A stretch of DNA of 63,998 nucleotides, filler included, from Stramenopiles sp. TOSAG23-2 (taxonomy: Eukaryota): NCBI GenBank assembly GCA_900128395.1. It is 5 parts of 5 records of this genome, joined end to end, with 100 filler letters (N's around TTAATTAATTAA, not from the genome) between each part and the next. Parts side by side here need not be neighbours in the genome. Positions count along the whole stretch, not along the records: positions 13,059 to 26,009 come from LT649824.1; 4 more parts are not named here. The stretch is one strand, 5' to 3'. Both the position numbers and the translations under genes were made by a program. Positions within the stretch are counted from its first letter, which is position 1. Each line of letters starts with the position of its first letter. The notes under the pieces are model-generated. The model was not told the origin of the DNA, searched no databases, and saw only the letters and a list, made by a program, of their open reading frames with translations. Shown here piece after piece: positions 1 through 63,998 of the stretch.

Positions 1-252
1 CATTCGGTTTAAGTATGGACCATCGTATACTCCCCCAAAATCACCCCTACGCGAAATGTATTTGAATTATATAGTAATATATAGATATATAAATATCATA
101 CATTATAATATATGCCGTACACATTTATACACATCTGCAAGATAATAAAAGACAAATAACATCAATGTGTGATTTGGTATAAATTAAAAGGCTGATACAT
201 ATTTGGTTGGAGAAAAAATAGGAAAGTGTGTGTTTTATTTGTATAAAACAAC

Positions 253-570
253 ATGGAGGAAGGAGAAAATGACGGAGAGATACGTTTTATGATGGAACAA
301 TTAGGCATGGATCCCTCGAAGCCATCGGATTTGCAATATAAATGGATTGCTGAAGCTGCTTTGGTGCAACAATTGCCAAAAGACTGGCAGGAACACGAAG
401 ATGCAAATGGATACGTCTATTTTCACAATCCAATTACAAATGAAACGACATGGGAACCACCTCAAACTCGTCATTTTCTTGATTTATACAACCGATTGAA
501 ACTGGAAGATGTAAATTATCAAAAAAATATTGAAGAGACCGCATCGATGGTGAAGGTAGCATTGTTTTAG
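253..570 (+). CDS. Small WW-domain protein resembling the CEP164 N-terminal module (3' end uncertain)
   Basis: LGMDP..DLQYKWIAEAALVQQLPKDWQEHEDANGYVYFHNPITNETTWEPP resembles the CEP164 helical segment plus WW domain. Confidence 0.65.
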   Translation: MEEGENDGEIRFMMEQLGMDPSKPSDLQYKWIAEAALVQQLPKDWQEHEDANGYVYFHNPITNETTWEPPQTRHFLDLYNRLKLEDVNYQKNIEETASMVKVALF

Positions 571-1283
571 ATGTTGACCATGGTTTGTATTCACCACCAC
601 AACTTTCGAATAATATCCAATCGGTTTTTATCGTTCAATCGCCATGATGATTTAATGAATATAGATCTAAAATGCGAACGGTGTTGTATACAATCTTCGA
701 GAAGAGAAGTGAGGGAGGGAGGGAGGAGGATCGACTTGCACTACATTTACAAAAAGTTTGTATACACACAATAAAACTATAATTTAAATTATACGAGAAT
801 AAGCTTGAATTTTTTATGACATATTTTAAGGTACATTTTATCGTATTTTTTGATCAATAATTATATACTAATACGTATAGTACGTGGTACTATTTATTTC
901 AATTATAGTCTGCGTGTTAGTGTCTGTGCGGTCTGTGCGTCGTCAGACTTTTTCGACTACTGTATTAAAATACCAGGTAGCTATATACTAACTGGTTATG
1001 TGGTATAGTCTAATATATGATATTATTAGGCACTTAGTAGTAGTACAATTATTTTTTAAAACAACTATACTTAAACTGCTTTTTTACGCATATATATATA
1101 TATATATATGGAGAAGTTCAACAACAATATATTTGTTTTTAATCCGCACATCAATACAATTTTTTAAAACTGCTTTTTTACGCATATATATATAATAATA
1201 TATATATATACATGGCAATATTGCAATAACATATCATATATAATAATATATATATATACATGGCAATATTGCAATAACATATC

Positions 1284-3437
1284 ATGCATAAATACAATGT
1301 AAATAATCAATATCGTCGCAGGCATTTATTTATTATAGGATTTTTTGTATATCAATTATTTGCTGTTGGTATCTTCCATGGTATTGTTTCCCCTATATTT
1401 GATAAATTTATTCTTGTAATTTCCGTTTTATCGTTGTTAACGATTTCGCATGCATTGTACCGTGAAGAAGATGAAGTTGCGTTGCAACGAAGATGGTATT
1501 TTGTTCTTGGTTTAGGTGTCTCGACAATCTTGAATTTATATCGAGCTCAACGGTTTGGACTATTAATTCATGGAAGTTCATATTATTTAGAACATGCTCC
1601 ACAGTTGAAATTAAGTAGAAGATTTCGAAATATTATTTTTACACGCAATAAAGATTTATCCGAAACAGCATTGGCTAAATCACTTCTTCCACCAACTGAA
1701 ACATTTTTTCGGGCAGATCAATTAGTTGAAAAGGATAGAATAGATACAAAAAATCGTGATCCTACTGAATTTTTAAATCATATTGGTAACTATTTTATTA
1801 AACATAGTGTACCTGATGATGATGATGATGTTAATGATAATAAAGAAGAAGAAGAAGAAGAAGATCCTAATAATGATAATGATAGTAGTAATAATAATAA
1901 TAATGGTGATTTATTGGGTCCAAGTGCACTACATGCAAATAGTATTATAACACCATTTGTCAATTTACAAAACCATATCGCTCTTGGTGGTGCTGCGAAG
2001 GGAGCAGCAACATCAAATATTGTCCTAGTTGTATTTAATGGGATCCTCGCTGAATTCATAGAGAATGGGCCATTTCAAGCCATTTTTAATCGTGATAGTA
2101 TTTTTAACAAAGAATGGAAAAATGCATTAGCTGCATTGAAAAGTAACAAGAAAAAAAGTAAATTAACATCAGATAATATATGGTCATTGGATAAATTAAA
2201 TAATGAAAAACGTGCGATGAGTGATATATTTGATGTTGCAAGTGTTGATGATGATAAAAGCAAACAGCCTGAATTTCGTATCATTCGATTTCGTCCTCCA
2301 TTTGGTTCTTTGGAATCAATTGGAACATTGTCCACAACATCTACGGGCTGGTTACGTAGAATGAACAAAATTCATACTATTTTAACAGAGGAAATAAAAT
2401 TAAATCCAAAATATGTCTTTGTTGGTTATAGTCGTGGCGCACTAGTATCATTAGATGTATTGGCTCGTGCAAATAGAAGACCAGATGCACATCCTTGGAT
2501 ACGGAATGTACGTGGGATGACGTCCGTCGGCGGACCATTGTTCGGTGCAGAAGGCCCAGATTTTACTACAACACCTGGACACGTTTTTTACCATCTATTG
2601 CAACCTATACGTGAGTTTGCACAAAGTTTAGATTTTGAACATGAAGGTGATATGGGCAGTTTAGGCCATATGAAAGAAATTTTACAAAATTCATGGGAAT
2701 TTTTCAAATTGGGTTGGGATCTAACAAAGGTTAATCAAACAGGTAAAAGCCAAGCTGCAACGGAGGCAGAAAGTTTATTCAAAAAAGAATGCGGAGAAGC
2801 TGGTGTTCCTGCTCCATCTTTAGCAATTATTACAGATGGTTTGACAAAATTATTATTTCAAAATTTTGATATGATGAGTCCAGTTGGGAAATATTATGAA
2901 AACATTAAACGTGTAAAAATTTTTGTTGCTGGTTTATTAGAAGGAGTGAAAGATTTATCAACAAAATCCAGAATGGATTGGTGGACAAATAAAAACAATC
3001 AATTGCCAAAATATATTGAATTATATTCTATCCCTGCAACGATGCCTGGTGCTGGAGTTGAAATTGAAAGTTTAGATCAATCTGCATTGTTCAATTCCGC
3101 ATCAACATCCACAGATTGGTGGGCAAATAGAATGTTTTACTATGCCACATATGGAGATACTGGGAAAATGTGTCAAGATGGGCAAGTCAGTTGTGATCGT
3201 GCTGTATTTTGGCCAAAAGTATTAGAACGTTGTGGCTGGGATATGGAAAATAGAGTTACAGGTGTACTAGCAGTTATTGGGTCACACCATTGGGGATTAG
3301 CATTACCATTTGCATTGGATGGTGTTCCTTCAAATGTACCCAGGGCAGCAATTTTAGATGCAATTGGTGCCATGTATGTTGAAAAAGAACAATTGAAACG
3401 AGGTATGCAATGGTGGAATAAAAGGGATGAATTGTGA
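1284..3437 (+). CDS. Membrane-anchored alpha/beta-hydrolase (lipase/esterase-like)
   Basis: 717-aa ORF; about 3 N-terminal hydrophobic helices; nucleophile elbow VFVGYSRG; candidate Asp (QDGQV) and His (SHHWGL). Confidence 0.7.
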   Translation: MHKYNVNNQYRRRHLFIIGFFVYQLFAVGIFHGIVSPIFDKFILVISVLSLLTISHALYREEDEVALQRRWYFVLGLGVSTILNLYRAQRFGLLIHGSSYYLEHAPQLKLSRRFRNIIFTRNKDLSETALAKSLLPPTETFFRADQLVEKDRIDTKNRDPTEFLNHIGNYFIKHSVPDDDDDVNDNKEEEEEEDPNNDNDSSNNNNNGDLLGPSALHANSIITPFVNLQNHIALGGAAKGAATSNIVLVVFNGILAEFIENGPFQAIFNRDSIFNKEWKNALAALKSNKKKSKLTSDNIWSLDKLNNEKRAMSDIFDVASVDDDKSKQPEFRIIRFRPPFGSLESIGTLSTTSTGWLRRMNKIHTILTEEIKLNPKYVFVGYSRGALVSLDVLARANRRPDAHPWIRNVRGMTSVGGPLFGAEGPDFTTTPGHVFYHLLQPIREFAQSLDFEHEGDMGSLGHMKEILQNSWEFFKLGWDLTKVNQTGKSQAATEAESLFKKECGEAGVPAPSLAIITDGLTKLLFQNFDMMSPVGKYYENIKRVKIFVAGLLEGVKDLSTKSRMDWWTNKNNQLPKYIELYSIPATMPGAGVEIESLDQSALFNSASTSTDWWANRMFYYATYGDTGKMCQDGQVSCDRAVFWPKVLERCGWDMENRVTGVLAVIGSHHWGLALPFALDGVPSNVPRAAILDAIGAMYVEKEQLKRGMQWWNKRDEL

Positions 3438-3558
3438 GTGAGAGGAGATTTTAAAAAGTAATGTGAATAATCTTCATTAAAAATATATCCTATTAAATTT
3501 TTTTTACATGCATATAAATAATATTTTATTAAAAAACACAAACGTATGAATTTTCGTA

Positions 3559-3820
3559 TTTTAAACTACACCATTACGAAACAAATTTTTACTCATTTCC
3601 TCTTCAGAAACAACATATTTCTTTGGACGATCACTTGGTTTATGCCCTAATGTCCTTTGATTTCCACGTCCATAATCCAATAATGCATTTTTTAAACTAC
3701 ACCATTACGAAACAAATTTTTACTCATTTCCTCTTCAGAAACAACATATTTCTTTGGACGATCACTTGGTTTATGCCCTAATGTCCTTTGATTTCCACGT
3801 CCATAATCCAATAATGCATT
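3559..3820. repeat. Tandem duplication (~131 bp x2) of a gene 3' end, probable assembly artefact
   Basis: ttttaaactacaccattacg... starts at both 3559 and 3690. Confidence 0.8.
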
Positions 3821-5569
3821 TTTACAACATGCATTCAATGTATTCCACGGTATACCACCAAATGTTAATGATATTTTATCTTCCTCTTCTGGGCTTTTCA
3901 TTGGTAATACCCACCGTGTAATTTTGTTCTTTGGAGTTGACGTTTCGTTGTTATTGCCATAAAAATTTCTCCTGTATCTTTTGTTTGATTGCAATGAGTC
4001 GACATTGTTACTATTGTTGTTGTCATTATTGTTGATCTTATTTTGCTCGTGCATATAATTATTGTTCATACTCTGTTGTCGTACATTTGACATGTTACTG
4101 TTACTGTTATTATTAATGTCATTACTATCAATATTTTGACTTTCAGGATTATTGTTATTGTTAGCATTATTACTATTAACATTATTGCTATTATTATTAC
4201 TGCCACCATCTACATCGCCATTGTTATTCAGTACATTATTATTATAATCATTACTATTACTATTCATACCACTTCCATTTTTGGGGGTTTGATTATGATT
4301 ATTATTATTATTATTATTATTATTTCCTTGTTGTTTAGCTGTAAGAACCTGTCCAAATGATTTACCATGGTGACCATGCATATGTTTCAAAACATGTTGA
4401 TTTTTTATCCCAGCCGTTTTACCCGCTTTTTTTAATTCTAATAATACGGTATGATATTCATTTAAATCATTTTGTAATTTTATTTGTTGTGCTTTTGTTT
4501 GTTGTACATTTTTTAATTCTAATAATACGGTATGATATTCATTTAAATCATTTTGTAATTTTATTTGTTGTGCTTTTGTTTGTTGTACATATTTTTCCAT
4601 ATCCTTAATTTTAGTTTCTTGTTCATATATTTTTTTATCCTTTTGACTTAAATCAGTATTTAGTGTTAGTAATTGAGCTTTATATTTATCTTTTAATCGT
4701 TTTACTGCTTCGTTACTAAATCTTGCTGCTTTAACACTTTGTTTAGTAGATGCTAATTGTTCTTCCTTCTCCCTGATTTTTTTTTCCAATTGGCGTACTT
4801 TTGCAGCAGCATTTTTTGCTTTATGTGTGTTCATTACACGTTTAATAGCATCGACATTTGTTACTTTTAAATGTTTTTGACGTAATACAACAACTTCTTG
4901 TTTTAATTGTTTCTCTCTTGCTCCTAAATTTTCCAATAATACTTTATGTTCTTTTTCTAATTTTAATACAGTATGTACCTGTGCAGCTTTGTCTAAATTA
5001 TCTTCATTCACAACAACTTCTTCTACGACATCAGCCATTGTTTCATTACCTTCTAGATGATGATTTTCACTACGTCTAGCAACAATTACTTTTTTTATCA
5101 TTTTTTTAAAAAATGCACTTTTTGATTGTTTAGCTTCTTTTACCATTTCTTCTTCCATATTTGATTGCAATATTGGTGCCATAGCGTCTGCATCGATTAA
5201 TTCTTGACAATAATCTTTTGCAGTACGACCAAAACTTGATGGATCATCATACGCATCTGGCCAATATTCTAATACGTTATGTTTGAATGCGTTCAATTCT
5301 GCTAATTTTGTTTGTAACTCTCTGATTTCTAAACGTGCAAATTTTAAATCCTGGGCACTTTGACCAATACTATTCACAATGTCTTCCAGTTCAGTTATTT
5401 TCTCCAATGCGTTTTCTAACGCGCTATGCTTTTCATTTAATTGTTTTTCATGTTTCATAACTACATTTTTATGTGCGTGTCTGATTTTTTCGACGTGTTT
5501 TGCATGTGTTTGTTTAATATGTGATACATGTGCATGATGATCATCATGACTTATTGAATCCACTTCCAT
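3692..5569 (-). CDS. Coiled-coil protein with Asn-rich region, function unknown
   Basis: 625-aa ORF, K/E/Q heptad-rich, poly-N tail; internal 81-bp duplication near 4428-4590. Confidence 0.7.
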   Translation of the reverse strand: MEVDSISHDDHHAHVSHIKQTHAKHVEKIRHAHKNVVMKHEKQLNEKHSALENALEKITELEDIVNSIGQSAQDLKFARLEIRELQTKLAELNAFKHNVLEYWPDAYDDPSSFGRTAKDYCQELIDADAMAPILQSNMEEEMVKEAKQSKSAFFKKMIKKVIVARRSENHHLEGNETMADVVEEVVVNEDNLDKAAQVHTVLKLEKEHKVLLENLGAREKQLKQEVVVLRQKHLKVTNVDAIKRVMNTHKAKNAAAKVRQLEKKIREKEEQLASTKQSVKAARFSNEAVKRLKDKYKAQLLTLNTDLSQKDKKIYEQETKIKDMEKYVQQTKAQQIKLQNDLNEYHTVLLELKNVQQTKAQQIKLQNDLNEYHTVLLELKKAGKTAGIKNQHVLKHMHGHHGKSFGQVLTAKQQGNNNNNNNNNHNQTPKNGSGMNSNSNDYNNNVLNNNGDVDGGSNNNSNNVNSNNANNNNNPESQNIDSNDINNNSNSNMSNVRQQSMNNNYMHEQNKINNNDNNNSNNVDSLQSNKRYRRNFYGNNNETSTPKNKITRWVLPMKSPEEEDKISLTFGGIPWNTLNACCKNALLDYGRGNQRTLGHKPSDRPKKYVVSEEEMSKNLFRNGVV

Positions 5570-6239
5570 GTATTAATTTCTATTTTCTCTTGTGTTATTT
5601 CTAACTTAATGTCGTATTATATCTTATTGGTATAATTCACGCGTTTTTTTGTTTTCTTTTTTCGTTGTAACAATTTGTGAATGTATGATATTTAACGAAT
5701 AGTGATATAATGATATATATTAAATTTAGGCTAATCATATGCATTATGATAAATATATATATATAATAATAAATGTATGTGTTATAAATAATAGTAAAAA
5801 ATACAACTGCTTACTATATTGATAGTAATAGTAAATGCCAGAATGGTAAATGAATATAACAGATAGATATATTGTCACGACGCGAATTAGAATACCAGGT
5901 AAATAGAATGGCATGTTTAAGTTGTGATCAAATTGCTCTATTTACTATTAATATTGAACTTTTCTTGATAATAATACAGTATAAGACAAAGTTAAAGTAT
6001 TATAAATAGTTAAAGCACTTTTTCAGACTTTTTTTCATTTATTTTTCATCAAAGAAAACTCTGTACTAGTACGCGGAATAACATTATACATTTGCTATTT
6101 ATATGCTAAATAGGTCAAAACCTTAAATTTTATCGTATTAACCCATTACCATTTACCAGGTACATTATACATTAAGGCCAAGAACACATTAGCCGGTCCG
6201 ATTAATATATGTTAATGTGGTACCTTCTTCACGAACCTA

Positions 6240-6838
6240 TCCTTTTACGGGACATCGATAAGTGCCGCGGGGGCGGCTGTTATAGCCATATAAATATCAT
6301 TAGTACCCCTATTCCCTGTAACCTCTATAATTTTTATGAATTTATGCATATAATGCATTTTATTTATCATATTTAATAGTTTTGTTGTATTTTTACTCCT
6401 ATATAATTGTACTATTAGTATATAAAATTAATATGAATATAAAATCGGATATTTATTTCTTGACTGTCGATATGCAACAGCGCGTCCAAGGTGAAACACG
6501 TATTAAAATAACACATATTATAATGAAACATATATCTCATAAATTTAACAAAAATACATACACAAAAATGATTCAGTTAACACATGATATATATATGTTA
6601 CACAAATATTAACGTTAGAAATGCAATATTTACCGCAAATGGGTACACATCAACACTCTGTAATTTGAATTCTAGATGGAATTATCTTGCATATAAGGGA
6701 TGTTTTGAAATCAGTTTTACGTGTAGATTGCATTCCTCAACTTTATTTTATGGAATTTTGGGATTTTCATGAAAAACATAATTTTTTTTGAACAGACCAG
6801 ATAACAGCCGCTCACGCGGCACTTGTCCCGTTAGGGGA
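6240..6838. mobile_element. Putative MITE with ~40-bp GC-rich imperfect TIRs and flanking TA dinucleotides
   Basis: 6240-6283 tccttttacgggaca..agtgccgcg..gcggctgttat matches the reverse complement of 6801-6838; TA at 6238-6239 and 6839-6840; AT-rich noncoding interior. Confidence 0.55.
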
Positions 6839-7012
6839 TACCCGTAAAAAAATTAAAAAAATGTATTAGTATATTATAAGATTAGTGCATTAATAAATTA
6901 AAATCTGCGTATTGCGTATAGCAAACTACATACGTTTAACTTCACAACAAATCTTTTGTTATATTGTACTAGCTGGAAACGCTGCTTTGCTTGCTTCCCC
7001 CCTTTCAAAACC

Positions 7013-7701
7013 ATGGCCACCAACAACAAGGACACCAGCAACGCCCCTACACCACGCGCCGTAGCAATTGAAGAGAAGAATAATAAGAATTCAGAAAAGA
7101 AAATAAGCAAGAAAAAATTATTGCAGATGACTGATGTTGAAAGTGGCCAAGTGGTATTAAATGTAAAGCACCAGCGAAAAAGTGAAAGTGGATGCATCAA
7201 TTGTATAAAAAATATGAGTTGGAAGAGCAAACAATGTATAGTTTTTGGTTTGATAATAGCTATGTTTACAACCATTTTTATTTTAAGTTTTGTAAACGAC
7301 AAACATATTATATCAGATTTGTTTTTGATAGTAATTCCAATTTCTGCAGTATTGATGTATTGCATTATATTTAAGTTAGGTGACCCCACGGTAAGCACTC
7401 CAGGTAAGTAAATAATAAATATCTTCTAATTGTTTTTGAAAATTTCTCTAACCAATAACTATGTGCATAAATGCAATATTTACTTTTAGGTATTGGAGAA
7501 ATGATTATTTGTCCTTGTTGTAGTTGTTTATTATTTGTAATTGGCATAGTATTTGTAATTGGTTATTACGCAAAATTTACATTCGTAACAGCGTATTGCG
7601 CATACATTTTCTTAAGTGCTGGTATTATCGCTTGTTGCGGTTCAATCTATGTAGTAAAGCTTGCGCTTTCGGGTGATGATGGAGGTGATTATTTCAGGTG
7701 A
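7013..7701 (+). CDS. Small ~4-TM membrane protein, 2 exons (7013-7403, 7490-7701)
   Basis: Intron 7404-7489 (GTAAGT...CTAAC...TTTTAG) joins the two ORFs in frame; four hydrophobic segments. Confidence 0.7.
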
Positions 7702-8063
7702 AATGATTTAGAATAGATGATTCGAAGAGTATTTTATTATATTATTTTTAAAATATTATTTTTTTTCTAGATAGAAACTTTCAACACTTTAACTTGTTGT
7801 GCACTATAATACAATACTCTGTATACGTTATATATCATCATAGGAAAGTGCCAAACTTCAAATTAAAATTATTAATAATAATCTAATAAATCAAAAAAAT
7901 GCATCATTTTAATTTTAATACAAGCTGTGGAAAAAAAAATGTAAAATGAATTTTTAAAACCAAACAAAATAGAGAACCAAGAATATACTATAATCAATAA
8001 TAGCAACAACAACAACAACAACAACAAGAAGGATATTATAATATATAAGATTACACGAACATA

Positions 8064-9359
8064 ATGAAATTAAATTCCATCTTTTTACAAATTGTTTTTA
8101 TCCATCATCTTATATTTTTATTATTATCCTCCATTACAAATGCAATTTATGGTCCACCACCATTGAATTATAAAAATGATGTAACTAGTGTACTTGGTGT
8201 AAATACGCATAATTTAAATCCAACCTCGCAGGATTTAGATTTAATACAAGAAGCTGGAATACGTTGGATACGAGATGATGTAGGTTGGCAACAAGTTGAA
8301 AAAGTAAAAGGTGAATATGATTTCACAGGTGTTGATTATATGTTTACACATTTAGCAAAACGAAATTTGGGATGGATATGTATCTTAGGTGCACATAATC
8401 CTATTTACAATAATGTCACTGATTCTCCATTAATTCAAACACAAAAACAAATTGATGCATGGGCAAAATTTGCAGGTGCAATTGCTGCAAAATATAGTAA
8501 AAGCAATATTGTCTTATTTGAATTAACAAATGAACCAAATGGTATGGGTGGATTTAAAGGTGATGTAGGAGCATCTATATATTCAAGATTGTCAATTGCT
8601 GGTGCAAAAGCAATACATGAAAATGGTGGGACTGTTGCAGGACCTGCAGTTGCAAATTTAGATTACGATTGGTTGCATTCTATCTTTTTAGATGGATTTT
8701 TAACATCTGTTGATTATCTAACGTTGCATCCATATCGTTCAATAACACCAGAAACAGTTATGTTAGATTATGATAAAGTAACGAAATTAGTCGATGAGTA
8801 CAATCCACCAAATCATAAAATACAAATAACACAAGGAGAATGTGGGTATGAATATCACGGCGCAGCTACTCCTAATCTGGATCATGAGTTGCAAGGTAAA
8901 TTTATTGTACGAATGTATTTAAGTGCAATTGGAAAAGAAATATTTCCTGCAATATGGTACGATTGGAGAGCTGGAAATATATCAGATCCAAAGCAAGAAC
9001 ATGACGGAATGGTAGATCAAAATTTAAAACCATTACCAGGATGGTATGGAACACAAACATTGTATAATATTTTAAAAGGTTCAAAATTTATTAATATGCC
9101 AATAACAACTGTATCTTACCCATCATTACCATCGCCACAAGATTATGCATTGGCATTGGAAAACTCGACGCATTCAATCATCGTTGTATGGAGTGTATTA
9201 TCATATCAACACAATATACAATTACATAGTGCAAACGGATGTTGGAACGTGACTGATTGGTTGGGTAAAGCACAAGCAAATATTTGCAATAGTAAAGGTA
9301 AGAATTATTTGAATATTTATGTGAGTGATTCACCATTGTATTTAGTACAAGAGCTGTAA
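8064..9359 (+). CDS. Secreted clan GH-A glycoside hydrolase (GH5/GH39-like)
   Basis: Signal peptide; AGIRWIRDDVGWQQVE..GEYDF; acid/base NEP (FELTNEPN); nucleophile region ITQGECGY. Confidence 0.8.
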   Translation: MKLNSIFLQIVFIHHLIFLLLSSITNAIYGPPPLNYKNDVTSVLGVNTHNLNPTSQDLDLIQEAGIRWIRDDVGWQQVEKVKGEYDFTGVDYMFTHLAKRNLGWICILGAHNPIYNNVTDSPLIQTQKQIDAWAKFAGAIAAKYSKSNIVLFELTNEPNGMGGFKGDVGASIYSRLSIAGAKAIHENGGTVAGPAVANLDYDWLHSIFLDGFLTSVDYLTLHPYRSITPETVMLDYDKVTKLVDEYNPPNHKIQITQGECGYEYHGAATPNLDHELQGKFIVRMYLSAIGKEIFPAIWYDWRAGNISDPKQEHDGMVDQNLKPLPGWYGTQTLYNILKGSKFINMPITTVSYPSLPSPQDYALALENSTHSIIVVWSVLSYQHNIQLHSANGCWNVTDWLGKAQANICNSKGKNYLNIYVSDSPLYLVQEL

Positions 9360-9645
9360 AGAGCTACGACTCGTATATAGATAGAGGAGAGTTAATAATA
9401 AATGTTGGATATGATACCGTATCATAGAAGATTTTAATAAAAATAAATAAAAATACGACTCGTATTATAATATATATAGCAGCTGTCAATTTTTGCTCCA
9501 AAAATCTGGTTCACTTTAATTTGAACTTTCTCTTAAAGACACAAGTGAACCTTCCTTTACATCCAATCTATTTTTAATTTTTTGTGAGATGTTCTTAGAG
9601 GAGCAAAGATTTTGACTCACAATCTCACTTAATTTCACTTTAATT

Positions 9646-11100
9646 TCACAAAACAAACGATAAACATGCAAAAAAAACATTCAATACAAACATTCGAAAT
9701 CCATATTTCAATATTCGATGTGTATCATATTTCAATCTACGTTTACTATCATTACGATAATATGTAGTTGGAAAACTTAACAACAATACAATTGGTATAA
9801 TATGCATACCATCAAAATGATAAATTGGAAAGATATTTATAATAGCAAGGCTTGTATTGATCATAATAACAAATATACATACATGTCGCGCCATCGATGG
9901 TATGTATGACATTGGATGGATGTAGCCTTTGTTTTCTTGAATTGAAGAAGAGGATGACGTATTCTTATTCTTGCTTCTTTCCTCGCCACCTCCTCTTCTT
10001 CCTGTTGTTGATGTCATGATGAATTTAAATTCAATGAAATTCAATGTATTGTATATCATTGCAATATCAATATTCTTATTAATATTTTCTAAACTTTTTC
10101 CATCTATTAAAATGATATCATCATCTCGTTTCACTTTTATTGTAAAACCATTATGATCTAATGTTTGCAATTGTGATAATGGTAACTTTGTATGATTATC
10201 ATATTGATTTATTAAATCATTATGATAAATATATTTCATAATTTCTTGATACCATACAATTTTATTATTAATTGGTATTGAGTTAAATTCTTTTATTTCA
10301 TCACCAATTTTAAATTTACTAGTTATCATATTCACGTTATTACTGTTATCGTCTAACAAATTGTTATGATTAAATGATACAATAAACAATCCTGGAATAT
10401 AAAACATTCCTATGATTACATTTAAAATTGATGTAATGAAAAGAAAAGTAATACATGCAGTAATTAAATTATTAACAATTCCACCAAAATAAATATCTAG
10501 ACGATTCCAAAAATGTAAATGTTTCATATCGTTATTATCGATGGTGCAATATGCGGCAGGGAATATGCCTATGATGAACAAACCAGCTTCAGTTGTTCTT
10601 ACATGATTTAAATGTGCTGTAATAGCATGCCCGAGTTCATGAATGACTAAACTAAATGCAAGGACAAGCAATAATAACGGGACATCTGCAATAGGCAAAT
10701 TAATTCCTGGAATTAATGGTGTAAAAATAGTAGATGACATTGCTGTGGATGATTTAATGGAAGTTTTTATAGTTTTTCCGTCTGTTGTATATAATACGAA
10801 ATAAAAACCAATAACAACTTGATAAACTATATACAATGATGAAAATATTAAGACGATACACGACAAAGACATGAGTAATAAACCAATGAAAGTTCCAATA
10901 CGATATATTTTTTTTAATATTGATATATTATTACTCCAGTGAGGGGAAATGAATTTCAATAATAACTCATTGCATTTTCTTTCTGATATGTTTACATGAA
11001 ACCATTTACATAGTTGTTGATTCGTCGTACGAATATTAATATTATTATTTGTCTTATTACAACATTCATATTGATATGAATTATTTGACGTAGCAATCAT
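9646..11100 (-). CDS. MBTPS2: Site-2 protease (M50 intramembrane metalloprotease)
   Basis: PLIPGINLP, IHELGH (HExxH), NIFPIYHFDG, multiple TM helices, degenerate PDZ-like region. Confidence 0.85.
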   Translation of the reverse strand: MIATSNNSYQYECCNKTNNNINIRTTNQQLCKWFHVNISERKCNELLLKFISPHWSNNISILKKIYRIGTFIGLLLMSLSCIVLIFSSLYIVYQVVIGFYFVLYTTDGKTIKTSIKSSTAMSSTIFTPLIPGINLPIADVPLLLLVLAFSLVIHELGHAITAHLNHVRTTEAGLFIIGIFPAAYCTIDNNDMKHLHFWNRLDIYFGGIVNNLITACITFLFITSILNVIIGMFYIPGLFIVSFNHNNLLDDNSNNVNMITSKFKIGDEIKEFNSIPINNKIVWYQEIMKYIYHNDLINQYDNHTKLPLSQLQTLDHNGFTIKVKRDDDIILIDGKSLENINKNIDIAMIYNTLNFIEFKFIMTSTTGRRGGGEERSKNKNTSSSSSIQENKGYIHPMSYIPSMARHVCIFVIMINTSLAIINIFPIYHFDGMHIIPIVLLLSFPTTYYRNDSKRRLKYDTHRILKYGFRMFVLNVFFACLSFVL

Positions 11101-11342
11101 TTATGTTTGTATATATACATATGTATTATATATATATTTCGTCTCACTATATATATGTATGTATATTTGTATTTTTTTATCCTCTCGTATAGGCATACCA
11201 TAGACGTTATTATTTATTATTTTTAAAAGAGACTTTCAATTCAAATTAATAAAATATATATACTTTATAATGTTTTACACACGCAGAGACGACATATATT
11301 ATATACACAACCACCACGAACGTTGCAAATATTATATTTCAT

Positions 11343-12629
11343 TCACCAACCATGGATAATATCAACATTGAATACATTCATATTAATCAATATACGATGA
11401 TGTTTCAAATTATGAAATGGTATCGGGGATTGTGTTATATTTGCTGATCCATGGAACGGACTTTCATTCAATAACATGGTTCTATTTTCTTTTGTTGATG
11501 GATTTAAATAGATTAAAAACTCACCTGCTTTCATACCACTTGTTGTGTAGAAAATATTATTATTATTACCATCGCGAACGTCTGTGAGAACATCATCATC
11601 GCATAACGATGTTTCTGTTCCACCATTGTCTGTAATGATCAATGGATTCATGATTACATCGTACAATGGAACCCATGCAACAATTTGTATATTCTTTTGA
11701 TATGTATTGGCTGTATCACAATGTAAATTTACAGTTTCTATGTTTGTATGCGACGCAAATAATTCAAAGCAACGAAGATGGTCATTGTGATGTTCCTTCT
11801 CCAATTGATGATTCTTCATGAAATTATTTTGAAACATGTTCCATGTCATTTCTTCAATTTTATTTACAATTTGTTTTAATAATAATGTTAATTTTGGAAA
11901 ATGTTCTAGATCATTCTTCTCCTTCGTATTATTATTATTATTATTACTACTACTACTCGTTGACGTTATATTGTTATTGCCACAAACATTTAAAATATCA
12001 AAAACATTATTCGGTATCTTTGGGTAAAATGTTCTTATATGCCCATCAATTTGAAATGGGTTTGAATGTTGTTTTGTTTCGATGATATGATCTAATTCTT
12101 GATTGAATGCATTGATATATTGTTTCAATATTTTATTATATGGCATGGTTTCGAAACGATGTGATAATAACGTAGGTACATTATTCATGTTTGTTTCTTC
12201 TTTATTCATAAATACAAAATTATTATGATTGAAATGATGACGACTATAAAAGCTATGTAAGTGCAATTCAATAATTTTTTTTCTATTTGTCTTCTCATTC
12301 TTCAATTCATCTGGTATTGGTGGGTCGTGTGTATATGTACCTTTATAACAATTTGTACTTCTTAAAAATGATAATGATGGACTAAAATTATCATTTATCT
12401 TTTTACATTTCGATTTCATATTATTATTAGTATTATTAGCTGTTATTTGATGAATCATATGACATTTTCTAGGTTTTGGTTTCAATGTTATAACATTGGA
12501 AGGGTGTGAATTATTATTAAATATTGAAGATGATAATGTTAATGCATAAATTATATTTATATATAATAATACAATGATGAATTGAATAATTTTCGTTGGG
12601 ATACAAATGGAGGAGGACGAAGAAGACAT
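11343..12629 (-). CDS. Signal-anchored protein with possible Fe(II)/2OG oxygenase (CmcJ/AsaB-like) C-terminal domain
   Basis: N-terminal hydrophobic segment; VNLHCD, IVAWVPL..V..NPLIITD, FYTTSGMKAGEFLIY, PFHGSA in family-like order. Confidence 0.45.
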   Translation of the reverse strand: MSSSSSSICIPTKIIQFIIVLLYINIIYALTLSSSIFNNNSHPSNVITLKPKPRKCHMIHQITANNTNNNMKSKCKKINDNFSPSLSFLRSTNCYKGTYTHDPPIPDELKNEKTNRKKIIELHLHSFYSRHHFNHNNFVFMNKEETNMNNVPTLLSHRFETMPYNKILKQYINAFNQELDHIIETKQHSNPFQIDGHIRTFYPKIPNNVFDILNVCGNNNITSTSSSSNNNNNNTKEKNDLEHFPKLTLLLKQIVNKIEEMTWNMFQNNFMKNHQLEKEHHNDHLRCFELFASHTNIETVNLHCDTANTYQKNIQIVAWVPLYDVIMNPLIITDNGGTETSLCDDDVLTDVRDGNNNNIFYTTSGMKAGEFLIYLNPSTKENRTMLLNESPFHGSANITQSPIPFHNLKHHRILINMNVFNVDIIHGW

Positions 12630-12958
12630 GTTTCGTTATGGGTTATATATATATTTATGTATGTATAGTTTTTATTTTTTTTTTCGTGTACAATGTTTTT
12701 CTTTTTATTATTGGACGTATGCATAAGTATATTGAATTACAACATATTAAACAAGAGTCCATTATAAAAGTATGATAGTTATCCTATAGGGGTGCAAAAA
12801 CCTGGGTCACAGTACTCACCTGCTATAGTGGTATATACACTACATAGCATTGTAATGGTATTACTATATTATATTTATTTACTAGGTACATACCATTGGC
12901 TACTGTCATTAATTTTATCAGTCCATTTTCGCAATTTGATGCTTATAACATAAAAGAT

Positions 12959-13058
12959 NNNNNNNNNNNNNNNNNNNNNNNNNNNNNNNNNNNNNNNNNN
13001 NNTTAATTAATTAANNNNNNNNNNNNNNNNNNNNNNNNNNNNNNNNNNNNNNNNNNNN
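12959..13058. other. Artificial contig spacer
   Basis: N-run, TTAATTAATTAA (stops in six frames), N-run; 100 bp. Confidence 0.98.
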
Positions 13059-13219
13059 TATTGAGAATGCGAATAGTATGGGAATAGCATTGAACACTAA
13101 TAGAAACTTTTACATATCTATTTTATTGACAAAGAATGTCAGTATTTATATTTATTGATGTATATATATAGATATAAAAATTTTAAATGTAGATTTATAC
13201 ACACAGACTTTATTATGGT

Positions 13220-13330
13220 TTGTAACAAGTTGTACAAACTGTCTGGAAATTTTTAGCTTGTTTGGTAGGATTTATTATTTCCTACCAAATGAAACAATAA
13301 TTTGGAGACAGTTTGAATAACTTTTTACAA
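13220..13330. repeat. Imperfect ~50-bp inverted repeat (foldback hairpin)
   Basis: ttgtaa.aagtt...caaactgtct..aaatt...tttggtagg pairs with cctaccaaa...aattt..agacagtttg...aactt.ttacaa around a ~10-nt loop. Confidence 0.75.
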
Positions 13331-14276
13331 TACATAACCAATTACATTTTCATAATTAACATCTAATTATACATATATTATTATTAGTAGCAGTATATAT
13401 ATATCTTATAAATAACATTTGCAACTGTTCAATTTTATCTTGTATTATTTAATTTATAAACAGTTGTCTTCAATAAATGGATTTTTATTATTATATATAA
13501 CATATTAATAATAAAAATCATGATATAAACAATTATCTCATAGAGTATCTAATTTAAATTAATCATATTCTATAATATATCTGTCTATGTATCTATATAT
13601 ATTTTTGTATATGTGTTTGTATCTGAAATATATGTTGTTTTTCTGAACGTTTATGTTTTCATGGCATTTTAGACGAGAATCCTTAAATATTATTTCATTT
13701 TGATAGGTGTCTATACTAATTACAATAAGAACAAAAAAATCCTTTGTAGACTAGCAAGTGCAAGATCCTATTTAAAAAGTGGAAAAACACTAAAAAATAT
13801 GAAAAAAATAACACTATTCATAATGGATGTTGGCGTTCTGGACCAGAGGTTTTTACTGGCAAGGAAAATCTCTGGTGTTTATGGAGGCAATTTTGCCCCA
13901 TTCTTCTTCCAGAAACTTAAAATTGCATGTGTTTGATTACTATTCTAATATCACTATTTTGATGTTCCTGATAGGGTTCATGTTAGCAATGCTGTGTCCA
14001 TACTATTACAGTATAAACCATATTTTCTGATCGGGATCCTCCTCATAATTTTAATTCTTCCTCAGCAATTATAAGCCATCCATCCATTTTAATTTGTATT
14101 TTACATGTGGTGGTATGATAGATATAGGTGCATAGATAGATAAAGGTAGATATATATATATATATAATACAATATAACATACTATTCCATCATAAATAAC
14201 AAAGAAGAGTAACAAATATAAGAGACAAACAGATATATATACCAGCAATATCCTGTTACCATTACCATTTTGAACC

Positions 14277-15008
14277 ATGTCAAAAAAACGACCACGTGCA
14301 CCATTAACTGGGCAAAAAGAAATTGATGGTGCTCAAGCACCAAAATTACCAAGGACAAACATGGAAAGGGATAAAGGTGGCAAACGTGTTATTGTCTTTT
14401 TAGACCAAGCATCGTTGGAAACAGTGAAAACAGCAAAAGGATATGAATTATTAAGTTGTGATGATCATAGACACTTGCATAAAAAATTTAAACGTAATCC
14501 AGCTGATTCGCGACCAGATATTTGCCATCAAAGTTTACTAGCTTTATTAGATAGTCCATTAAATAAAGCTGGTTTATTACAAATATATTTACGTACGACA
14601 AAAAATGTATTAATCGAGATCCATCCAACTTTAAGAATACCAAGAACAATCAAACGTTTCAATGGACTTATGGTACAATTATTACACAAATTGAAAATCA
14701 GAGCTGTGAATGGTCCACACGTTTTAATGAAAGTTATTAAAAACCCAGTCACACAACATTTACCAGCTGGTTCTCGTAAATATGTAACATCGTGTAAAGG
14801 AAAAATTGTTAATATGCATGATTTTGTAAAAACTTTGCCACAAGATGAACCAGTAGTATTTGCATTTGGTCAAATGTCACATGGTACAATTGAAAATGAT
14901 ACACCATGGGCAGAAGATTGCATTTCATTTTCTGAATATCCATTAAGTGCTGCATGCGCAATAGGACGTATGTTAAATGCATTTGAAAATCATTGGGGTA
15001 TTTTGTAA
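14277..15008 (+). CDS. EMG1: 18S rRNA pseudouridine methyltransferase Nep1/EMG1 (SPOUT)
   Basis: RPDICHQSLLALLDSPLNKAG, RIPRT..RF.GLMVQLLHKL, YPLSAACA. Confidence 0.97.
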   Translation: MSKKRPRAPLTGQKEIDGAQAPKLPRTNMERDKGGKRVIVFLDQASLETVKTAKGYELLSCDDHRHLHKKFKRNPADSRPDICHQSLLALLDSPLNKAGLLQIYLRTTKNVLIEIHPTLRIPRTIKRFNGLMVQLLHKLKIRAVNGPHVLMKVIKNPVTQHLPAGSRKYVTSCKGKIVNMHDFVKTLPQDEPVVFAFGQMSHGTIENDTPWAEDCISFSEYPLSAACAIGRMLNAFENHWGIL

Positions 15009-15277
15009 ATGTATATTTATGTTTGTCGAGATCATTATGATAATATGATATCATAATTATTCGCGTAAACTTCAGTTCGTAAATAATATTTCTGGGGGAG
15101 AGAAACTAAAAATTAAAATAAAAAACACAAAATACTCGTAAAATTTTACAAAAAACAATAAACTAAGGAGAGAAAAAGATTTTGCACACTCTTATCTCAT
15201 ACTGCGTGTATATGATGCGTTCGTATTATGATATTATTTTTTGTATGTACGAAGCGTTCGTATTTAATACACTCTCA

Positions 15278-17215
15278 TTACCCTTTCTTCCTTCTAAATG
15301 GATTGACACCACGTCGATATTTCAATAAAAGACTACCTTTACCTCTACCTTCTTTAAATGCTTGGACTTTCTTTGTCTTAATCGTAAGGAATTTTTTAGA
15401 ATTGACAACAATTGTATTCGCTTCTCTTAATTTTCTTCTTGCTCTAATATCATCTTGTATTTTTTGTAAACGATCTTCTTCTTCTTTTAATAATTGCATA
15501 TGTATCTGTTGTTCCTCACGAATCTTTCGCCTACGTTCCATCTCATCTTCTTTTCGTTTTGATAAATCATTTTCATGCGTTGATCGCATGTTAAAACTCT
15601 CTAATTCATTATGATACTCGTTGCAATTTGGGCAAAGTTTTGCATTCATGCTATATGAACCTTTAAAAAATCGATGATCACGAGCTTCACGTAAACAGAT
15701 CCGTTTTTCAGGATCAATGACTAATATTTTATCTAATAAATCGACCATATCTTCAGGATACCCTGAAAATGCTTTATCAATAGAACGATCGCAATGTTTG
15801 AAACTTTTTAACATTTGAACGCTTTCATTCGTAAAATTAGTCTCTAACAATTTTTCCCAATAAGATGCATCAGGAGTTCCACATAATTTTATAATTTTCA
15901 TCAATTGATCTATCTCTGAACTTCCAGGCAATATTGGCCTACCACTTCGTAACATCTCTGCCATGATACAACCAGCTGCCCATAGATCAAGTTTCGTATC
16001 GTATAATCCTTTCTTTCGCGCTTTTTGTCTTTTTTCTTGTAATAATAATTCCGGTGCACGCCAACATAAACTAACAACTTCTACCGTATATGGATTTCGT
16101 ACAGAGACTGGACCACCCATATTATTTTCATTGGGGCAAAAATAATTTAAATACCTTGGAGTTTCCAACGTTGTATTGAATTTAAATCCAGCACCTGATG
16201 TCCCTAAAGGAGATTTTGATGGTATAAATTCTCCTACATCGTATTTTGTTCTATTTTTATCATCTTTTGGATGATCATTATATTTAGTAGTAGTGAAAAA
16301 CAAGGGGTATCCTTTATTGCTTGGATGAGATTGATCAAATTCATAAATAGCAGGGCATAAAAGACGTAGAGCTATACGTGGTACTGCTACTGGAGAATGT
16401 TTATGCCATGGTCCCCTTGTCATCCAAAAACAACCATCAATAACACGAACGGTAATTAAAGTCTCATTCTTTGTTTCAATTAATTCTTTACGTGCCATAC
16501 CCCAATCAGCAAATTTAATTGTATGCGAATTTTGAGACAATAATAAATTTGCAGGCTTTAAATCACGATGCATAATTTTCCGTTCCTCTGCAAATATTAA
16601 TGCATTTAAAATTTGTTTCATATAACAACGAACGTGATCCATCGTTATAATCGTAGTTGGATTTGCTATAAGAGCACCAAAATCATAATCCACGTATTCG
16701 AATACAAGACAAATAGCATCTTTCCATTCTTTTGAATCTTCATTATCGTATTTTTGATCTGCAAGCACTACATCCAATAATCCAACTACATTGGGATGTC
16801 TTAAATTCATAGGCAAGACACGTTCTGATATTAAAATTTCAATTTCACGAATAGTAGTAATAGGAAAACCTTCATTATATTTTTCCGCCCAAGCCATTTT
16901 AATTTTTTTAATAGCAACTGGTTTGCCATCTTTTTTTCTCCTTGCTTTTGTTACCATACCATATTGACCTTCACCTAATATTTGTACCAATTCATATGAA
17001 TCGGAGCATTTTCTTTTAGTTAATGGAGTCTCTACACTTGTTTGTACAGGTCGATGTATTGGATATACTTTATTTAAAATATTAGTATTTAATAATGTTG
17101 AATGTGAACGATAAAATGTTTTCGTTGTTAAATTATTACTCTTATCCTGTTGTTGATCTTGTTTATTTACATATAAATTTAATTTATTTGTTACGTCATC
17201 ATTAAATTGAAACAT
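15278..17215 (-). CDS. Cyclin-dependent kinase, CDK9/CDK12 (PITAIRE-like) class, with large activation-loop insertion
   Basis: LGEGQYG, VAIKK, GFPITTIREI, HRDLKPAN, DWG, YT.EVVSLCWRAPE, DLWAAGC; ~125-aa insert between DWGMARK and PYT. Confidence 0.9.
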   Translation of the reverse strand: MFQFNDDVTNKLNLYVNKQDQQQDKSNNLTTKTFYRSHSTLLNTNILNKVYPIHRPVQTSVETPLTKRKCSDSYELVQILGEGQYGMVTKARRKKDGKPVAIKKIKMAWAEKYNEGFPITTIREIEILISERVLPMNLRHPNVVGLLDVVLADQKYDNEDSKEWKDAICLVFEYVDYDFGALIANPTTIITMDHVRCYMKQILNALIFAEERKIMHRDLKPANLLLSQNSHTIKFADWGMARKELIETKNETLITVRVIDGCFWMTRGPWHKHSPVAVPRIALRLLCPAIYEFDQSHPSNKGYPLFFTTTKYNDHPKDDKNRTKYDVGEFIPSKSPLGTSGAGFKFNTTLETPRYLNYFCPNENNMGGPVSVRNPYTVEVVSLCWRAPELLLQEKRQKARKKGLYDTKLDLWAAGCIMAEMLRSGRPILPGSSEIDQLMKIIKLCGTPDASYWEKLLETNFTNESVQMLKSFKHCDRSIDKAFSGYPEDMVDLLDKILVIDPEKRICLREARDHRFFKGSYSMNAKLCPNCNEYHNELESFNMRSTHENDLSKRKEDEMERRRKIREEQQIHMQLLKEEEDRLQKIQDDIRARRKLREANTIVVNSKKFLTIKTKKVQAFKEGRGKGSLLLKYRRGVNPFRRKKG

Positions 17216-17745
17216 CTTGTTTTGTGTTAATTATGGATCATATATGTTTTCTTGGCTAATAATGATATAAAGTTTCTATTTTCTTTTCTTTTCTTTTATG
17301 ATATTTTTTTTATTATTATAAAGGTGTAAAAATTCAATTCATCATTATTATTCGATTTTAATTTTTTCGACGATTTTCATCATATCATCGTCTTAGAATC
17401 AGGGTTGGTTCTCAGACTTTTTTCACAGACTTTTTTCTTGCCGTCTGGCCATACCACCGTGGTGGTATAGGCATTTTCACCAATCACAGCATTTTGATGA
17501 TGATGACTGTTATAAATATTATCAACATTATCATTGCAATACTGTATTATAATACAATAGTATTGCTATTACTGTATTTATAATAACTAGCTATATATAA
17601 TATATATATATATATATGATACATTAGTTTGAAACAATATAGTACATAAAGATAAATTTACATGTTTCAAAAAAGAAATACATGCATACATATGTATATA
17701 TATACCTATTTTAATATATTAATACATACATAGATATCATTGAAC

Positions 17746-20700
17746 ATGGGGAGTTATTCAAGTTTTTCAGCAATAATAAGTGTATATTGCATACTTTTAT
17801 GTTTTATTAGTATATTAAACATAATATCTGCAGATGACAATGTACAATATGATAACATTGAAATTTTTGCACAAACCGTTAACGGAATAAATGTAGATAC
17901 TATTTTAGACTCTTGTTATCGTGGAAGGTACAAATCACACACTATTGTAACACAGGATGATGAGACGTATAATTGGGGTGAGTGTGCAGGTTTTGTAGAT
18001 TGTCCTAAAGGTTTTTATTGTGTAAAAGGTTTAAAACACCCTTGTCCAGCAGGTACGTTTGGCAATGAAACAAAAATTTACACAAAAGCTTGTAGTAGCC
18101 TGTGTCCAGCAGGGTATTATTGCCCTGAAAATACGATAGATCCAATACCTTGTGGCGATGGTAATTTTTGTCCAGTGGAAAGTGCTACTCCTACCATATC
18201 GAAAGTAGGATATTATACTGTCGGTGAAACCTCAACGTCGTCTTCTGATACTCATTCGAATGAAAAAATATGTGAACACGGACATTACTGCATTAACGGT
18301 GAGAAAAAAATGTGCCCTGGTGGAACGTATGGCAATAGTACTGGATTATCTACTATATTATGTAGTGGAATTTGTCGTCCAGGATTTTTTTGTCCAGAAG
18401 GAAGCATACATGAAATGGAATGTGGCGGAGATGAATTTTTCTGTCCAGAAGGTTCTAGCCGTAGAGAACGCGTGCTTTTAGGCGGCGATATAGGGCCAGA
18501 TAATCATGATAAAGGAGCTTTTTATACATTAGGTGGAACGCCAGATGGTAGCCATAGCAAAAATGCTACGAGAAACGACCAGAAACGATGTCCTCAAGGC
18601 TCATATTGTGTTAATGGTGTGCGTAGACCATGCCCAGCTGGAAGATATGGATCTCGACTTGGTGAAGATAGAGCGGATTGTGCCGGATTATGTGCGGAAG
18701 GTTTTTATTGTCCAGAAGGTAGTACCAAAGCACATGAACGTGCATGTGGTGGTCCAAGTCATTTTTGTCCAGAAGGTAGTCCATCCCCTAAAAAAGTTCA
18801 GAATGGTTATTTTTCATACGCATCTCCAACAAAACATTTAATTGGTGCGTTTGGCTATCCTGAAAGTTCCTTCTATACCGCGATAAATACTACTAATACG
18901 ACGGGCTTAAGGAAAACTGCTGAAGCTATTTGTGATCCTGGTCATTATTGCGTCGATGGGGTAAGGTTGCAATGTCCTATTGGTAGATATGGATCTACAT
19001 ATGGGTTAGCAAATAGCGATTGTACTGATAGATGTGCACCAGGGTATTATTGTAACAAAGCAAGTAAAGTGATCGATGAAAATGAATGTGGTGGATCCCA
19101 TTTATTTTGCCCGATAGGAACGGGAGTTCCCAAGCACGTGCATCAAGGCTACTATACAATCGGGGAGACATTGACAACACGTTATGATGAGAAACTATGC
19201 GAATTAGGTATGTGGTGTAATCATACTACTGGTTTGCAGACTCAATGTCCAGCTGGTAGATATGGTGGTAAATATGGTCTATATAACGATACTTGCTCTG
19301 GTAATTGTACAGGTGGATATTATTGCCCACTAGGCTCAGTAACAGCACAACAAGAACATTGTGGCAATCCAAAATATTATTGTCCAATTGGAACGCCATT
19401 AAGACGACTTGTAGATAAAGGTTACCATGGTGTACATGTAGATGAACCACCGATATATTACGATGAGAAAAATTTATCAACAAATGAAAAAGGAAGACGT
19501 TTTGAACTTATTGAAGTTCCAGATACTCGTTATACAACATTTTCCCATCAAGAAATATGCCCATTAGGTTCATATTGCGTTTTAGGGATACGATATTTAT
19601 GTCCAGCTGGTAGGTATGGTGGCGTAACTGGGTTAAGCGAGGCTATATGTAGTGGTAATGTTTCTGCTGGATATTTCGGTCCACCTGGCAGTTCCTCGAA
19701 AACAGAACATGAATGTGGCGGTGCACAATATTTTTGTCCCTCTGGTTCTGGTTCTCCTTATCCTGTATCATTAGGACATTACACGTGGTCTCCTTTGACA
19801 ACATTAAGGAATACATTAAATACATGTCATTCAGCAAATACGCAAATTAGTGATAATTCTTTAAATCCAGATACAGTAAATGATATACATTCGACAATAT
19901 ATGGATATTTAACAACATCGCAAGGAGCATTGACACCAAGTATTATACAAAATCCAACAGATGGAAATTATCAATTATTAACTGGAGTTGAAACAACGAC
20001 GAATGGTATTGGAACTGGATTGAAGTTAAATCTAGAAATTACTGGCGGGCCAATCAATGGGGGAACCGGTAGAAAAAATGTTACTAGTGTTACTGTCCAT
20101 ACTCCAGGAATAAATTACAAACCGGATGATACCGTCACCGTTAGTCATACTTTGCTGGCAAATACAAAAACTGATCTGATTATTAGATTATTAGATAACG
20201 ATTTTGATACTGTATGTAAGCGTTACACGTATGATGCAAAATATTTAGCAATGTACAATGATTATGGTGGTGAAAAAGTTAGGACATGGCAGCATATTTG
20301 TCCACCGGGGACCTATTGTAAAGATGGACATTTATGGGAACATCCTCCCGGTCGTTTTGGACGTACAAACGGCTCATATCAGGTAAATGGAACGGGAGAA
20401 TGCCAACCTGGTTTTTACTGCCCTGCCGGTTCAACTTCACCACAACAAGTACCTTGTGGTGGTCCACACGTATATTGTCCACGAGGAAGTGGAAATCCTA
20501 CGCCAGTCTCACAAGGTTACTACACATCCATTGGGTGGAAATATATTTCAAATGTAACGCATCCAACAACAAGACATTTGCTAGCGCCATCTGATCATGG
20601 TGGATCCAACAACAATGTCAATACGTATGGAAAATCAAATATAGTACAAGGCAATAGTCATTTAAAGTATGAACAAAAGAAATGTGAAGTTGGACATTAT

Positions 20701-22311
20701 TGTGTCGATGGATTAAGAAATGCATGCCCAGCAGGACGATATGCGGAAAGCGAAGGGGCATATCAAGAATTTTGCGAAGGTCCATGTTCAAAAGGATACT
20801 TTTGTCCTCATGGTAGTTATTCAAGAACACAATATGAATGTGGCTCACAGAGAGGCTTAGATGCAACAGGGGTCAAAGATCCTACTGCATTGTATTGCCC
20901 GAGTGGAATGAGCATAGAATGTGACACAGCAACAACAATCACAACATTTTTCAATGGTAAATCCCAAAAATATGAATCAGTACCAGGGGCATATTGCCCA
21001 ACTGGGATGACCACGGGTTCTGGGGTGCCTAAAATTGTGAAACCCGGTTACTACACAGTTGGTGGCGAACATTTGACAAATAAAACTCGGTTTGCACAGC
21101 GTATATGCCCAGTTGGTCATTATTGTACATATGGAAGACGAATTCGATGTCCCGCCGGCCGATATGGTGGATCCGAAGGCTTGCCAAATATTTCCTGTAC
21201 CGATCAATGTGATGCCGGATATTTTTGCCCACAAGGCTCTTGGAATAAAGATCAAGTAAAGTGTGGTCTAGGAACACGTTCACCATGCTATACGCATCCC
21301 CCTGGTACTGTTGCAACATATCGGCCGTCTAGTGAAAGAAGATGTGAATATTATCAAGGTCAAATGTTTCAACCTGTTGAAATTACCGTGGATGGGATTA
21401 CCATTATTCTGAATATGTATACTAGAGAAAGCGGTCCGCATAATATTACATATTTAGTTCCTGGTGATCTTGTCTACATGTCCTGTGAAACATATAAAGG
21501 TTCAGACGGCGAATACATGGTTCTAAATGTGACTGCAAATCACATTGAATTCGACAAAGCACATGGCGTGCCACGTAATATTTGGACACCTCAAACGTGT
21601 ACATTGACAACGTATAACAAAGCAAGGCAAGGCGATGGGGAATACTATCGTTGGAATCACTTGGTCCAAGAATTAAATGATGATGGACCATGGTCCTTAC
21701 ACCATCAAGAGACGGAACATTGGTTAGATGATGCGCCACGCCAATACCATGACCCAACGTTAATGCCACTTAAACCGGGAGAGCACAACGAAGTAGTACC
21801 CAATGGTGCACGGAGTGGACGGTTTGTACATTCTCAATTAGCACAGAAATGGACAAATGCTCATCCACGACAATACCACTACCATACTAGAGTACGCCAT
21901 CCATCACGACATCGAATTCCGGGAGAATCACCATCTGTATATTGCCCGCGAGGCTCTGGTGTACCAACTCAAGTTGAAATGGGATGGTATACAACAGGTG
22001 GAAACGAGACTGATAATATGACAAGAAGTGGAGAAAGAAAGTGTGACCCAGGGTACTTTTGTGAAGGTGGCAAAAAAATACAATGTCCACCTGGAAGATA
22101 TGGCAAAAGTTATGGCGAAACATCGGAGTTTTGTTCCGGTTATTGTCCAGCTGGATTCTATTGCCCATGGAACACAACGAATCCAATTGAATGCCCACTT
22201 GGGACTTATAGTGGGCATGGATACTTTCAATGTATGCAATGTAAGCAAAAAAGCGATTACCATGTACAAAGTCAAACTTGCCGTAATAATCGGAAATGTT
22301 GTAATACGTAG
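17746..22311 (+). CDS. Secreted Cys-rich repeat protein (GCC2/GCC3, ephrin-receptor-like repeats)
   Basis: Signal peptide; many CP.G.YC..G....CPAGRYG...GL....CSG.C..G.YCP.GS repeats. Confidence 0.85.
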   Translation: MGSYSSFSAIISVYCILLCFISILNIISADDNVQYDNIEIFAQTVNGINVDTILDSCYRGRYKSHTIVTQDDETYNWGECAGFVDCPKGFYCVKGLKHPCPAGTFGNETKIYTKACSSLCPAGYYCPENTIDPIPCGDGNFCPVESATPTISKVGYYTVGETSTSSSDTHSNEKICEHGHYCINGEKKMCPGGTYGNSTGLSTILCSGICRPGFFCPEGSIHEMECGGDEFFCPEGSSRRERVLLGGDIGPDNHDKGAFYTLGGTPDGSHSKNATRNDQKRCPQGSYCVNGVRRPCPAGRYGSRLGEDRADCAGLCAEGFYCPEGSTKAHERACGGPSHFCPEGSPSPKKVQNGYFSYASPTKHLIGAFGYPESSFYTAINTTNTTGLRKTAEAICDPGHYCVDGVRLQCPIGRYGSTYGLANSDCTDRCAPGYYCNKASKVIDENECGGSHLFCPIGTGVPKHVHQGYYTIGETLTTRYDEKLCELGMWCNHTTGLQTQCPAGRYGGKYGLYNDTCSGNCTGGYYCPLGSVTAQQEHCGNPKYYCPIGTPLRRLVDKGYHGVHVDEPPIYYDEKNLSTNEKGRRFELIEVPDTRYTTFSHQEICPLGSYCVLGIRYLCPAGRYGGVTGLSEAICSGNVSAGYFGPPGSSSKTEHECGGAQYFCPSGSGSPYPVSLGHYTWSPLTTLRNTLNTCHSANTQISDNSLNPDTVNDIHSTIYGYLTTSQGALTPSIIQNPTDGNYQLLTGVETTTNGIGTGLKLNLEITGGPINGGTGRKNVTSVTVHTPGINYKPDDTVTVSHTLLANTKTDLIIRLLDNDFDTVCKRYTYDAKYLAMYNDYGGEKVRTWQHICPPGTYCKDGHLWEHPPGRFGRTNGSYQVNGTGECQPGFYCPAGSTSPQQVPCGGPHVYCPRGSGNPTPVSQGYYTSIGWKYISNVTHPTTRHLLAPSDHGGSNNNVNTYGKSNIVQGNSHLKYEQKKCEVGHYCVDGLRNACPAGRYAESEGAYQEFCEGPCSKGYFCPHGSYSRTQYECGSQRGLDATGVKDPTALYCPSGMSIECDTATTITTFFNGKSQKYESVPGAYCPTGMTTGSGVPKIVKPGYYTVGGEHLTNKTRFAQRICPVGHYCTYGRRIRCPAGRYGGSEGLPNISCTDQCDAGYFCPQGSWNKDQVKCGLGTRSPCYTHPPGTVATYRPSSERRCEYYQGQMFQPVEITVDGITIILNMYTRESGPHNITYLVPGDLVYMSCETYKGSDGEYMVLNVTANHIEFDKAHGVPRNIWTPQTCTLTTYNKARQGDGEYYRWNHLVQELNDDGPWSLHHQETEHWLDDAPRQYHDPTLMPLKPGEHNEVVPNGARSGRFVHSQLAQKWTNAHPRQYHYHTRVRHPSRHRIPGESPSVYCPRGSGVPTQVEMGWYTTGGNETDNMTRSGERKCDPGYFCEGGKKIQCPPGRYGKSYGETSEFCSGYCPAGFYCPWNTTNPIECPLGTYSGHGYFQCMQCKQKSDYHVQSQTCRNNRKCCNT

Positions 22312-22490
22312 AGTAGGAGAGAGGGAGCAGATGCGCGTAGCCAGGTAAATAGCACTGGTTTCCTATCAAACATATAAAAATTAATATACTAAATTTGTAC
22401 TATCACCGAATTGGACACAAATCTACAAATCGTTGATTTTTTCACTTTTTACCGATGTTAGACGTTAGGGTTCGGTGTCTCGATCTCCTT

Positions 22491-23417
22491 CACAGTTTAC
22501 ATAGTCGGCCGTCTAACGTGAATGTTCTTATGTGTAGTGTTATTTTTGGACATATTTTAAGGTAAAATGTTATTTTCAAGGCCTGTGTAGTGCTAATTGC
22601 ATTTTTTTGCTGATGAGAACATTTTTTTTGATGAAGAAGAAATGTGTTTTTTGTTGGGAATATAGATTGTTCATTTAACTATGCATTTATATTTAATACA
22701 TTAAATGGAAAAAGATATTATCATAAACTAAAAAATTAAAAGTAAAATTTAATTTTATATTACCTAAAATTTTAAATATATTATCTAAACATGTATTCAA
22801 AACATCTCCCACACCAAACATATCATTGTTATAAAAAATACATATGATTTCATAACAATATATTTACGCTTGTGTGCGTGGTTGTTTTGTCATACAAATG
22901 AAGAATATAACAATACACACTATTGGTTTTTAAAAAAGTAAATTTGAATTTCAACCATTTAAATGATCAAAAGTTCGTATTGAATAAGTTGATAATGGGG
23001 GGAGTTAACTCGTCAATCAATAGCTTGTCTGATGGATGTAACCCTCACTTAAATGTTCCAAATCCGATTGACATGTTAACTATTCCCATTATCAAATTAT
23101 CTCCAATTTAGTATCTACCTTTTCTCCCATTGGTCTTGCAAGTGATGTATCTTTTGCATGTATTTAGCATGTATTAAATATTTTAACATTTGCATTAAAA
23201 AATTTGTAAGTACAAAACCTACCATTAGAATAGCATTAGAGCTTTTAAAAATAAAGTGTATTACTATTGATAAATATATGGACCAATTTGATGTAAATAT
23301 TAATTTCATCGAGTTAGCACTACACAGGCCTTGAAAAAGACGGTTTACCTTAAAATATTCCCCAAAATAACACTACACATAAGAAGATTGACGTTAGGCG
23401 TCCGACGCTGAGCTGTG
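22491..23417. mobile_element. Putative non-autonomous TIR element (~930 bp, ~105-bp TIRs starting CACAG)
   Basis: 22491-22596 is an imperfect reverse complement of 23314-23417 (shared ttcttatgtgtagtgttatttt and ttttcaaggcctgtgtagtgctaa); no clear TSD. Confidence 0.7.
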
Positions 23418-24085
23418 AGCGTCGTGTGTTCCGACTATTCCGCCACAGTCTTTTTTTTCATACCTATACCTACTGTATATACCACAGGCACAGGCCCAGC
23501 TTGCACAGCCTCACCACAGCAGCTTTATTGATTATTAATATTGGTTACAAACATACAAAAATATTAATACTATATCACTGTATAAATATAGTATTATAAA
23601 TACCAGAATCTAAAATGCACTATTGACTATTGAATAATATAATATTATATATTATGCACTTTAACTTTAATTTACAGAATAATGATGAATAAAGTTAAAG
23701 TAGAAAAGAAGAGGAGGCCACAGGGAGGCGAAAAAAGTAAAAAGTAAAAAGGATATTAAATTATTTTTGGATATAATAGGCCCATCACAGCATGAACGTA
23801 TTATAGTATCATCAGTGTATTTAATATTTCTGTATAATAATAATATCCACCCTAACCCACCACAACATACACACAACACTACAAGAACACTCCACACAAC
23901 TCCCAACTCCACCCACATATACCACATATATTAATATATATACCTCTACATTAGATATAAATATATATACATCATATGTCTGTCCAAACATAATATAAAG
24001 TTCGACAAATAAAGAACAAAACTATAGGTATATAATAAAACAAAACCATACGTAATATACAGAAAAAAAAAAACAAAAAAAAAAT

Positions 24086-25489
24086 ATGGGCGCAGGTGCA
24101 AGTACCCAAAGCATTACAATTAATGTGCAAACAAACAATACAATGGATACACGTAATGTATCGATTAAAGAAATATTGAAAATATTATCAGAAAAACAAA
24201 AAAAAGAATTAATGCAACATGTGGTTGCAAAGGCATCTGCAATGATATTTGAAGAAGGTCCACCACCACCATCACCACGTGCACCACCACCAGCTCCAAA
24301 ATTATTATGGGATCCAGAAGCACCTGCAGTTCAATATACCGAGACGAAAGTACAAAATATCATCAATTTTAACAATGATCCAAAGAAATTATCAATTAAG
24401 GTAAACACACCAAAATCTGGATTTTTAATGTTAGAATTACATTCTGTGAAACGTGATGGTATACGTGCCGGTAGCTTCAGCGAGAATTTAGTTCCAGATG
24501 TACCAAAAGAATTTTTAAATATCAAACCTGGTACAAAAATCCTATTGAAGAATTATCACCCAACTGGCGATGCAGTGGTCGAAGTTGCACTTGCAAATTG
24601 GGGATATGGTGCTGGGCAAGGACATAAAGTGGCTTCATGGGATCAAACAAATGGTCGTGTATTTAATGATGGAAGTGTACGAAAAGCGAATCGAAATCAA
24701 CCATATACATGGTTATATGATCATTGTTGGAGCTTAATCGTCAAAGGTAGTGATACGTTAGCCGATGGAAGAGGACTTGATTTACCACAAAATGTCCAAT
24801 TAATTTGGGATAAACCTTCTCCGTTAGTATTTTATGAGAATTTTGAATCTCAAACATACAAAGGTGAAGTAAAAAATGCATTTGTAGTGAAAGGTGGATA
24901 CAATGGTAGCACCCATGCTTTGGAAGGATCTAGTGGGGAAGATGGAAAAGTATGGTATCACACATTTAACGATGGTTTTCCAAGAGGTGTAGTATCCATA
25001 AGTTTTTGGCATTGCCCTGTAAAAGTTGGACCTGCGGATATACCATCTATCCTCGCCGTCTCCACAAACAATCGCCCAAGTGATACATCTATTGGAATGG
25101 ATTTGATTGGAAGAAATTGCATGTATTATTCAACAAACCAAAAAAATTTCAAAATAACTAACTGGTTTGTAAACGGTGTAAATACGGAAAGATATTCCAA
25201 TGAACCGGAGAATGTACCTTACAATTTTAAGACACAGCATCGCTATGTCAAAAAAGATATTGAATTGAATAAATGGCAACACCATTATATTGAATTTAGT
25301 AGTGCAATTGGTAGCGCAGAATCTGGTGAAATCAATGGACTACGATGGTTTGGGTCTAGTTTAAGGGCAGGTGGAAGATATAGAGGAACTGGTAAATTGG
25401 ATGAAGTGAGATATTATACAAAAAGTTTATCTGATTCACAAATATTAAAATTAAGCAAAGGTGAAACAGCATTTGGTAATAAGAAATAA
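24086..25489 (+). CDS. Predicted N-myristoylated protein with C-terminal LamG/ConA-like domain
   Basis: MGAGAS N-terminus; Pro-rich linker; SISFW, ELNKWQHHYI, GKLDEVRYYTKSLSDSQI. Confidence 0.7.
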   Translation: MGAGASTQSITINVQTNNTMDTRNVSIKEILKILSEKQKKELMQHVVAKASAMIFEEGPPPPSPRAPPPAPKLLWDPEAPAVQYTETKVQNIINFNNDPKKLSIKVNTPKSGFLMLELHSVKRDGIRAGSFSENLVPDVPKEFLNIKPGTKILLKNYHPTGDAVVEVALANWGYGAGQGHKVASWDQTNGRVFNDGSVRKANRNQPYTWLYDHCWSLIVKGSDTLADGRGLDLPQNVQLIWDKPSPLVFYENFESQTYKGEVKNAFVVKGGYNGSTHALEGSSGEDGKVWYHTFNDGFPRGVVSISFWHCPVKVGPADIPSILAVSTNNRPSDTSIGMDLIGRNCMYYSTNQKNFKITNWFVNGVNTERYSNEPENVPYNFKTQHRYVKKDIELNKWQHHYIEFSSAIGSAESGEINGLRWFGSSLRAGGRYRGTGKLDEVRYYTKSLSDSQILKLSKGETAFGNKK

Positions 25490-26009
25490 AAGTTGTTTTA
25501 CATAGCGTGTCAATAATGACGATGATGGTATAAGAAGGAAGAGAAGAAAGGAAGTGTGATGTGGTGTGTAAAATTACATGTATTTTATTGTCACCCCAGT
25601 AAATTATCAATATTTTTAAAACGAGATCAATATAAAATAAGAAAAAATATTAATATATAATACATTTTTATATTTCGTATATTTGGTGTGACCAAAATAT
25701 TAATTTAAAAAAAATATAATACGATCGTATATTTTAAAAATATTTTACGAACAACGTGTATATATGTGTCTTGTTAGGGAGTTGTACCTTTAGCGCATGA
25801 CACGCTCTACACTCTAAAAACGTGTTACGAAAGTCGTATCTCATATATTATTATAAGTATTCATCGTTTTTAGTGTTTACATATTATATATATTTATGAG
25901 TAAATAAAAGCTTTTTAAATTTTAAGTAAGAGAATTTTTTATATATAATGTATCATATTTTAATAAGATTATTTGTGTTCACAAACTAGACCTTTTCCTT
26001 GTTACATTC

Positions 26010-26109
26010 NNNNNNNNNNNNNNNNNNNNNNNNNNNNNNNNNNNNNNNNNNNNTTAATTAATTAANNNNNNNNNNNNNNNNNNNNNNNNNNNNNNNNNNN
26101 NNNNNNNNN
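26010..26109. other. Artificial contig spacer
   Basis: N-run TTAATTAATTAA N-run. Confidence 0.98.
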
Positions 26110-26184
26110 TCTTTACCAAATTGGTCCTTATTCATAATTCTTCTATCACTGGCAGTTGCACCAAATAGGCCTTCCGCAGAAATT

Positions 26185-29100
26185 TTGAGAGCGTCTTTTG
26201 AGTTACAAAACATAGAAGCTGCTGCAAAAAAGAAAGCTGCAAAGGGTGGGAAAAAAGATGCTGTAGAAGATAAAGCAGCAGCAATTAAAATCGATGCTCA
26301 TAGGAAAACTCCTGAGGAGTTGTGTGATCAACTTGGTACAAGCATGGAAACTGGGTTGTCCACAAACAAAGTAGAGGAGTTAAGAGAGGAGCATGGTTTC
26401 AACGTGCTTAATCCTCCCAAAGAAGATCCGGAGTGGTTAAAGCTTCTTAAAACACAAACGGGTTTGTTTAATATGTTGCTTTGGTTCGGTGGTATTCTTT
26501 GCTTCATCTCTTACAGCTTAAAGACAGATCGTGAAAATTTGTATCTTGGCTCCGTACTTGTGTTTGTTGTTATTGTTACTGGTATCTTCGAATATTTCCA
26601 AGAGAAAAAAAGTAGTGATATGATGAAAAGTTTTGCCAATATGGTTCCGCCAGAATGTAATGTAATTCGCAATCAAGGTCAAAAAACGAAAATTCCTGCG
26701 TCCGAGCTTGTTCCAGGGGACATTTTGATTCTTAACACCGGTGAAAAGTTACCAGCAGATATTCGTATCTTTGATTGTAGTAGTGACTGCAAAGTTGATA
26801 ATGCATCGCTTACCGGCGAAGCTGAACCATTAAAACGTTCCAACATTAACTCACATGACGACTGGAAAGAAACGAAATGCTTAGCTTTCTTTGGTACCAC
26901 TATTCCATCTGGAAAATGTAGTGGCATCGTTTTTCAAACGGGTCCAAGAACTGTTATGGGAAGAATTCAAGATCTTGCCGTAAATACAGCACACGTTGAA
27001 ACACCAATTGCGAAAGAAATTAAACATTTCATCTTTTTAGTATCTGGTGTTGCCGGTTTCCTTGGAATATCATTTTTCATTTTAGGATGCGTTAAACAAA
27101 GTGCAGCAACTGGAACTGTAGATTGGACAACTCAATTTGTTTTTATGATTGGTATTATTGTTGCTAACGTGCCAGAAGGTTTGTTGGCTACTGTTACTGT
27201 GTGTCTTTCGTTAACAGCGCAACGGATGGCGACAAAGCAGGTTTTAGTGAAAAACCTTGAGGCTGTTGAGACTTTAGGCTCTACTTCATGTATTTGTTCA
27301 GATAAGACTGGAACTCTAACTAAAAACGAAATGACAGTACAAAACATTTGCTGTGATGGTATGATTTATGAATACAAATATGGTAGTGCAGGTGATTTAA
27401 ATGATTTTGCTCGCATCGATATGAAAACGGCCGGGAGAAAAACTGGGGTAGTAACAGCTGTTGAAGCAAGGGAAAAGGATCCAGATAAAAAGGGAACTTG
27501 CTTTAAAATCCGATTTGATGATGGTTTTGATGCCGGTGTTGTGGAGGGAGGAGACGGTTCGGAGGGTAGAGGTTGGATTCCACGATCGATGATTGAATTT
27601 AATGGTAATCCACTTGGCGAGAAATGGGAATTAGAGGCCCGCAATATTGTGGAAACTAAAGATCCGGAGGTTGGAGATAATGTTACAGTAACATTTTCAG
27701 CTGATAGTATGAAAAGAATGGTTCGCGTTTGTGCCGTTTGTAATATTGTAACGTTTGATGCTAACTCCAAAAAAGTTCGAAATAAAGACATTAGAAATAA
27801 ATCGAATCGTTTACGGTATGAAAAAATGTTGAAACTAGCGGAGAAAGGTGAAAAGTTGGAAGTAGGTATGAATTTACCATTCCGTGGTAGATTGGAACAA
27901 GCTGGTAACAAAAAAACTGGTGCATCAGTTATTTACCCTGTAAATCAATGGATGGATTCAGGTGAAAATGCAACTGAGGCAGCGATGGTAAGATGGGCAC
28001 AAGATAAAGATTTGTTTAGTGACGATGATCTAGAAGCCATTAAAGCTGCTGTACAAAACAAGTTAGCTGCTGCAGAGGCTAAATTGGGAGACACACCGAA
28101 AGCAGGAGGAAAACCTGATGGCGATCCAAAAAGTGACGCAGTACAAGAATGGGCTCAGAGAAATGATGCATATCAAGCAGCACAAGATGCTTTTACTGCA
28201 GCTAAATCGGATATGGAACAAATGGATAAGTTGCGTGGAGAATGGGATGCAGAAAATAATGGTCCGTTGTTTAGAAATTTCTCTGACGCAGCAGTCGAGT
28301 ACGAGAATGCAGGAGCTGGAATTTCTAATTACAGATTAGCGTATGAGAAAATTTCACACACTGGTGATGGTGGTACAAAAACCTGGGAAATTCCATTCAA
28401 CAGTAAAAACAAATACCAAGTGTCGGTACATAAGCAAGCTAACAGTGACAGCAAAAAGCCTATTTTATTAATGAAAGGCGGTTCAGATGTTGTATTAAAT
28501 CGTTGCGATAGAGCTTATCATAATGGCGAAGTTATCCCTATGACTGATGCATTAAAAGCTCGTTATTTGGAATTAAATAGTGTATTGGCACAGAAAGGTC
28601 GTCGTGTGCTTGCAGCTTGTGAATTAGAAATGGATGAAGCTGCAACATGGACTGATTTTGAAACAGAACCGGCAAACTTTCCTCTTGGAAATGCAGAAGA
28701 TGCAGTTCAAGAACAAATCAAAAAAATGACCGCGCAAGCAGAAAAAACACTAAAAGGTGTAGAGAAAAAGACAGAAATTGCAAAATGGGAAGCTCATAAA
28801 AAGTCTACTGGAAAACTTATTTTTATTGGATTTGCAGCATTGATTGATCCTCCACGTGAAGCTGTGCCAGGTGCTGTAATTCAATGTAAATCTGCTGGAA
28901 TTAAAGTTGTTATGGTTACTGGTGACCATCCAAAAACCGCAGAAGCAATTGCGAAAAAAGTAAATATCATTACCGGCATTGGTGCAACTGCCAGTGATAG
29001 AAGAATTATGAATAAGGACCAATTTGGTAAAGAAGTATTTGAGAATATGACGAATGAACAAAATCCAGCTTTGGCACCTGCAATTGTTATTCCAGGCAAA

Positions 29101-31197
29101 AAATTCGATGCTGGGGATCCAAAAGAGAAATGGGATGATTTCTTGGCTCATGAGCAAATCGTTTTTGCTAGAACGTCTCCGCAACAAAAATTGCTAATTG
29201 TTAGAAATTTCCAAGAGCGTGGTAGCGTCGTCGCTGTAACTGGAGATGGTGTAAATGATGCGCCAGCGTTATCCCAAGCTGACATTGGTGTTGCAATGGG
29301 CATCATGGGTACTGAAGTTTCCAAAGAGGCTGCTGATATGATTTTGCTAGACGATAACTTTGCAAGTATTGTGAAAGGTGTTGAAGAAGGGCGTTTGATT
29401 TTCGATAATTTAAAAAAATCAATTGCATACACGCTTTCATCTAATATTCCAGAAATTGCACCATTTTTAAGTTTTATTACAGTTGATATCCCGTTACCAT
29501 TGAGTACAGTATTGATCTTGTGCATTGATTTGGGCACCGATATGGTACCTGCCATCTCCATGGCATGGGAAACAGCAGAAGCTGATATTATGAAGCGTAA
29601 GCCACGAAATCAAAACGTCGATCGCCTTGTAACAAGAAAGCTCATTTGCTTTGCATATCTTCAAATCGGTATCATCCAAGCTATGGCAGGATTTTACTCT
29701 TATTTAGTAGTTTTATCAGATTATGGATTTATGCCACATACACTACCAGGTCTTGGTGCGGATGATAATTGGGGTAAACAGCCATTATTTTGTAAAGTAT
29801 CAAATGGAGTGTTCCGTAATGAAGAGGGTCATCATTTCAGTTTATTTGCTATTGATCCATCTCAACCAACGACTGAAACAGGTGTTACAACTATGGGTGT
29901 TAACGGTGACGGTGTTGTAGATACCACAGTTGCGATAAATTATGCACAGTCGATGGGTTTTAAATTCTGGGACTGGCGTATTGACCCACAAAATGGGCCA
30001 TACCTCGATGTTGCCAAAACTAAGACTGGTAAACTAGTAAAAGGTGCAGTGAAATCATGCGTACATCCAGCTAGAGTAATCAATGCAGATGGCAAACAGG
30101 AATTTGAATCGAAAAATTGGTACGATCCAACCTTAATGGGTAATTATCTGGACAGCGGTAATGCTACAAGTAGTAATACCAAATTTGCTGATGATACTGA
30201 ATCCAGACCAGTTGGGGCTGTGAATCATATATTGGCATTAAAATCGATGAGATACATTAATTACATGCCATTTCAAGGTCGTATGTCATCTTTTTATTAC
30301 AAAAATTGGCAAAAATGGGATCCATTTGTATTTGAAGCTGGTGTAGCATCGGTTTATGGTATGGGTCGTACTACTGCTGACCAATACTATGGTTCACAGC
30401 CACTTGGTTATCGTGTAATTCCACCATGGGCAAAAGCAGAAGCTAAAACATCGAGTTGGGGTGGTGGTCCACAAAGAGGTGCCTACGTGTCTCTGACAGC
30501 AAATTCTCAATGGCTTTTCGAGAAGAAATTAGGTAAAGATCTGGGAAAGGATTCTTACTCTACTACTATTCTTTCAATGCCTCAAGAAAAAACTCCAAGA
30601 TTTCCAACATTAGAGACTCCGGAAGTCCTTAACGAAGGTGGTAGTAAAGCTACAGAATCTTCCACATGTACTTGTTGGTCAGGGTCGGGTACCACAATCG
30701 ACGTAAAAGTAGACCAAAATTGTGCTACATCATCAAAAGATTGCCTGGTAGATTCGCTGTACTCATGGAAAGATACAGACAAAAAGGTTTGGACAAATGT
30801 TGCAAACCGCATGATTCAAGAGGAAGGTTTGAAATATGCTCAAACATCAGGTTTCACAACAATTATTGTAGTACAATGGGCGGATTTAATGATTTGTAAA
30901 ACAAGATGGCTATCAATTGCTGACCAAGGTATGGTTAACCCTTTAATGAATTTCGGTTTATTATTCGAAACCATTCTGGGTTCTCTGATGTGTTACTTCA
31001 CACCTTTAGGCGCGGCATTAAACACAAGGCCACTTCGTTTTACGCATTGGTTCCCTGGTATGCCATTTTGCATTTTCATTTTCTTATACGATGAATGGAG
31101 AAAATATATGATGCGTAAAACAGAAAAAGAGGAGATAGGTGAAGAAGCTTTAGGCAAGAAGATAGGTGGATGGTTGAAAGAAAATACTTATTATTAA
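26185..31197 (+). CDS. ATP1A: P2C-type Na+/K+-ATPase alpha subunit with large insertions (5' end probably incomplete)
   Basis: DNASLTGE, VANVPEGL, CSDKTGTLT, IPFNSKNKYQ, DPPR, MVTGDHP, GDGVND, SNIPEI, DLGTDMVPAIS, C-terminal KENTYY. Confidence 0.95.
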   Translation: MRASFELQNIEAAAKKKAAKGGKKDAVEDKAAAIKIDAHRKTPEELCDQLGTSMETGLSTNKVEELREEHGFNVLNPPKEDPEWLKLLKTQTGLFNMLLWFGGILCFISYSLKTDRENLYLGSVLVFVVIVTGIFEYFQEKKSSDMMKSFANMVPPECNVIRNQGQKTKIPASELVPGDILILNTGEKLPADIRIFDCSSDCKVDNASLTGEAEPLKRSNINSHDDWKETKCLAFFGTTIPSGKCSGIVFQTGPRTVMGRIQDLAVNTAHVETPIAKEIKHFIFLVSGVAGFLGISFFILGCVKQSAATGTVDWTTQFVFMIGIIVANVPEGLLATVTVCLSLTAQRMATKQVLVKNLEAVETLGSTSCICSDKTGTLTKNEMTVQNICCDGMIYEYKYGSAGDLNDFARIDMKTAGRKTGVVTAVEAREKDPDKKGTCFKIRFDDGFDAGVVEGGDGSEGRGWIPRSMIEFNGNPLGEKWELEARNIVETKDPEVGDNVTVTFSADSMKRMVRVCAVCNIVTFDANSKKVRNKDIRNKSNRLRYEKMLKLAEKGEKLEVGMNLPFRGRLEQAGNKKTGASVIYPVNQWMDSGENATEAAMVRWAQDKDLFSDDDLEAIKAAVQNKLAAAEAKLGDTPKAGGKPDGDPKSDAVQEWAQRNDAYQAAQDAFTAAKSDMEQMDKLRGEWDAENNGPLFRNFSDAAVEYENAGAGISNYRLAYEKISHTGDGGTKTWEIPFNSKNKYQVSVHKQANSDSKKPILLMKGGSDVVLNRCDRAYHNGEVIPMTDALKARYLELNSVLAQKGRRVLAACELEMDEAATWTDFETEPANFPLGNAEDAVQEQIKKMTAQAEKTLKGVEKKTEIAKWEAHKKSTGKLIFIGFAALIDPPREAVPGAVIQCKSAGIKVVMVTGDHPKTAEAIAKKVNIITGIGATASDRRIMNKDQFGKEVFENMTNEQNPALAPAIVIPGKKFDAGDPKEKWDDFLAHEQIVFARTSPQQKLLIVRNFQERGSVVAVTGDGVNDAPALSQADIGVAMGIMGTEVSKEAADMILLDDNFASIVKGVEEGRLIFDNLKKSIAYTLSSNIPEIAPFLSFITVDIPLPLSTVLILCIDLGTDMVPAISMAWETAEADIMKRKPRNQNVDRLVTRKLICFAYLQIGIIQAMAGFYSYLVVLSDYGFMPHTLPGLGADDNWGKQPLFCKVSNGVFRNEEGHHFSLFAIDPSQPTTETGVTTMGVNGDGVVDTTVAINYAQSMGFKFWDWRIDPQNGPYLDVAKTKTGKLVKGAVKSCVHPARVINADGKQEFESKNWYDPTLMGNYLDSGNATSSNTKFADDTESRPVGAVNHILALKSMRYINYMPFQGRMSSFYYKNWQKWDPFVFEAGVASVYGMGRTTADQYYGSQPLGYRVIPPWAKAEAKTSSWGGGPQRGAYVSLTANSQWLFEKKLGKDLGKDSYSTTILSMPQEKTPRFPTLETPEVLNEGGSKATESSTCTCWSGSGTTIDVKVDQNCATSSKDCLVDSLYSWKDTDKKVWTNVANRMIQEEGLKYAQTSGFTTIIVVQWADLMICKTRWLSIADQGMVNPLMNFGLLFETILGSLMCYFTPLGAALNTRPLRFTHWFPGMPFCIFIFLYDEWRKYMMRKTEKEEIGEEALGKKIGGWLKENTYY

Positions 31198-31824
31198 AAA
31201 ATCAATTTTGAATTATTTCAATAATTTATAAACATGTTGGGAGGGAAATTGCAATAGTTCCATACATTCATACAACTTTTCTCTGTATTGGCACCATTGC
31301 CATGCAGGGGATTTATCATATTAATCATACTATGACACGTGTAATCGTGTTGTATTCACAAAATAATAATGTGGGGGAGGGGATAGTTTTTTACGTACAT
31401 ATACCCGCGTGTATATTTTTGTATTTGCCGTCGTATACATTATTAGTATCTGACGTGTTACTTGTGGTAAAAACTCACTTAGAATTTCGAAATCAAGTAA
31501 TCATAATCCTAAGCATAAAATAATGAAATTAAAGTGTCATTATTTATATGTGTGCATTATTTTTAAAAGAAAAAATAATGCATACCCCGGTAATTACTAA
31601 AAAAAAAAATTATTTTTTAAAATATCTAGATATAATTAAATAAAAGTATTACAGGTACCGCGTACATTTTAATTCTTTATTCCTATACTCATGATGCAAT
31701 TCCTACGTTCGTACTTTTCAAAAGAATATATGTTAAATTAAAAAATGTACGAAGTATAACTCTAGATTTTAACCAATATAATATTAGAGAGAGGGTCGAT
31801 GACGTATACAATGATACATCAACT

Positions 31825-32268
31825 TTGGAAACAGTTCCTTTTGTAGTAGACACTTCAGAGATGGGAAGAATTTACCTCCAGACGTGCAGACTAACCAACA
31901 AAATATCAAGGAGCAAAAACCCGAGATTCATCACATCCAGCCCAAATTTAATTACAAATGATTTAGCTCATAAGAGTATAGTTGCCAAGAAGAGAGCAAC
32001 CGTACGGGCAAGGGATGGTCATGACAAAATTCGAAGATATCAAGATCGACTTGCGGTTGAACGTGGGATGGAACGTGTGACTCAAAATGAGCGAATAAAA
32101 GCAATAAGCAAAACTAAATTGGGATACAACACAGCAATAAGATATCAAGAATCACTTGCACCTGGAAGAAGGCCTGGTAAATTATTTTCTTGGGATGATA
32201 GTGGAAATGTCATTTCAAAAGGCGATCATGAATATCCAGGTGGTATTAGTAGTTCACATCCATGGTAG
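31825..32268 (+). CDS. Small basic protein of unknown function (likely terminal exon)
   Basis: Frame stays open upstream to a possible acceptor near 31787; coding-like composition. Confidence 0.5.
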   Translation: METVPFVVDTSEMGRIYLQTCRLTNKISRSKNPRFITSSPNLITNDLAHKSIVAKKRATVRARDGHDKIRRYQDRLAVERGMERVTQNERIKAISKTKLGYNTAIRYQESLAPGRRPGKLFSWDDSGNVISKGDHEYPGGISSSHPW

Positions 32269-32460
32269 AGATTTACAAGGCGTAGGGGAGAAGTAGTCTT
32301 CCTGGGAAAACGTAGATTTGGACCTGGAAGATCGAATAAGTTTTTTATGATTACAAACTAGAATATATCATATTAATCAACTGTAAAATAAAAAAAAAAA
32401 AACCGACACAGTGTGCTAGTGATTATATCATTAGGCAATAGTGACGAGGAAATAGACAAT

Positions 32461-35400
32461 ATGTTTGTCTTTGGTTCTACATTATTTGGACCGGAAGGTA
32501 AAAAATCAAAAGATGATATTGAGACACTAGAGGAAGTAGCAAAACGAGATGCAAGAATAGCAAGGCTAAAATCTAGGGAGGAACGTTTATTATTAGAGTT
32601 AGAACTAACGCGTAATCGAATGAGTGATCAGTTTGAATCTAGAGAACACTTGTTTGATGGCAATAGTGAGTTATTAGATCCCAATAGTCAATGGCCAAGT
32701 TCGCCTGGTATTGGAGGTAGTTCCTCAGTTTTTGATGCGCATGGTTTTAATGGTTCAAGCACACTACCAATACAACAAAGTAGTAGTTTACAACCACTCC
32801 AAGCACAAAATTTTTTCCAACAAACTGTCCCAAATGTCGACATGCCAAGTCGCATGTCACCTGTAATGATAAATAAGCGTGGTCAAGGTCGTCGTGCGAA
32901 ATCAACGACAAATTTAGATAGACGCCGCGTCAAAAGGTCTACCGTAAACAATGGTAATACTTACAAAAATAGTAAAGTAAATAATAATAATAACTCGTCC
33001 GCATTTAAGTTCCCTAAAGTTCGTAGTAATATAGACTTAATGCCAATGTTAACGTCAACCGGTGATGGGGTATTTGAGGTTGGTTTAAATCACGCTGATA
33101 GCTCGGGGCATGTTTTGCCTGTTTTTCGATTACCGAGTGTAGATGAGACCGTAACTTTTATTAACCGTATACCGACGGAACCAACTGAGGAGGAAGCTAA
33201 ACGTATAGAAGAGGATAGGAAAGACGAAGAAGCGTTAGCGTCGCAGTTAGGTTTAACAGAGGAAGAATTGGCAGAGTTTGAAATGGAGGTTGAACAAATA
33301 ACGGGACATGATAATAATGGCAGTCGAAGTAGAAGCCAATCATTAGCAGAATTTGGGGATTCTACCGCAAATTTACCACCATTAGATTTTAGTCAAACGA
33401 TAGAAGGAAAAGAAAGCATAATTAGAGAGGAAGGAAGTACGTTGTCATTAAATAAAGTAAAAGGTAGAAAAAGGCGAAGGGAGGGCGATCCAGATGAACA
33501 TGGCACCAGGCGTACACCACGATGTTTGCGACAAAAAAGCGGATCCGTAACTTCGTCTGAATTGAGAAAAGAATTAACAACATCTGTACATTTGATACAA
33601 GATCTGACAGAAAAAGTTCGAGAGGACATTGCGGAAATTCATCGTACGGTCCCTATGGTTAATGTAAAGGCACAACTCTACATGCAACGATGGGGTATGG
33701 AAAAATTTGAAAAAATATTTAAACGAATAGAGATGCAAAAAGAAAGAGCTGCATTGCATTTGTGGCAAGATAAAGTTAAACAATTAATTAAAATGGAGAA
33801 ACGTGAAAATTATATGAAATTAAGGGCCTCTCGTAAATTGGATCATTTTGTACATCGAATGCAAAGCAATGAAATGGCAAGTGCATTCCACTTATGGCTT
33901 TCGCAAATGTTGGAGCAAAAGGAAAGAGAGAGGCGAAAGGCGGAAGATGACGCTGCACGTAAAATACAGAACTTAATTCGTACATTTCTTGCACGTAGAC
34001 ATGTTTATGAATTAAAATTGCGAATACGCGAGGCAAAAGAAAGTGCAGCTGCCAGTAAAATCCAAGCTATGTATCGTGGACGTGCAACGAGGAAGCATGT
34101 TGCAGCAATGTTACGAAAAATGGAAGAAAATAGAGCTGCAATGTACATACAGCGTGCGTATCGTGGCCGCTTAGGTCGAAAAATGTATAACAAAATGCGT
34201 GCGGCGCATCGAGAAAACCAAGCTATTTTAAGAATACAAAATGCGTGGAGGTCACGATGTGCTAGGAAAATTATGTGGATTGCGAGAGAGGAAAATAAAA
34301 AGCATCGCGCTGCAACGCAAATACAGAGACTTGCACGTGGATATTTAGCAAGACAACGGGTGGCATTGTTGCGAGAAGAAAAGTTCATCATGCGTATGGC
34401 TATTAAAATACAATGTCGTGTACGTGGTATATTGGGACGTAAAAAATATCGTAAACAAAAGGAAGTCATTGATGCGCAAAGGCGCAAAGAGACAAAAGCA
34501 GCTATAATGATCCAATCAAGATTCCGTGGCCATCGCTCACAATTAGAATATATGTTAAAATTACAATCGCATCGTGCTTCTATGAAATTTGAGAATTTCA
34601 ATGCGACACTAATTCAAAAAATGTGGCGCGGGGTTTTAGGAAGACGAATTGTAAACGATATGCGAGGGTTGAATACGGATGAAATGGTACGATTAGCACG
34701 TATGCATCAAGAAATGTGGGATGAAGACAATGAAACATATTTCTATTATAACGAATCCACTCAAGCTGCGGAATGGACACCACCTGCAACTGGATACGTA
34801 AAAGTTGATGGAAAATTAGTTTTACGAAATGGTGATGTAATTCCTGATCCTGCGGATGATCCATCTGCAAATGCTAAAAAATGTGTCGAATGTGAGGATG
34901 AATTAGCAGCAAGATATTGTAACGATTGTGATGATGCATACTGCGCTAATTGTTACGACAATACACATGCTGCTGGGAAACGAGCTTATCATAGCTGGGA
35001 TCCTATCGGTCCTCAACGTTGTATGGAATGTGAAAAGGAAGTTGCTACCAGATGGTGTGTGAATTGTGACGATCCATATTGTGAAAATTGCTTTAAGCAA
35101 ATCCACTCAAAAGGTAAAAGGGCCAAGCACGAATGGAATCCAATAGGAGATGGTCCTCCAGAGGAAACTGCGGAAGACGAACTGGATGAAAATAATCAAA
35201 CGTCTGGCTATGAAGATTTTATGGCAGCGGAAGGCGAAACTGGTAAAGGAGAATGGGAAGAATATTATGATGATGACTCATCTGCAGTAGTAAGTAAAAT
35301 GTATTTCGCTAAACCTATAGTAAATGTATACTCACTAACACGTTCATTCTTTCATGCGCTACGCTCCACAGTATTGGTATAATACAACAACTGGAGAATC

Positions 35401-35862
35401 AACTTATGCTAATCCATTTGAAACGAAAAGTGGTGAATATGGAGTAACGGATGGGTATGGTTCTGACATACAAAATGAAGGTTATGATACTGCAGAAGCA
35501 CAAAATGACTGGGTTGAGTATTATGATGAAGAATCTGGCACTCCATATTGGTACAGTGCAACTACTGGTGAAACTGTCTGGACAGATCCAAATGGTGGTG
35601 GTGGCGGCGGCGGTGGTGAATATGGAACAGCCGATGCATATGGGTCGGATTACAATCAAACGGAAGGATACGGTGATGATTATGGTGGGGGAGAGTATCA
35701 AGAATATTTTGACGATGCAAGTGGTGCACCGTAAGTAAAATCTATTTCTCTAAATCTATAGTAGATATCCTCACTAACATGGTTACTCTTTCAAACGCTA
35801 CGCTACACAGTTATTGGTATAATGAAACAACAGGAGAAACACTATGGGAATCGCCTTATTGA
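32461..35862 (+). CDS. IQ-repeat / WW / B-box zinc-finger protein, 3 exons (32461-35289, 35372-35730, 35811-35862)
   Basis: About 8 IQxxxRGxxxR motifs, two B-box motifs (CxxC..CxxCDDxYCxxC...H), four WW-like domains; introns 35290-35371 and 35731-35810 restore the frame. Confidence 0.85.
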
Positions 35863-36345
35863 TGAAAAAATCTGATACCTGAGATATGTATGCATATAAA
35901 AATATATATTATATCATGTATTAAATGACGTTTGAAATCTAAGTTATAAAATAATTTTACATCCTGTGGAAAATACTATACTGTCTACAATGATATTTCA
36001 GCCATATATCATATATATGATATATGAACTCTGAGAATTTTATATATATATATATATATATATGAACTCTGATTATGGATTTCAATTTGAACTCTATCGC
36101 AATGTTACGATTCATTGTCCATCTTTCAGTTTAGTGAGATATATATGAGATAGATTTGTCTCAGTTATTGTATTCTTTCTGGAGAGTAGGAATTATATCA
36201 TTTCAGTAAATTAAAAAAAATAAGTTATATGCATTAATAATACTTTTTATATGTGTACTGAAATACACTGATATAATTATTATGCCATATTATTATAAAT
36301 ACTCTCTCGCGTAATAACATCTCTCACGCTCTCTAGCTCTCTCAT

Positions 36346-38685
36346 TTATTTCTTTTTCCTTCTTTTAGTTGTTGTTGTCGTCTTTTTCGCCTTTCCTTTT
36401 CTTTTTTTTGTACCTGTTTTCTTACTACCGGTACTAGTATTTGCCATCATTCTTTGAAATGCATTTCCACCACCACCACCATTCTTTCCATGATCGTTGT
36501 CGTCATCGTCCCAAAATGCTAAATCAGCCGCTTTTTGTTTTGCATCATCTTCATTAAATTGTGCTTGCAATTGCAAAGCTCGTTGTGATAATTCATTTTC
36601 ATTTTCATACATGTCATTATACGAAACTGGTTTAGCACATACTGGGACAGGATTTTTACGAAATGGTTTATAATTCACGTTGGAAGATTTCCTACTTTTT
36701 TTTTTACCCCGTTTCTTACTGTTACTGCTTACGTTATCACCATTTTTTCCAGAAAAATCAACATTTTTTACTTTAAGGTTTGCAAGAACAACGCATCTTG
36801 TGTTGCCTTTGACTTGAGCCTTTTCTCTGTTAACCCAGCCGGTTACATGTGGTTTATAATAAGACACGCCGTCGTTGTTGTTATCACTATTGTTATAATC
36901 ATCAGTAGTAGATATTACGTTTGCTGCATGTGTTGTTGTCTTTGTCTTCGTCGACGACTTAGTAGTGGTAGTGGTGGTAGTAGTGATAGCACTTTTGCCT
37001 CTTGATGATCCTGTTGTAGTAATTTCCACTTCCTCGTCGCTATTATCATAAATATCATCAACGTCGTAGTCATTTCCGTCATCTACATCCATATTTTCAA
37101 TCTTATTACTATCAATATTATCATCATTCTCATTATTACTAATGTAGGGTTCGTTTGTAGCTACAGATGGTGCTGGTGGTGGATCATTTTCCATTAATAT
37201 TTGTTTCGGTGGCACAATTTTTTTGTTCGATGTAACATTTCGAGCTTGTGGCGGACCCATTGGAGATGTCTTCGATGCTTCTTTCTCCTTGACGCTTAAA
37301 GTAATACCAACACCAGCAGTAGCAGAAGAATTTGCATTGTTCTTAATTTTTTCAGTTTCTCCATCTTTGTTGTTTGCATCATCAAAAGTTTTATATTTTT
37401 GATGATTATTTTTACTACTACTAGTGTCAACTACCATTTTCTGTACGCTGTTTGGTTGAGAAGATTCGACGGCTTCCAACGATGACATAGATGAAGCTAT
37501 TGCAAATTGGCTCATACTACCGTTAACACGATCACTATCATTAAGCGGGATCGGTTTTTTATCAACAATTCGCTTAGCAATATCTTCATTTGTAATTTTG
37601 AATAAATTAAATTTTTCGATTTCTTTTAAATATTCATTAGAAGATGAAGTCGGTGATAAATTATTATTAGTTGCTCCTTTTTTGCTAGGAGGGACTACAT
37701 ATACCATAGATTTGATATTTTCCACATCGTTTAAAGAAGGGAATTTATTTATATTATCATAACAATGTAAAACGTTTCCACCGCAATTTTCCAATAACGT
37801 TGCATAATTCATATTTGGATCTGGCTTATTTAATAAGATAAATGTTATTCCATCAAACAATTTCACGCGCCAAACACTCCATTTATATTTTTTATATGTG
37901 GCATTATTTTCATTCAATGGCATCTGATGCGTCTGCCTGCTGCTAATGGAAGAAGTCATTAATCGGTCGACTTGATATTTTGTCGGCAATATTTCAGATT
38001 TCGATTTAGAAATACAATTGACATATACATTTGGTTTCGACATGGCTTCCACGTATTTGCAATTCACAATTGTTGTAGTCATATCAGTCAAAGCTAGAAT
38101 ACATTTAAATGTGCTGCTAAACGTTTCCATCACTAAAAAATCTGTTTTCCCTGGAATATGTTTTTTCACCAATGCCCCACCCATTTTTCCAATAAACTGT
38201 TTTATTTTTCCAATTTTTGGTTTTTTAACTTTGGAAGTCATAAAGACAGGTCCTGGAATTTGACATACTTTGAATGAGTATAAGCCATTTTCAGGACCAA
38301 TGCGTATGACGTCATTCATTTTTAAGCGTCTCCAAACTCCATTAACATCTTGAACTTTTGAGAAGTTTGCATCTACTTTTTTATCATTTACATATGTGCC
38401 AGTAGACGAACGTTCTTTATTTTCAGTACCATCACGTATAAATATACCAATTTGCTCCTCTTTTCCAGGGCCGACGATGTAAGATACATTTATTGTTGCA
38501 TGTTCTCTACTGACACCTTGATCACCAGTTAAAAGGACGGATACTTTCGAGGCTTGACGACCGAATGTATGTACACCTTGTCGTAAATATAAATGTCTTG
38601 TATCTTGTTTTATAATAGCTGGTGAAGATGATCCATTATTATTATTATTATTATTATCGACATTAATTTGTCGAAGGACCCACAT
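36346..38685 (-). CDS. NBS1: Nibrin/NBS1 (MRN complex)
   Basis: N-terminal FHA (FGR, VSREHA, SSTGTYVN) plus tandem BRCT-like region; Mre11-binding motif VNYKPFRKN; acidic-aromatic C-terminal motif. Confidence 0.8.
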   Translation of the reverse strand: MWVLRQINVDNNNNNNNGSSSPAIIKQDTRHLYLRQGVHTFGRQASKVSVLLTGDQGVSREHATINVSYIVGPGKEEQIGIFIRDGTENKERSSTGTYVNDKKVDANFSKVQDVNGVWRRLKMNDVIRIGPENGLYSFKVCQIPGPVFMTSKVKKPKIGKIKQFIGKMGGALVKKHIPGKTDFLVMETFSSTFKCILALTDMTTTIVNCKYVEAMSKPNVYVNCISKSKSEILPTKYQVDRLMTSSISSRQTHQMPLNENNATYKKYKWSVWRVKLFDGITFILLNKPDPNMNYATLLENCGGNVLHCYDNINKFPSLNDVENIKSMVYVVPPSKKGATNNNLSPTSSSNEYLKEIEKFNLFKITNEDIAKRIVDKKPIPLNDSDRVNGSMSQFAIASSMSSLEAVESSQPNSVQKMVVDTSSSKNNHQKYKTFDDANNKDGETEKIKNNANSSATAGVGITLSVKEKEASKTSPMGPPQARNVTSNKKIVPPKQILMENDPPPAPSVATNEPYISNNENDDNIDSNKIENMDVDDGNDYDVDDIYDNSDEEVEITTTGSSRGKSAITTTTTTTTKSSTKTKTTTHAANVISTTDDYNNSDNNNDGVSYYKPHVTGWVNREKAQVKGNTRCVVLANLKVKNVDFSGKNGDNVSSNSKKRGKKKSRKSSNVNYKPFRKNPVPVCAKPVSYNDMYENENELSQRALQLQAQFNEDDAKQKAADLAFWDDDDNDHGKNGGGGGNAFQRMMANTSTGSKKTGTKKRKGKAKKTTTTTKRRKKK

Positions 38686-39056
38686 TGTTGTTATAGAAAT
38701 GTCTTTTGATACTTTGCTTTCTTATTTCATGTTTGTTTCTTTGTTTAAAAATATTATTTATTATTCAAATATATATTCAATATATTGTTGTGTATATTGT
38801 GTTATTATTTTTTTAAACTATCCTATAATAGTAGTGCTATACCAGGTACCAAGTATTGTCCTAGTTTTTTTTGGGAGGAGGAAGTAGTTTTGAGCAATTT
38901 CGCGGTGGTTTGTGCCCTTTTATTTTTAGTACAAAATATCCTATACGAGTACACTACACGTCATTAATTAATAATAATATACATATTAGTGTAATTCTAA
39001 GTAATAAACAAACAAAACTTTTTTATTTCTTTTTCGTACTCCCATCGACGATATCC

Positions 39057-39156
39057 NNNNNNNNNNNNNNNNNNNNNNNNNNNNNNNNNNNNNNNNNNNN
39101 TTAATTAATTAANNNNNNNNNNNNNNNNNNNNNNNNNNNNNNNNNNNNNNNNNNNN
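39057..39156. other. Artificial contig spacer
   Basis: N-run TTAATTAATTAA N-run. Confidence 0.98.
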
Positions 39157-39534
39157 ATATTCAATTGAAAGAAGAAAGACTATTGTTCTATTTTGACGTA
39201 TATCTTCTTATGAATATTCTGGTGTAGATCTATTACTATGTGATATTGACTCTGGTCTATCTCTCTATCTCTCTCTCTCTCTGGGGAAGGAAGGGTTCAT
39301 TTGATCACAATTTTCAATGAATTTTGATTATTCATTTTTATTTAATGGATGGTTGCCTGTGGTATTTGTGTATATACTAAGAAGTATAATTTACGTAATG
39401 TTCCTATTAATATATATAGGTGAGGATTTGTGATTTTGTGACGATTTGGCCATTTTTGACCTAACAAGAACATGAAAATATGAAAATGGCACATGAAAAA
39501 TGGCTGTGTGCACACCACAGCACTGTATAACTGT

Positions 39535-41141
39535 TCACAGCCTTGTTATACCAAGTTGAAGACTGTATGATGCTAAATTGATTTCATCACCAATCCCAAT
39601 CAAGTGGGATTTAGACATTACCAAAGAGGTGGGGCAATGTAATTGCATAATCGAAGAATTTGTTTTTGCAACTTTACGTGATAGACTTTGAACTACAACG
39701 ACATCCAACATTGTGTATTCACCATTTGTATGTTTAATTGATATACTAGACCACGACGTTGATTTAGTAAAATTTGCACCTTCCTCCACCAATGGTGGGG
39801 ACATATCCACCAATTCTGTAATACCCAATATTCGACACACAAAATGACGACAAAATTCAATATGAATTCAACGATTCAATACATATTGGTGGAAATTGTG
39901 AAGATTTTGTTATTTCAGAAATGGGTGTAAATAAATTACTACCTTGGATTCGTACTAACCAAAGTTATTTCTCAAATTGTACAAGAAGCAATCTCCTCGT
40001 TAGAACCCTAACAAAACTACACCATAATAAGACTACACTGGATATTATGGAAGTAATGGATATGTCACCTCCAGTGGTGAAAGAGGGTAGTGGTTTAAAT
40101 AATTCTACATCATGGTCTAGTGTATTGATTAAACACACAAATGGAGAGTACACGATGATCGATCTGGTTGTTAATCAATCTATGTCTAGGAAAATAATAA
40201 AAACTAAAGCTAGCATAATGCAATTACATTGCCCCACTTCCTTGGCTATGTCAAGGAGGTGGGAGCATGCGTATCATACACATCTTAAAATATACATATG
40301 TAACATATAATGTATTTAATTTTTTTTTTATAGTTTATTTTAATTTGTGATTTTACAACATGTTAGATTTAATCGTTTGTATGCTCTTCTCGGTACAAGT
40401 TTAATGGGCCAATTTTTTGTTTGAGCTCTGTGCAGGAAAAAAGAGGAGAAACATTTCAATTTACACAAATGGGTAGCCATTGTAGTGAGCACATTGGAAA
40501 CATGGTTAGGGATTGTACTATTGAAACGGTACAAGTTGTGCATTCCTAACTTGCTAGGACCATAACCAGAAGGTGGATAACTATACATGAGGGTTTTTGT
40601 CGTTATAATATATTGGATGAATACATACGCCATTGTTTTAACTCAACCAACAATCAATTAAAAAAAATAGGGTTACAACTTAGTCACTATAAAAAAGAAA
40701 GATAGATGAGGGAGCAATTAATCAAATTCAATGTGTATTAACCATGTCAACAACAAAAATTACAAAACGTAATTGTACAATATTACAAAAACAACGTATA
40801 TAATGATAAGGATAAAAGAAAAAAATTGCCGGTTAATATATCATTTACCAAATTCTATGACACGGATAATAACAACACTGGACAGTGAATCTATTGTGGA
40901 TCGCCACACAGCATATTATAATGCCATTCATAGTGGAACTATTGACAAAGAACGATATAGGGAATTCATCAATCACCCAAACTATCATAACATGAAACAA
41001 TATTATCATGTAAGTCCACTGATACTAGACGCTGGTAATTTTGTGAAAGCTTGTGATAGGAAAAATGCTTACCCGAATGGCCAAAGGGGTAGAAGCGTAT
41101 GTCTCATCCCAATTGAACATTTTTGCAATATCATTGGCTAA
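39535..41141. pseudogene. Inverted pair of paralogous gene fragments plus a decayed downstream reading frame; family unknown
   Basis: Minus ORF 39535-39840 and plus ORF ~39830-40310 share about 50/73 identical residues; plus strand continues as stop-interrupted frames to 41141. Confidence 0.5.
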
Positions 41142-41519
41142 TATTGTTTTTCCGATCCTATTATAACAAAATTTAATAATCATGTGGTAAGAAACATTTC
41201 TTCTATAGGGATTTTGAGATTAGTATCTAGTATTTAAACTATACTTGTCAGTATACTAAATTCCCAGAAACCTTAACCTCTCCTCTTCTTGGTTATTATT
41301 CGACCGGAACAACAACAAAAAACATCAAAAAATACATCAAAAACATCATAGAAATGAATCCAATCCTAGCGATGATATCTGGGATGAAGGAAAAAATTTA
41401 ACAAACCTTTGTAAAGATTTTATATGAAGAAAGAGGTATAGAGTAAGAAGAATTAAATAATCAATAAAATACAAGAGATAGTAATCCATATATATATAAA
41501 TAATAAATATATTATAAAT

Positions 41520-42301
41520 ATGTTTCTTTCATCAATGATAGCAAAACAAGCTGGTAGGGGAATGAATAAAAAAGTTTGTAAACAAATGATTAAAGCTTCT
41601 TTATTAAATAATAGTAGTAATAATAATATAATAGTACAACGTCAAAGATTTTCAACATCGAAGGATAAAGATTCAAAAATAAAAGGTGGGTATGAACCTG
41701 GTTCAGAAATGACACCAACGACTACAGAACAATTATTGGATAATTTTGAAGATTCCGCAAAAGAACGTGATGTACTTCTACGTGCAGATCACCATGCATT
41801 AAAAACAGAATTTCCAGAACATAGTTTTATGAACCTGGTTCAGAAATGACACCAACGACTACAGAACAATTATTGGATAATTTTGAAGATTCCGCAAAAG
41901 AACGTGATGTACTTCTACGTGCAGATCACCATGCATTAAAAACAGAATTTCCAGAACATAGTTTACCACCTGGTGAAACAACGGTTAGTGAAGATGCTGC
42001 ATATAAAAAATGTTTGATCTATCGAAGCAAACAACGTGGTTGGTTAGAGGTTGATTTATTACTAGGAACTTGGGCTAGTGAAAATGTAATGAATTTAAAT
42101 AAAATGCAATTGGAACAATATGAAATGATCTTAAATCAAGAAACATTAGATATATATAATTTTATTATTGAACGTGATGATGTACCAAAAGAATTGGAAA
42201 ATGAGGTAATGGACATGTTACGTGAATTTGCAATGGAAAAAGGTGTCGTACCAACACCAATGGATTATGAAAAAAATATGAAAAGTAAAATGTCCAATTA
42301 A
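41520..42301 (+). CDS. SDHAF2: Succinate dehydrogenase assembly factor 2 (Sdh5), split by a 137-bp tandem duplication
   Basis: Mitochondrial-type presequence; LIYRSKQRGWLEVDLLLG; 41691-41827 repeated at 41828-41964 causes the frameshift. Confidence 0.9.
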
Positions 42302-42816
42302 AATGTTTTCATATATATAATATACAACAATTGTATACACTTTGGTCTTCAAAGTGGGTTAGAAGAAAGAAGAAGAGGAGATCAAATGGTGAGGACACCA
42401 ATGGATTATGAAAAAAATATGAAAAGTAAAATGTCCAATTAAAATGTTTTCATATATATAATATACAACAATTGTATACACTTTGGTCTTCAAAGTGGGT
42501 TAGAAGAAAGAAGAAGAGGAGATCAAATGGTGAGGAAGAAAATATATATATATAATTTGTGCGTCGTGTGATTGCCATATGTAAGAGATATTAATATTGA
42601 GCATATTACGTATTCGTATTTTTACGTTTTCGTATGTTCGTACTTTTTAGAGCACGGGGAAGTAAAATTATTTTATATATATATATAACTTAGATTTTCA
42701 ATTTTAACCATCATATATTTACTAATATATTAAATTTCCATACTTTTTACACATGAACATGTTCTCCCTCTCTCCCCGTCCCGTTATATCCTTCATCCGT
42801 TTACAAATTTAAAAAG

Positions 42817-43736
42817 TCATTTCAACAGTTCATCACATTTTTTACGAATTTCTTCTTCTATTTTACATAAATATTGCAATCTAACTAATAAATTAGATGC
42901 TTCTTCGATTCATCACATTTTTTACGAATTTCTTCTTCTATTTTACATAAATATTGCAATCTAACTAATAAATTAGATGCTTCTTCGATATTATTTTCCA
43001 CTTCTAATACATGTTCAAACGTATTTGCACATTCATCTACCATTGCAATCGTTTTTGATATAATAATCGATGCACCTTTTTCATCATTTGAATTTAAATT
43101 TTCTATTTCTTCACGTGCTTCCATCACTTGCATTAATAATTCCATTGGTACATCACCGGTACCAACATCTTCCCCTAATGGTTCAACATTATGTAACATT
43201 GATAATAATACTTTTCCACGCTGTACTGGATGTTTTAATATATCATATGATTCATTGACTAATGTAGATTGTTTACCAGCAATTTCTTGTTCTGTTTCAT
43301 CTGATAAAGCAAACTTATCCGGATGTAATTGTTTTTGTAAATTCCAATATCGTTTTTCCATGTCTTTTATATTTATATTAAATGTTTCATCATACCCAAA
43401 TACTTTAAATGGTGATATATATTTTTCACCATCCTTTGGAACAATATCTTGTATTTTACCACAATTACTACAAAAAAAATTAATAGCTCCGTTTTCAATG
43501 TCAGTATTATCCGTACCACATGACCAACATATTGAAAAATTTCTTGTTATTATAATATTTGTATTATTGTATTGATTATAATTATTTATCAATTTATTAT
43601 AATTATTTTGTTGATTCCAACTTTTATTATTTTTCCATGTTCGTATCGTATTATTATTATTATTATTATATTTATTTCCACCACCACCACGACGTGGTAA
43701 TTTCATGGCTTGTCGTATTATTGATCGCATCATCAT
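42817..43736 (-). CDS. HSCB: Mitochondrial Fe-S co-chaperone HscB/Hsc20/Jac1
   Basis: CWSCG...FFCSNCGKIQ metal site, J-domain LHPDKF, LLMQVMEAREE; removing the 80-bp duplication 42829-42988 gives C-terminus RKKCDELLK*. Confidence 0.9.
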
Positions 43737-44248
43737 TTAAATATTTCCACCACCACCACGACGTGGTAATTTCATAGCTTGTCGTATTATTGATCGCATC
43801 ATCATTTAAAATTTCTTTGATTCTATATATGTATATATATGTATATATATATGTCTATATGTCCCCTCTTGATCATTCTATCTCTGTATACTATAACAAC
43901 TATATAGGTTTGATATGGTTTCAGGTTTTTCATAATAATAAAATTATTATGATGAGAAGATGTGAGTCTAACTTAAAGTCCTCTCTCCTCTCGGACGACA
44001 TATCTTTTAATTATAGAACCAAAAGACAAAAATAGAAAATTAAAATTATAAATTATAACATTAATGAAACAGATCATATAAATAAATAATAAATCATTAT
44101 AATAGAGACTGTATAGTATAAAACTTAAATTAACAAATATATAAAATTTTACAAAAAGAAAAATAATAATAATAAATTATTCAATTAAAATTCATTTAAA
44201 TTGTGCAATTTAAATTATATAAATAAAAACAAAATAAAAATAACTACA

Positions 44249-45443
44249 ATGGAAGGAGTAATGAAAAATAAAATAGTAGTCATCACCGGCGCGGCATCGG
44301 GGCAAGGAAAAGCCGAAGCAATATTATTTGCAAAATTAGGATGCAAAGTAGTCATATGTGATATCAATTTACAACCATTAAAAGAAGTTGAATATGAAAT
44401 TAAACAAAATGGTGGCAATGTTAAAGCATATCAATTAAATGTTGCAGATAAAGATGCAATTAAAGCATTTGCAAAAAATGTAGGAAATGATATTGGTATG
44501 ACAGATATTTTAATAAATAATGCAGGCGTAGGTGGTAGTTATCCTGTTACGCATGAGAATGATGATGAATTTGAAGCAAATTGGTCACGGCAACTTGCCG
44601 TAAATTTGACTAATATATATATACAAGATGGCGTCAAGAAATACAAAACAACGGAAAGAGGTGAAGGACGAAGACGACGATGATGAAATTAAAAACATAT
44701 ACGATATATGTGGTATACCAGGTTTGTTTAAAAATATTTTAAAATTTTTAAAAGTTAAATCTATATTAAAAATGAGTGAGTCTTGTTTAGTGAAAAATTT
44801 AGGACATACAAGTTTTAATGAGTGTGTAAGTGAAGCGATAAGTAAACCAAGGCAGTTGTATGAGCTATATCAAAGGTATGGAAATGAGTTTGAAGGGAGG
44901 TCGGCATTCATATGTGCATGTGATCTTGGACGTATGAATGATGATGAATTTGAAGCAAATTGGTCACGGCAACTTGCCGTAAATTTGACTGCACAAGTAC
45001 GATTGATAAGAGCTTTTATAAAACCATTAACACGTCAAGTTGGTGGTAGGATTATTAATATAGCATCTACTGAAGGTACTGGTGCAACATTGTTTAATGG
45101 TGCATATGTAGCAGCAAAGCATGGTTCTGTTGGTTTAACAAAAGCATTATCATTAGAATTAGCACCTCTTGGATGCACGGTTAATTGCGTTCAACCAGGA
45201 CCAATAAGAACTGGAATGACAAATCCAATACCAGAACGTCAAAAAAATTTATATTCGAAACGTTTAGTCCCAATGCGTCGTTATGGTTTACCTGAGGAAA
45301 TAGCAAATGTTGTTGCATTAATTGCAACGCCTGGTACGTCTTTTTTGAATGGTGCGATTATTCCAGTCGATGGTGGTTTATTAGCAAATAATGCTTTATT
45401 ACCAATGCGTGATTGGTGGATTAAAAAAGAATCTAAACTATGA
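44249..45443 (+). CDS. Short-chain dehydrogenase/reductase interrupted by a 324-bp foreign insert
   Basis: TGAASGQG, NNAG, YVAAKHG, VDGG; halves separated by 44612-44935, which is flanked by a 55-bp direct repeat (44557-44611, 44936-44990). Confidence 0.85.
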
Positions 45444-45809
45444 ATATCGTTCATCACTATTATGTGTGTGTATTTTATTGTTTTAAAAATATTTTAATCT
45501 GATATTTCTTAAAGAAATAACAGATAGACTGGTTATGAAAAAATAGTGCAAGAGGAGTTTATCGTAACGTTCGTTAAAAACACACATATTTAGAGACACA
45601 CCCACAATATATTTTGCGAGTTCGTATATCGATATATAATATATGGTATATATTTTTTTAACACTGCTCAAAGCTCACACATCACCTTTCTTTATTCTCT
45701 CTGCTATATCATCCCCTTCCGTATCATTTGAAAAGATGTTACCTCTTGCAAATGGATTTGGACTTAATGGTACTTTCATACGCACACTCATTGCATTTCC
45801 TTCAGAAGC

Positions 45810-48800
45810 TCACACATCACCTTTCTTTATTCTCTCTGCTATATCATCCCCTTCCGTATCATTTGAAAAGATGTTACCTCTTGCAAATGGATTTGGACTT
45901 AATGGTACTTTCATACGCACACTCATTGCTTTTCCTTCAGATACTTGTTTTTGAATAAAATTAGCAACATCTTCAATATCTTCCTCTTCATCGCTACTAT
46001 ATTCAAATACATCATATGTAACTTCATCCCCACGATAATCACTCTGTTGCTTTCCCAACATGGAATTTTGTTCTTCAGTATATGCTATATGTTCTGCAAG
46101 TGCAGAGCTTCCATGGCGGTTTAATGATGTGTCATTTTTAATATCAGCTTGTTTATTTTCAAACATGAATGAAAATTGTAAAAGTTCATCTGTTGTAGGA
46201 CGTGTTTCTTCATTAAAATCGAAACACCGATTTAAAAATTCAACCAATGCTAATGAAGCGTCATCTGGGTATTCCTCTGTTGGTGGACTATCTGCATTTG
46301 AAATATAAAACATCAACGCCATTGCCGTATCAATGCCTTTAGAGGACCATGGTGGATTTCCTGTAAACATATTTAGAACCGTTCCGCCGACACTCCATAT
46401 ATCTGCTTTCCTGCCTTGCTTTTCCTGTCGGATCAATTCAGGTGCCATGAAATATGGTGTGCCACGAAATTCTAATTCTTCTTTCTTTGAAATGCTTTGT
46501 CCACTTGTTAATTGTCTTGCAGCTCCAAAATCAGCTAATTTAACAGTACCTAAGTCATTTATCAATACATTGCCTGGTTTTATATCTAAATGTATCACAT
46601 CGTTATCATGCAAATATTTCAGTCCCAGTAAAATTTGTTTTGTATATGTACGAGCAATCGATTCTGTTAACCGTCCAAATTTTTTTAATATATCGACTAA
46701 TGATCCAGCAGGAACCCATTCCGTAAAGATATACAGTTCCCTTGTCTCGCCATCCCATTGTGCCCCCAAGTAGCTTACGATATGCCTATGAGATAATTTT
46801 TTCATTACATTAATTTCATCTTGCAAATCTTTCAATTCTTCAGGATCAGAATTAGTTGCAATTTGTTTCACCGCCATCATTTCACCACTTTGTAAATTTA
46901 ATCCCATATAAACTGTACCATAAGCACCTTTCCCAATAATTTCACCTTTGCGCCATTCTCCCAAATCACCTCGTTCCCGTTTTTTTCCCTGCCTATCTTC
47001 TTCATTATTTGCTTTTTCGGTCGTTTCTTTCTTCCCTTTTTCCACAACTTGCTTTTTCTTGCCATTTTTTGGGCTACGGTGTATATTCAATGTTACATAT
47101 GCAACGGGAAAATATCCCTCCCCGCGACGAGATTGGCCAAACCACCACTCATCCGATTGAGTTGTATCTTGCACACTAATCAAATCATCTTTCTTCATAT
47201 CTAAGTCATTTTCATTCCCATCATAATTTGAAATGGCAAGTACATTAAATGGTGTTGCTGGTATATCATTCCAATCCATCTGAGCTGCTGTTTTGTTTAA
47301 AGATGAATCCATATTAGAATTACTATCTGTCCTAACTCTGGATGGTGCATGTTGCTTTGGTGGCGATGGGTAATATTCCGCTTGGTTCTCCTCCAATGGT
47401 TTTAATCCACATTTTTCACGCAATTTACCAACGACACGCAGGACTTTAGCAACGTGAATTTTTTTCACTCCAATGGACATTACATCATCACTTTGTAAAC
47501 CCAACAATGTTTCTCCGTCTATATCTGCCAATGCTTCTCGACGAAGCGATGACCGGACAACTTTTAATTCTTGATTGAATGCAAACCATTTCATGACTTC
47601 TCTTTCTCCCCAATCTTTTGCTTCCCCTTCCCGTAAGTTTGAAGCGCTTTTCCACTCGTCATAACTAAATCCAAAAAATATATTATATTGTATACCAACT
47701 TCTTTTCTTAAATCGCATAATCGATTGATAGTCTGGTCACAATTCGCACTATCATCGCGATCGATCGACCATAATTTATACCATTGTATTAACTCAATGG
47801 AATTATTATTATTATCATCGAAAAATTCAAGCGCTTCCCGTAATTCCCGATCACTCCAATAATTAAATCCAAAATCATTAACCATCCGCGTAAACTCTTC
47901 TTTTGAAATAACTCCTGTTCGACTTTGATCATATTGATCAAAGCAACTACGAATGCCACGATCAGCTGTTACAGGTACCAGTTGCCGCAGCATTTTTGGA
48001 GACATATGTTTGGACGACTTTCGAAAACTTTGCATTTGTTCTTCACTGGATAAACGTCGTAACGATGATTTTTTTACAAGTCTTACATTGGAAGATTTGG
48101 ACATTCGCAATGATTCTCTCATTGCTATTTCTAATTCAAGCTCTTCTTTTGATTTCTTTCGATTACGATGGTTATTATTATTTGCTGATGGTGATTCCCT
48201 TAGCGATGCTTCTTTTACCATTGCCATTTGCCGTGCTTCCCTTTCTGCTTGTCGTTTTCGCCTTTTTTCATCTTTTACACTTAAAAGCAATGCTTGACGA
48301 ATATTTTCATCATCGACATCGTTATTATTGTTATTATTACTATTATTATTGTTGTTGTTGTTGTTATCATAATTATCATTATTATTATGTTGTGGCGGAG
48401 AACCATACCGCGGCACATGGCAATATTCACAAATTTGGGAAGATGGGGCATTCATATATGTACAAGAAGGACATGCCCAATTAGCAGTTGGGGAAGAGTT
48501 TTGATGATAGGATGATGCATTATTGTGGCTGTTTGGGCTACCATATTCCATGCTTTCCACCTCTAAATTTTTATCATGCATCATTTTTTGAAATAACATA
48601 AAATCTTCAAAAGTTAATAGTTGCGTTAATAATGCTTTCAATGCTGCGTCACGTGGACCTTGATCAGGTTGTTGTAATTTTATTTCACACGCTTGAATAA
48701 ATTCCTCCGCGGTACTTCCTACATCGTTCAATACTCCATCTACTAAACCATCCACTACATCTTTAAACTTTTGAAAAATGTCATATTGTCCATGGTCATG

Positions 48801-49037
48801 TTCACCTTCTATATCTGCAAAAATTGCACAGTTTGTAGAAACAAAATTAGATATTATTTGCTTCCATTCTGCACTATTTATATAGTCATTTACACAATCA
48901 ATAATAGTATCATACGTCAATCTGGACCCTTGGTGGGTACCACCAGGACTATGCTTTGGTTGCGGTGTACCACACATTTCACAAGATAAATTATTTGAAT
49001 CATTTTCAAACGTACATGCTGCACATGCCCACTGCAT
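45810..49037 (-). CDS. STE11/NPK1-like MAPKKK with RanBP2-ZnF, BART, UIM, EF-hand, SAM and SH3 domains
   Basis: WACAACTFEN and WACPSCTYMN; BART-like segment; ELELEIAMRESL; DQSRTGVISKEE; SAM WGEREVMKWF..DIDGETLL; SH3 EWWFG..GEGYFPVAYV; kinase GKGAYG, HLDIKPGN, DFG, GTPYFMAPE. Confidence 0.85.
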   Translation of the reverse strand: MQWACAACTFENDSNNLSCEMCGTPQPKHSPGGTHQGSRLTYDTIIDCVNDYINSAEWKQIISNFVSTNCAIFADIEGEHDHGQYDIFQKFKDVVDGLVDGVLNDVGSTAEEFIQACEIKLQQPDQGPRDAALKALLTQLLTFEDFMLFQKMMHDKNLEVESMEYGSPNSHNNASSYHQNSSPTANWACPSCTYMNAPSSQICEYCHVPRYGSPPQHNNNDNYDNNNNNNNNSNNNNNNDVDDENIRQALLLSVKDEKRRKRQAEREARQMAMVKEASLRESPSANNNNHRNRKKSKEELELEIAMRESLRMSKSSNVRLVKKSSLRRLSSEEQMQSFRKSSKHMSPKMLRQLVPVTADRGIRSCFDQYDQSRTGVISKEEFTRMVNDFGFNYWSDRELREALEFFDDNNNNSIELIQWYKLWSIDRDDSANCDQTINRLCDLRKEVGIQYNIFFGFSYDEWKSASNLREGEAKDWGEREVMKWFAFNQELKVVRSSLRREALADIDGETLLGLQSDDVMSIGVKKIHVAKVLRVVGKLREKCGLKPLEENQAEYYPSPPKQHAPSRVRTDSNSNMDSSLNKTAAQMDWNDIPATPFNVLAISNYDGNENDLDMKKDDLISVQDTTQSDEWWFGQSRRGEGYFPVAYVTLNIHRSPKNGKKKQVVEKGKKETTEKANNEEDRQGKKRERGDLGEWRKGEIIGKGAYGTVYMGLNLQSGEMMAVKQIATNSDPEELKDLQDEINVMKKLSHRHIVSYLGAQWDGETRELYIFTEWVPAGSLVDILKKFGRLTESIARTYTKQILLGLKYLHDNDVIHLDIKPGNVLINDLGTVKLADFGAARQLTSGQSISKKEELEFRGTPYFMAPELIRQEKQGRKADIWSVGGTVLNMFTGNPPWSSKGIDTAMALMFYISNADSPPTEEYPDDASLALVEFLNRCFDFNEETRPTTDELLQFSFMFENKQADIKNDTSLNRHGSSALAEHIAYTEEQNSMLGKQQSDYRGDEVTYDVFEYSSDEEEDIEDVANFIQKQVSEGKAMSVRMKVPLSPNPFARGNIFSNDTEGDDIAERIKKGDV

Positions 49038-49980
49038 TATTTTTTTTAATTTGAATCATTTTCAAACGTACATGCCGCACATGCCCACTGCATTATTTTT
49101 TTTCACAAAATCAAAATTATAGTTATATATTATTTTATTACACCAGACTAAATAATTAAATTAAATAGAAAAAAAAAATTCACTGATGATTATTATTATT
49201 GTGTCAATTTTTAATATAAAAAAACAAAAACTAAAAACAAAAAAAAAAGTTGTCGTCAAATATTATACAGCTATTGATTTACAATTGTTGGTTAAATAAT
49301 ATTGCCAAACAATTCGTGTTGCTATAATGTACATACACTGTGACACTCTGCATGACACATGATGATATACACGAGATGGTGATTTTCTATTATTTATTTT
49401 TCTATTTCGTTTTTTCTGGAATCCGTCAATCCTAGTCGAGTGCCTCCATACTAACACGGCTTATTTTATATATGTTTCAATTCCCCTGATTGTTATTCTA
49501 TGCTAATCAATTAATAGTAAATGTTGTTTTGGCCATCTACAGGGAAATTTTTCATCAAATTTCACTAAAATCAACATTTTCAACCTAAATTCTTATAATT
49601 CATTGTTATGATGATGGATTTTTCATTTCATTACATGAAAACAAAGGAAAAACATTGAAAATACCTTTTTAAACTTAGGCTCCACTAGTATACCATTTTT
49701 CCTATCAATTGGCAAAATAATTTTGACATTTCTTGTTTTCAGAAATTAGGGATAGCAGAATTTCTGGCATCAAATTTTTACATTAAAATTTGTACTTAAA
49801 TAAATTATTAATTTACCGAAATGACGAAACAAAAGTTTAAAATTTATAAAAATCATTAAATTATAAAAATATCCATTTTTTAAAACACAAAATACATGTA
49901 AAAATTACATCGTCATTTTAACAATTTCATCATCTTCTTAAAACTACATATAAATACCATTAATATGAAATCATGCAAAA

Positions 49981-50720
49981 TATCATATTTTAGATGGAAA
50001 TTCACTTTTTTACATAAATTGTAAATATCGTTTTTGGAATATTGAAACCTATCAATAATTTAGTATAATATTTTTGTACTAAAAAGTGTAAGACAGAGTC
50101 GACACTACATGTGAAAATCACCTATCAAGTAGAGTTACAGCTATAGGGTTACGCGTTTTTTTCAACTTTTAACGGTTATTCAAATATGAAGTAACAATAG
50201 AAATAATAACATACCTTGTATATTTATTACTAATCATATATAAATTGATCGTAGATACTTATTTTGATAAAGATATGTATTATCATATTTTAGATGGAAA
50301 TTCACTTTTTTACATAAATTGTAAATATCGTTTTTGGAAGATTTTAACCTATCAACATTTGGTAAATCATTTTTGTACTAAATAGTGTAAGACAGAGCCG
50401 ACACTACAAGTGAAAAGCACCTATCAAGTAGTGTTACAGCTATAGGGTTACGCGTTTTTTTCAACTTTTAACGGTTATTCAAATATGAAGTAACAATAGA
50501 AATAATAACATACCTTGTATATTTATTACTAATCATATATAAATTGATCGTAGATACTTGTTTTGCGAAAGTTATGTAATTGTACGTGTTACAGCTATAG
50601 GGTTACGCGTTTTTTTCAACTTTTAACGGTAATTCAAATGTGAAGTAGATACAATAATATTAATATATCTTGTATATTTATTACCAAGTATATCAAAATT
50701 AATCGTGGGTACTTATTTTT
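49981..50720. repeat. Diverged tandem repeat, ~300-bp unit (2 copies plus a partial third)
   Basis: tatcatattttagatggaaattcac at 49981 and 50281; gttacagctatagggttacgcg occurs three times; scattered substitutions between copies. Confidence 0.85.
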
Positions 50721-52084
50721 CTAAATCTATATATCTGTATACACAATAAATCACCTTTTATAATTTTCAAATTTGCCATTTTTAGTCAAGCCTATGTCCA
50801 TACTAATTTCGAAAAAAATCACCATTTTGAAAAAAATTCAATACCTTGTCAGTTTCATTTAAAACATAATTGGATCAAAATATTTGTGTACTTCTTTCCT
50901 TTAGACATGTGTTGAGAGATGTGTCTTATAACGAATTAATTTGTAGAAGATTTAGATAGAAAAATTTGACACATTGTATTTTGGTGATATTTCTGATAAT
51001 TTTTCAATATTTTGGTGATTTTTTGGACTATAACCTTAAAATAATTCAATCTTGAAAATCACATATCGGGGTAAAGCTCGACTTATATGTGGTGTATGGA
51101 CAGGAGAACAGTCGGAGATTGTTTAGGTGATCAGTATACGACTTTTAGGTGTTGGTTTCAGCTTCGTGTATAATGGGAAAGTGTAGAAATGGCATTTGTG
51201 TGAGTGTACGTTGGTGTTGAAAAATAGAGTGAGAGGTCCCGTCATGTACGGGTAGGACCCCTCAATGCTGAGTAGTGCTAGCATCTCTAACCCTAACGTA
51301 AATGATCAAAATGCACGATATTTTTAGTAAGCATGGTTCCACAGCTAAACTCCCCAGACCACGACCTACTGATATTTTATACGTAATAAACAACGGATAT
51401 GCAACGTTTCAAAGTCTAATTTGAATAGCTTCAATGAAAGTTATTAACCTTTCATGATTTTCACCATTTCAATGAAAAAGTGCTCTAATACTAACTCCAT
51501 GCTAACGTGCGATTAAAATTTTTTTTTCAGCACTTTTCTTTAAAAACATAATTATACATGTAAACTCTCGGAGAAAAGTTAAATATATCACCTACCATAT
51601 ACAATCTACGACATTTTATCAAAATTTTTTATGTTTCGTGTTTAAAATGAAGATTTCTAGCTCTCGTTAAAATGTATGTGAACGAAAATCGATCTGGAAT
51701 TCTAGGCCTTTTTCAAGCATGTGGAAATGCATTGTAAAATGGGGTATAGTTAATACAATATATCTCAAGTCAATTAAAATATCAATACAAAACTAGGTTC
51801 AATTCTAATTTGTACATGTATAGAGGCAATCTTAAGAGTAAGTTGATGACAACTGAGTGTCAGGAACACACTTTACTAACGACGTTTCAACGCATCTGGT
51901 AATTGGTCTGCTATGGCTGTAGAACGATATATGTCCATCGAAATCTAAGAGTAAGTTGATGACAACTGAGTGTCAGGAACACACTTTACTAACGACGTTT
52001 TAATTGCATGTCAAAGTACCCTTACTATCAAATAGGCTTGTAAAACCTTAATAAAAGTGACCAAAAATGTGCATTTTTTAGTGA

Positions 52085-52184
52085 NNNNNNNNNNNNNNNN
52101 NNNNNNNNNNNNNNNNNNNNNNNNNNNNTTAATTAATTAANNNNNNNNNNNNNNNNNNNNNNNNNNNNNNNNNNNNNNNNNNNN
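52085..52184. other. Artificial contig spacer
   Basis: N-run TTAATTAATTAA N-run. Confidence 0.98.
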
Positions 52185-52236
52185 TGCAATTGCAAGATCA
52201 ACTACAAAATTATTACGACGTAGTTATACAAATCAA

Positions 52237-53967
52237 ATGAAAATTCGTAATAAAACAACAGCTATTGCTACTGCAAGTAATTATAATAAAGAATATCATT
52301 GGAATCATTTAAATATTGCTTTAACAACTATGATAGCATCTGCTGGAGTTGCAGTAGTTGTATCAGCAGAAGAAGATATTAATAATAATAACAATAATAC
52401 TAATGCAAAACCAGATGATAATACATATAATAAACAACAACAACAAGAACCACCTGCTCCTAAAAAAAAGCCTATGACTCGACGAAAATTAGCACGGCGC
52501 AATAGTCGTAGAAGACAACGGAGACATTATCCATATGTAATTATTGGTGGTGGAACAACTTCATATGCAGCAATTGAAGCAATTAGACAAATACAACCTG
52601 ATGCTAATATTTTAATGATTTCAGATGAACCTGCTTTGCCACGTGCAGATGTTGATGATGATAGTGATTTTTTTGAATGTAATTCTTTATTGTCTATATA
52701 CAATGAGTATCGTAGGCACATAAGCTCAAGATTGGAGACTGAACCTGATGCATATAGCTCGAAACCCATTACATTGTTGCTTGGTAGACGTAAATTACAT
52801 TTAGATGCTGAATCAAGAACAGTCGTTTTGCTTGATGGATCAAGAATAACATATGATAAATGTTTACTTGCAAGTGCCGGAGATCCTAGGGATTTATATG
52901 TATTGGATAATAATCAAATACCATTTACATTGCGTGAAAACATCAATACATTGACTAAATTGCAACATTTTGTTGATTTAGATGCATCGTTACGCAATGA
53001 TGGTGTGGAACATTTAACGGTTGTAGGTGGTGGTTTCCTAGGAACGGAAATGGCTTGTTCTGTGATGGATCATGTAAACTCTGGAAGAATTCAAGTTTCA
53101 CATGTTATGGTTGAAACAGGACCATTGCAACGTTATTTGCCAAGATATTTGAGCCAATATATTGGTCGTCAAATGCGAGAAAATCTTGGCATAGATATTA
53201 TATCAGATCGTTTAGTAACAGGCTTATCTCACAACAAGAGGAACAACAGCAAAAATAAAAATGAAAAAGTGGTAGAGCCATTGCGTCCAGTAGTAGTGGA
53301 TATATCTGGATATGAAAATGAAAAGCTAGAAACAGATTATGTTTTATTGGCTTCAACACATATTACACCAAATACACGTGTTGGGGAGGAAAGTGGCCTT
53401 GAGATTGATTCAACAAATGGGGGTATTGTAGTCAATGGTGCATTTGAAAGTATGAATGGATTATATATTGCAGGAAATTTAGCATCATATTATGATGCTG
53501 CTATTGGTCGTAGACGTGTCGATCGATATGATCATGCTGTTAATAGTGGTTTATTGGCAGGGAAAAATATGGCAATGACAAATATGGAAAACAATAAAGA
53601 GCAAAGTCTTTATCGACATCAACCATCATTTAAAAGTGAATTACGTGGTTTAGGGGTAACAATTGAAGGGGTTGGAATTATTGATTCAAAGTTAACTACA
53701 ATTGGTGTTTGGCTTGCAAATAGAGATAAAGAAACCAATGAAATATTAGAACGTACGCCTACTAGTGATTTTCAACGTGGTGTTGTATATTATTTAAAAG
53801 ACAATGTAGTTGTTGGTGTTATTTTATGGAATGCAAGTGATCAAATGAACAAAGCAAGGGAAATTGTTAACGATAAAAAAATACTGAATCAAAGCAATGT
53901 AGCAAATGAATTACAAAAAATGATTTCATTGGCACCAGAAGAATCGTTAGATATTATACAATCGTGA
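52237..53967 (+). CDS. AIFM1: Apoptosis-inducing factor-like FAD/NADH oxidoreductase (start probably upstream of the contig edge)
   Basis: PYVIIGGGT, VVGGGFLGTE, GRRRVDRYDHAVNSGLLAGKNM, GVVYYLKD..VVGVILWN; frame open to the contig start (AIARSTTKLLRRSY, presequence-like). Confidence 0.85.
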   Translation: MKIRNKTTAIATASNYNKEYHWNHLNIALTTMIASAGVAVVVSAEEDINNNNNNTNAKPDDNTYNKQQQQEPPAPKKKPMTRRKLARRNSRRRQRRHYPYVIIGGGTTSYAAIEAIRQIQPDANILMISDEPALPRADVDDDSDFFECNSLLSIYNEYRRHISSRLETEPDAYSSKPITLLLGRRKLHLDAESRTVVLLDGSRITYDKCLLASAGDPRDLYVLDNNQIPFTLRENINTLTKLQHFVDLDASLRNDGVEHLTVVGGGFLGTEMACSVMDHVNSGRIQVSHVMVETGPLQRYLPRYLSQYIGRQMRENLGIDIISDRLVTGLSHNKRNNSKNKNEKVVEPLRPVVVDISGYENEKLETDYVLLASTHITPNTRVGEESGLEIDSTNGGIVVNGAFESMNGLYIAGNLASYYDAAIGRRRVDRYDHAVNSGLLAGKNMAMTNMENNKEQSLYRHQPSFKSELRGLGVTIEGVGIIDSKLTTIGVWLANRDKETNEILERTPTSDFQRGVVYYLKDNVVVGVILWNASDQMNKAREIVNDKKILNQSNVANELQKMISLAPEESLDIIQS

Positions 53968-54117
53968 GAAGTGTAAATTTTATATTGATCACGACGACAC
54001 GACGAGTGTAATATAAAAGACGATTTTTTAAAATTTTACTCTAACACTCGTATATTTTTTTTTATTTTTATAAAAAATGATATTTTACCAGGTTTACTTG
54101 GGAGGAATTTTTTAAAT

Positions 54118-54705
54118 TTAAACACACAAACGATTCTTACGACGATTATTATTACACGATAATGACGATTTTTTATTACTTTTCATTTTCTTCTTCTTCT
54201 TTTTCTTCTTCTTTTTATGATTATTTTGTTTTACATATTTTTTACCAATGATAATATCATTGAAATCAGAAGGATAATTATGCATATTGACTAAATGTTC
54301 TCCTCTTTCTAAATGTGAAGAAAATTTATATGGACAGTTTTCTATTAAACATTCGTACATTGGTTGTCTTTCATTTTGTGCAAGGAAAAAATTATCATGT
54401 ACCTCACGTAAATGTATATCTAAATATCGTGGACCAGGCAATGATAAATTACATATACTACATGCAAATCGATGAGCTGCTTCATAATGCATCATATATT
54501 TTTCCACTGATATAAAATGTACTTTACAACCGTTAACACCACAAGGAAATTTCGATACGAATTTATTCTTTTTTAGTTGATTTTTTCCAATTAATGTATC
54601 ATAAAAACCTATTGATGAATTTTTTATTGTTTTCGCATATAATAGATCTGCATCTTGAAAAAATGTATGGTTCTCTGGATACCTTACTTTAATCGGCCTG
54701 TACAT
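54118..54705 (-). CDS. ZNF511: C2H2 zinc-finger protein, ZNF511-like
   Basis: CGVNGC..HY..H, CSIC..LDIHL.EVHD.FF, MYECLIENC..H....H.YP. Confidence 0.75.
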   Translation of the reverse strand: MYRPIKVRYPENHTFFQDADLLYAKTIKNSSIGFYDTLIGKNQLKKNKFVSKFPCGVNGCKVHFISVEKYMMHYEAAHRFACSICNLSLPGPRYLDIHLREVHDNFFLAQNERQPMYECLIENCPYKFSSHLERGEHLVNMHNYPSDFNDIIIGKKYVKQNNHKKKKKKKKKKMKSNKKSSLSCNNNRRKNRLCV

Positions 54706-54856
54706 ACTTTATTTACATCTATATATATACAATTTGATCATTATTTCTCCAGCTTGTTATTCGCTTGTGGTGGTTGTTTTGTATATTTATGTGTAAGCTC
54801 ATTCGAACTTAGTACAGCTGTAGGTGCTTATTATACGACGTAGTTATACAAATCAA

Positions 54857-56587
54857 ATGAAAATTCGTAATAAAACAACAGCTATTGCTACTGCAAGTAA
54901 TTATAATAAAGAATATCATTGGAATCATTTAAATATTGCTTTAACAACTATGATAGCATCTGCTGGAGTTGCAGTAGTTGTATCAGCAGAAGAAGATATT
55001 AATAATAATAACAATAATACTAATGCAAAACCAGATGATAATACATATAATAAACAACAACAACAAGAACCACCTGCTCCTAAAAAAAAGCCTATGACTC
55101 GACGAAAATTAGCACGGCGCAATAGTCGTAGAAGACAACGGAGACATTATCCATATGTAATTATTGGTGGTGGAACAACTTCATATGCAGCAATTGAAGC
55201 AATTAGACAAATACAACCTGATGCTAATATTTTAATGATTTCAGATGAACCTGCTTTGCCACGTGCAGATGTTGATGATGATAGTGATTTTTTTGAATGT
55301 AATTCTTTATTGTCTATATACAATGAGTATCGTAGGCACATAAGCTCAAGATTGGAGACTGAACCTGATGCATATAGCTCGAAACCCATTACATTGTTGC
55401 TTGGTAGACGTAAATTACATTTAGATGCTGAATCAAGAACAGTCGTTTTGCTTGATGGATCAAGAATAACATATGATAAATGTTTACTTGCAAGTGCCGG
55501 AGATCCTAGGGATTTATATGTATTGGATAATAATCAAATACCATTTACATTGCGTGAAAACATCAATACATTGACTAAATTGCAACATTTTGTTGATTTA
55601 GATGCATCGTTACGCAATGATGGTGTGGAACATTTAACGGTTGTAGGTGGTGGTTTCCTAGGAACGGAAATGGCTTGTTCTGTGATGGATCATGTAAACT
55701 CTGGAAGAATTCAAGTTTCACATGTTATGGTTGAAACAGGACCATTGCAACGTTATTTGCCAAGATATTTGAGCCAATATATTGGTCGTCAAATGCGAGA
55801 AAATCTTGGCATAGATATTATATCAGATCGTTTAGTAACAGGCTTATCTCACAACAAGAGGAACAACAGCAAAAATAAAAATGAAAAAGTGGTAGAGCCA
55901 TTGCGTCCAGTAGTAGTGGATATATCTGGATATGAAAATGAAAAGCTAGAAACAGATTATGTTTTATTGGCTTCAACACATATTACACCAAATACACGTG
56001 TTGGGGAGGAAAGTGGCCTTGAGATTGATTCAACAAATGGGGGTATTGTAGTCAATGGTGCATTTGAAAGTATGAATGGATTATATATTGCAGGAAATTT
56101 AGCATCATATTATGATGCTGCTATTGGTCGTAGACGTGTCGATCGATATGATCATGCTGTTAATAGTGGTTTATTGGCAGGGAAAAATATGGCAATGACA
56201 AATATGGAAAACAATAAAGAGCAAAGTCTTTATCGACATCAACCATCATTTAAAAGTGAATTACGTGGTTTAGGGGTAACAATTGAAGGGGTTGGAATTA
56301 TTGATTCAAAGTTAACTACAATTGGTGTTTGGCTTGCAAATAGAGATAAAGAAACCAATGAAATATTAGAACGTACGCCTACTAGTGATTTTCAACGTGG
56401 TGTTGTATATTATTTAAAAGACAATGTAGTTGTTGGTGTTATTTTATGGAATGCAAGTGATCAAATGAACAAAGCAAGGGAAATTGTTAACGATAAAAAA
56501 ATACTGAATCAAAGCAATGTAGCAAATGAATTACAAAAAATGATTTCATTGGCACCAGAAGAATCGTTAGATATTATACAATCGTGA
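54857..56587 (+). CDS. AIFM1: Second, apparently identical AIF copy (probable assembly duplication)
   Basis: 54834-56590 repeats 52214-53970; translated proteins are identical. Confidence 0.45.
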   Translation: MKIRNKTTAIATASNYNKEYHWNHLNIALTTMIASAGVAVVVSAEEDINNNNNNTNAKPDDNTYNKQQQQEPPAPKKKPMTRRKLARRNSRRRQRRHYPYVIIGGGTTSYAAIEAIRQIQPDANILMISDEPALPRADVDDDSDFFECNSLLSIYNEYRRHISSRLETEPDAYSSKPITLLLGRRKLHLDAESRTVVLLDGSRITYDKCLLASAGDPRDLYVLDNNQIPFTLRENINTLTKLQHFVDLDASLRNDGVEHLTVVGGGFLGTEMACSVMDHVNSGRIQVSHVMVETGPLQRYLPRYLSQYIGRQMRENLGIDIISDRLVTGLSHNKRNNSKNKNEKVVEPLRPVVVDISGYENEKLETDYVLLASTHITPNTRVGEESGLEIDSTNGGIVVNGAFESMNGLYIAGNLASYYDAAIGRRRVDRYDHAVNSGLLAGKNMAMTNMENNKEQSLYRHQPSFKSELRGLGVTIEGVGIIDSKLTTIGVWLANRDKETNEILERTPTSDFQRGVVYYLKDNVVVGVILWNASDQMNKAREIVNDKKILNQSNVANELQKMISLAPEESLDIIQS

Positions 56588-56688
56588 GAATTTGCAACAA
56601 CATATAGTAATATAAATATTTATATACTTTAAATTAAAGGTAATTTGCAAATATAAAAGATTATAAAATAATACAATAGTTATACAAA

Positions 56689-58212
56689 ATGGGTTTATGT
56701 GCATCTGGGAAAATAGCAGATACATTTGTTGGTTCAACCATTCACGAAGGTAATCGTAAAGTACATATACCAATACCAGAACATTTAGAAGATTGGCAAA
56801 GAATAGACGAAGACAATTTACATAAAGCAATACATTTCTTTAATAAATCATACATCAAATCAAGGAAAGAATTTCTTAAAAAGTATGGCGGTGATGCCCA
56901 CGAAGAGGAAATAAAAAAGCACAGACATAAACATGAGTTTAATGTGAAAAAATTAATGAAAAAAAATGGATTAAAACAATATGCACACTTATTTGATAAA
57001 ATGAGTCCTGGGGATGCTGCAAGGTTTGCTAAAACTGGTTTGACATTCGATAAACGCAAAGAATTACATATGAAAGGTGAACATTACCACAAAATATGCG
57101 AAATCTTGCATGTAGAAAATGCGGCCCCACCTGCTGTCCATAAGAATAAAGGCCACAATGGGACCATGGAGCTGGATGAGTTAGTTAAAATAGTCAAACG
57201 GTCTGAAAAATTAACTCACGAGAAAATACCACCAGAGGATTGTAAACGTATTGCTGCATTTTGTTGGACATTCCGTAACGTTTTACGGGATGAGAGTTAT
57301 AAAATGGAGAAGGAAGTAAAATTCGATCAAAGTATATTTATGAGTCCAAAATTTTGTGGTGATTTCACTGAAAACCAATTACAACATATGTTTCGATTTT
57401 TTGATAAATGCGATGTGTTTAAAAATGGGTATATCGTACATGATGATTTATCCGATTATTTTTCAAAAGATGGTGAGCAACATTCCGATAGTGTCTTTGT
57501 TGATCTTATTTGTCATGATTATGGAAGTATAGAGAAACCTGGATTCTTAGATGTGAAGGAATTTTGCACACTCGTGGAAACTATATGTTTAATGCATGAA
57601 GATGAATTGTTACACTTTTCATTCCATGAATTGCAATATAAACAAGAGGAAGATAAGTTTGATGAAAGGCAATATATTGATTTAAGAACATTATGCGATC
57701 GTATTCATGGCTTTAAACGAGCGAAGAAAGCACATGAGAAAGGTGAACAGGCAGGTGACAACTGGGATTTATATGCTGAAATGGAAAAATTCCATAAAGG
57801 TTCTGCTACGCCCACAAAGGAACAAGCAAAATTTGGTACATTATTAGATAAAGAAAAACTACGATTTAAAGATTGGGTAAAAATAACACACGATGCACCA
57901 AGTGTTTATTATGGGATGACATGGATACAACAAGAATTTCGAAAAAAATCTGGTTTAGGTGTAAAATTTTGGAAAAATCGTCGTAAAAAAATGACGGGAG
58001 AGTTTGATGTAAACCATGAACATGAAGTAAGATTGCAAGCAAAGCTTGAAGCATCTAAACGCTCGCACGAACTTGATTATTCACATCATAATAGAAAAGG
58101 TTATAAAAAAGGCATGCATCGTGTGGATAGTTCAATTAAACATCATCATAGTACAAAAATTCATGGAAAACATGGGGATCATAAGGGAAGATACAAACAT
58201 AAAGGTAAATAG
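56689..58212 (+). CDS. Predicted myristoylated/palmitoylated EF-hand protein with His/Lys-rich tail
   Basis: MGLCAS N-terminus; EF-hand-like DVFKNGYIVHDD and EKPGFLDVKE; His-rich C-terminus. Confidence 0.7.
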   Translation: MGLCASGKIADTFVGSTIHEGNRKVHIPIPEHLEDWQRIDEDNLHKAIHFFNKSYIKSRKEFLKKYGGDAHEEEIKKHRHKHEFNVKKLMKKNGLKQYAHLFDKMSPGDAARFAKTGLTFDKRKELHMKGEHYHKICEILHVENAAPPAVHKNKGHNGTMELDELVKIVKRSEKLTHEKIPPEDCKRIAAFCWTFRNVLRDESYKMEKEVKFDQSIFMSPKFCGDFTENQLQHMFRFFDKCDVFKNGYIVHDDLSDYFSKDGEQHSDSVFVDLICHDYGSIEKPGFLDVKEFCTLVETICLMHEDELLHFSFHELQYKQEEDKFDERQYIDLRTLCDRIHGFKRAKKAHEKGEQAGDNWDLYAEMEKFHKGSATPTKEQAKFGTLLDKEKLRFKDWVKITHDAPSVYYGMTWIQQEFRKKSGLGVKFWKNRRKKMTGEFDVNHEHEVRLQAKLEASKRSHELDYSHHNRKGYKKGMHRVDSSIKHHHSTKIHGKHGDHKGRYKHKGK

Positions 58213-58238
58213 GTAGAGGGACTTAAAAAATCCGCCGT

Positions 58239-59771
58239 TCAAAACAAACTTATAATTTTTTCCGTAAAATGTTTCCAACTAAATTGTTGAGATTGTCGTT
58301 TATTTACTCCAGATGCAATTTCTTGTATTTTATCTTTGTTTTCTATAAATTCTTTCAACAATTTTAATAAATTCTCTTTGCTTGGTTCCAGCATTTTTGT
58401 CATTCCATCATCTACTAATGTAAGATTTTGTGGTGCTTGTTGAAATTTCGTTTTAATAAATGGTTGAAATTTGTTTACCCGATAGAAAGGCACAAAATCA
58501 TCTGTTGACCCGCCAGCACTTACGAGAACTGGTAAACCGACACTCATTGCTTCTAATACTGGCATATTAAATCCTTCTCCACGATATGGTGAAATATATA
58601 AATCTGCTATATTATATAATAGATTCATATCTTCACTAGAGAAAATACCACCGATATATTTTATCGAATTTTCTGGAAGCTTATAAATTTGTACTAAGTG
58701 TTTTAAATATTCAACTGGAGAATATAAATCATCTAAGCCTTTTAATAATAATAAACAACAGTTTGGTTTATATTTAATTAATTTGTGAAATGTAGATAAT
58801 AAAACATCCATACCTTTGTTTCTTGTCATAGCACCAACCGTGAAAAATACAATTTTATCACTACTTTTGATATTCAATATTTTTTTAATATTGATATAAT
58901 TGTTACTATTACTACGTCCATCTGAATCAACATCAATCATTTTATTATTATTAATATTATCGTTGTTACTACTACTACTATCATCATCACCGTCGTCATC
59001 CTCTTCTCCTTGATTTAATATTTCAATGCGTTTTTTAATTTTTTGTTTCTTTGACAATTCATAATAAATATTAGAATTAACACCCAATGGTATATTTAAT
59101 ATTTTACGTGGAAATATTCCTGTATTAATAAATCCTGCACGTGACCATGATGAATGTGTTATCATTTTCATATTTTCATTATAAAAATTAAAATTACTTA
59201 ACACTGATTTCAATGACGATTTATTATTATTATTATTATTAGATTGATCCCAATATATAAAGTTATTAACTGATAAAAATTCTGAAGTTCCAATTACAAA
59301 TATTTTCGTCTTTTTATAGTCTTCATTATTATCTTTACAATGCTTTTTTCTATTATTTATATTATATGGAAATGAAATTCGAATTGTTATGTTACGCCAT
59401 GTTGTTAAATTGCATAATTTGATTTTTTGCATAGATTTTTCTATCGCTTTGTCATATAATGTTTTCGTTGTAGATTTCCATTTTGGATTCCAAAATGGTA
59501 CATCATAAAAAAAAACTTCGCAATATGATGGTATCGATTGCACTAAGTTATGATAAAAATATGTACTAACAATTGAATATGAATGTGGTATATTTCTCCA
59601 TCCTTCCACGACTATACGACATGGATATTTAATCGTTGAATATGCCGTTGATTCATCAAAACGATAATTAGGTTGTATTATGGATGCCGCTGCATTGATT
59701 ATATTGCAAAGATCAAAGCATAATATATATATGGATATTGCAAATATTTTACAGATGAAACAACAATGCAT
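58239..59771 (-). CDS. Glycosyltransferase family 4 (GT-B) with signal anchor
   Basis: VGAMTRNKG, YISPYRGEGFNMPVLEAMSVGLPV (EX7E); N-terminal hydrophobic segment. Confidence 0.85.
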   Translation of the reverse strand: MHCCFICKIFAISIYILCFDLCNIINAAASIIQPNYRFDESTAYSTIKYPCRIVVEGWRNIPHSYSIVSTYFYHNLVQSIPSYCEVFFYDVPFWNPKWKSTTKTLYDKAIEKSMQKIKLCNLTTWRNITIRISFPYNINNRKKHCKDNNEDYKKTKIFVIGTSEFLSVNNFIYWDQSNNNNNNKSSLKSVLSNFNFYNENMKMITHSSWSRAGFINTGIFPRKILNIPLGVNSNIYYELSKKQKIKKRIEILNQGEEDDDGDDDSSSSNNDNINNNKMIDVDSDGRSNSNNYINIKKILNIKSSDKIVFFTVGAMTRNKGMDVLLSTFHKLIKYKPNCCLLLLKGLDDLYSPVEYLKHLVQIYKLPENSIKYIGGIFSSEDMNLLYNIADLYISPYRGEGFNMPVLEAMSVGLPVLVSAGGSTDDFVPFYRVNKFQPFIKTKFQQAPQNLTLVDDGMTKMLEPSKENLLKLLKEFIENKDKIQEIASGVNKRQSQQFSWKHFTEKIISLF

Positions 59772-60482
59772 ATTGTTGTCATAACTACTACTAACTGCTG
59801 CTGCTACAACGAATAGTAGCTACTAGTATGAAAGAAATATAGAATTGAGAAGGAATTGCCTCTGAATAATACATTTTTCTTCATTCAATTACGTATATGA
59901 TACATTTATTAGAAATATAATGTTTTGAAATGTGTCACAGTATACAACAACCAAACCTTAAAGCTGCCAAAAAAGGTTTACAAAATACAAAATTGCAAAA
60001 ATTTGGTACCTATAGGAGGTATAATATTATGATCTAAATCTGCTCGTTACCTATCAAAAACTGGCCAAAATAATACCTGTTACCTTAACCTGTTACTATT
60101 ACTGTATTGAATTTCTCTGGACACCAGAGGCATTCTAATTCCAGGCATTTCCTGGTCCATAAATGGAATAAATTGAAATAAATCTATTAATACGTTTTTT
60201 TTTTCCGGAGGGCAAGAGGAGGAAGAAAGCCAATGGAAAGCCTGGAAAGCCAGAAAGAAGCATCATTTTTTATTTTTTTCTTCTATTATAGATGATTTAA
60301 AAATATCTTATTAATAAATAATAATAATCTAAATTAAAAATTATTTAAATATAGAATTTAGAAAATATTTGAAAAAGTATATATAATACCATTTTGTATA
60401 TAGTTTTGTTGCAATCACAACACGAACAAGAAAAGCAGAGAAAAGATTTTATATATAGATATATATAGATATATTACTCACA

Positions 60483-62315
60483 ATGTCATCGCCAGAAGCA
60501 TCAAATCAAATGGATGATGATGTATCGACTAAAACAAATATTGGTGAAGACGAGATGGTAATGACAGAGGATAATAATAATAATAATGCTGATTATTCGT
60601 CAAAAATACAAGAAGAGGTGACAAATAACAATAATAACGAGACGTCAAAAGAAGATAATGATGCAATAGCAGAATGGGAAGCATCTGCAAAGATGATTGC
60701 AGAAAAAGTACAACGTCAACAAGAAGGCAAAGAAACTGCGATGTTGCCAAAGGAACATGAAGATGAATCCTTTTTAACAGTAGATGAAATAGCAAAATTA
60801 TTAGATGCACAACTTGCAGATAATGCAGGAAGTAAAAGTAAATTTGGCTTTTCTTCACGTGCTTCCAATTCCAAAGAAGAGAAAGAAATGTTGGCAAATT
60901 GGTTTTTGGAACGTAGTAAATACATACCTTTACGTTTATCATACGAAGAGAGGAAATATTTACGTCTAGTGAAAGCAACCATGAATGGTGCGGAATATAC
61001 AGATTTAGTCGATGGCAAAACTCATAAATCCGAGCAAAGAAGACAAAATGAAATCGTACGTTGTATTGGTGCTACGTTGACAGGTTTAGTAACTGCATTG
61101 AAACATAGTGTTGGGCAAAAATTAGCTGAAAACAGAAATTTTAGTAAATACAGCGCATCCATACAAAGTATTTTTGAAATCACAAGGCGTTATAAAATTA
61201 TGAATCCAGAAAAAATGCGTACAGCATATGGAAAAATGTTGTATTTATTACAAGATTCTAATTCAGAAGCAATTCAACAAGCATTGGAAATGACATGTGT
61301 GAAGCCAATTAAAAATGTATATGACACATTAGAGGAATTTGAGGCATTGGATATATTGAGAGATCCATATGTTGCAACAGCTACAATGGAAATATTACCA
61401 GAAAAGAAAACAAGGAATCAAATCCAAAGGGAAATTGCGATGAAAAATAAAGCAAAGAAATACATATGTAGGAAATATGAGAAAAGAGGCTTAGACAGAG
61501 ATACTATTGAAAATTGTCTTAATAGTATTTGTGATAATAATAATTATTTAAATAGTAATCGAAAACCCGTTGATCGTATGATATATTATTTGCAAAAATT
61601 TTTCAATCCAAAAACAACTGGAAACGACGATCCCTTTAGTTTAGCAATTACAACTGGTGATGGAGAGGCAAGGCTTACACATTCACATGAACGGCAATTT
61701 AATTATGTTTTACAATCATTAACATTGTGGCGTGAGATTGTAAATGATATGTTTCGTTTATGGTGTAGCGCTGAGCAAGATTTATTGGATGAAAATTGTA
61801 AATATGTATTGCGTGATACAGGTCAAGGAAAACAACGTGTTCAAGTAGCAAATCGTACTAGTAAAGCTATGCATGGAATACTTTATGCCGTGCAACAGCG
61901 TAATGGCAATTGTGACGATGGCTGGGTTGGATCAAGTGTTATTCATTTAGGTGATAATAATGTACCAAATGCATTAATGTTTATCGATAAATACAATCAA
62001 GTATGTAAAATTTTAAATCCAATTGATCAAGCATTACGATATGTTGATATTAACATGGAAGATGATGGATTAAAACAATATATTAAAACTACATATGGTA
62101 GTGCAGAAAAAGCAAAGATAACTGTTTTATGCGATTTTTTCAAAGGTGCATTTGATGGTAGTGGAGGTGACAATTTTTTCGAAGCTGGTAGTTGTATTGA
62201 TGGTAGATTAACAAGTGCATGGAATTGGTGTCAACAATTGCCACAAAAAGATTTCTTTCCATTATTTCGATTGTCTGGATTTTTAGGTTTCGATGGTAGA
62301 GAGTTTCAAGAGTAA
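60483..62315 (+). CDS. DUF2009/UPF0652 family protein
   Basis: ERSKYIPLRL..EERKYL, RRYKIMNPEKMR..YGK, WVGSSVIHLGD.NVPNAL.FIDKY, AGSCIDGRLTSAWNWC. Confidence 0.85.
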   Translation: MSSPEASNQMDDDVSTKTNIGEDEMVMTEDNNNNNADYSSKIQEEVTNNNNNETSKEDNDAIAEWEASAKMIAEKVQRQQEGKETAMLPKEHEDESFLTVDEIAKLLDAQLADNAGSKSKFGFSSRASNSKEEKEMLANWFLERSKYIPLRLSYEERKYLRLVKATMNGAEYTDLVDGKTHKSEQRRQNEIVRCIGATLTGLVTALKHSVGQKLAENRNFSKYSASIQSIFEITRRYKIMNPEKMRTAYGKMLYLLQDSNSEAIQQALEMTCVKPIKNVYDTLEEFEALDILRDPYVATATMEILPEKKTRNQIQREIAMKNKAKKYICRKYEKRGLDRDTIENCLNSICDNNNYLNSNRKPVDRMIYYLQKFFNPKTTGNDDPFSLAITTGDGEARLTHSHERQFNYVLQSLTLWREIVNDMFRLWCSAEQDLLDENCKYVLRDTGQGKQRVQVANRTSKAMHGILYAVQQRNGNCDDGWVGSSVIHLGDNNVPNALMFIDKYNQVCKILNPIDQALRYVDINMEDDGLKQYIKTTYGSAEKAKITVLCDFFKGAFDGSGGDNFFEAGSCIDGRLTSAWNWCQQLPQKDFFPLFRLSGFLGFDGREFQE

Positions 62316-62428
62316 AAATTTTTTTTATTATAAGGGGAGAGCAAGAGAAAGGGAGTCCAAAAATTAAGTGAATGTGCTTTTGATGACATCAGAGAGGAGA
62401 TTGTTTTTCACTAAACACAATATTAAAA

Positions 62429-62860
62429 AAAATTTTAAATCCAATTGATCAAGCATTACGATATGTTGATATTAACATGGAAGATGATGGATTAAAACAA
62501 TATATTAAAACTACATATGGTAGTGCAGAAAAAAGCAAAGATAACTGTTTTATGCGATTTTTTCAAAGGTGCATTTGATGGTAGTGGAGGTGACAATTTT
62601 TTCGAAGCTGGTAGTTGTATTGATGGTAGATTAACAAGTGCATGGAATTGGTGTCAACAATTGCCACAAAAAGATTTCTTTCCATTATTTCGATTGTCTG
62701 GATTTTTAGGTTTCGATGGTAGAGAGTTTCAAGAGTAAAAATTTTTTTTATTATAAGGGGAGAGCAAGAGAAAGGGAGTCCAAAAATTAAGTGTGTGTGC
62801 TTGTGATGACATCAGAGAGGAGATTGTTTTTCACTAAACACAATATTAAAAAAAATTTTA
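62429..62860 (+). repeat. Tandem second copy (~423 bp) of the DUF2009 3' end with a few variants
   Basis: Repeats ~62007-62437 with a 1-nt indel and UTR differences. Confidence 0.8.
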
Positions 62861-63131
62861 TACTTCGTAATATGCATATATACAGAAATTTTGATTTTTT
62901 ATATTTTTGCATTCTCCGCGTGTGTCTTCTTGTACTCTTTCTCTCGGAAAAACTTTTGTACGAAAAACCCACGCACACTTTTTTGTTTTTTATTAAAATT
63001 ATTTTAATAAAATCTTAAACATGACTAGATTGCCTTCTCATTGGTGTTTTCTTTTTCTTCGTGTATTAAACTTGTATTGTTGTGTTGTTAAAAAAAAAGG
63101 CTGTGGGCTAAGTAAAGATAATAATAAAATC

Positions 63132-63976
63132 TTAAACATGACTAGATTGCCTTCTCATTGGTGTTTTCTTTTTCTTCACCGTGCTGATATGTTTATACGC
63201 AGTAGAACGTTTATTTATCTTACGTGTTGATCCTTTTTTGCTACGAGTAGATGGTGTCGTATTACCACTACGATAACCAGCTGGCGGCAATTGTGTCACA
63301 AATGTATGGCCTTTACCACCACCAGTAGATCGTTTTTTCATCGTAGAAGATCGTCTTGATTTCTTTTTGTTAGAAGTTTGTGTACCTAAAATTTCAGAAA
63401 TACCAGCTGAGCCTCTAAACCCACCAAATGTTATATTGGTATTTTCATCCATCAATGATTCTGTACTATTTGTTCTACTTCTACCACCACCATTTTTTCT
63501 ACTTGATTTACCTTTACCACGTCTATGCTTCATACACACTATTATCAAAATCACTAATATTAGACACATCACTGCTAGATCTTCTTCTCATATTAGTCTT
63601 TCCTGCTATTGTACGACTTCGACCAAAGCTCAATTTTTTCTTCTTATTTGCTTTTGTATTTATTGGTGATGGTGGAAATGGAAATTTTGTATTTGAATCT
63701 TCAATAACATTATTATTGTTATTATTATTATTATTATTACTATTTTTGTTCTCTACGTTGTTTTTGTCGCGATTGTATGGATGATGAAGTAGATGGTTTA
63801 CGTACATCGTTTTCCTTTTTTTTGTTGTTGTTGGAAGAAGCATTATTAATTTCAGATGGCATTTTCATTTTTAATGACATGTTTTTTGACTTTCTTATTT
63901 TCAATACTTGCATTCCATTGCTTTGAAACCGTGTTTTACGTTGTTTCGTCGTTATCTTTCGTGTTACTTGATCCAT
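63132..63976 (-). pseudogene. Frameshifted low-complexity K/R/S/N-rich gene fragment
   Basis: Three overlapping ORFs (63740-63976, 63523-63843, 63132-63572) read as one protein with two frameshifts. Confidence 0.35.
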
Positions 63977-63998
63977 GGTGATGATGGATGGATGGATG

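What the first reader, a model, noticed from the sequence alone, without database searches (positions are those of the whole stretch)
16097..16485. CDK with a cupredoxin-like domain inserted inside its activation loop
Seen: an otherwise intact CDK9/CDK12-class kinase has ~125 extra in-frame residues between DWGMARK and the T-loop PYTVEVVSLCWRAPE, where CDKs have about 10. The insert reads ITVRVIDGCFWM...LRL....YEFDQSHPSNKGYPLFFTTT...KYDVG...PLGTSGAGFKF...TPRYLNYFCPNENNMGGPVSV. Knowledge (from memory, not searched): this follows, end to end, a cupredoxin-like module common in marine phage and bacterial proteins (TY.FDQSDSSNSGHPLRFSTT...GTPGTSGA...AP.TLYYYC..HSGMG). At the type-1 copper ligand positions Cys and Met are kept, while the two His become Tyr (GYP) and Glu (CPNE). 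The P+1 loop is also altered (SLCWR instead of TLWYR). Inference: a prokaryote/phage-type domain grafted into the regulatory loop could make this a metal-, redox- or ligand-gated transcriptional CDK. I know of no described CDK with this architecture.
Basis: partly seen in the sequence, partly recalled or inferred. Interest (0 to 1): 0.85.

Follow-up and report, generated by a model that had tools for sequence, protein, structure and literature searches.

The report
CDK12-like kinase with cupredoxin-fold T-loop insert
An uncultured marine protist encodes a CDK12/CDK9-like kinase whose activation loop holds a whole folded domain related to a phage tail-fibre module; the domain has lost the usual copper-binding residues, and I found no published kinase built this way.

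Summary
The gene at 15281-17215 (minus strand, 645 aa) is an intact CDK12/13/9-like kinase. Residues 244-373 (window 16097-16486) form a 130-residue in-frame insert where human CDK12 has 6 residues.

The insert is coding, not an intron:
- It is kept as protein in five further metagenomic orthologue clusters (53-98% identity).
- dN/dS is 0.17.
- The candidate GT/AG pair is absent in orthologues.
- PolyA-RNA contigs from two studies read through the 3' junction.

The insert is homologous over its whole length to a repeat module of marine phage tail-fibre and virion proteins (E down to 1e-10 against 1.8 billion proteins). Its AlphaFold model (pLDDT 86) matches cupredoxins first with two structural aligners.

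The metal-gating idea is weakened. 61 of 91 non-kinase module copies carry His-Cys-His-Met. The kinases carry Tyr-Cys-(Glu/Gln/Arg)-(Met/Ile).

My best reading is a copper-free beta-sandwich fixed three residues before the T-loop threonine, acting as a docking or gating platform. This mechanism is inferred and untested.

It is a new variant of a known kind. No such architecture turned up in the literature searches I ran.

The parts
15281..17215 (-). Whole coding sequence of the kinase (645 aa, P0001); stop codon at 15278-15280; no intron needed
   Evidence: full-length alignment with orthologues P0002-P0006
16487..16996 (-). Kinase N-lobe and catalytic loop, residues 74-243. Holds the GEGQYG loop, VAIK Lys103, the PITTIRE helix (Glu124), HRD 216-218, DWG 237-239 (16499-16507) and Arg242
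   Evidence: Pfam Pkinase 74-246; invariant columns; CDK12 alignment 68-243
16097..16486 (-). 130-residue insert (residues 244-373): a cupredoxin-fold beta-sandwich homologous to the marine phage tail-fibre module
   Evidence: phmmer: 43 non-kinase hits at E<=1e-3, best 1.1e-10; full-length alignment A2; a profile built without kinases finds only this ORF in the window, E 1.7e-13; AF2 pLDDT 85.6; cupredoxin fold hits; phage tail-fibre fold hits; dN/dS 0.17
16307..16309 (-). Tyr303, at the position of the first copper-ligand His of the canonical module
   Evidence: Tyr in 6 of 6 kinases; His in 69 of 91 other copies (counted from the table)
16118..16138 (-). Degenerate ligand loop Cys360-x2-Glu363-x2-Met366 (canonical module: Cys-x2-His-x2-Met)
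   Evidence: Cys in 6 of 6; the His2 position is E,E,Q,E,Q,R; the Met position is M,M,M,M,I,I
16430..16432 (-). Cys262, a cysteine seen only in the kinases, in the first hairpin of the insert
   Evidence: Cys in 6 of 6 kinases and in 0 of 91 other copies
16085..16087 (-). Thr377, the T-loop threonine, three residues after the last residue of the insert
   Evidence: one search aligns NPYTVEVVSLCWRAPE with the CDK12 T-loop stretch; Thr or Ser in all full-length orthologues
15656..16096 (-). Kinase C-lobe, residues 374-520, with the altered P+1 loop SLCWRAPE and an 8-residue basic insertion after APE
15281..15655 (-). C-terminal tail: conserved CPNC..H motif and a long predicted helix
   Evidence: helix 546-598
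16108..16491 (-). Candidate 384-nt GT...AG intron; rejected
   Evidence: present in the window; GT and AG both absent in L003, and AG absent in L004; polyA-RNA contigs X5 record 17 and X10 record 2 read through 16108

Best explanation
This is a lineage-specific CDK12/CDK9-like kinase of uncultured marine protists. One complete beta-sandwich domain of about 120 residues was inserted once, long ago, into its activation segment. The domain has a cupredoxin fold and is related to a repeat module of marine phage tail-fibre proteins. It lies between Arg242 (the Arg after DWG) and the T-loop Thr377.

Shown: the insert is translated, is under purifying selection and is predicted to fold.

Shown: the catalytic residues, the PITTIRE helix, the three arginines that in CDKs hold the phospho-threonine, and the T-loop Thr are all kept. 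The protein is therefore most likely an active kinase that is still activated through its T-loop.

Inferred: the canonical type-1 copper site is gone, so the domain most likely serves as a copper-free scaffold. It is tied by very short linkers, about 9 residues before and 3 after, right beside the T-loop Thr and the remodelled P+1 pocket (SLCWR). From there it would act as a built-in platform that docks or gates substrates or partners such as the cyclin.

My odds:
- real translated cupredoxin-fold insert: about 0.9
- no classical blue-copper site: about 0.8
- docking or gating platform rather than a metal sensor: about 0.4
For: Coding and selected:
- All 6 relatives above 50% identity keep the insert in frame, with whole-codon indels. 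These are P0002-P0007, out of 469 proteins with E<=0.001, 120 of them listed.
- Insert identity to P0001 (97, 76, 65, 50, 46%) tracks whole-protein identity (98, 78, 72, 53, 54%).
- Window versus L004: the insert has dN 0.17, dS 1.0 and omega 0.17 over 102 codons; the C-lobe has omega 0.08. Versus L003, pS is 0.84 (saturated) and pN is 0.21.

RNA:
- Contigs of all 4 RNA runs lie inside the insert.
- X5 record 17 (15786-16382) and X10 record 2 (15955-16269) come from polyA libraries of two studies. Both bridge the 3' junction. No joint was reported.
- The candidate splice sites are not conserved.

Homology:
- 45 hits at E<=1e-3 among 1.84 billion representatives; 43 are non-kinase module proteins.
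- The alignment covers all 130 residues.
- The reverse profile gives E 1.7e-13.
- The module is found in 17 phage records, under features named tail fiber or virion structural protein.

Fold:
- AF2 gives pLDDT 85.6 and pTM 0.80.
- All 11 Foldseek PDB matches at E<=1e-3 are rusticyanin or copper nitrite reductase.
- The VIA-align top hits are rusticyanin (Z 8.8, rmsd 2.3 over 101 residues), nitrite reductase (Z 8.5) and AcoP (Z 7.8).
- BFVD cyanophage tail-fibre models match at TM 0.6-0.72, E about 1e-8.

Copper site: 61 of 91 non-kinase copies are H-C-H-M; the kinases are Y-C-E/Q/R-M/I.

Kinase intact.

Single origin: the six kinase inserts form one clade, SH-aLRT 99.
Against: - No functional data exist. 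The docking or gating role is inferred only from position and linker length.
- The whole-kinase AF2 model left the insert at pLDDT 30-45, so its placement on the kinase is unknown.
- VIA-align Z of 8-9 is close to what that tool reports as a typical best score for models without a clear match (note). The fold call rests on nearly all top hits being cupredoxins, not on score height.
- Pfam gives mixed signals on module relatives. Copper-bind scores 22.3 bits on P0123 (cut-off 21.2) and 19.3 on P0126. CBM_4_9 scores 29.2 bits on P0130 (cut-off 25.9). The insert itself has no Pfam match.
- The profile search of solved-structure sequences found no cupredoxin.
- Two invariant cysteines (Cys262, Cys360), with Met or Ile at 366, leave room for a rebuilt metal or redox site.
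- RNA contigs can come from unspliced RNA or contaminating DNA.
Confidence: 0.6

Rival explanations
1. Metal or redox switch. The old copper site was rebuilt around Cys360 and the kinase-only Cys262, perhaps with Met366 and Glu363. Metal binding or disulfide formation would then move the adjacent T-loop and gate the kinase.
For: Cys360 and Cys262 are invariant in 6 of 6 kinases, and Cys262 is found in 0 of 91 other module copies. The ligand loop keeps its Cys-x2-X-x2-Met spacing. The domain ends 3 residues before Thr377.
Against: Tyr replaces His1 in 6 of 6 kinases. The His2 position varies (E,E,Q,E,Q,R), and Met is Ile in 2 of 6, so no fixed ligand set beyond the cysteines is conserved. 30 of 91 non-kinase copies also lack the full ligand set, so the fold is often used without the site. 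Whether Cys262 lies near Cys360 could not be measured, because no coordinates were available.
Confidence: 0.12
2. Cyclin surrogate. The inserted domain holds the activation segment in the active shape by itself, so the kinase no longer needs a cyclin.
For: The domain sits in the part of the T-loop that cyclins reposition in CDKs (established CDK2 and CDK9 structural knowledge, recalled). The P+1 loop and DFG are remodelled together with the insert in 6 of 6 orthologues: SLCWR and DWG.
Against: The PITTIRE cyclin-binding helix is kept almost as in CDK12, which argues for a retained cyclin partner.
Confidence: 0.13
3. Inactive scaffold. The 130-residue insert blocks the activation segment, so the protein acts as a pseudokinase.
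For: There is a very large insertion in the activation segment, plus unusual DWG and SLCWR motifs.
Against: Lys103, Glu124, HRD, Asn223, Asp237, APE, Arg242 and Thr377 are all conserved across orthologues down to 53% identity. The C-lobe omega is 0.08. Greatwall is active with a 550-residue insertion at the same place (abstract of PMC11961639, listed).
Confidence: 0.08
4. Not part of the protein: an in-frame intron, a retained intron or an assembly chimera.
For: An in-frame GT(16491)...AG(16108) pair of 384 nt exists.
Against: Open frame by chance: P = 5e-5. Omega is 0.17. The GT and AG are absent in L003, and the AG is absent in L004. Two polyA-RNA contigs read through the acceptor and no joint was seen. 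The same architecture occurs on five separate metagenome contigs. The insert is homologous to a known protein module and has a confident fold.
Confidence: 0.02

Closest known systems
Human CDK12 / CDK13 / CDK9 (transcriptional CDKs)
   Same: They are the best sequence matches among solved structures (177, 167.5 and 165 bits). They share a PITAIRE-like helix (here PITTIRE), the HRD motif, the Arg after DFG, the T-loop Thr and a CMGC-type C-lobe.
   Different: This protein has 130 residues where CDK12 has 6. It has DWG instead of DFG, SLCWR instead of TLWYR, and an extra 8-residue basic stretch after APE. The subgroup assignment rests on best hits only. No CDK tree was built.
Greatwall/MASTL kinase (large insertion in the activation segment)
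   Same: It is an active kinase whose activation segment is split by a very long insertion, 550 aa according to the abstract of PMC11961639 (listed; only the abstract was seen).
   Different: It belongs to the AGC family, not the CDKs. Its insertion is described there as a target of Cdk1 phosphorylation, not as a folded domain of a known fold. As I recall, it is largely non-conserved and disordered; I did not check this here.
Repeat module of marine phage tail-fibre and virion structural proteins (no Pfam name)
   Same: Sequence homology runs over the whole 130 residues. The predicted fold is the same. The Cys-x2-X-x2-Met spacing is the same.
   Different: In phages the module occurs in tandem copies in virion proteins, and most copies carry His-Cys-His-Met (61 of 91). 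Here it is a single copy inside a kinase, with Tyr and Glu/Gln/Arg at the two His positions and an extra Cys.
Type-1 blue copper proteins (rusticyanin, plastocyanin, amicyanin, pseudoazurin, AcoP)
   Same: They share the Greek-key beta-sandwich fold and are the top structural matches. The ligand loop sits at the same place before the last strand; this placement is inferred from the family alignment and recalled cupredoxin ligand patterns.
   Different: Sequence identity is only 12-16%. Two of the four copper ligands are missing. No Pfam Copper-bind match was found. The protein is a CDK12/9-type kinase, a class that normally works in the nucleus, rather than a periplasmic or lumenal electron carrier (inference from class; no localisation test was run).
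Copper-free cupredoxin-fold domains (SufI/FtsP, quinol oxidase subunit II CyoA, factor V/VIII A domains)
   Same: They give precedent for the cupredoxin fold serving as a scaffold without a copper centre. They appear among the fold matches (2uxt_A, 1cyx_A, 9jbv_A). That they lack copper is recalled knowledge.
   Different: None of them is inserted in a kinase.

Membership tests
Cyclin-dependent kinases, CDK12/13/9 subgroup | Eukaryotic protein kinase core with catalytic Lys, alphaC Glu, HRD, DFG Asp and APE | tested here: met
   Pfam Pkinase E 4.8e-47. Lys103, Glu124, His216-Arg217-Asp218, Asp237 and APE are conserved. DFG reads DWG.
Cyclin-dependent kinases, CDK12/13/9 subgroup | PSTAIRE-type helix of the PITAIRE/PITALRE kind | tested here: met
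   EGFPITTIREI aligns with EGFPITAIREI of CDK12.
Cyclin-dependent kinases, CDK12/13/9 subgroup | T-loop Thr with the Arg triad (alphaC, HRD, after DFG) | tested here: met
   Thr377, Arg123, Arg217 and Arg242. The equivalence to the CDK phospho-Thr pocket comes from alignment plus recalled CDK2 knowledge.
Cyclin-dependent kinases, CDK12/13/9 subgroup | Closest relatives are CDK12/13/9 | tested here: met
   In the PDB, CDK12 > CDK13 > CDK9 > CDK2. The best named database hits are CDK12, BUR1, CRK7/Lsk1 and CDK9, at 33-38% identity over at most 30% of the query. No phylogeny was built.
Cyclin-dependent kinases, CDK12/13/9 subgroup | Short activation segment between the Arg after DFG and the T-loop Thr | tested here: not met
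   130 residues against 6 in CDK12 and 4-6 in three comparators.
Cyclin-dependent kinases, CDK12/13/9 subgroup | Activity depends on a cyclin partner | not testable with these tools
   No genome is held for the organism. No partner was identified.
Cupredoxin fold | Greek-key beta-sandwich that superposes on known cupredoxins | tested here: met
   The model has pLDDT 85.6. By Foldseek, all 11 matches at E<=1e-3 are cupredoxin proteins. VIA-align gives rusticyanin Z 8.8, rmsd 2.3 over 101 residues, and nearly all of the 50 listed rows are cupredoxin-fold proteins.
Type-1 (blue) copper proteins | His, Cys, His, Met copper ligands | tested here: not met
   The window protein has Tyr303, Cys360, Glu363 and Met366. 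Across the orthologues the pattern is Y-C-E/Q/R-M/I.
Type-1 (blue) copper proteins | Pfam Copper-bind (PF00127) match | tested here: not met
   There is no match on the insert at E<=1. The only matches are borderline ones on module relatives: P0123 at 22.3 bits (cut-off 21.2) and P0126 at 19.3.
Type-1 (blue) copper proteins | Binds copper | not testable with these tools
   Needs purified protein.
Marine phage tail-fibre repeat module | Significant full-length sequence similarity to the module | tested here: met
   (E 1.7e-13 with a profile built from 27 non-kinase proteins).
Marine phage tail-fibre repeat module | Same predicted fold as the phage proteins | tested here: met
   BFVD gave 58 matches at E<=1e-3. 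The top ones are cyanophage long tail-fibre and baseplate-wedge connector models at TM 0.6-0.72.
Marine phage tail-fibre repeat module | Tandem copies in virion or surface proteins | tested here: not met
   There is a single copy inside a kinase, and no other copy in the 64-kb window.
Spliceosomal intron | Conserved GT...AG boundaries, no coding constraint, absent from mature mRNA | tested here: not met
   The boundaries are not conserved. Omega is 0.17. PolyA contigs read through the 3' site.

The most novel reading that the evidence does not exclude
The degenerate copper site has been rebuilt into a cysteine-based metal or redox centre. It would use the invariant Cys360, the kinase-only Cys262, and perhaps Met366 and Glu363. 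The centre sits three residues from the T-loop threonine. A CDK12/9-type transcriptional kinase would then read cellular copper or redox state directly through its own activation loop, using a domain that traces back to phage or giant-virus structural proteins.
Probability: 0.1. Interest if true: 0.85.

Novelty: new variant of a known kind. Interest (0 to 1): 0.62.

Why it matters
CDK activation loops are short and highly conserved, and their position is the core of CDK regulation by cyclins and by T-loop phosphorylation. A complete folded domain tied within three residues of the T-loop threonine is an architecture I found in none of the searches run. It is conserved across orthologues so far apart that synonymous sites are saturated.

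It is a natural case of domain insertion into the most regulation-sensitive loop of a kinase. That bears on how kinases gain new inputs and on designing switchable kinases.

It also shows a module typical of marine phage tail fibres reused inside a eukaryotic CDK12/9-like kinase. The donor and the route are unresolved.

The organism is uncultured. The gene is nonetheless present in polyA metatranscriptomes of several studies, so expression constructs can be designed from the sequence.

Tried and rejected
- **Whole-kinase AlphaFold** with a 10-row alignment left the insert at pLDDT 30-45, so the domain's placement on the kinase is unknown.
- **Complex prediction** on N-lobe, C-lobe and insert as three chains gave no verdict: score 0.00 and controls not run. 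It counts neither for nor against packing.
- **RNA cover of the 5' junction (16486-16491):** none of the 4 laid runs has a contig there. The nearest are X3 record 11, which ends at 16469, and X2 record 8, which starts at 16546. The 5' junction is therefore untested by RNA. X2 record 6 extends only 28 nt past the candidate acceptor, and X3 record 10 has only 27 nt on the exon side. I did not count either as bridging.
- **Profile of alignment A2 against solved-structure sequences** gave only a chance-level Fc-receptor hit, E 0.24.
- **Pfam on the insert** gave only a 2OG-FeII_Oxy_6 hit at E 0.078, far below its cut-off.
- **The search for homologous proteins with the insert, 'longer' lengths,** returned only the 4 kinases, so no named module proteins came from it.
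- **Cluster look-up of 10 module proteins** gave no names apart from one 48-aa fragment labelled 'predicted small metal-binding protein'.
- **Scans of viral contigs with P0145 and P0137** (degenerate-module proteins) found no relatives.
- **ESM Atlas** gave no usable hit.
- **The domain tree** did not resolve the donor. The sister group has SH-aLRT 72 and involves long branches.
- **Rfam on the whole window** found nothing.
- **Literature:** the searches found nothing on this architecture. Only listings and abstracts were read. Supplements were not seen.
Full report
**What is there**

The window is AT-rich and gene-dense. Its neighbouring genes are ordinary eukaryotic housekeeping genes: EMG1/NEP1, HscB, two AIF-like oxidoreductases, an M50 peptidase and a DUF2009 E2-like protein. 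No whole genome is held for it.

A neighbouring DUF2009 protein has its best named hits in stramenopiles. Hondaea is at 55% identity, followed by Ochromonas, Phytophthora and Tribonema. Its closest relatives are unnamed marine metagenome proteins. The source is therefore an uncultured marine protist, perhaps stramenopile-related. I hold that placement weakly.

The finding lies in one uninterrupted reading frame on the minus strand, 15281-17215, which encodes 645 residues.

**The kinase**

- Pfam Pkinase matches in two stretches.
- Among solved structures the best matches are CDK12 (177 bits), CDK13 (167.5), CDK9 (165) and CDK2 (155).
- The CDK12 alignment covers query 68-243 and 374-518, against chain 9-171 and 178-309. 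CDK12 has 6 residues where this protein has 130.
- All of the following are conserved in the orthologues: Lys103, Glu124 in a PITTIRE helix (CDK12 has PITAIRE), HRD 216-218, Asp237, Arg242, APE and the T-loop Thr377 (Ser in one orthologue).
- Three motifs differ from ordinary CDKs in all six insert-bearing proteins: DWG for DFG, SLCWR for TLWYR in the P+1 loop, and an 8-residue basic stretch after APE.
- The subgroup call rests on best hits. I built no CDK tree.

**Is the insert really part of the protein?**

Sequence evidence says yes.

- The frame is open over 130 codons. The chance of that at this composition is 5e-5, and the other five frames have 5-16 stops.
- Third-position GC is 0.18, as in the rest of the gene at 0.20.
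- GC over the insert region is 0.315-0.375 in the 200-nt windows, like coding sequence. Flanking intergenic DNA is 0.19-0.25.

Conservation evidence agrees.

- A search of 5.8 billion proteins gave six relatives above 50% identity (P0002-P0007). The next best hit drops to generic CDKs at 33-38% identity over the N-lobe only.
- All six keep the insert in frame with whole-codon length differences (119-135 residues). P0007 diverges part-way, apparently through a frameshift.
- Five metagenome contigs carry the gene.
- Against L004 the insert has dS 1.0, dN 0.17 and omega 0.17 over 102 codons. The C-lobe has omega 0.08.
- Against L003, synonymous sites are saturated (pS 0.84) while pN in the insert is 0.21.

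The candidate intron is rejected.

- The GT at 16491 and AG at 16108 define a 384-nt in-frame segment.
- They are not conserved. L003 reads CGG AAA at the donor and has no AG at the acceptor. L004 has no AG at the acceptor.

RNA evidence is partial.

- Seventeen listed runs on record as RNA hold part of the gene.
- In the four runs laid, all have contigs inside the insert.
- Two polyA-library contigs from different studies run continuously from the C-lobe into the insert: X5 record 17 (15786-16382) and X10 record 2 (15955-16269).
- No joint was reported.
- The 5' junction is not covered in these four runs. These are contigs rather than raw reads, so RNA proof covers the 3' junction only.

**What the insert is**

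- phmmer with the 130 residues against 1.84 billion representatives found 45 proteins at E<=1e-3. Two are kinase fragments. The other 43 are multi-repeat proteins, the best at E 1.1e-10.
- Aligned with 27 of those 43, the insert matches over its full length, first strand to last.
- A profile built only from those 27 non-kinase proteins finds the kinase frame in a six-frame translation of the window at E 1.7e-13, and finds nothing else.
- A canonical single-module protein (P0154) matches 17 phage records by tblastn. These include cyanophages, Methylophilales phage Melnitz and a Pelagibacter phage. The matched features are annotated tail fiber or virion structural protein.

**Fold**

- With alignment A2, AlphaFold gives pLDDT 85.6 and pTM 0.80, an all-beta domain of nine strands.
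- By Foldseek against the PDB, all 11 matches at E<=1e-3 are rusticyanin or copper nitrite reductase. Plastocyanin, AcoP, pseudoazurin and laccases follow.
- VIA-align against 48,161 chains, which does not depend on Foldseek, gives rusticyanin at Z 8.8 (rmsd 2.3 over 101 residues), nitrite reductase at Z 8.5 and AcoP at Z 7.8. Nearly every one of the 50 listed rows is a cupredoxin-fold protein.
- The tool warns that Z 7-8 is a common best score. The weight therefore lies in the consistency of the hits, not in their height.
- Against viral models the matches are stronger: TM 0.6-0.72, E about 1e-8. They are cyanophage long tail-fibre and baseplate-connector proteins, plus 'beta-sandwich proteins' of giant-virus metagenome bins.
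- Sequence-level links to named cupredoxins are weak. The insert has no Pfam hit.
- Copper-bind scores are borderline on two module proteins, and CBM_4_9 scores just above its cut-off on another.
- No PDB sequence hit was found.

**The copper site**

I tabulated 97 domain copies, 6 from kinases and 91 from the 43 other proteins.

| Group | His1 | Cys | His2 | Met |
|---|---|---|---|---|
| 61 of 91 non-kinase copies | His | Cys | His | Met |
| 6 of 6 kinases | Tyr | Cys | Glu, Glu, Gln, Glu, Gln, Arg | Met, Met, Met, Met, Ile, Ile |

- The canonical copies have Cys-x2-His-x2-Met spacing. As I recall, that is the amicyanin-type type-1 pattern.
- The other 30 non-kinase copies are degenerate in various ways.
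- The kinases also carry a cysteine (Cys262) that none of the 91 other copies has.
- A classical blue-copper centre is thus very unlikely.
- The variability at two positions argues against any fixed four-ligand site.
- The two invariant cysteines keep a cysteine-based site possible. I could not measure their distance.

**Origin**

The six kinase inserts form one clade (SH-aLRT 99) on a long stem, which points to a single old insertion. The sister group is unresolved: support is 72 and long branches are involved.

Some long proteins of unknown origin carry F5/8 type C and Laminin_G_3 domains. They share the Tyr variant and an N-terminal strand pattern similar to the kinases'. Their modules score lower than the canonical ones, and scans of viral contigs with two of them found nothing. 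I therefore cannot say whether the donor was a phage, a giant virus, a bacterium or a protist gene.

**How it most likely works**

Shown: the protein is an intact CDK12/9-like catalytic core. A folded, selected beta-sandwich begins about 9 residues after Arg242 and ends 3 residues before Thr377.

Inferred: with linkers that short, the domain cannot swing far from the activation segment. It must sit beside the P+1 pocket, which has co-changed, and near the face where CDKs meet their cyclin. My best reading, at about 0.4, is a copper-free platform that docks or gates substrates or partners.

The rivals are:
- a cysteine-based metal or redox switch (0.12)
- a cyclin surrogate (0.13)
- a pseudokinase scaffold (0.08)
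- a non-coding segment or artefact (0.02)

The whole-kinase model and the complex test gave no usable placement.

**Comparison and novelty**

Large insertions at this spot are known. Greatwall has a 550-residue insertion in its activation segment (abstract of PMC11961639). From memory, NDR/LATS and plant AGCVIII kinases have shorter ones.

Copper-free cupredoxin folds are also known. Examples are SufI, CyoA and the factor VIII A domains, all seen among the fold hits; that they lack copper is recalled.

I could not find a folded domain of known fold inside a CDK T-loop, or a cupredoxin in any kinase.
- 'Cupredoxin' with 'cyclin-dependent kinase' gave 28 papers. None of the 10 listed was relevant.
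- Two further searches gave nothing relevant.
- Only listings and abstracts were read.

I rate it a new variant of a known kind, with interest 0.62. The architecture is surprising and well supported. Its function is open, and the organism is uncultured.

Noticed in passing
window 17734-22311 (+): A 1525-aa open frame next to the kinase, divergently oriented. It has a hydrophobic N-terminus and dozens of cysteine-rich repeats of the CP.G.YG / C.G.C..G.YC type. It has no Pfam family at E<=1.
   Followed up: partly
window 52141-53967 and 54824-56587 (+): Two tandem AIF-like oxidoreductase genes (Pyr_redox_2 + AIF_C) are 99.94% identical over 1759 nt. This is either a very recent tandem duplication or an assembly duplication.
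   Followed up: partly
window 44557-44990 (+): A short-chain dehydrogenase gene is split into two overlapping frames. A perfect 55-nt direct repeat lies 379 nt apart, so the same 17 residues are encoded twice. It looks like an insertion with a long target duplication, or an assembly artefact. I found no obvious GT-AG pair that restores the frame.
   Followed up: partly
window 45813-49055 (-): A 1081-aa kinase with an unusual mix of domains: BART (ARL2-binding), RanBP-type zinc fingers, EF-hand and SH3, followed by the kinase domain.
   Followed up: no
window 15996-16060 (-), residues about 386-406 of P0001: A second lineage-specific feature of the kinase is an 8-residue basic stretch (KRQKARKK-like) inserted just after APE. 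It is absent in CDK12 and present in the insert-bearing orthologues. It could be a nuclear localisation signal or a contact for the inserted domain.
   Followed up: no
proteins P0124, P0127, P0137, P0145, P0136 (metagenomic; not in the window): These are long multi-repeat proteins of 1200-2400 aa. Their copies of the same module have also lost the copper ligands (Tyr, Asn or Gln for His1; Ser or Glu for Cys). They are combined with F5/8 type C, Laminin_G_3 and Gly_rich_2 domains. Their origin is unknown, and they are possible relatives of the donor.
   Followed up: partly
proteins P0007 and P0122 (orthologue fragments): Two metagenomic gene calls of the P0004-like orthologue lose similarity part-way through the insert, after the GAGFKF stretch or near it. 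This is probably due to frameshifts in low-coverage assemblies rather than to real variants.
   Followed up: no
window 17380-17470: An inverted repeat of about 11 nt per arm, with one mismatch and a 4-nt loop (GCCATACCACC..GGTGGTATAGGC), lies in the divergent promoter region between the kinase and the cysteine-rich gene. I read it. No Rfam family matches there.
   Followed up: partly
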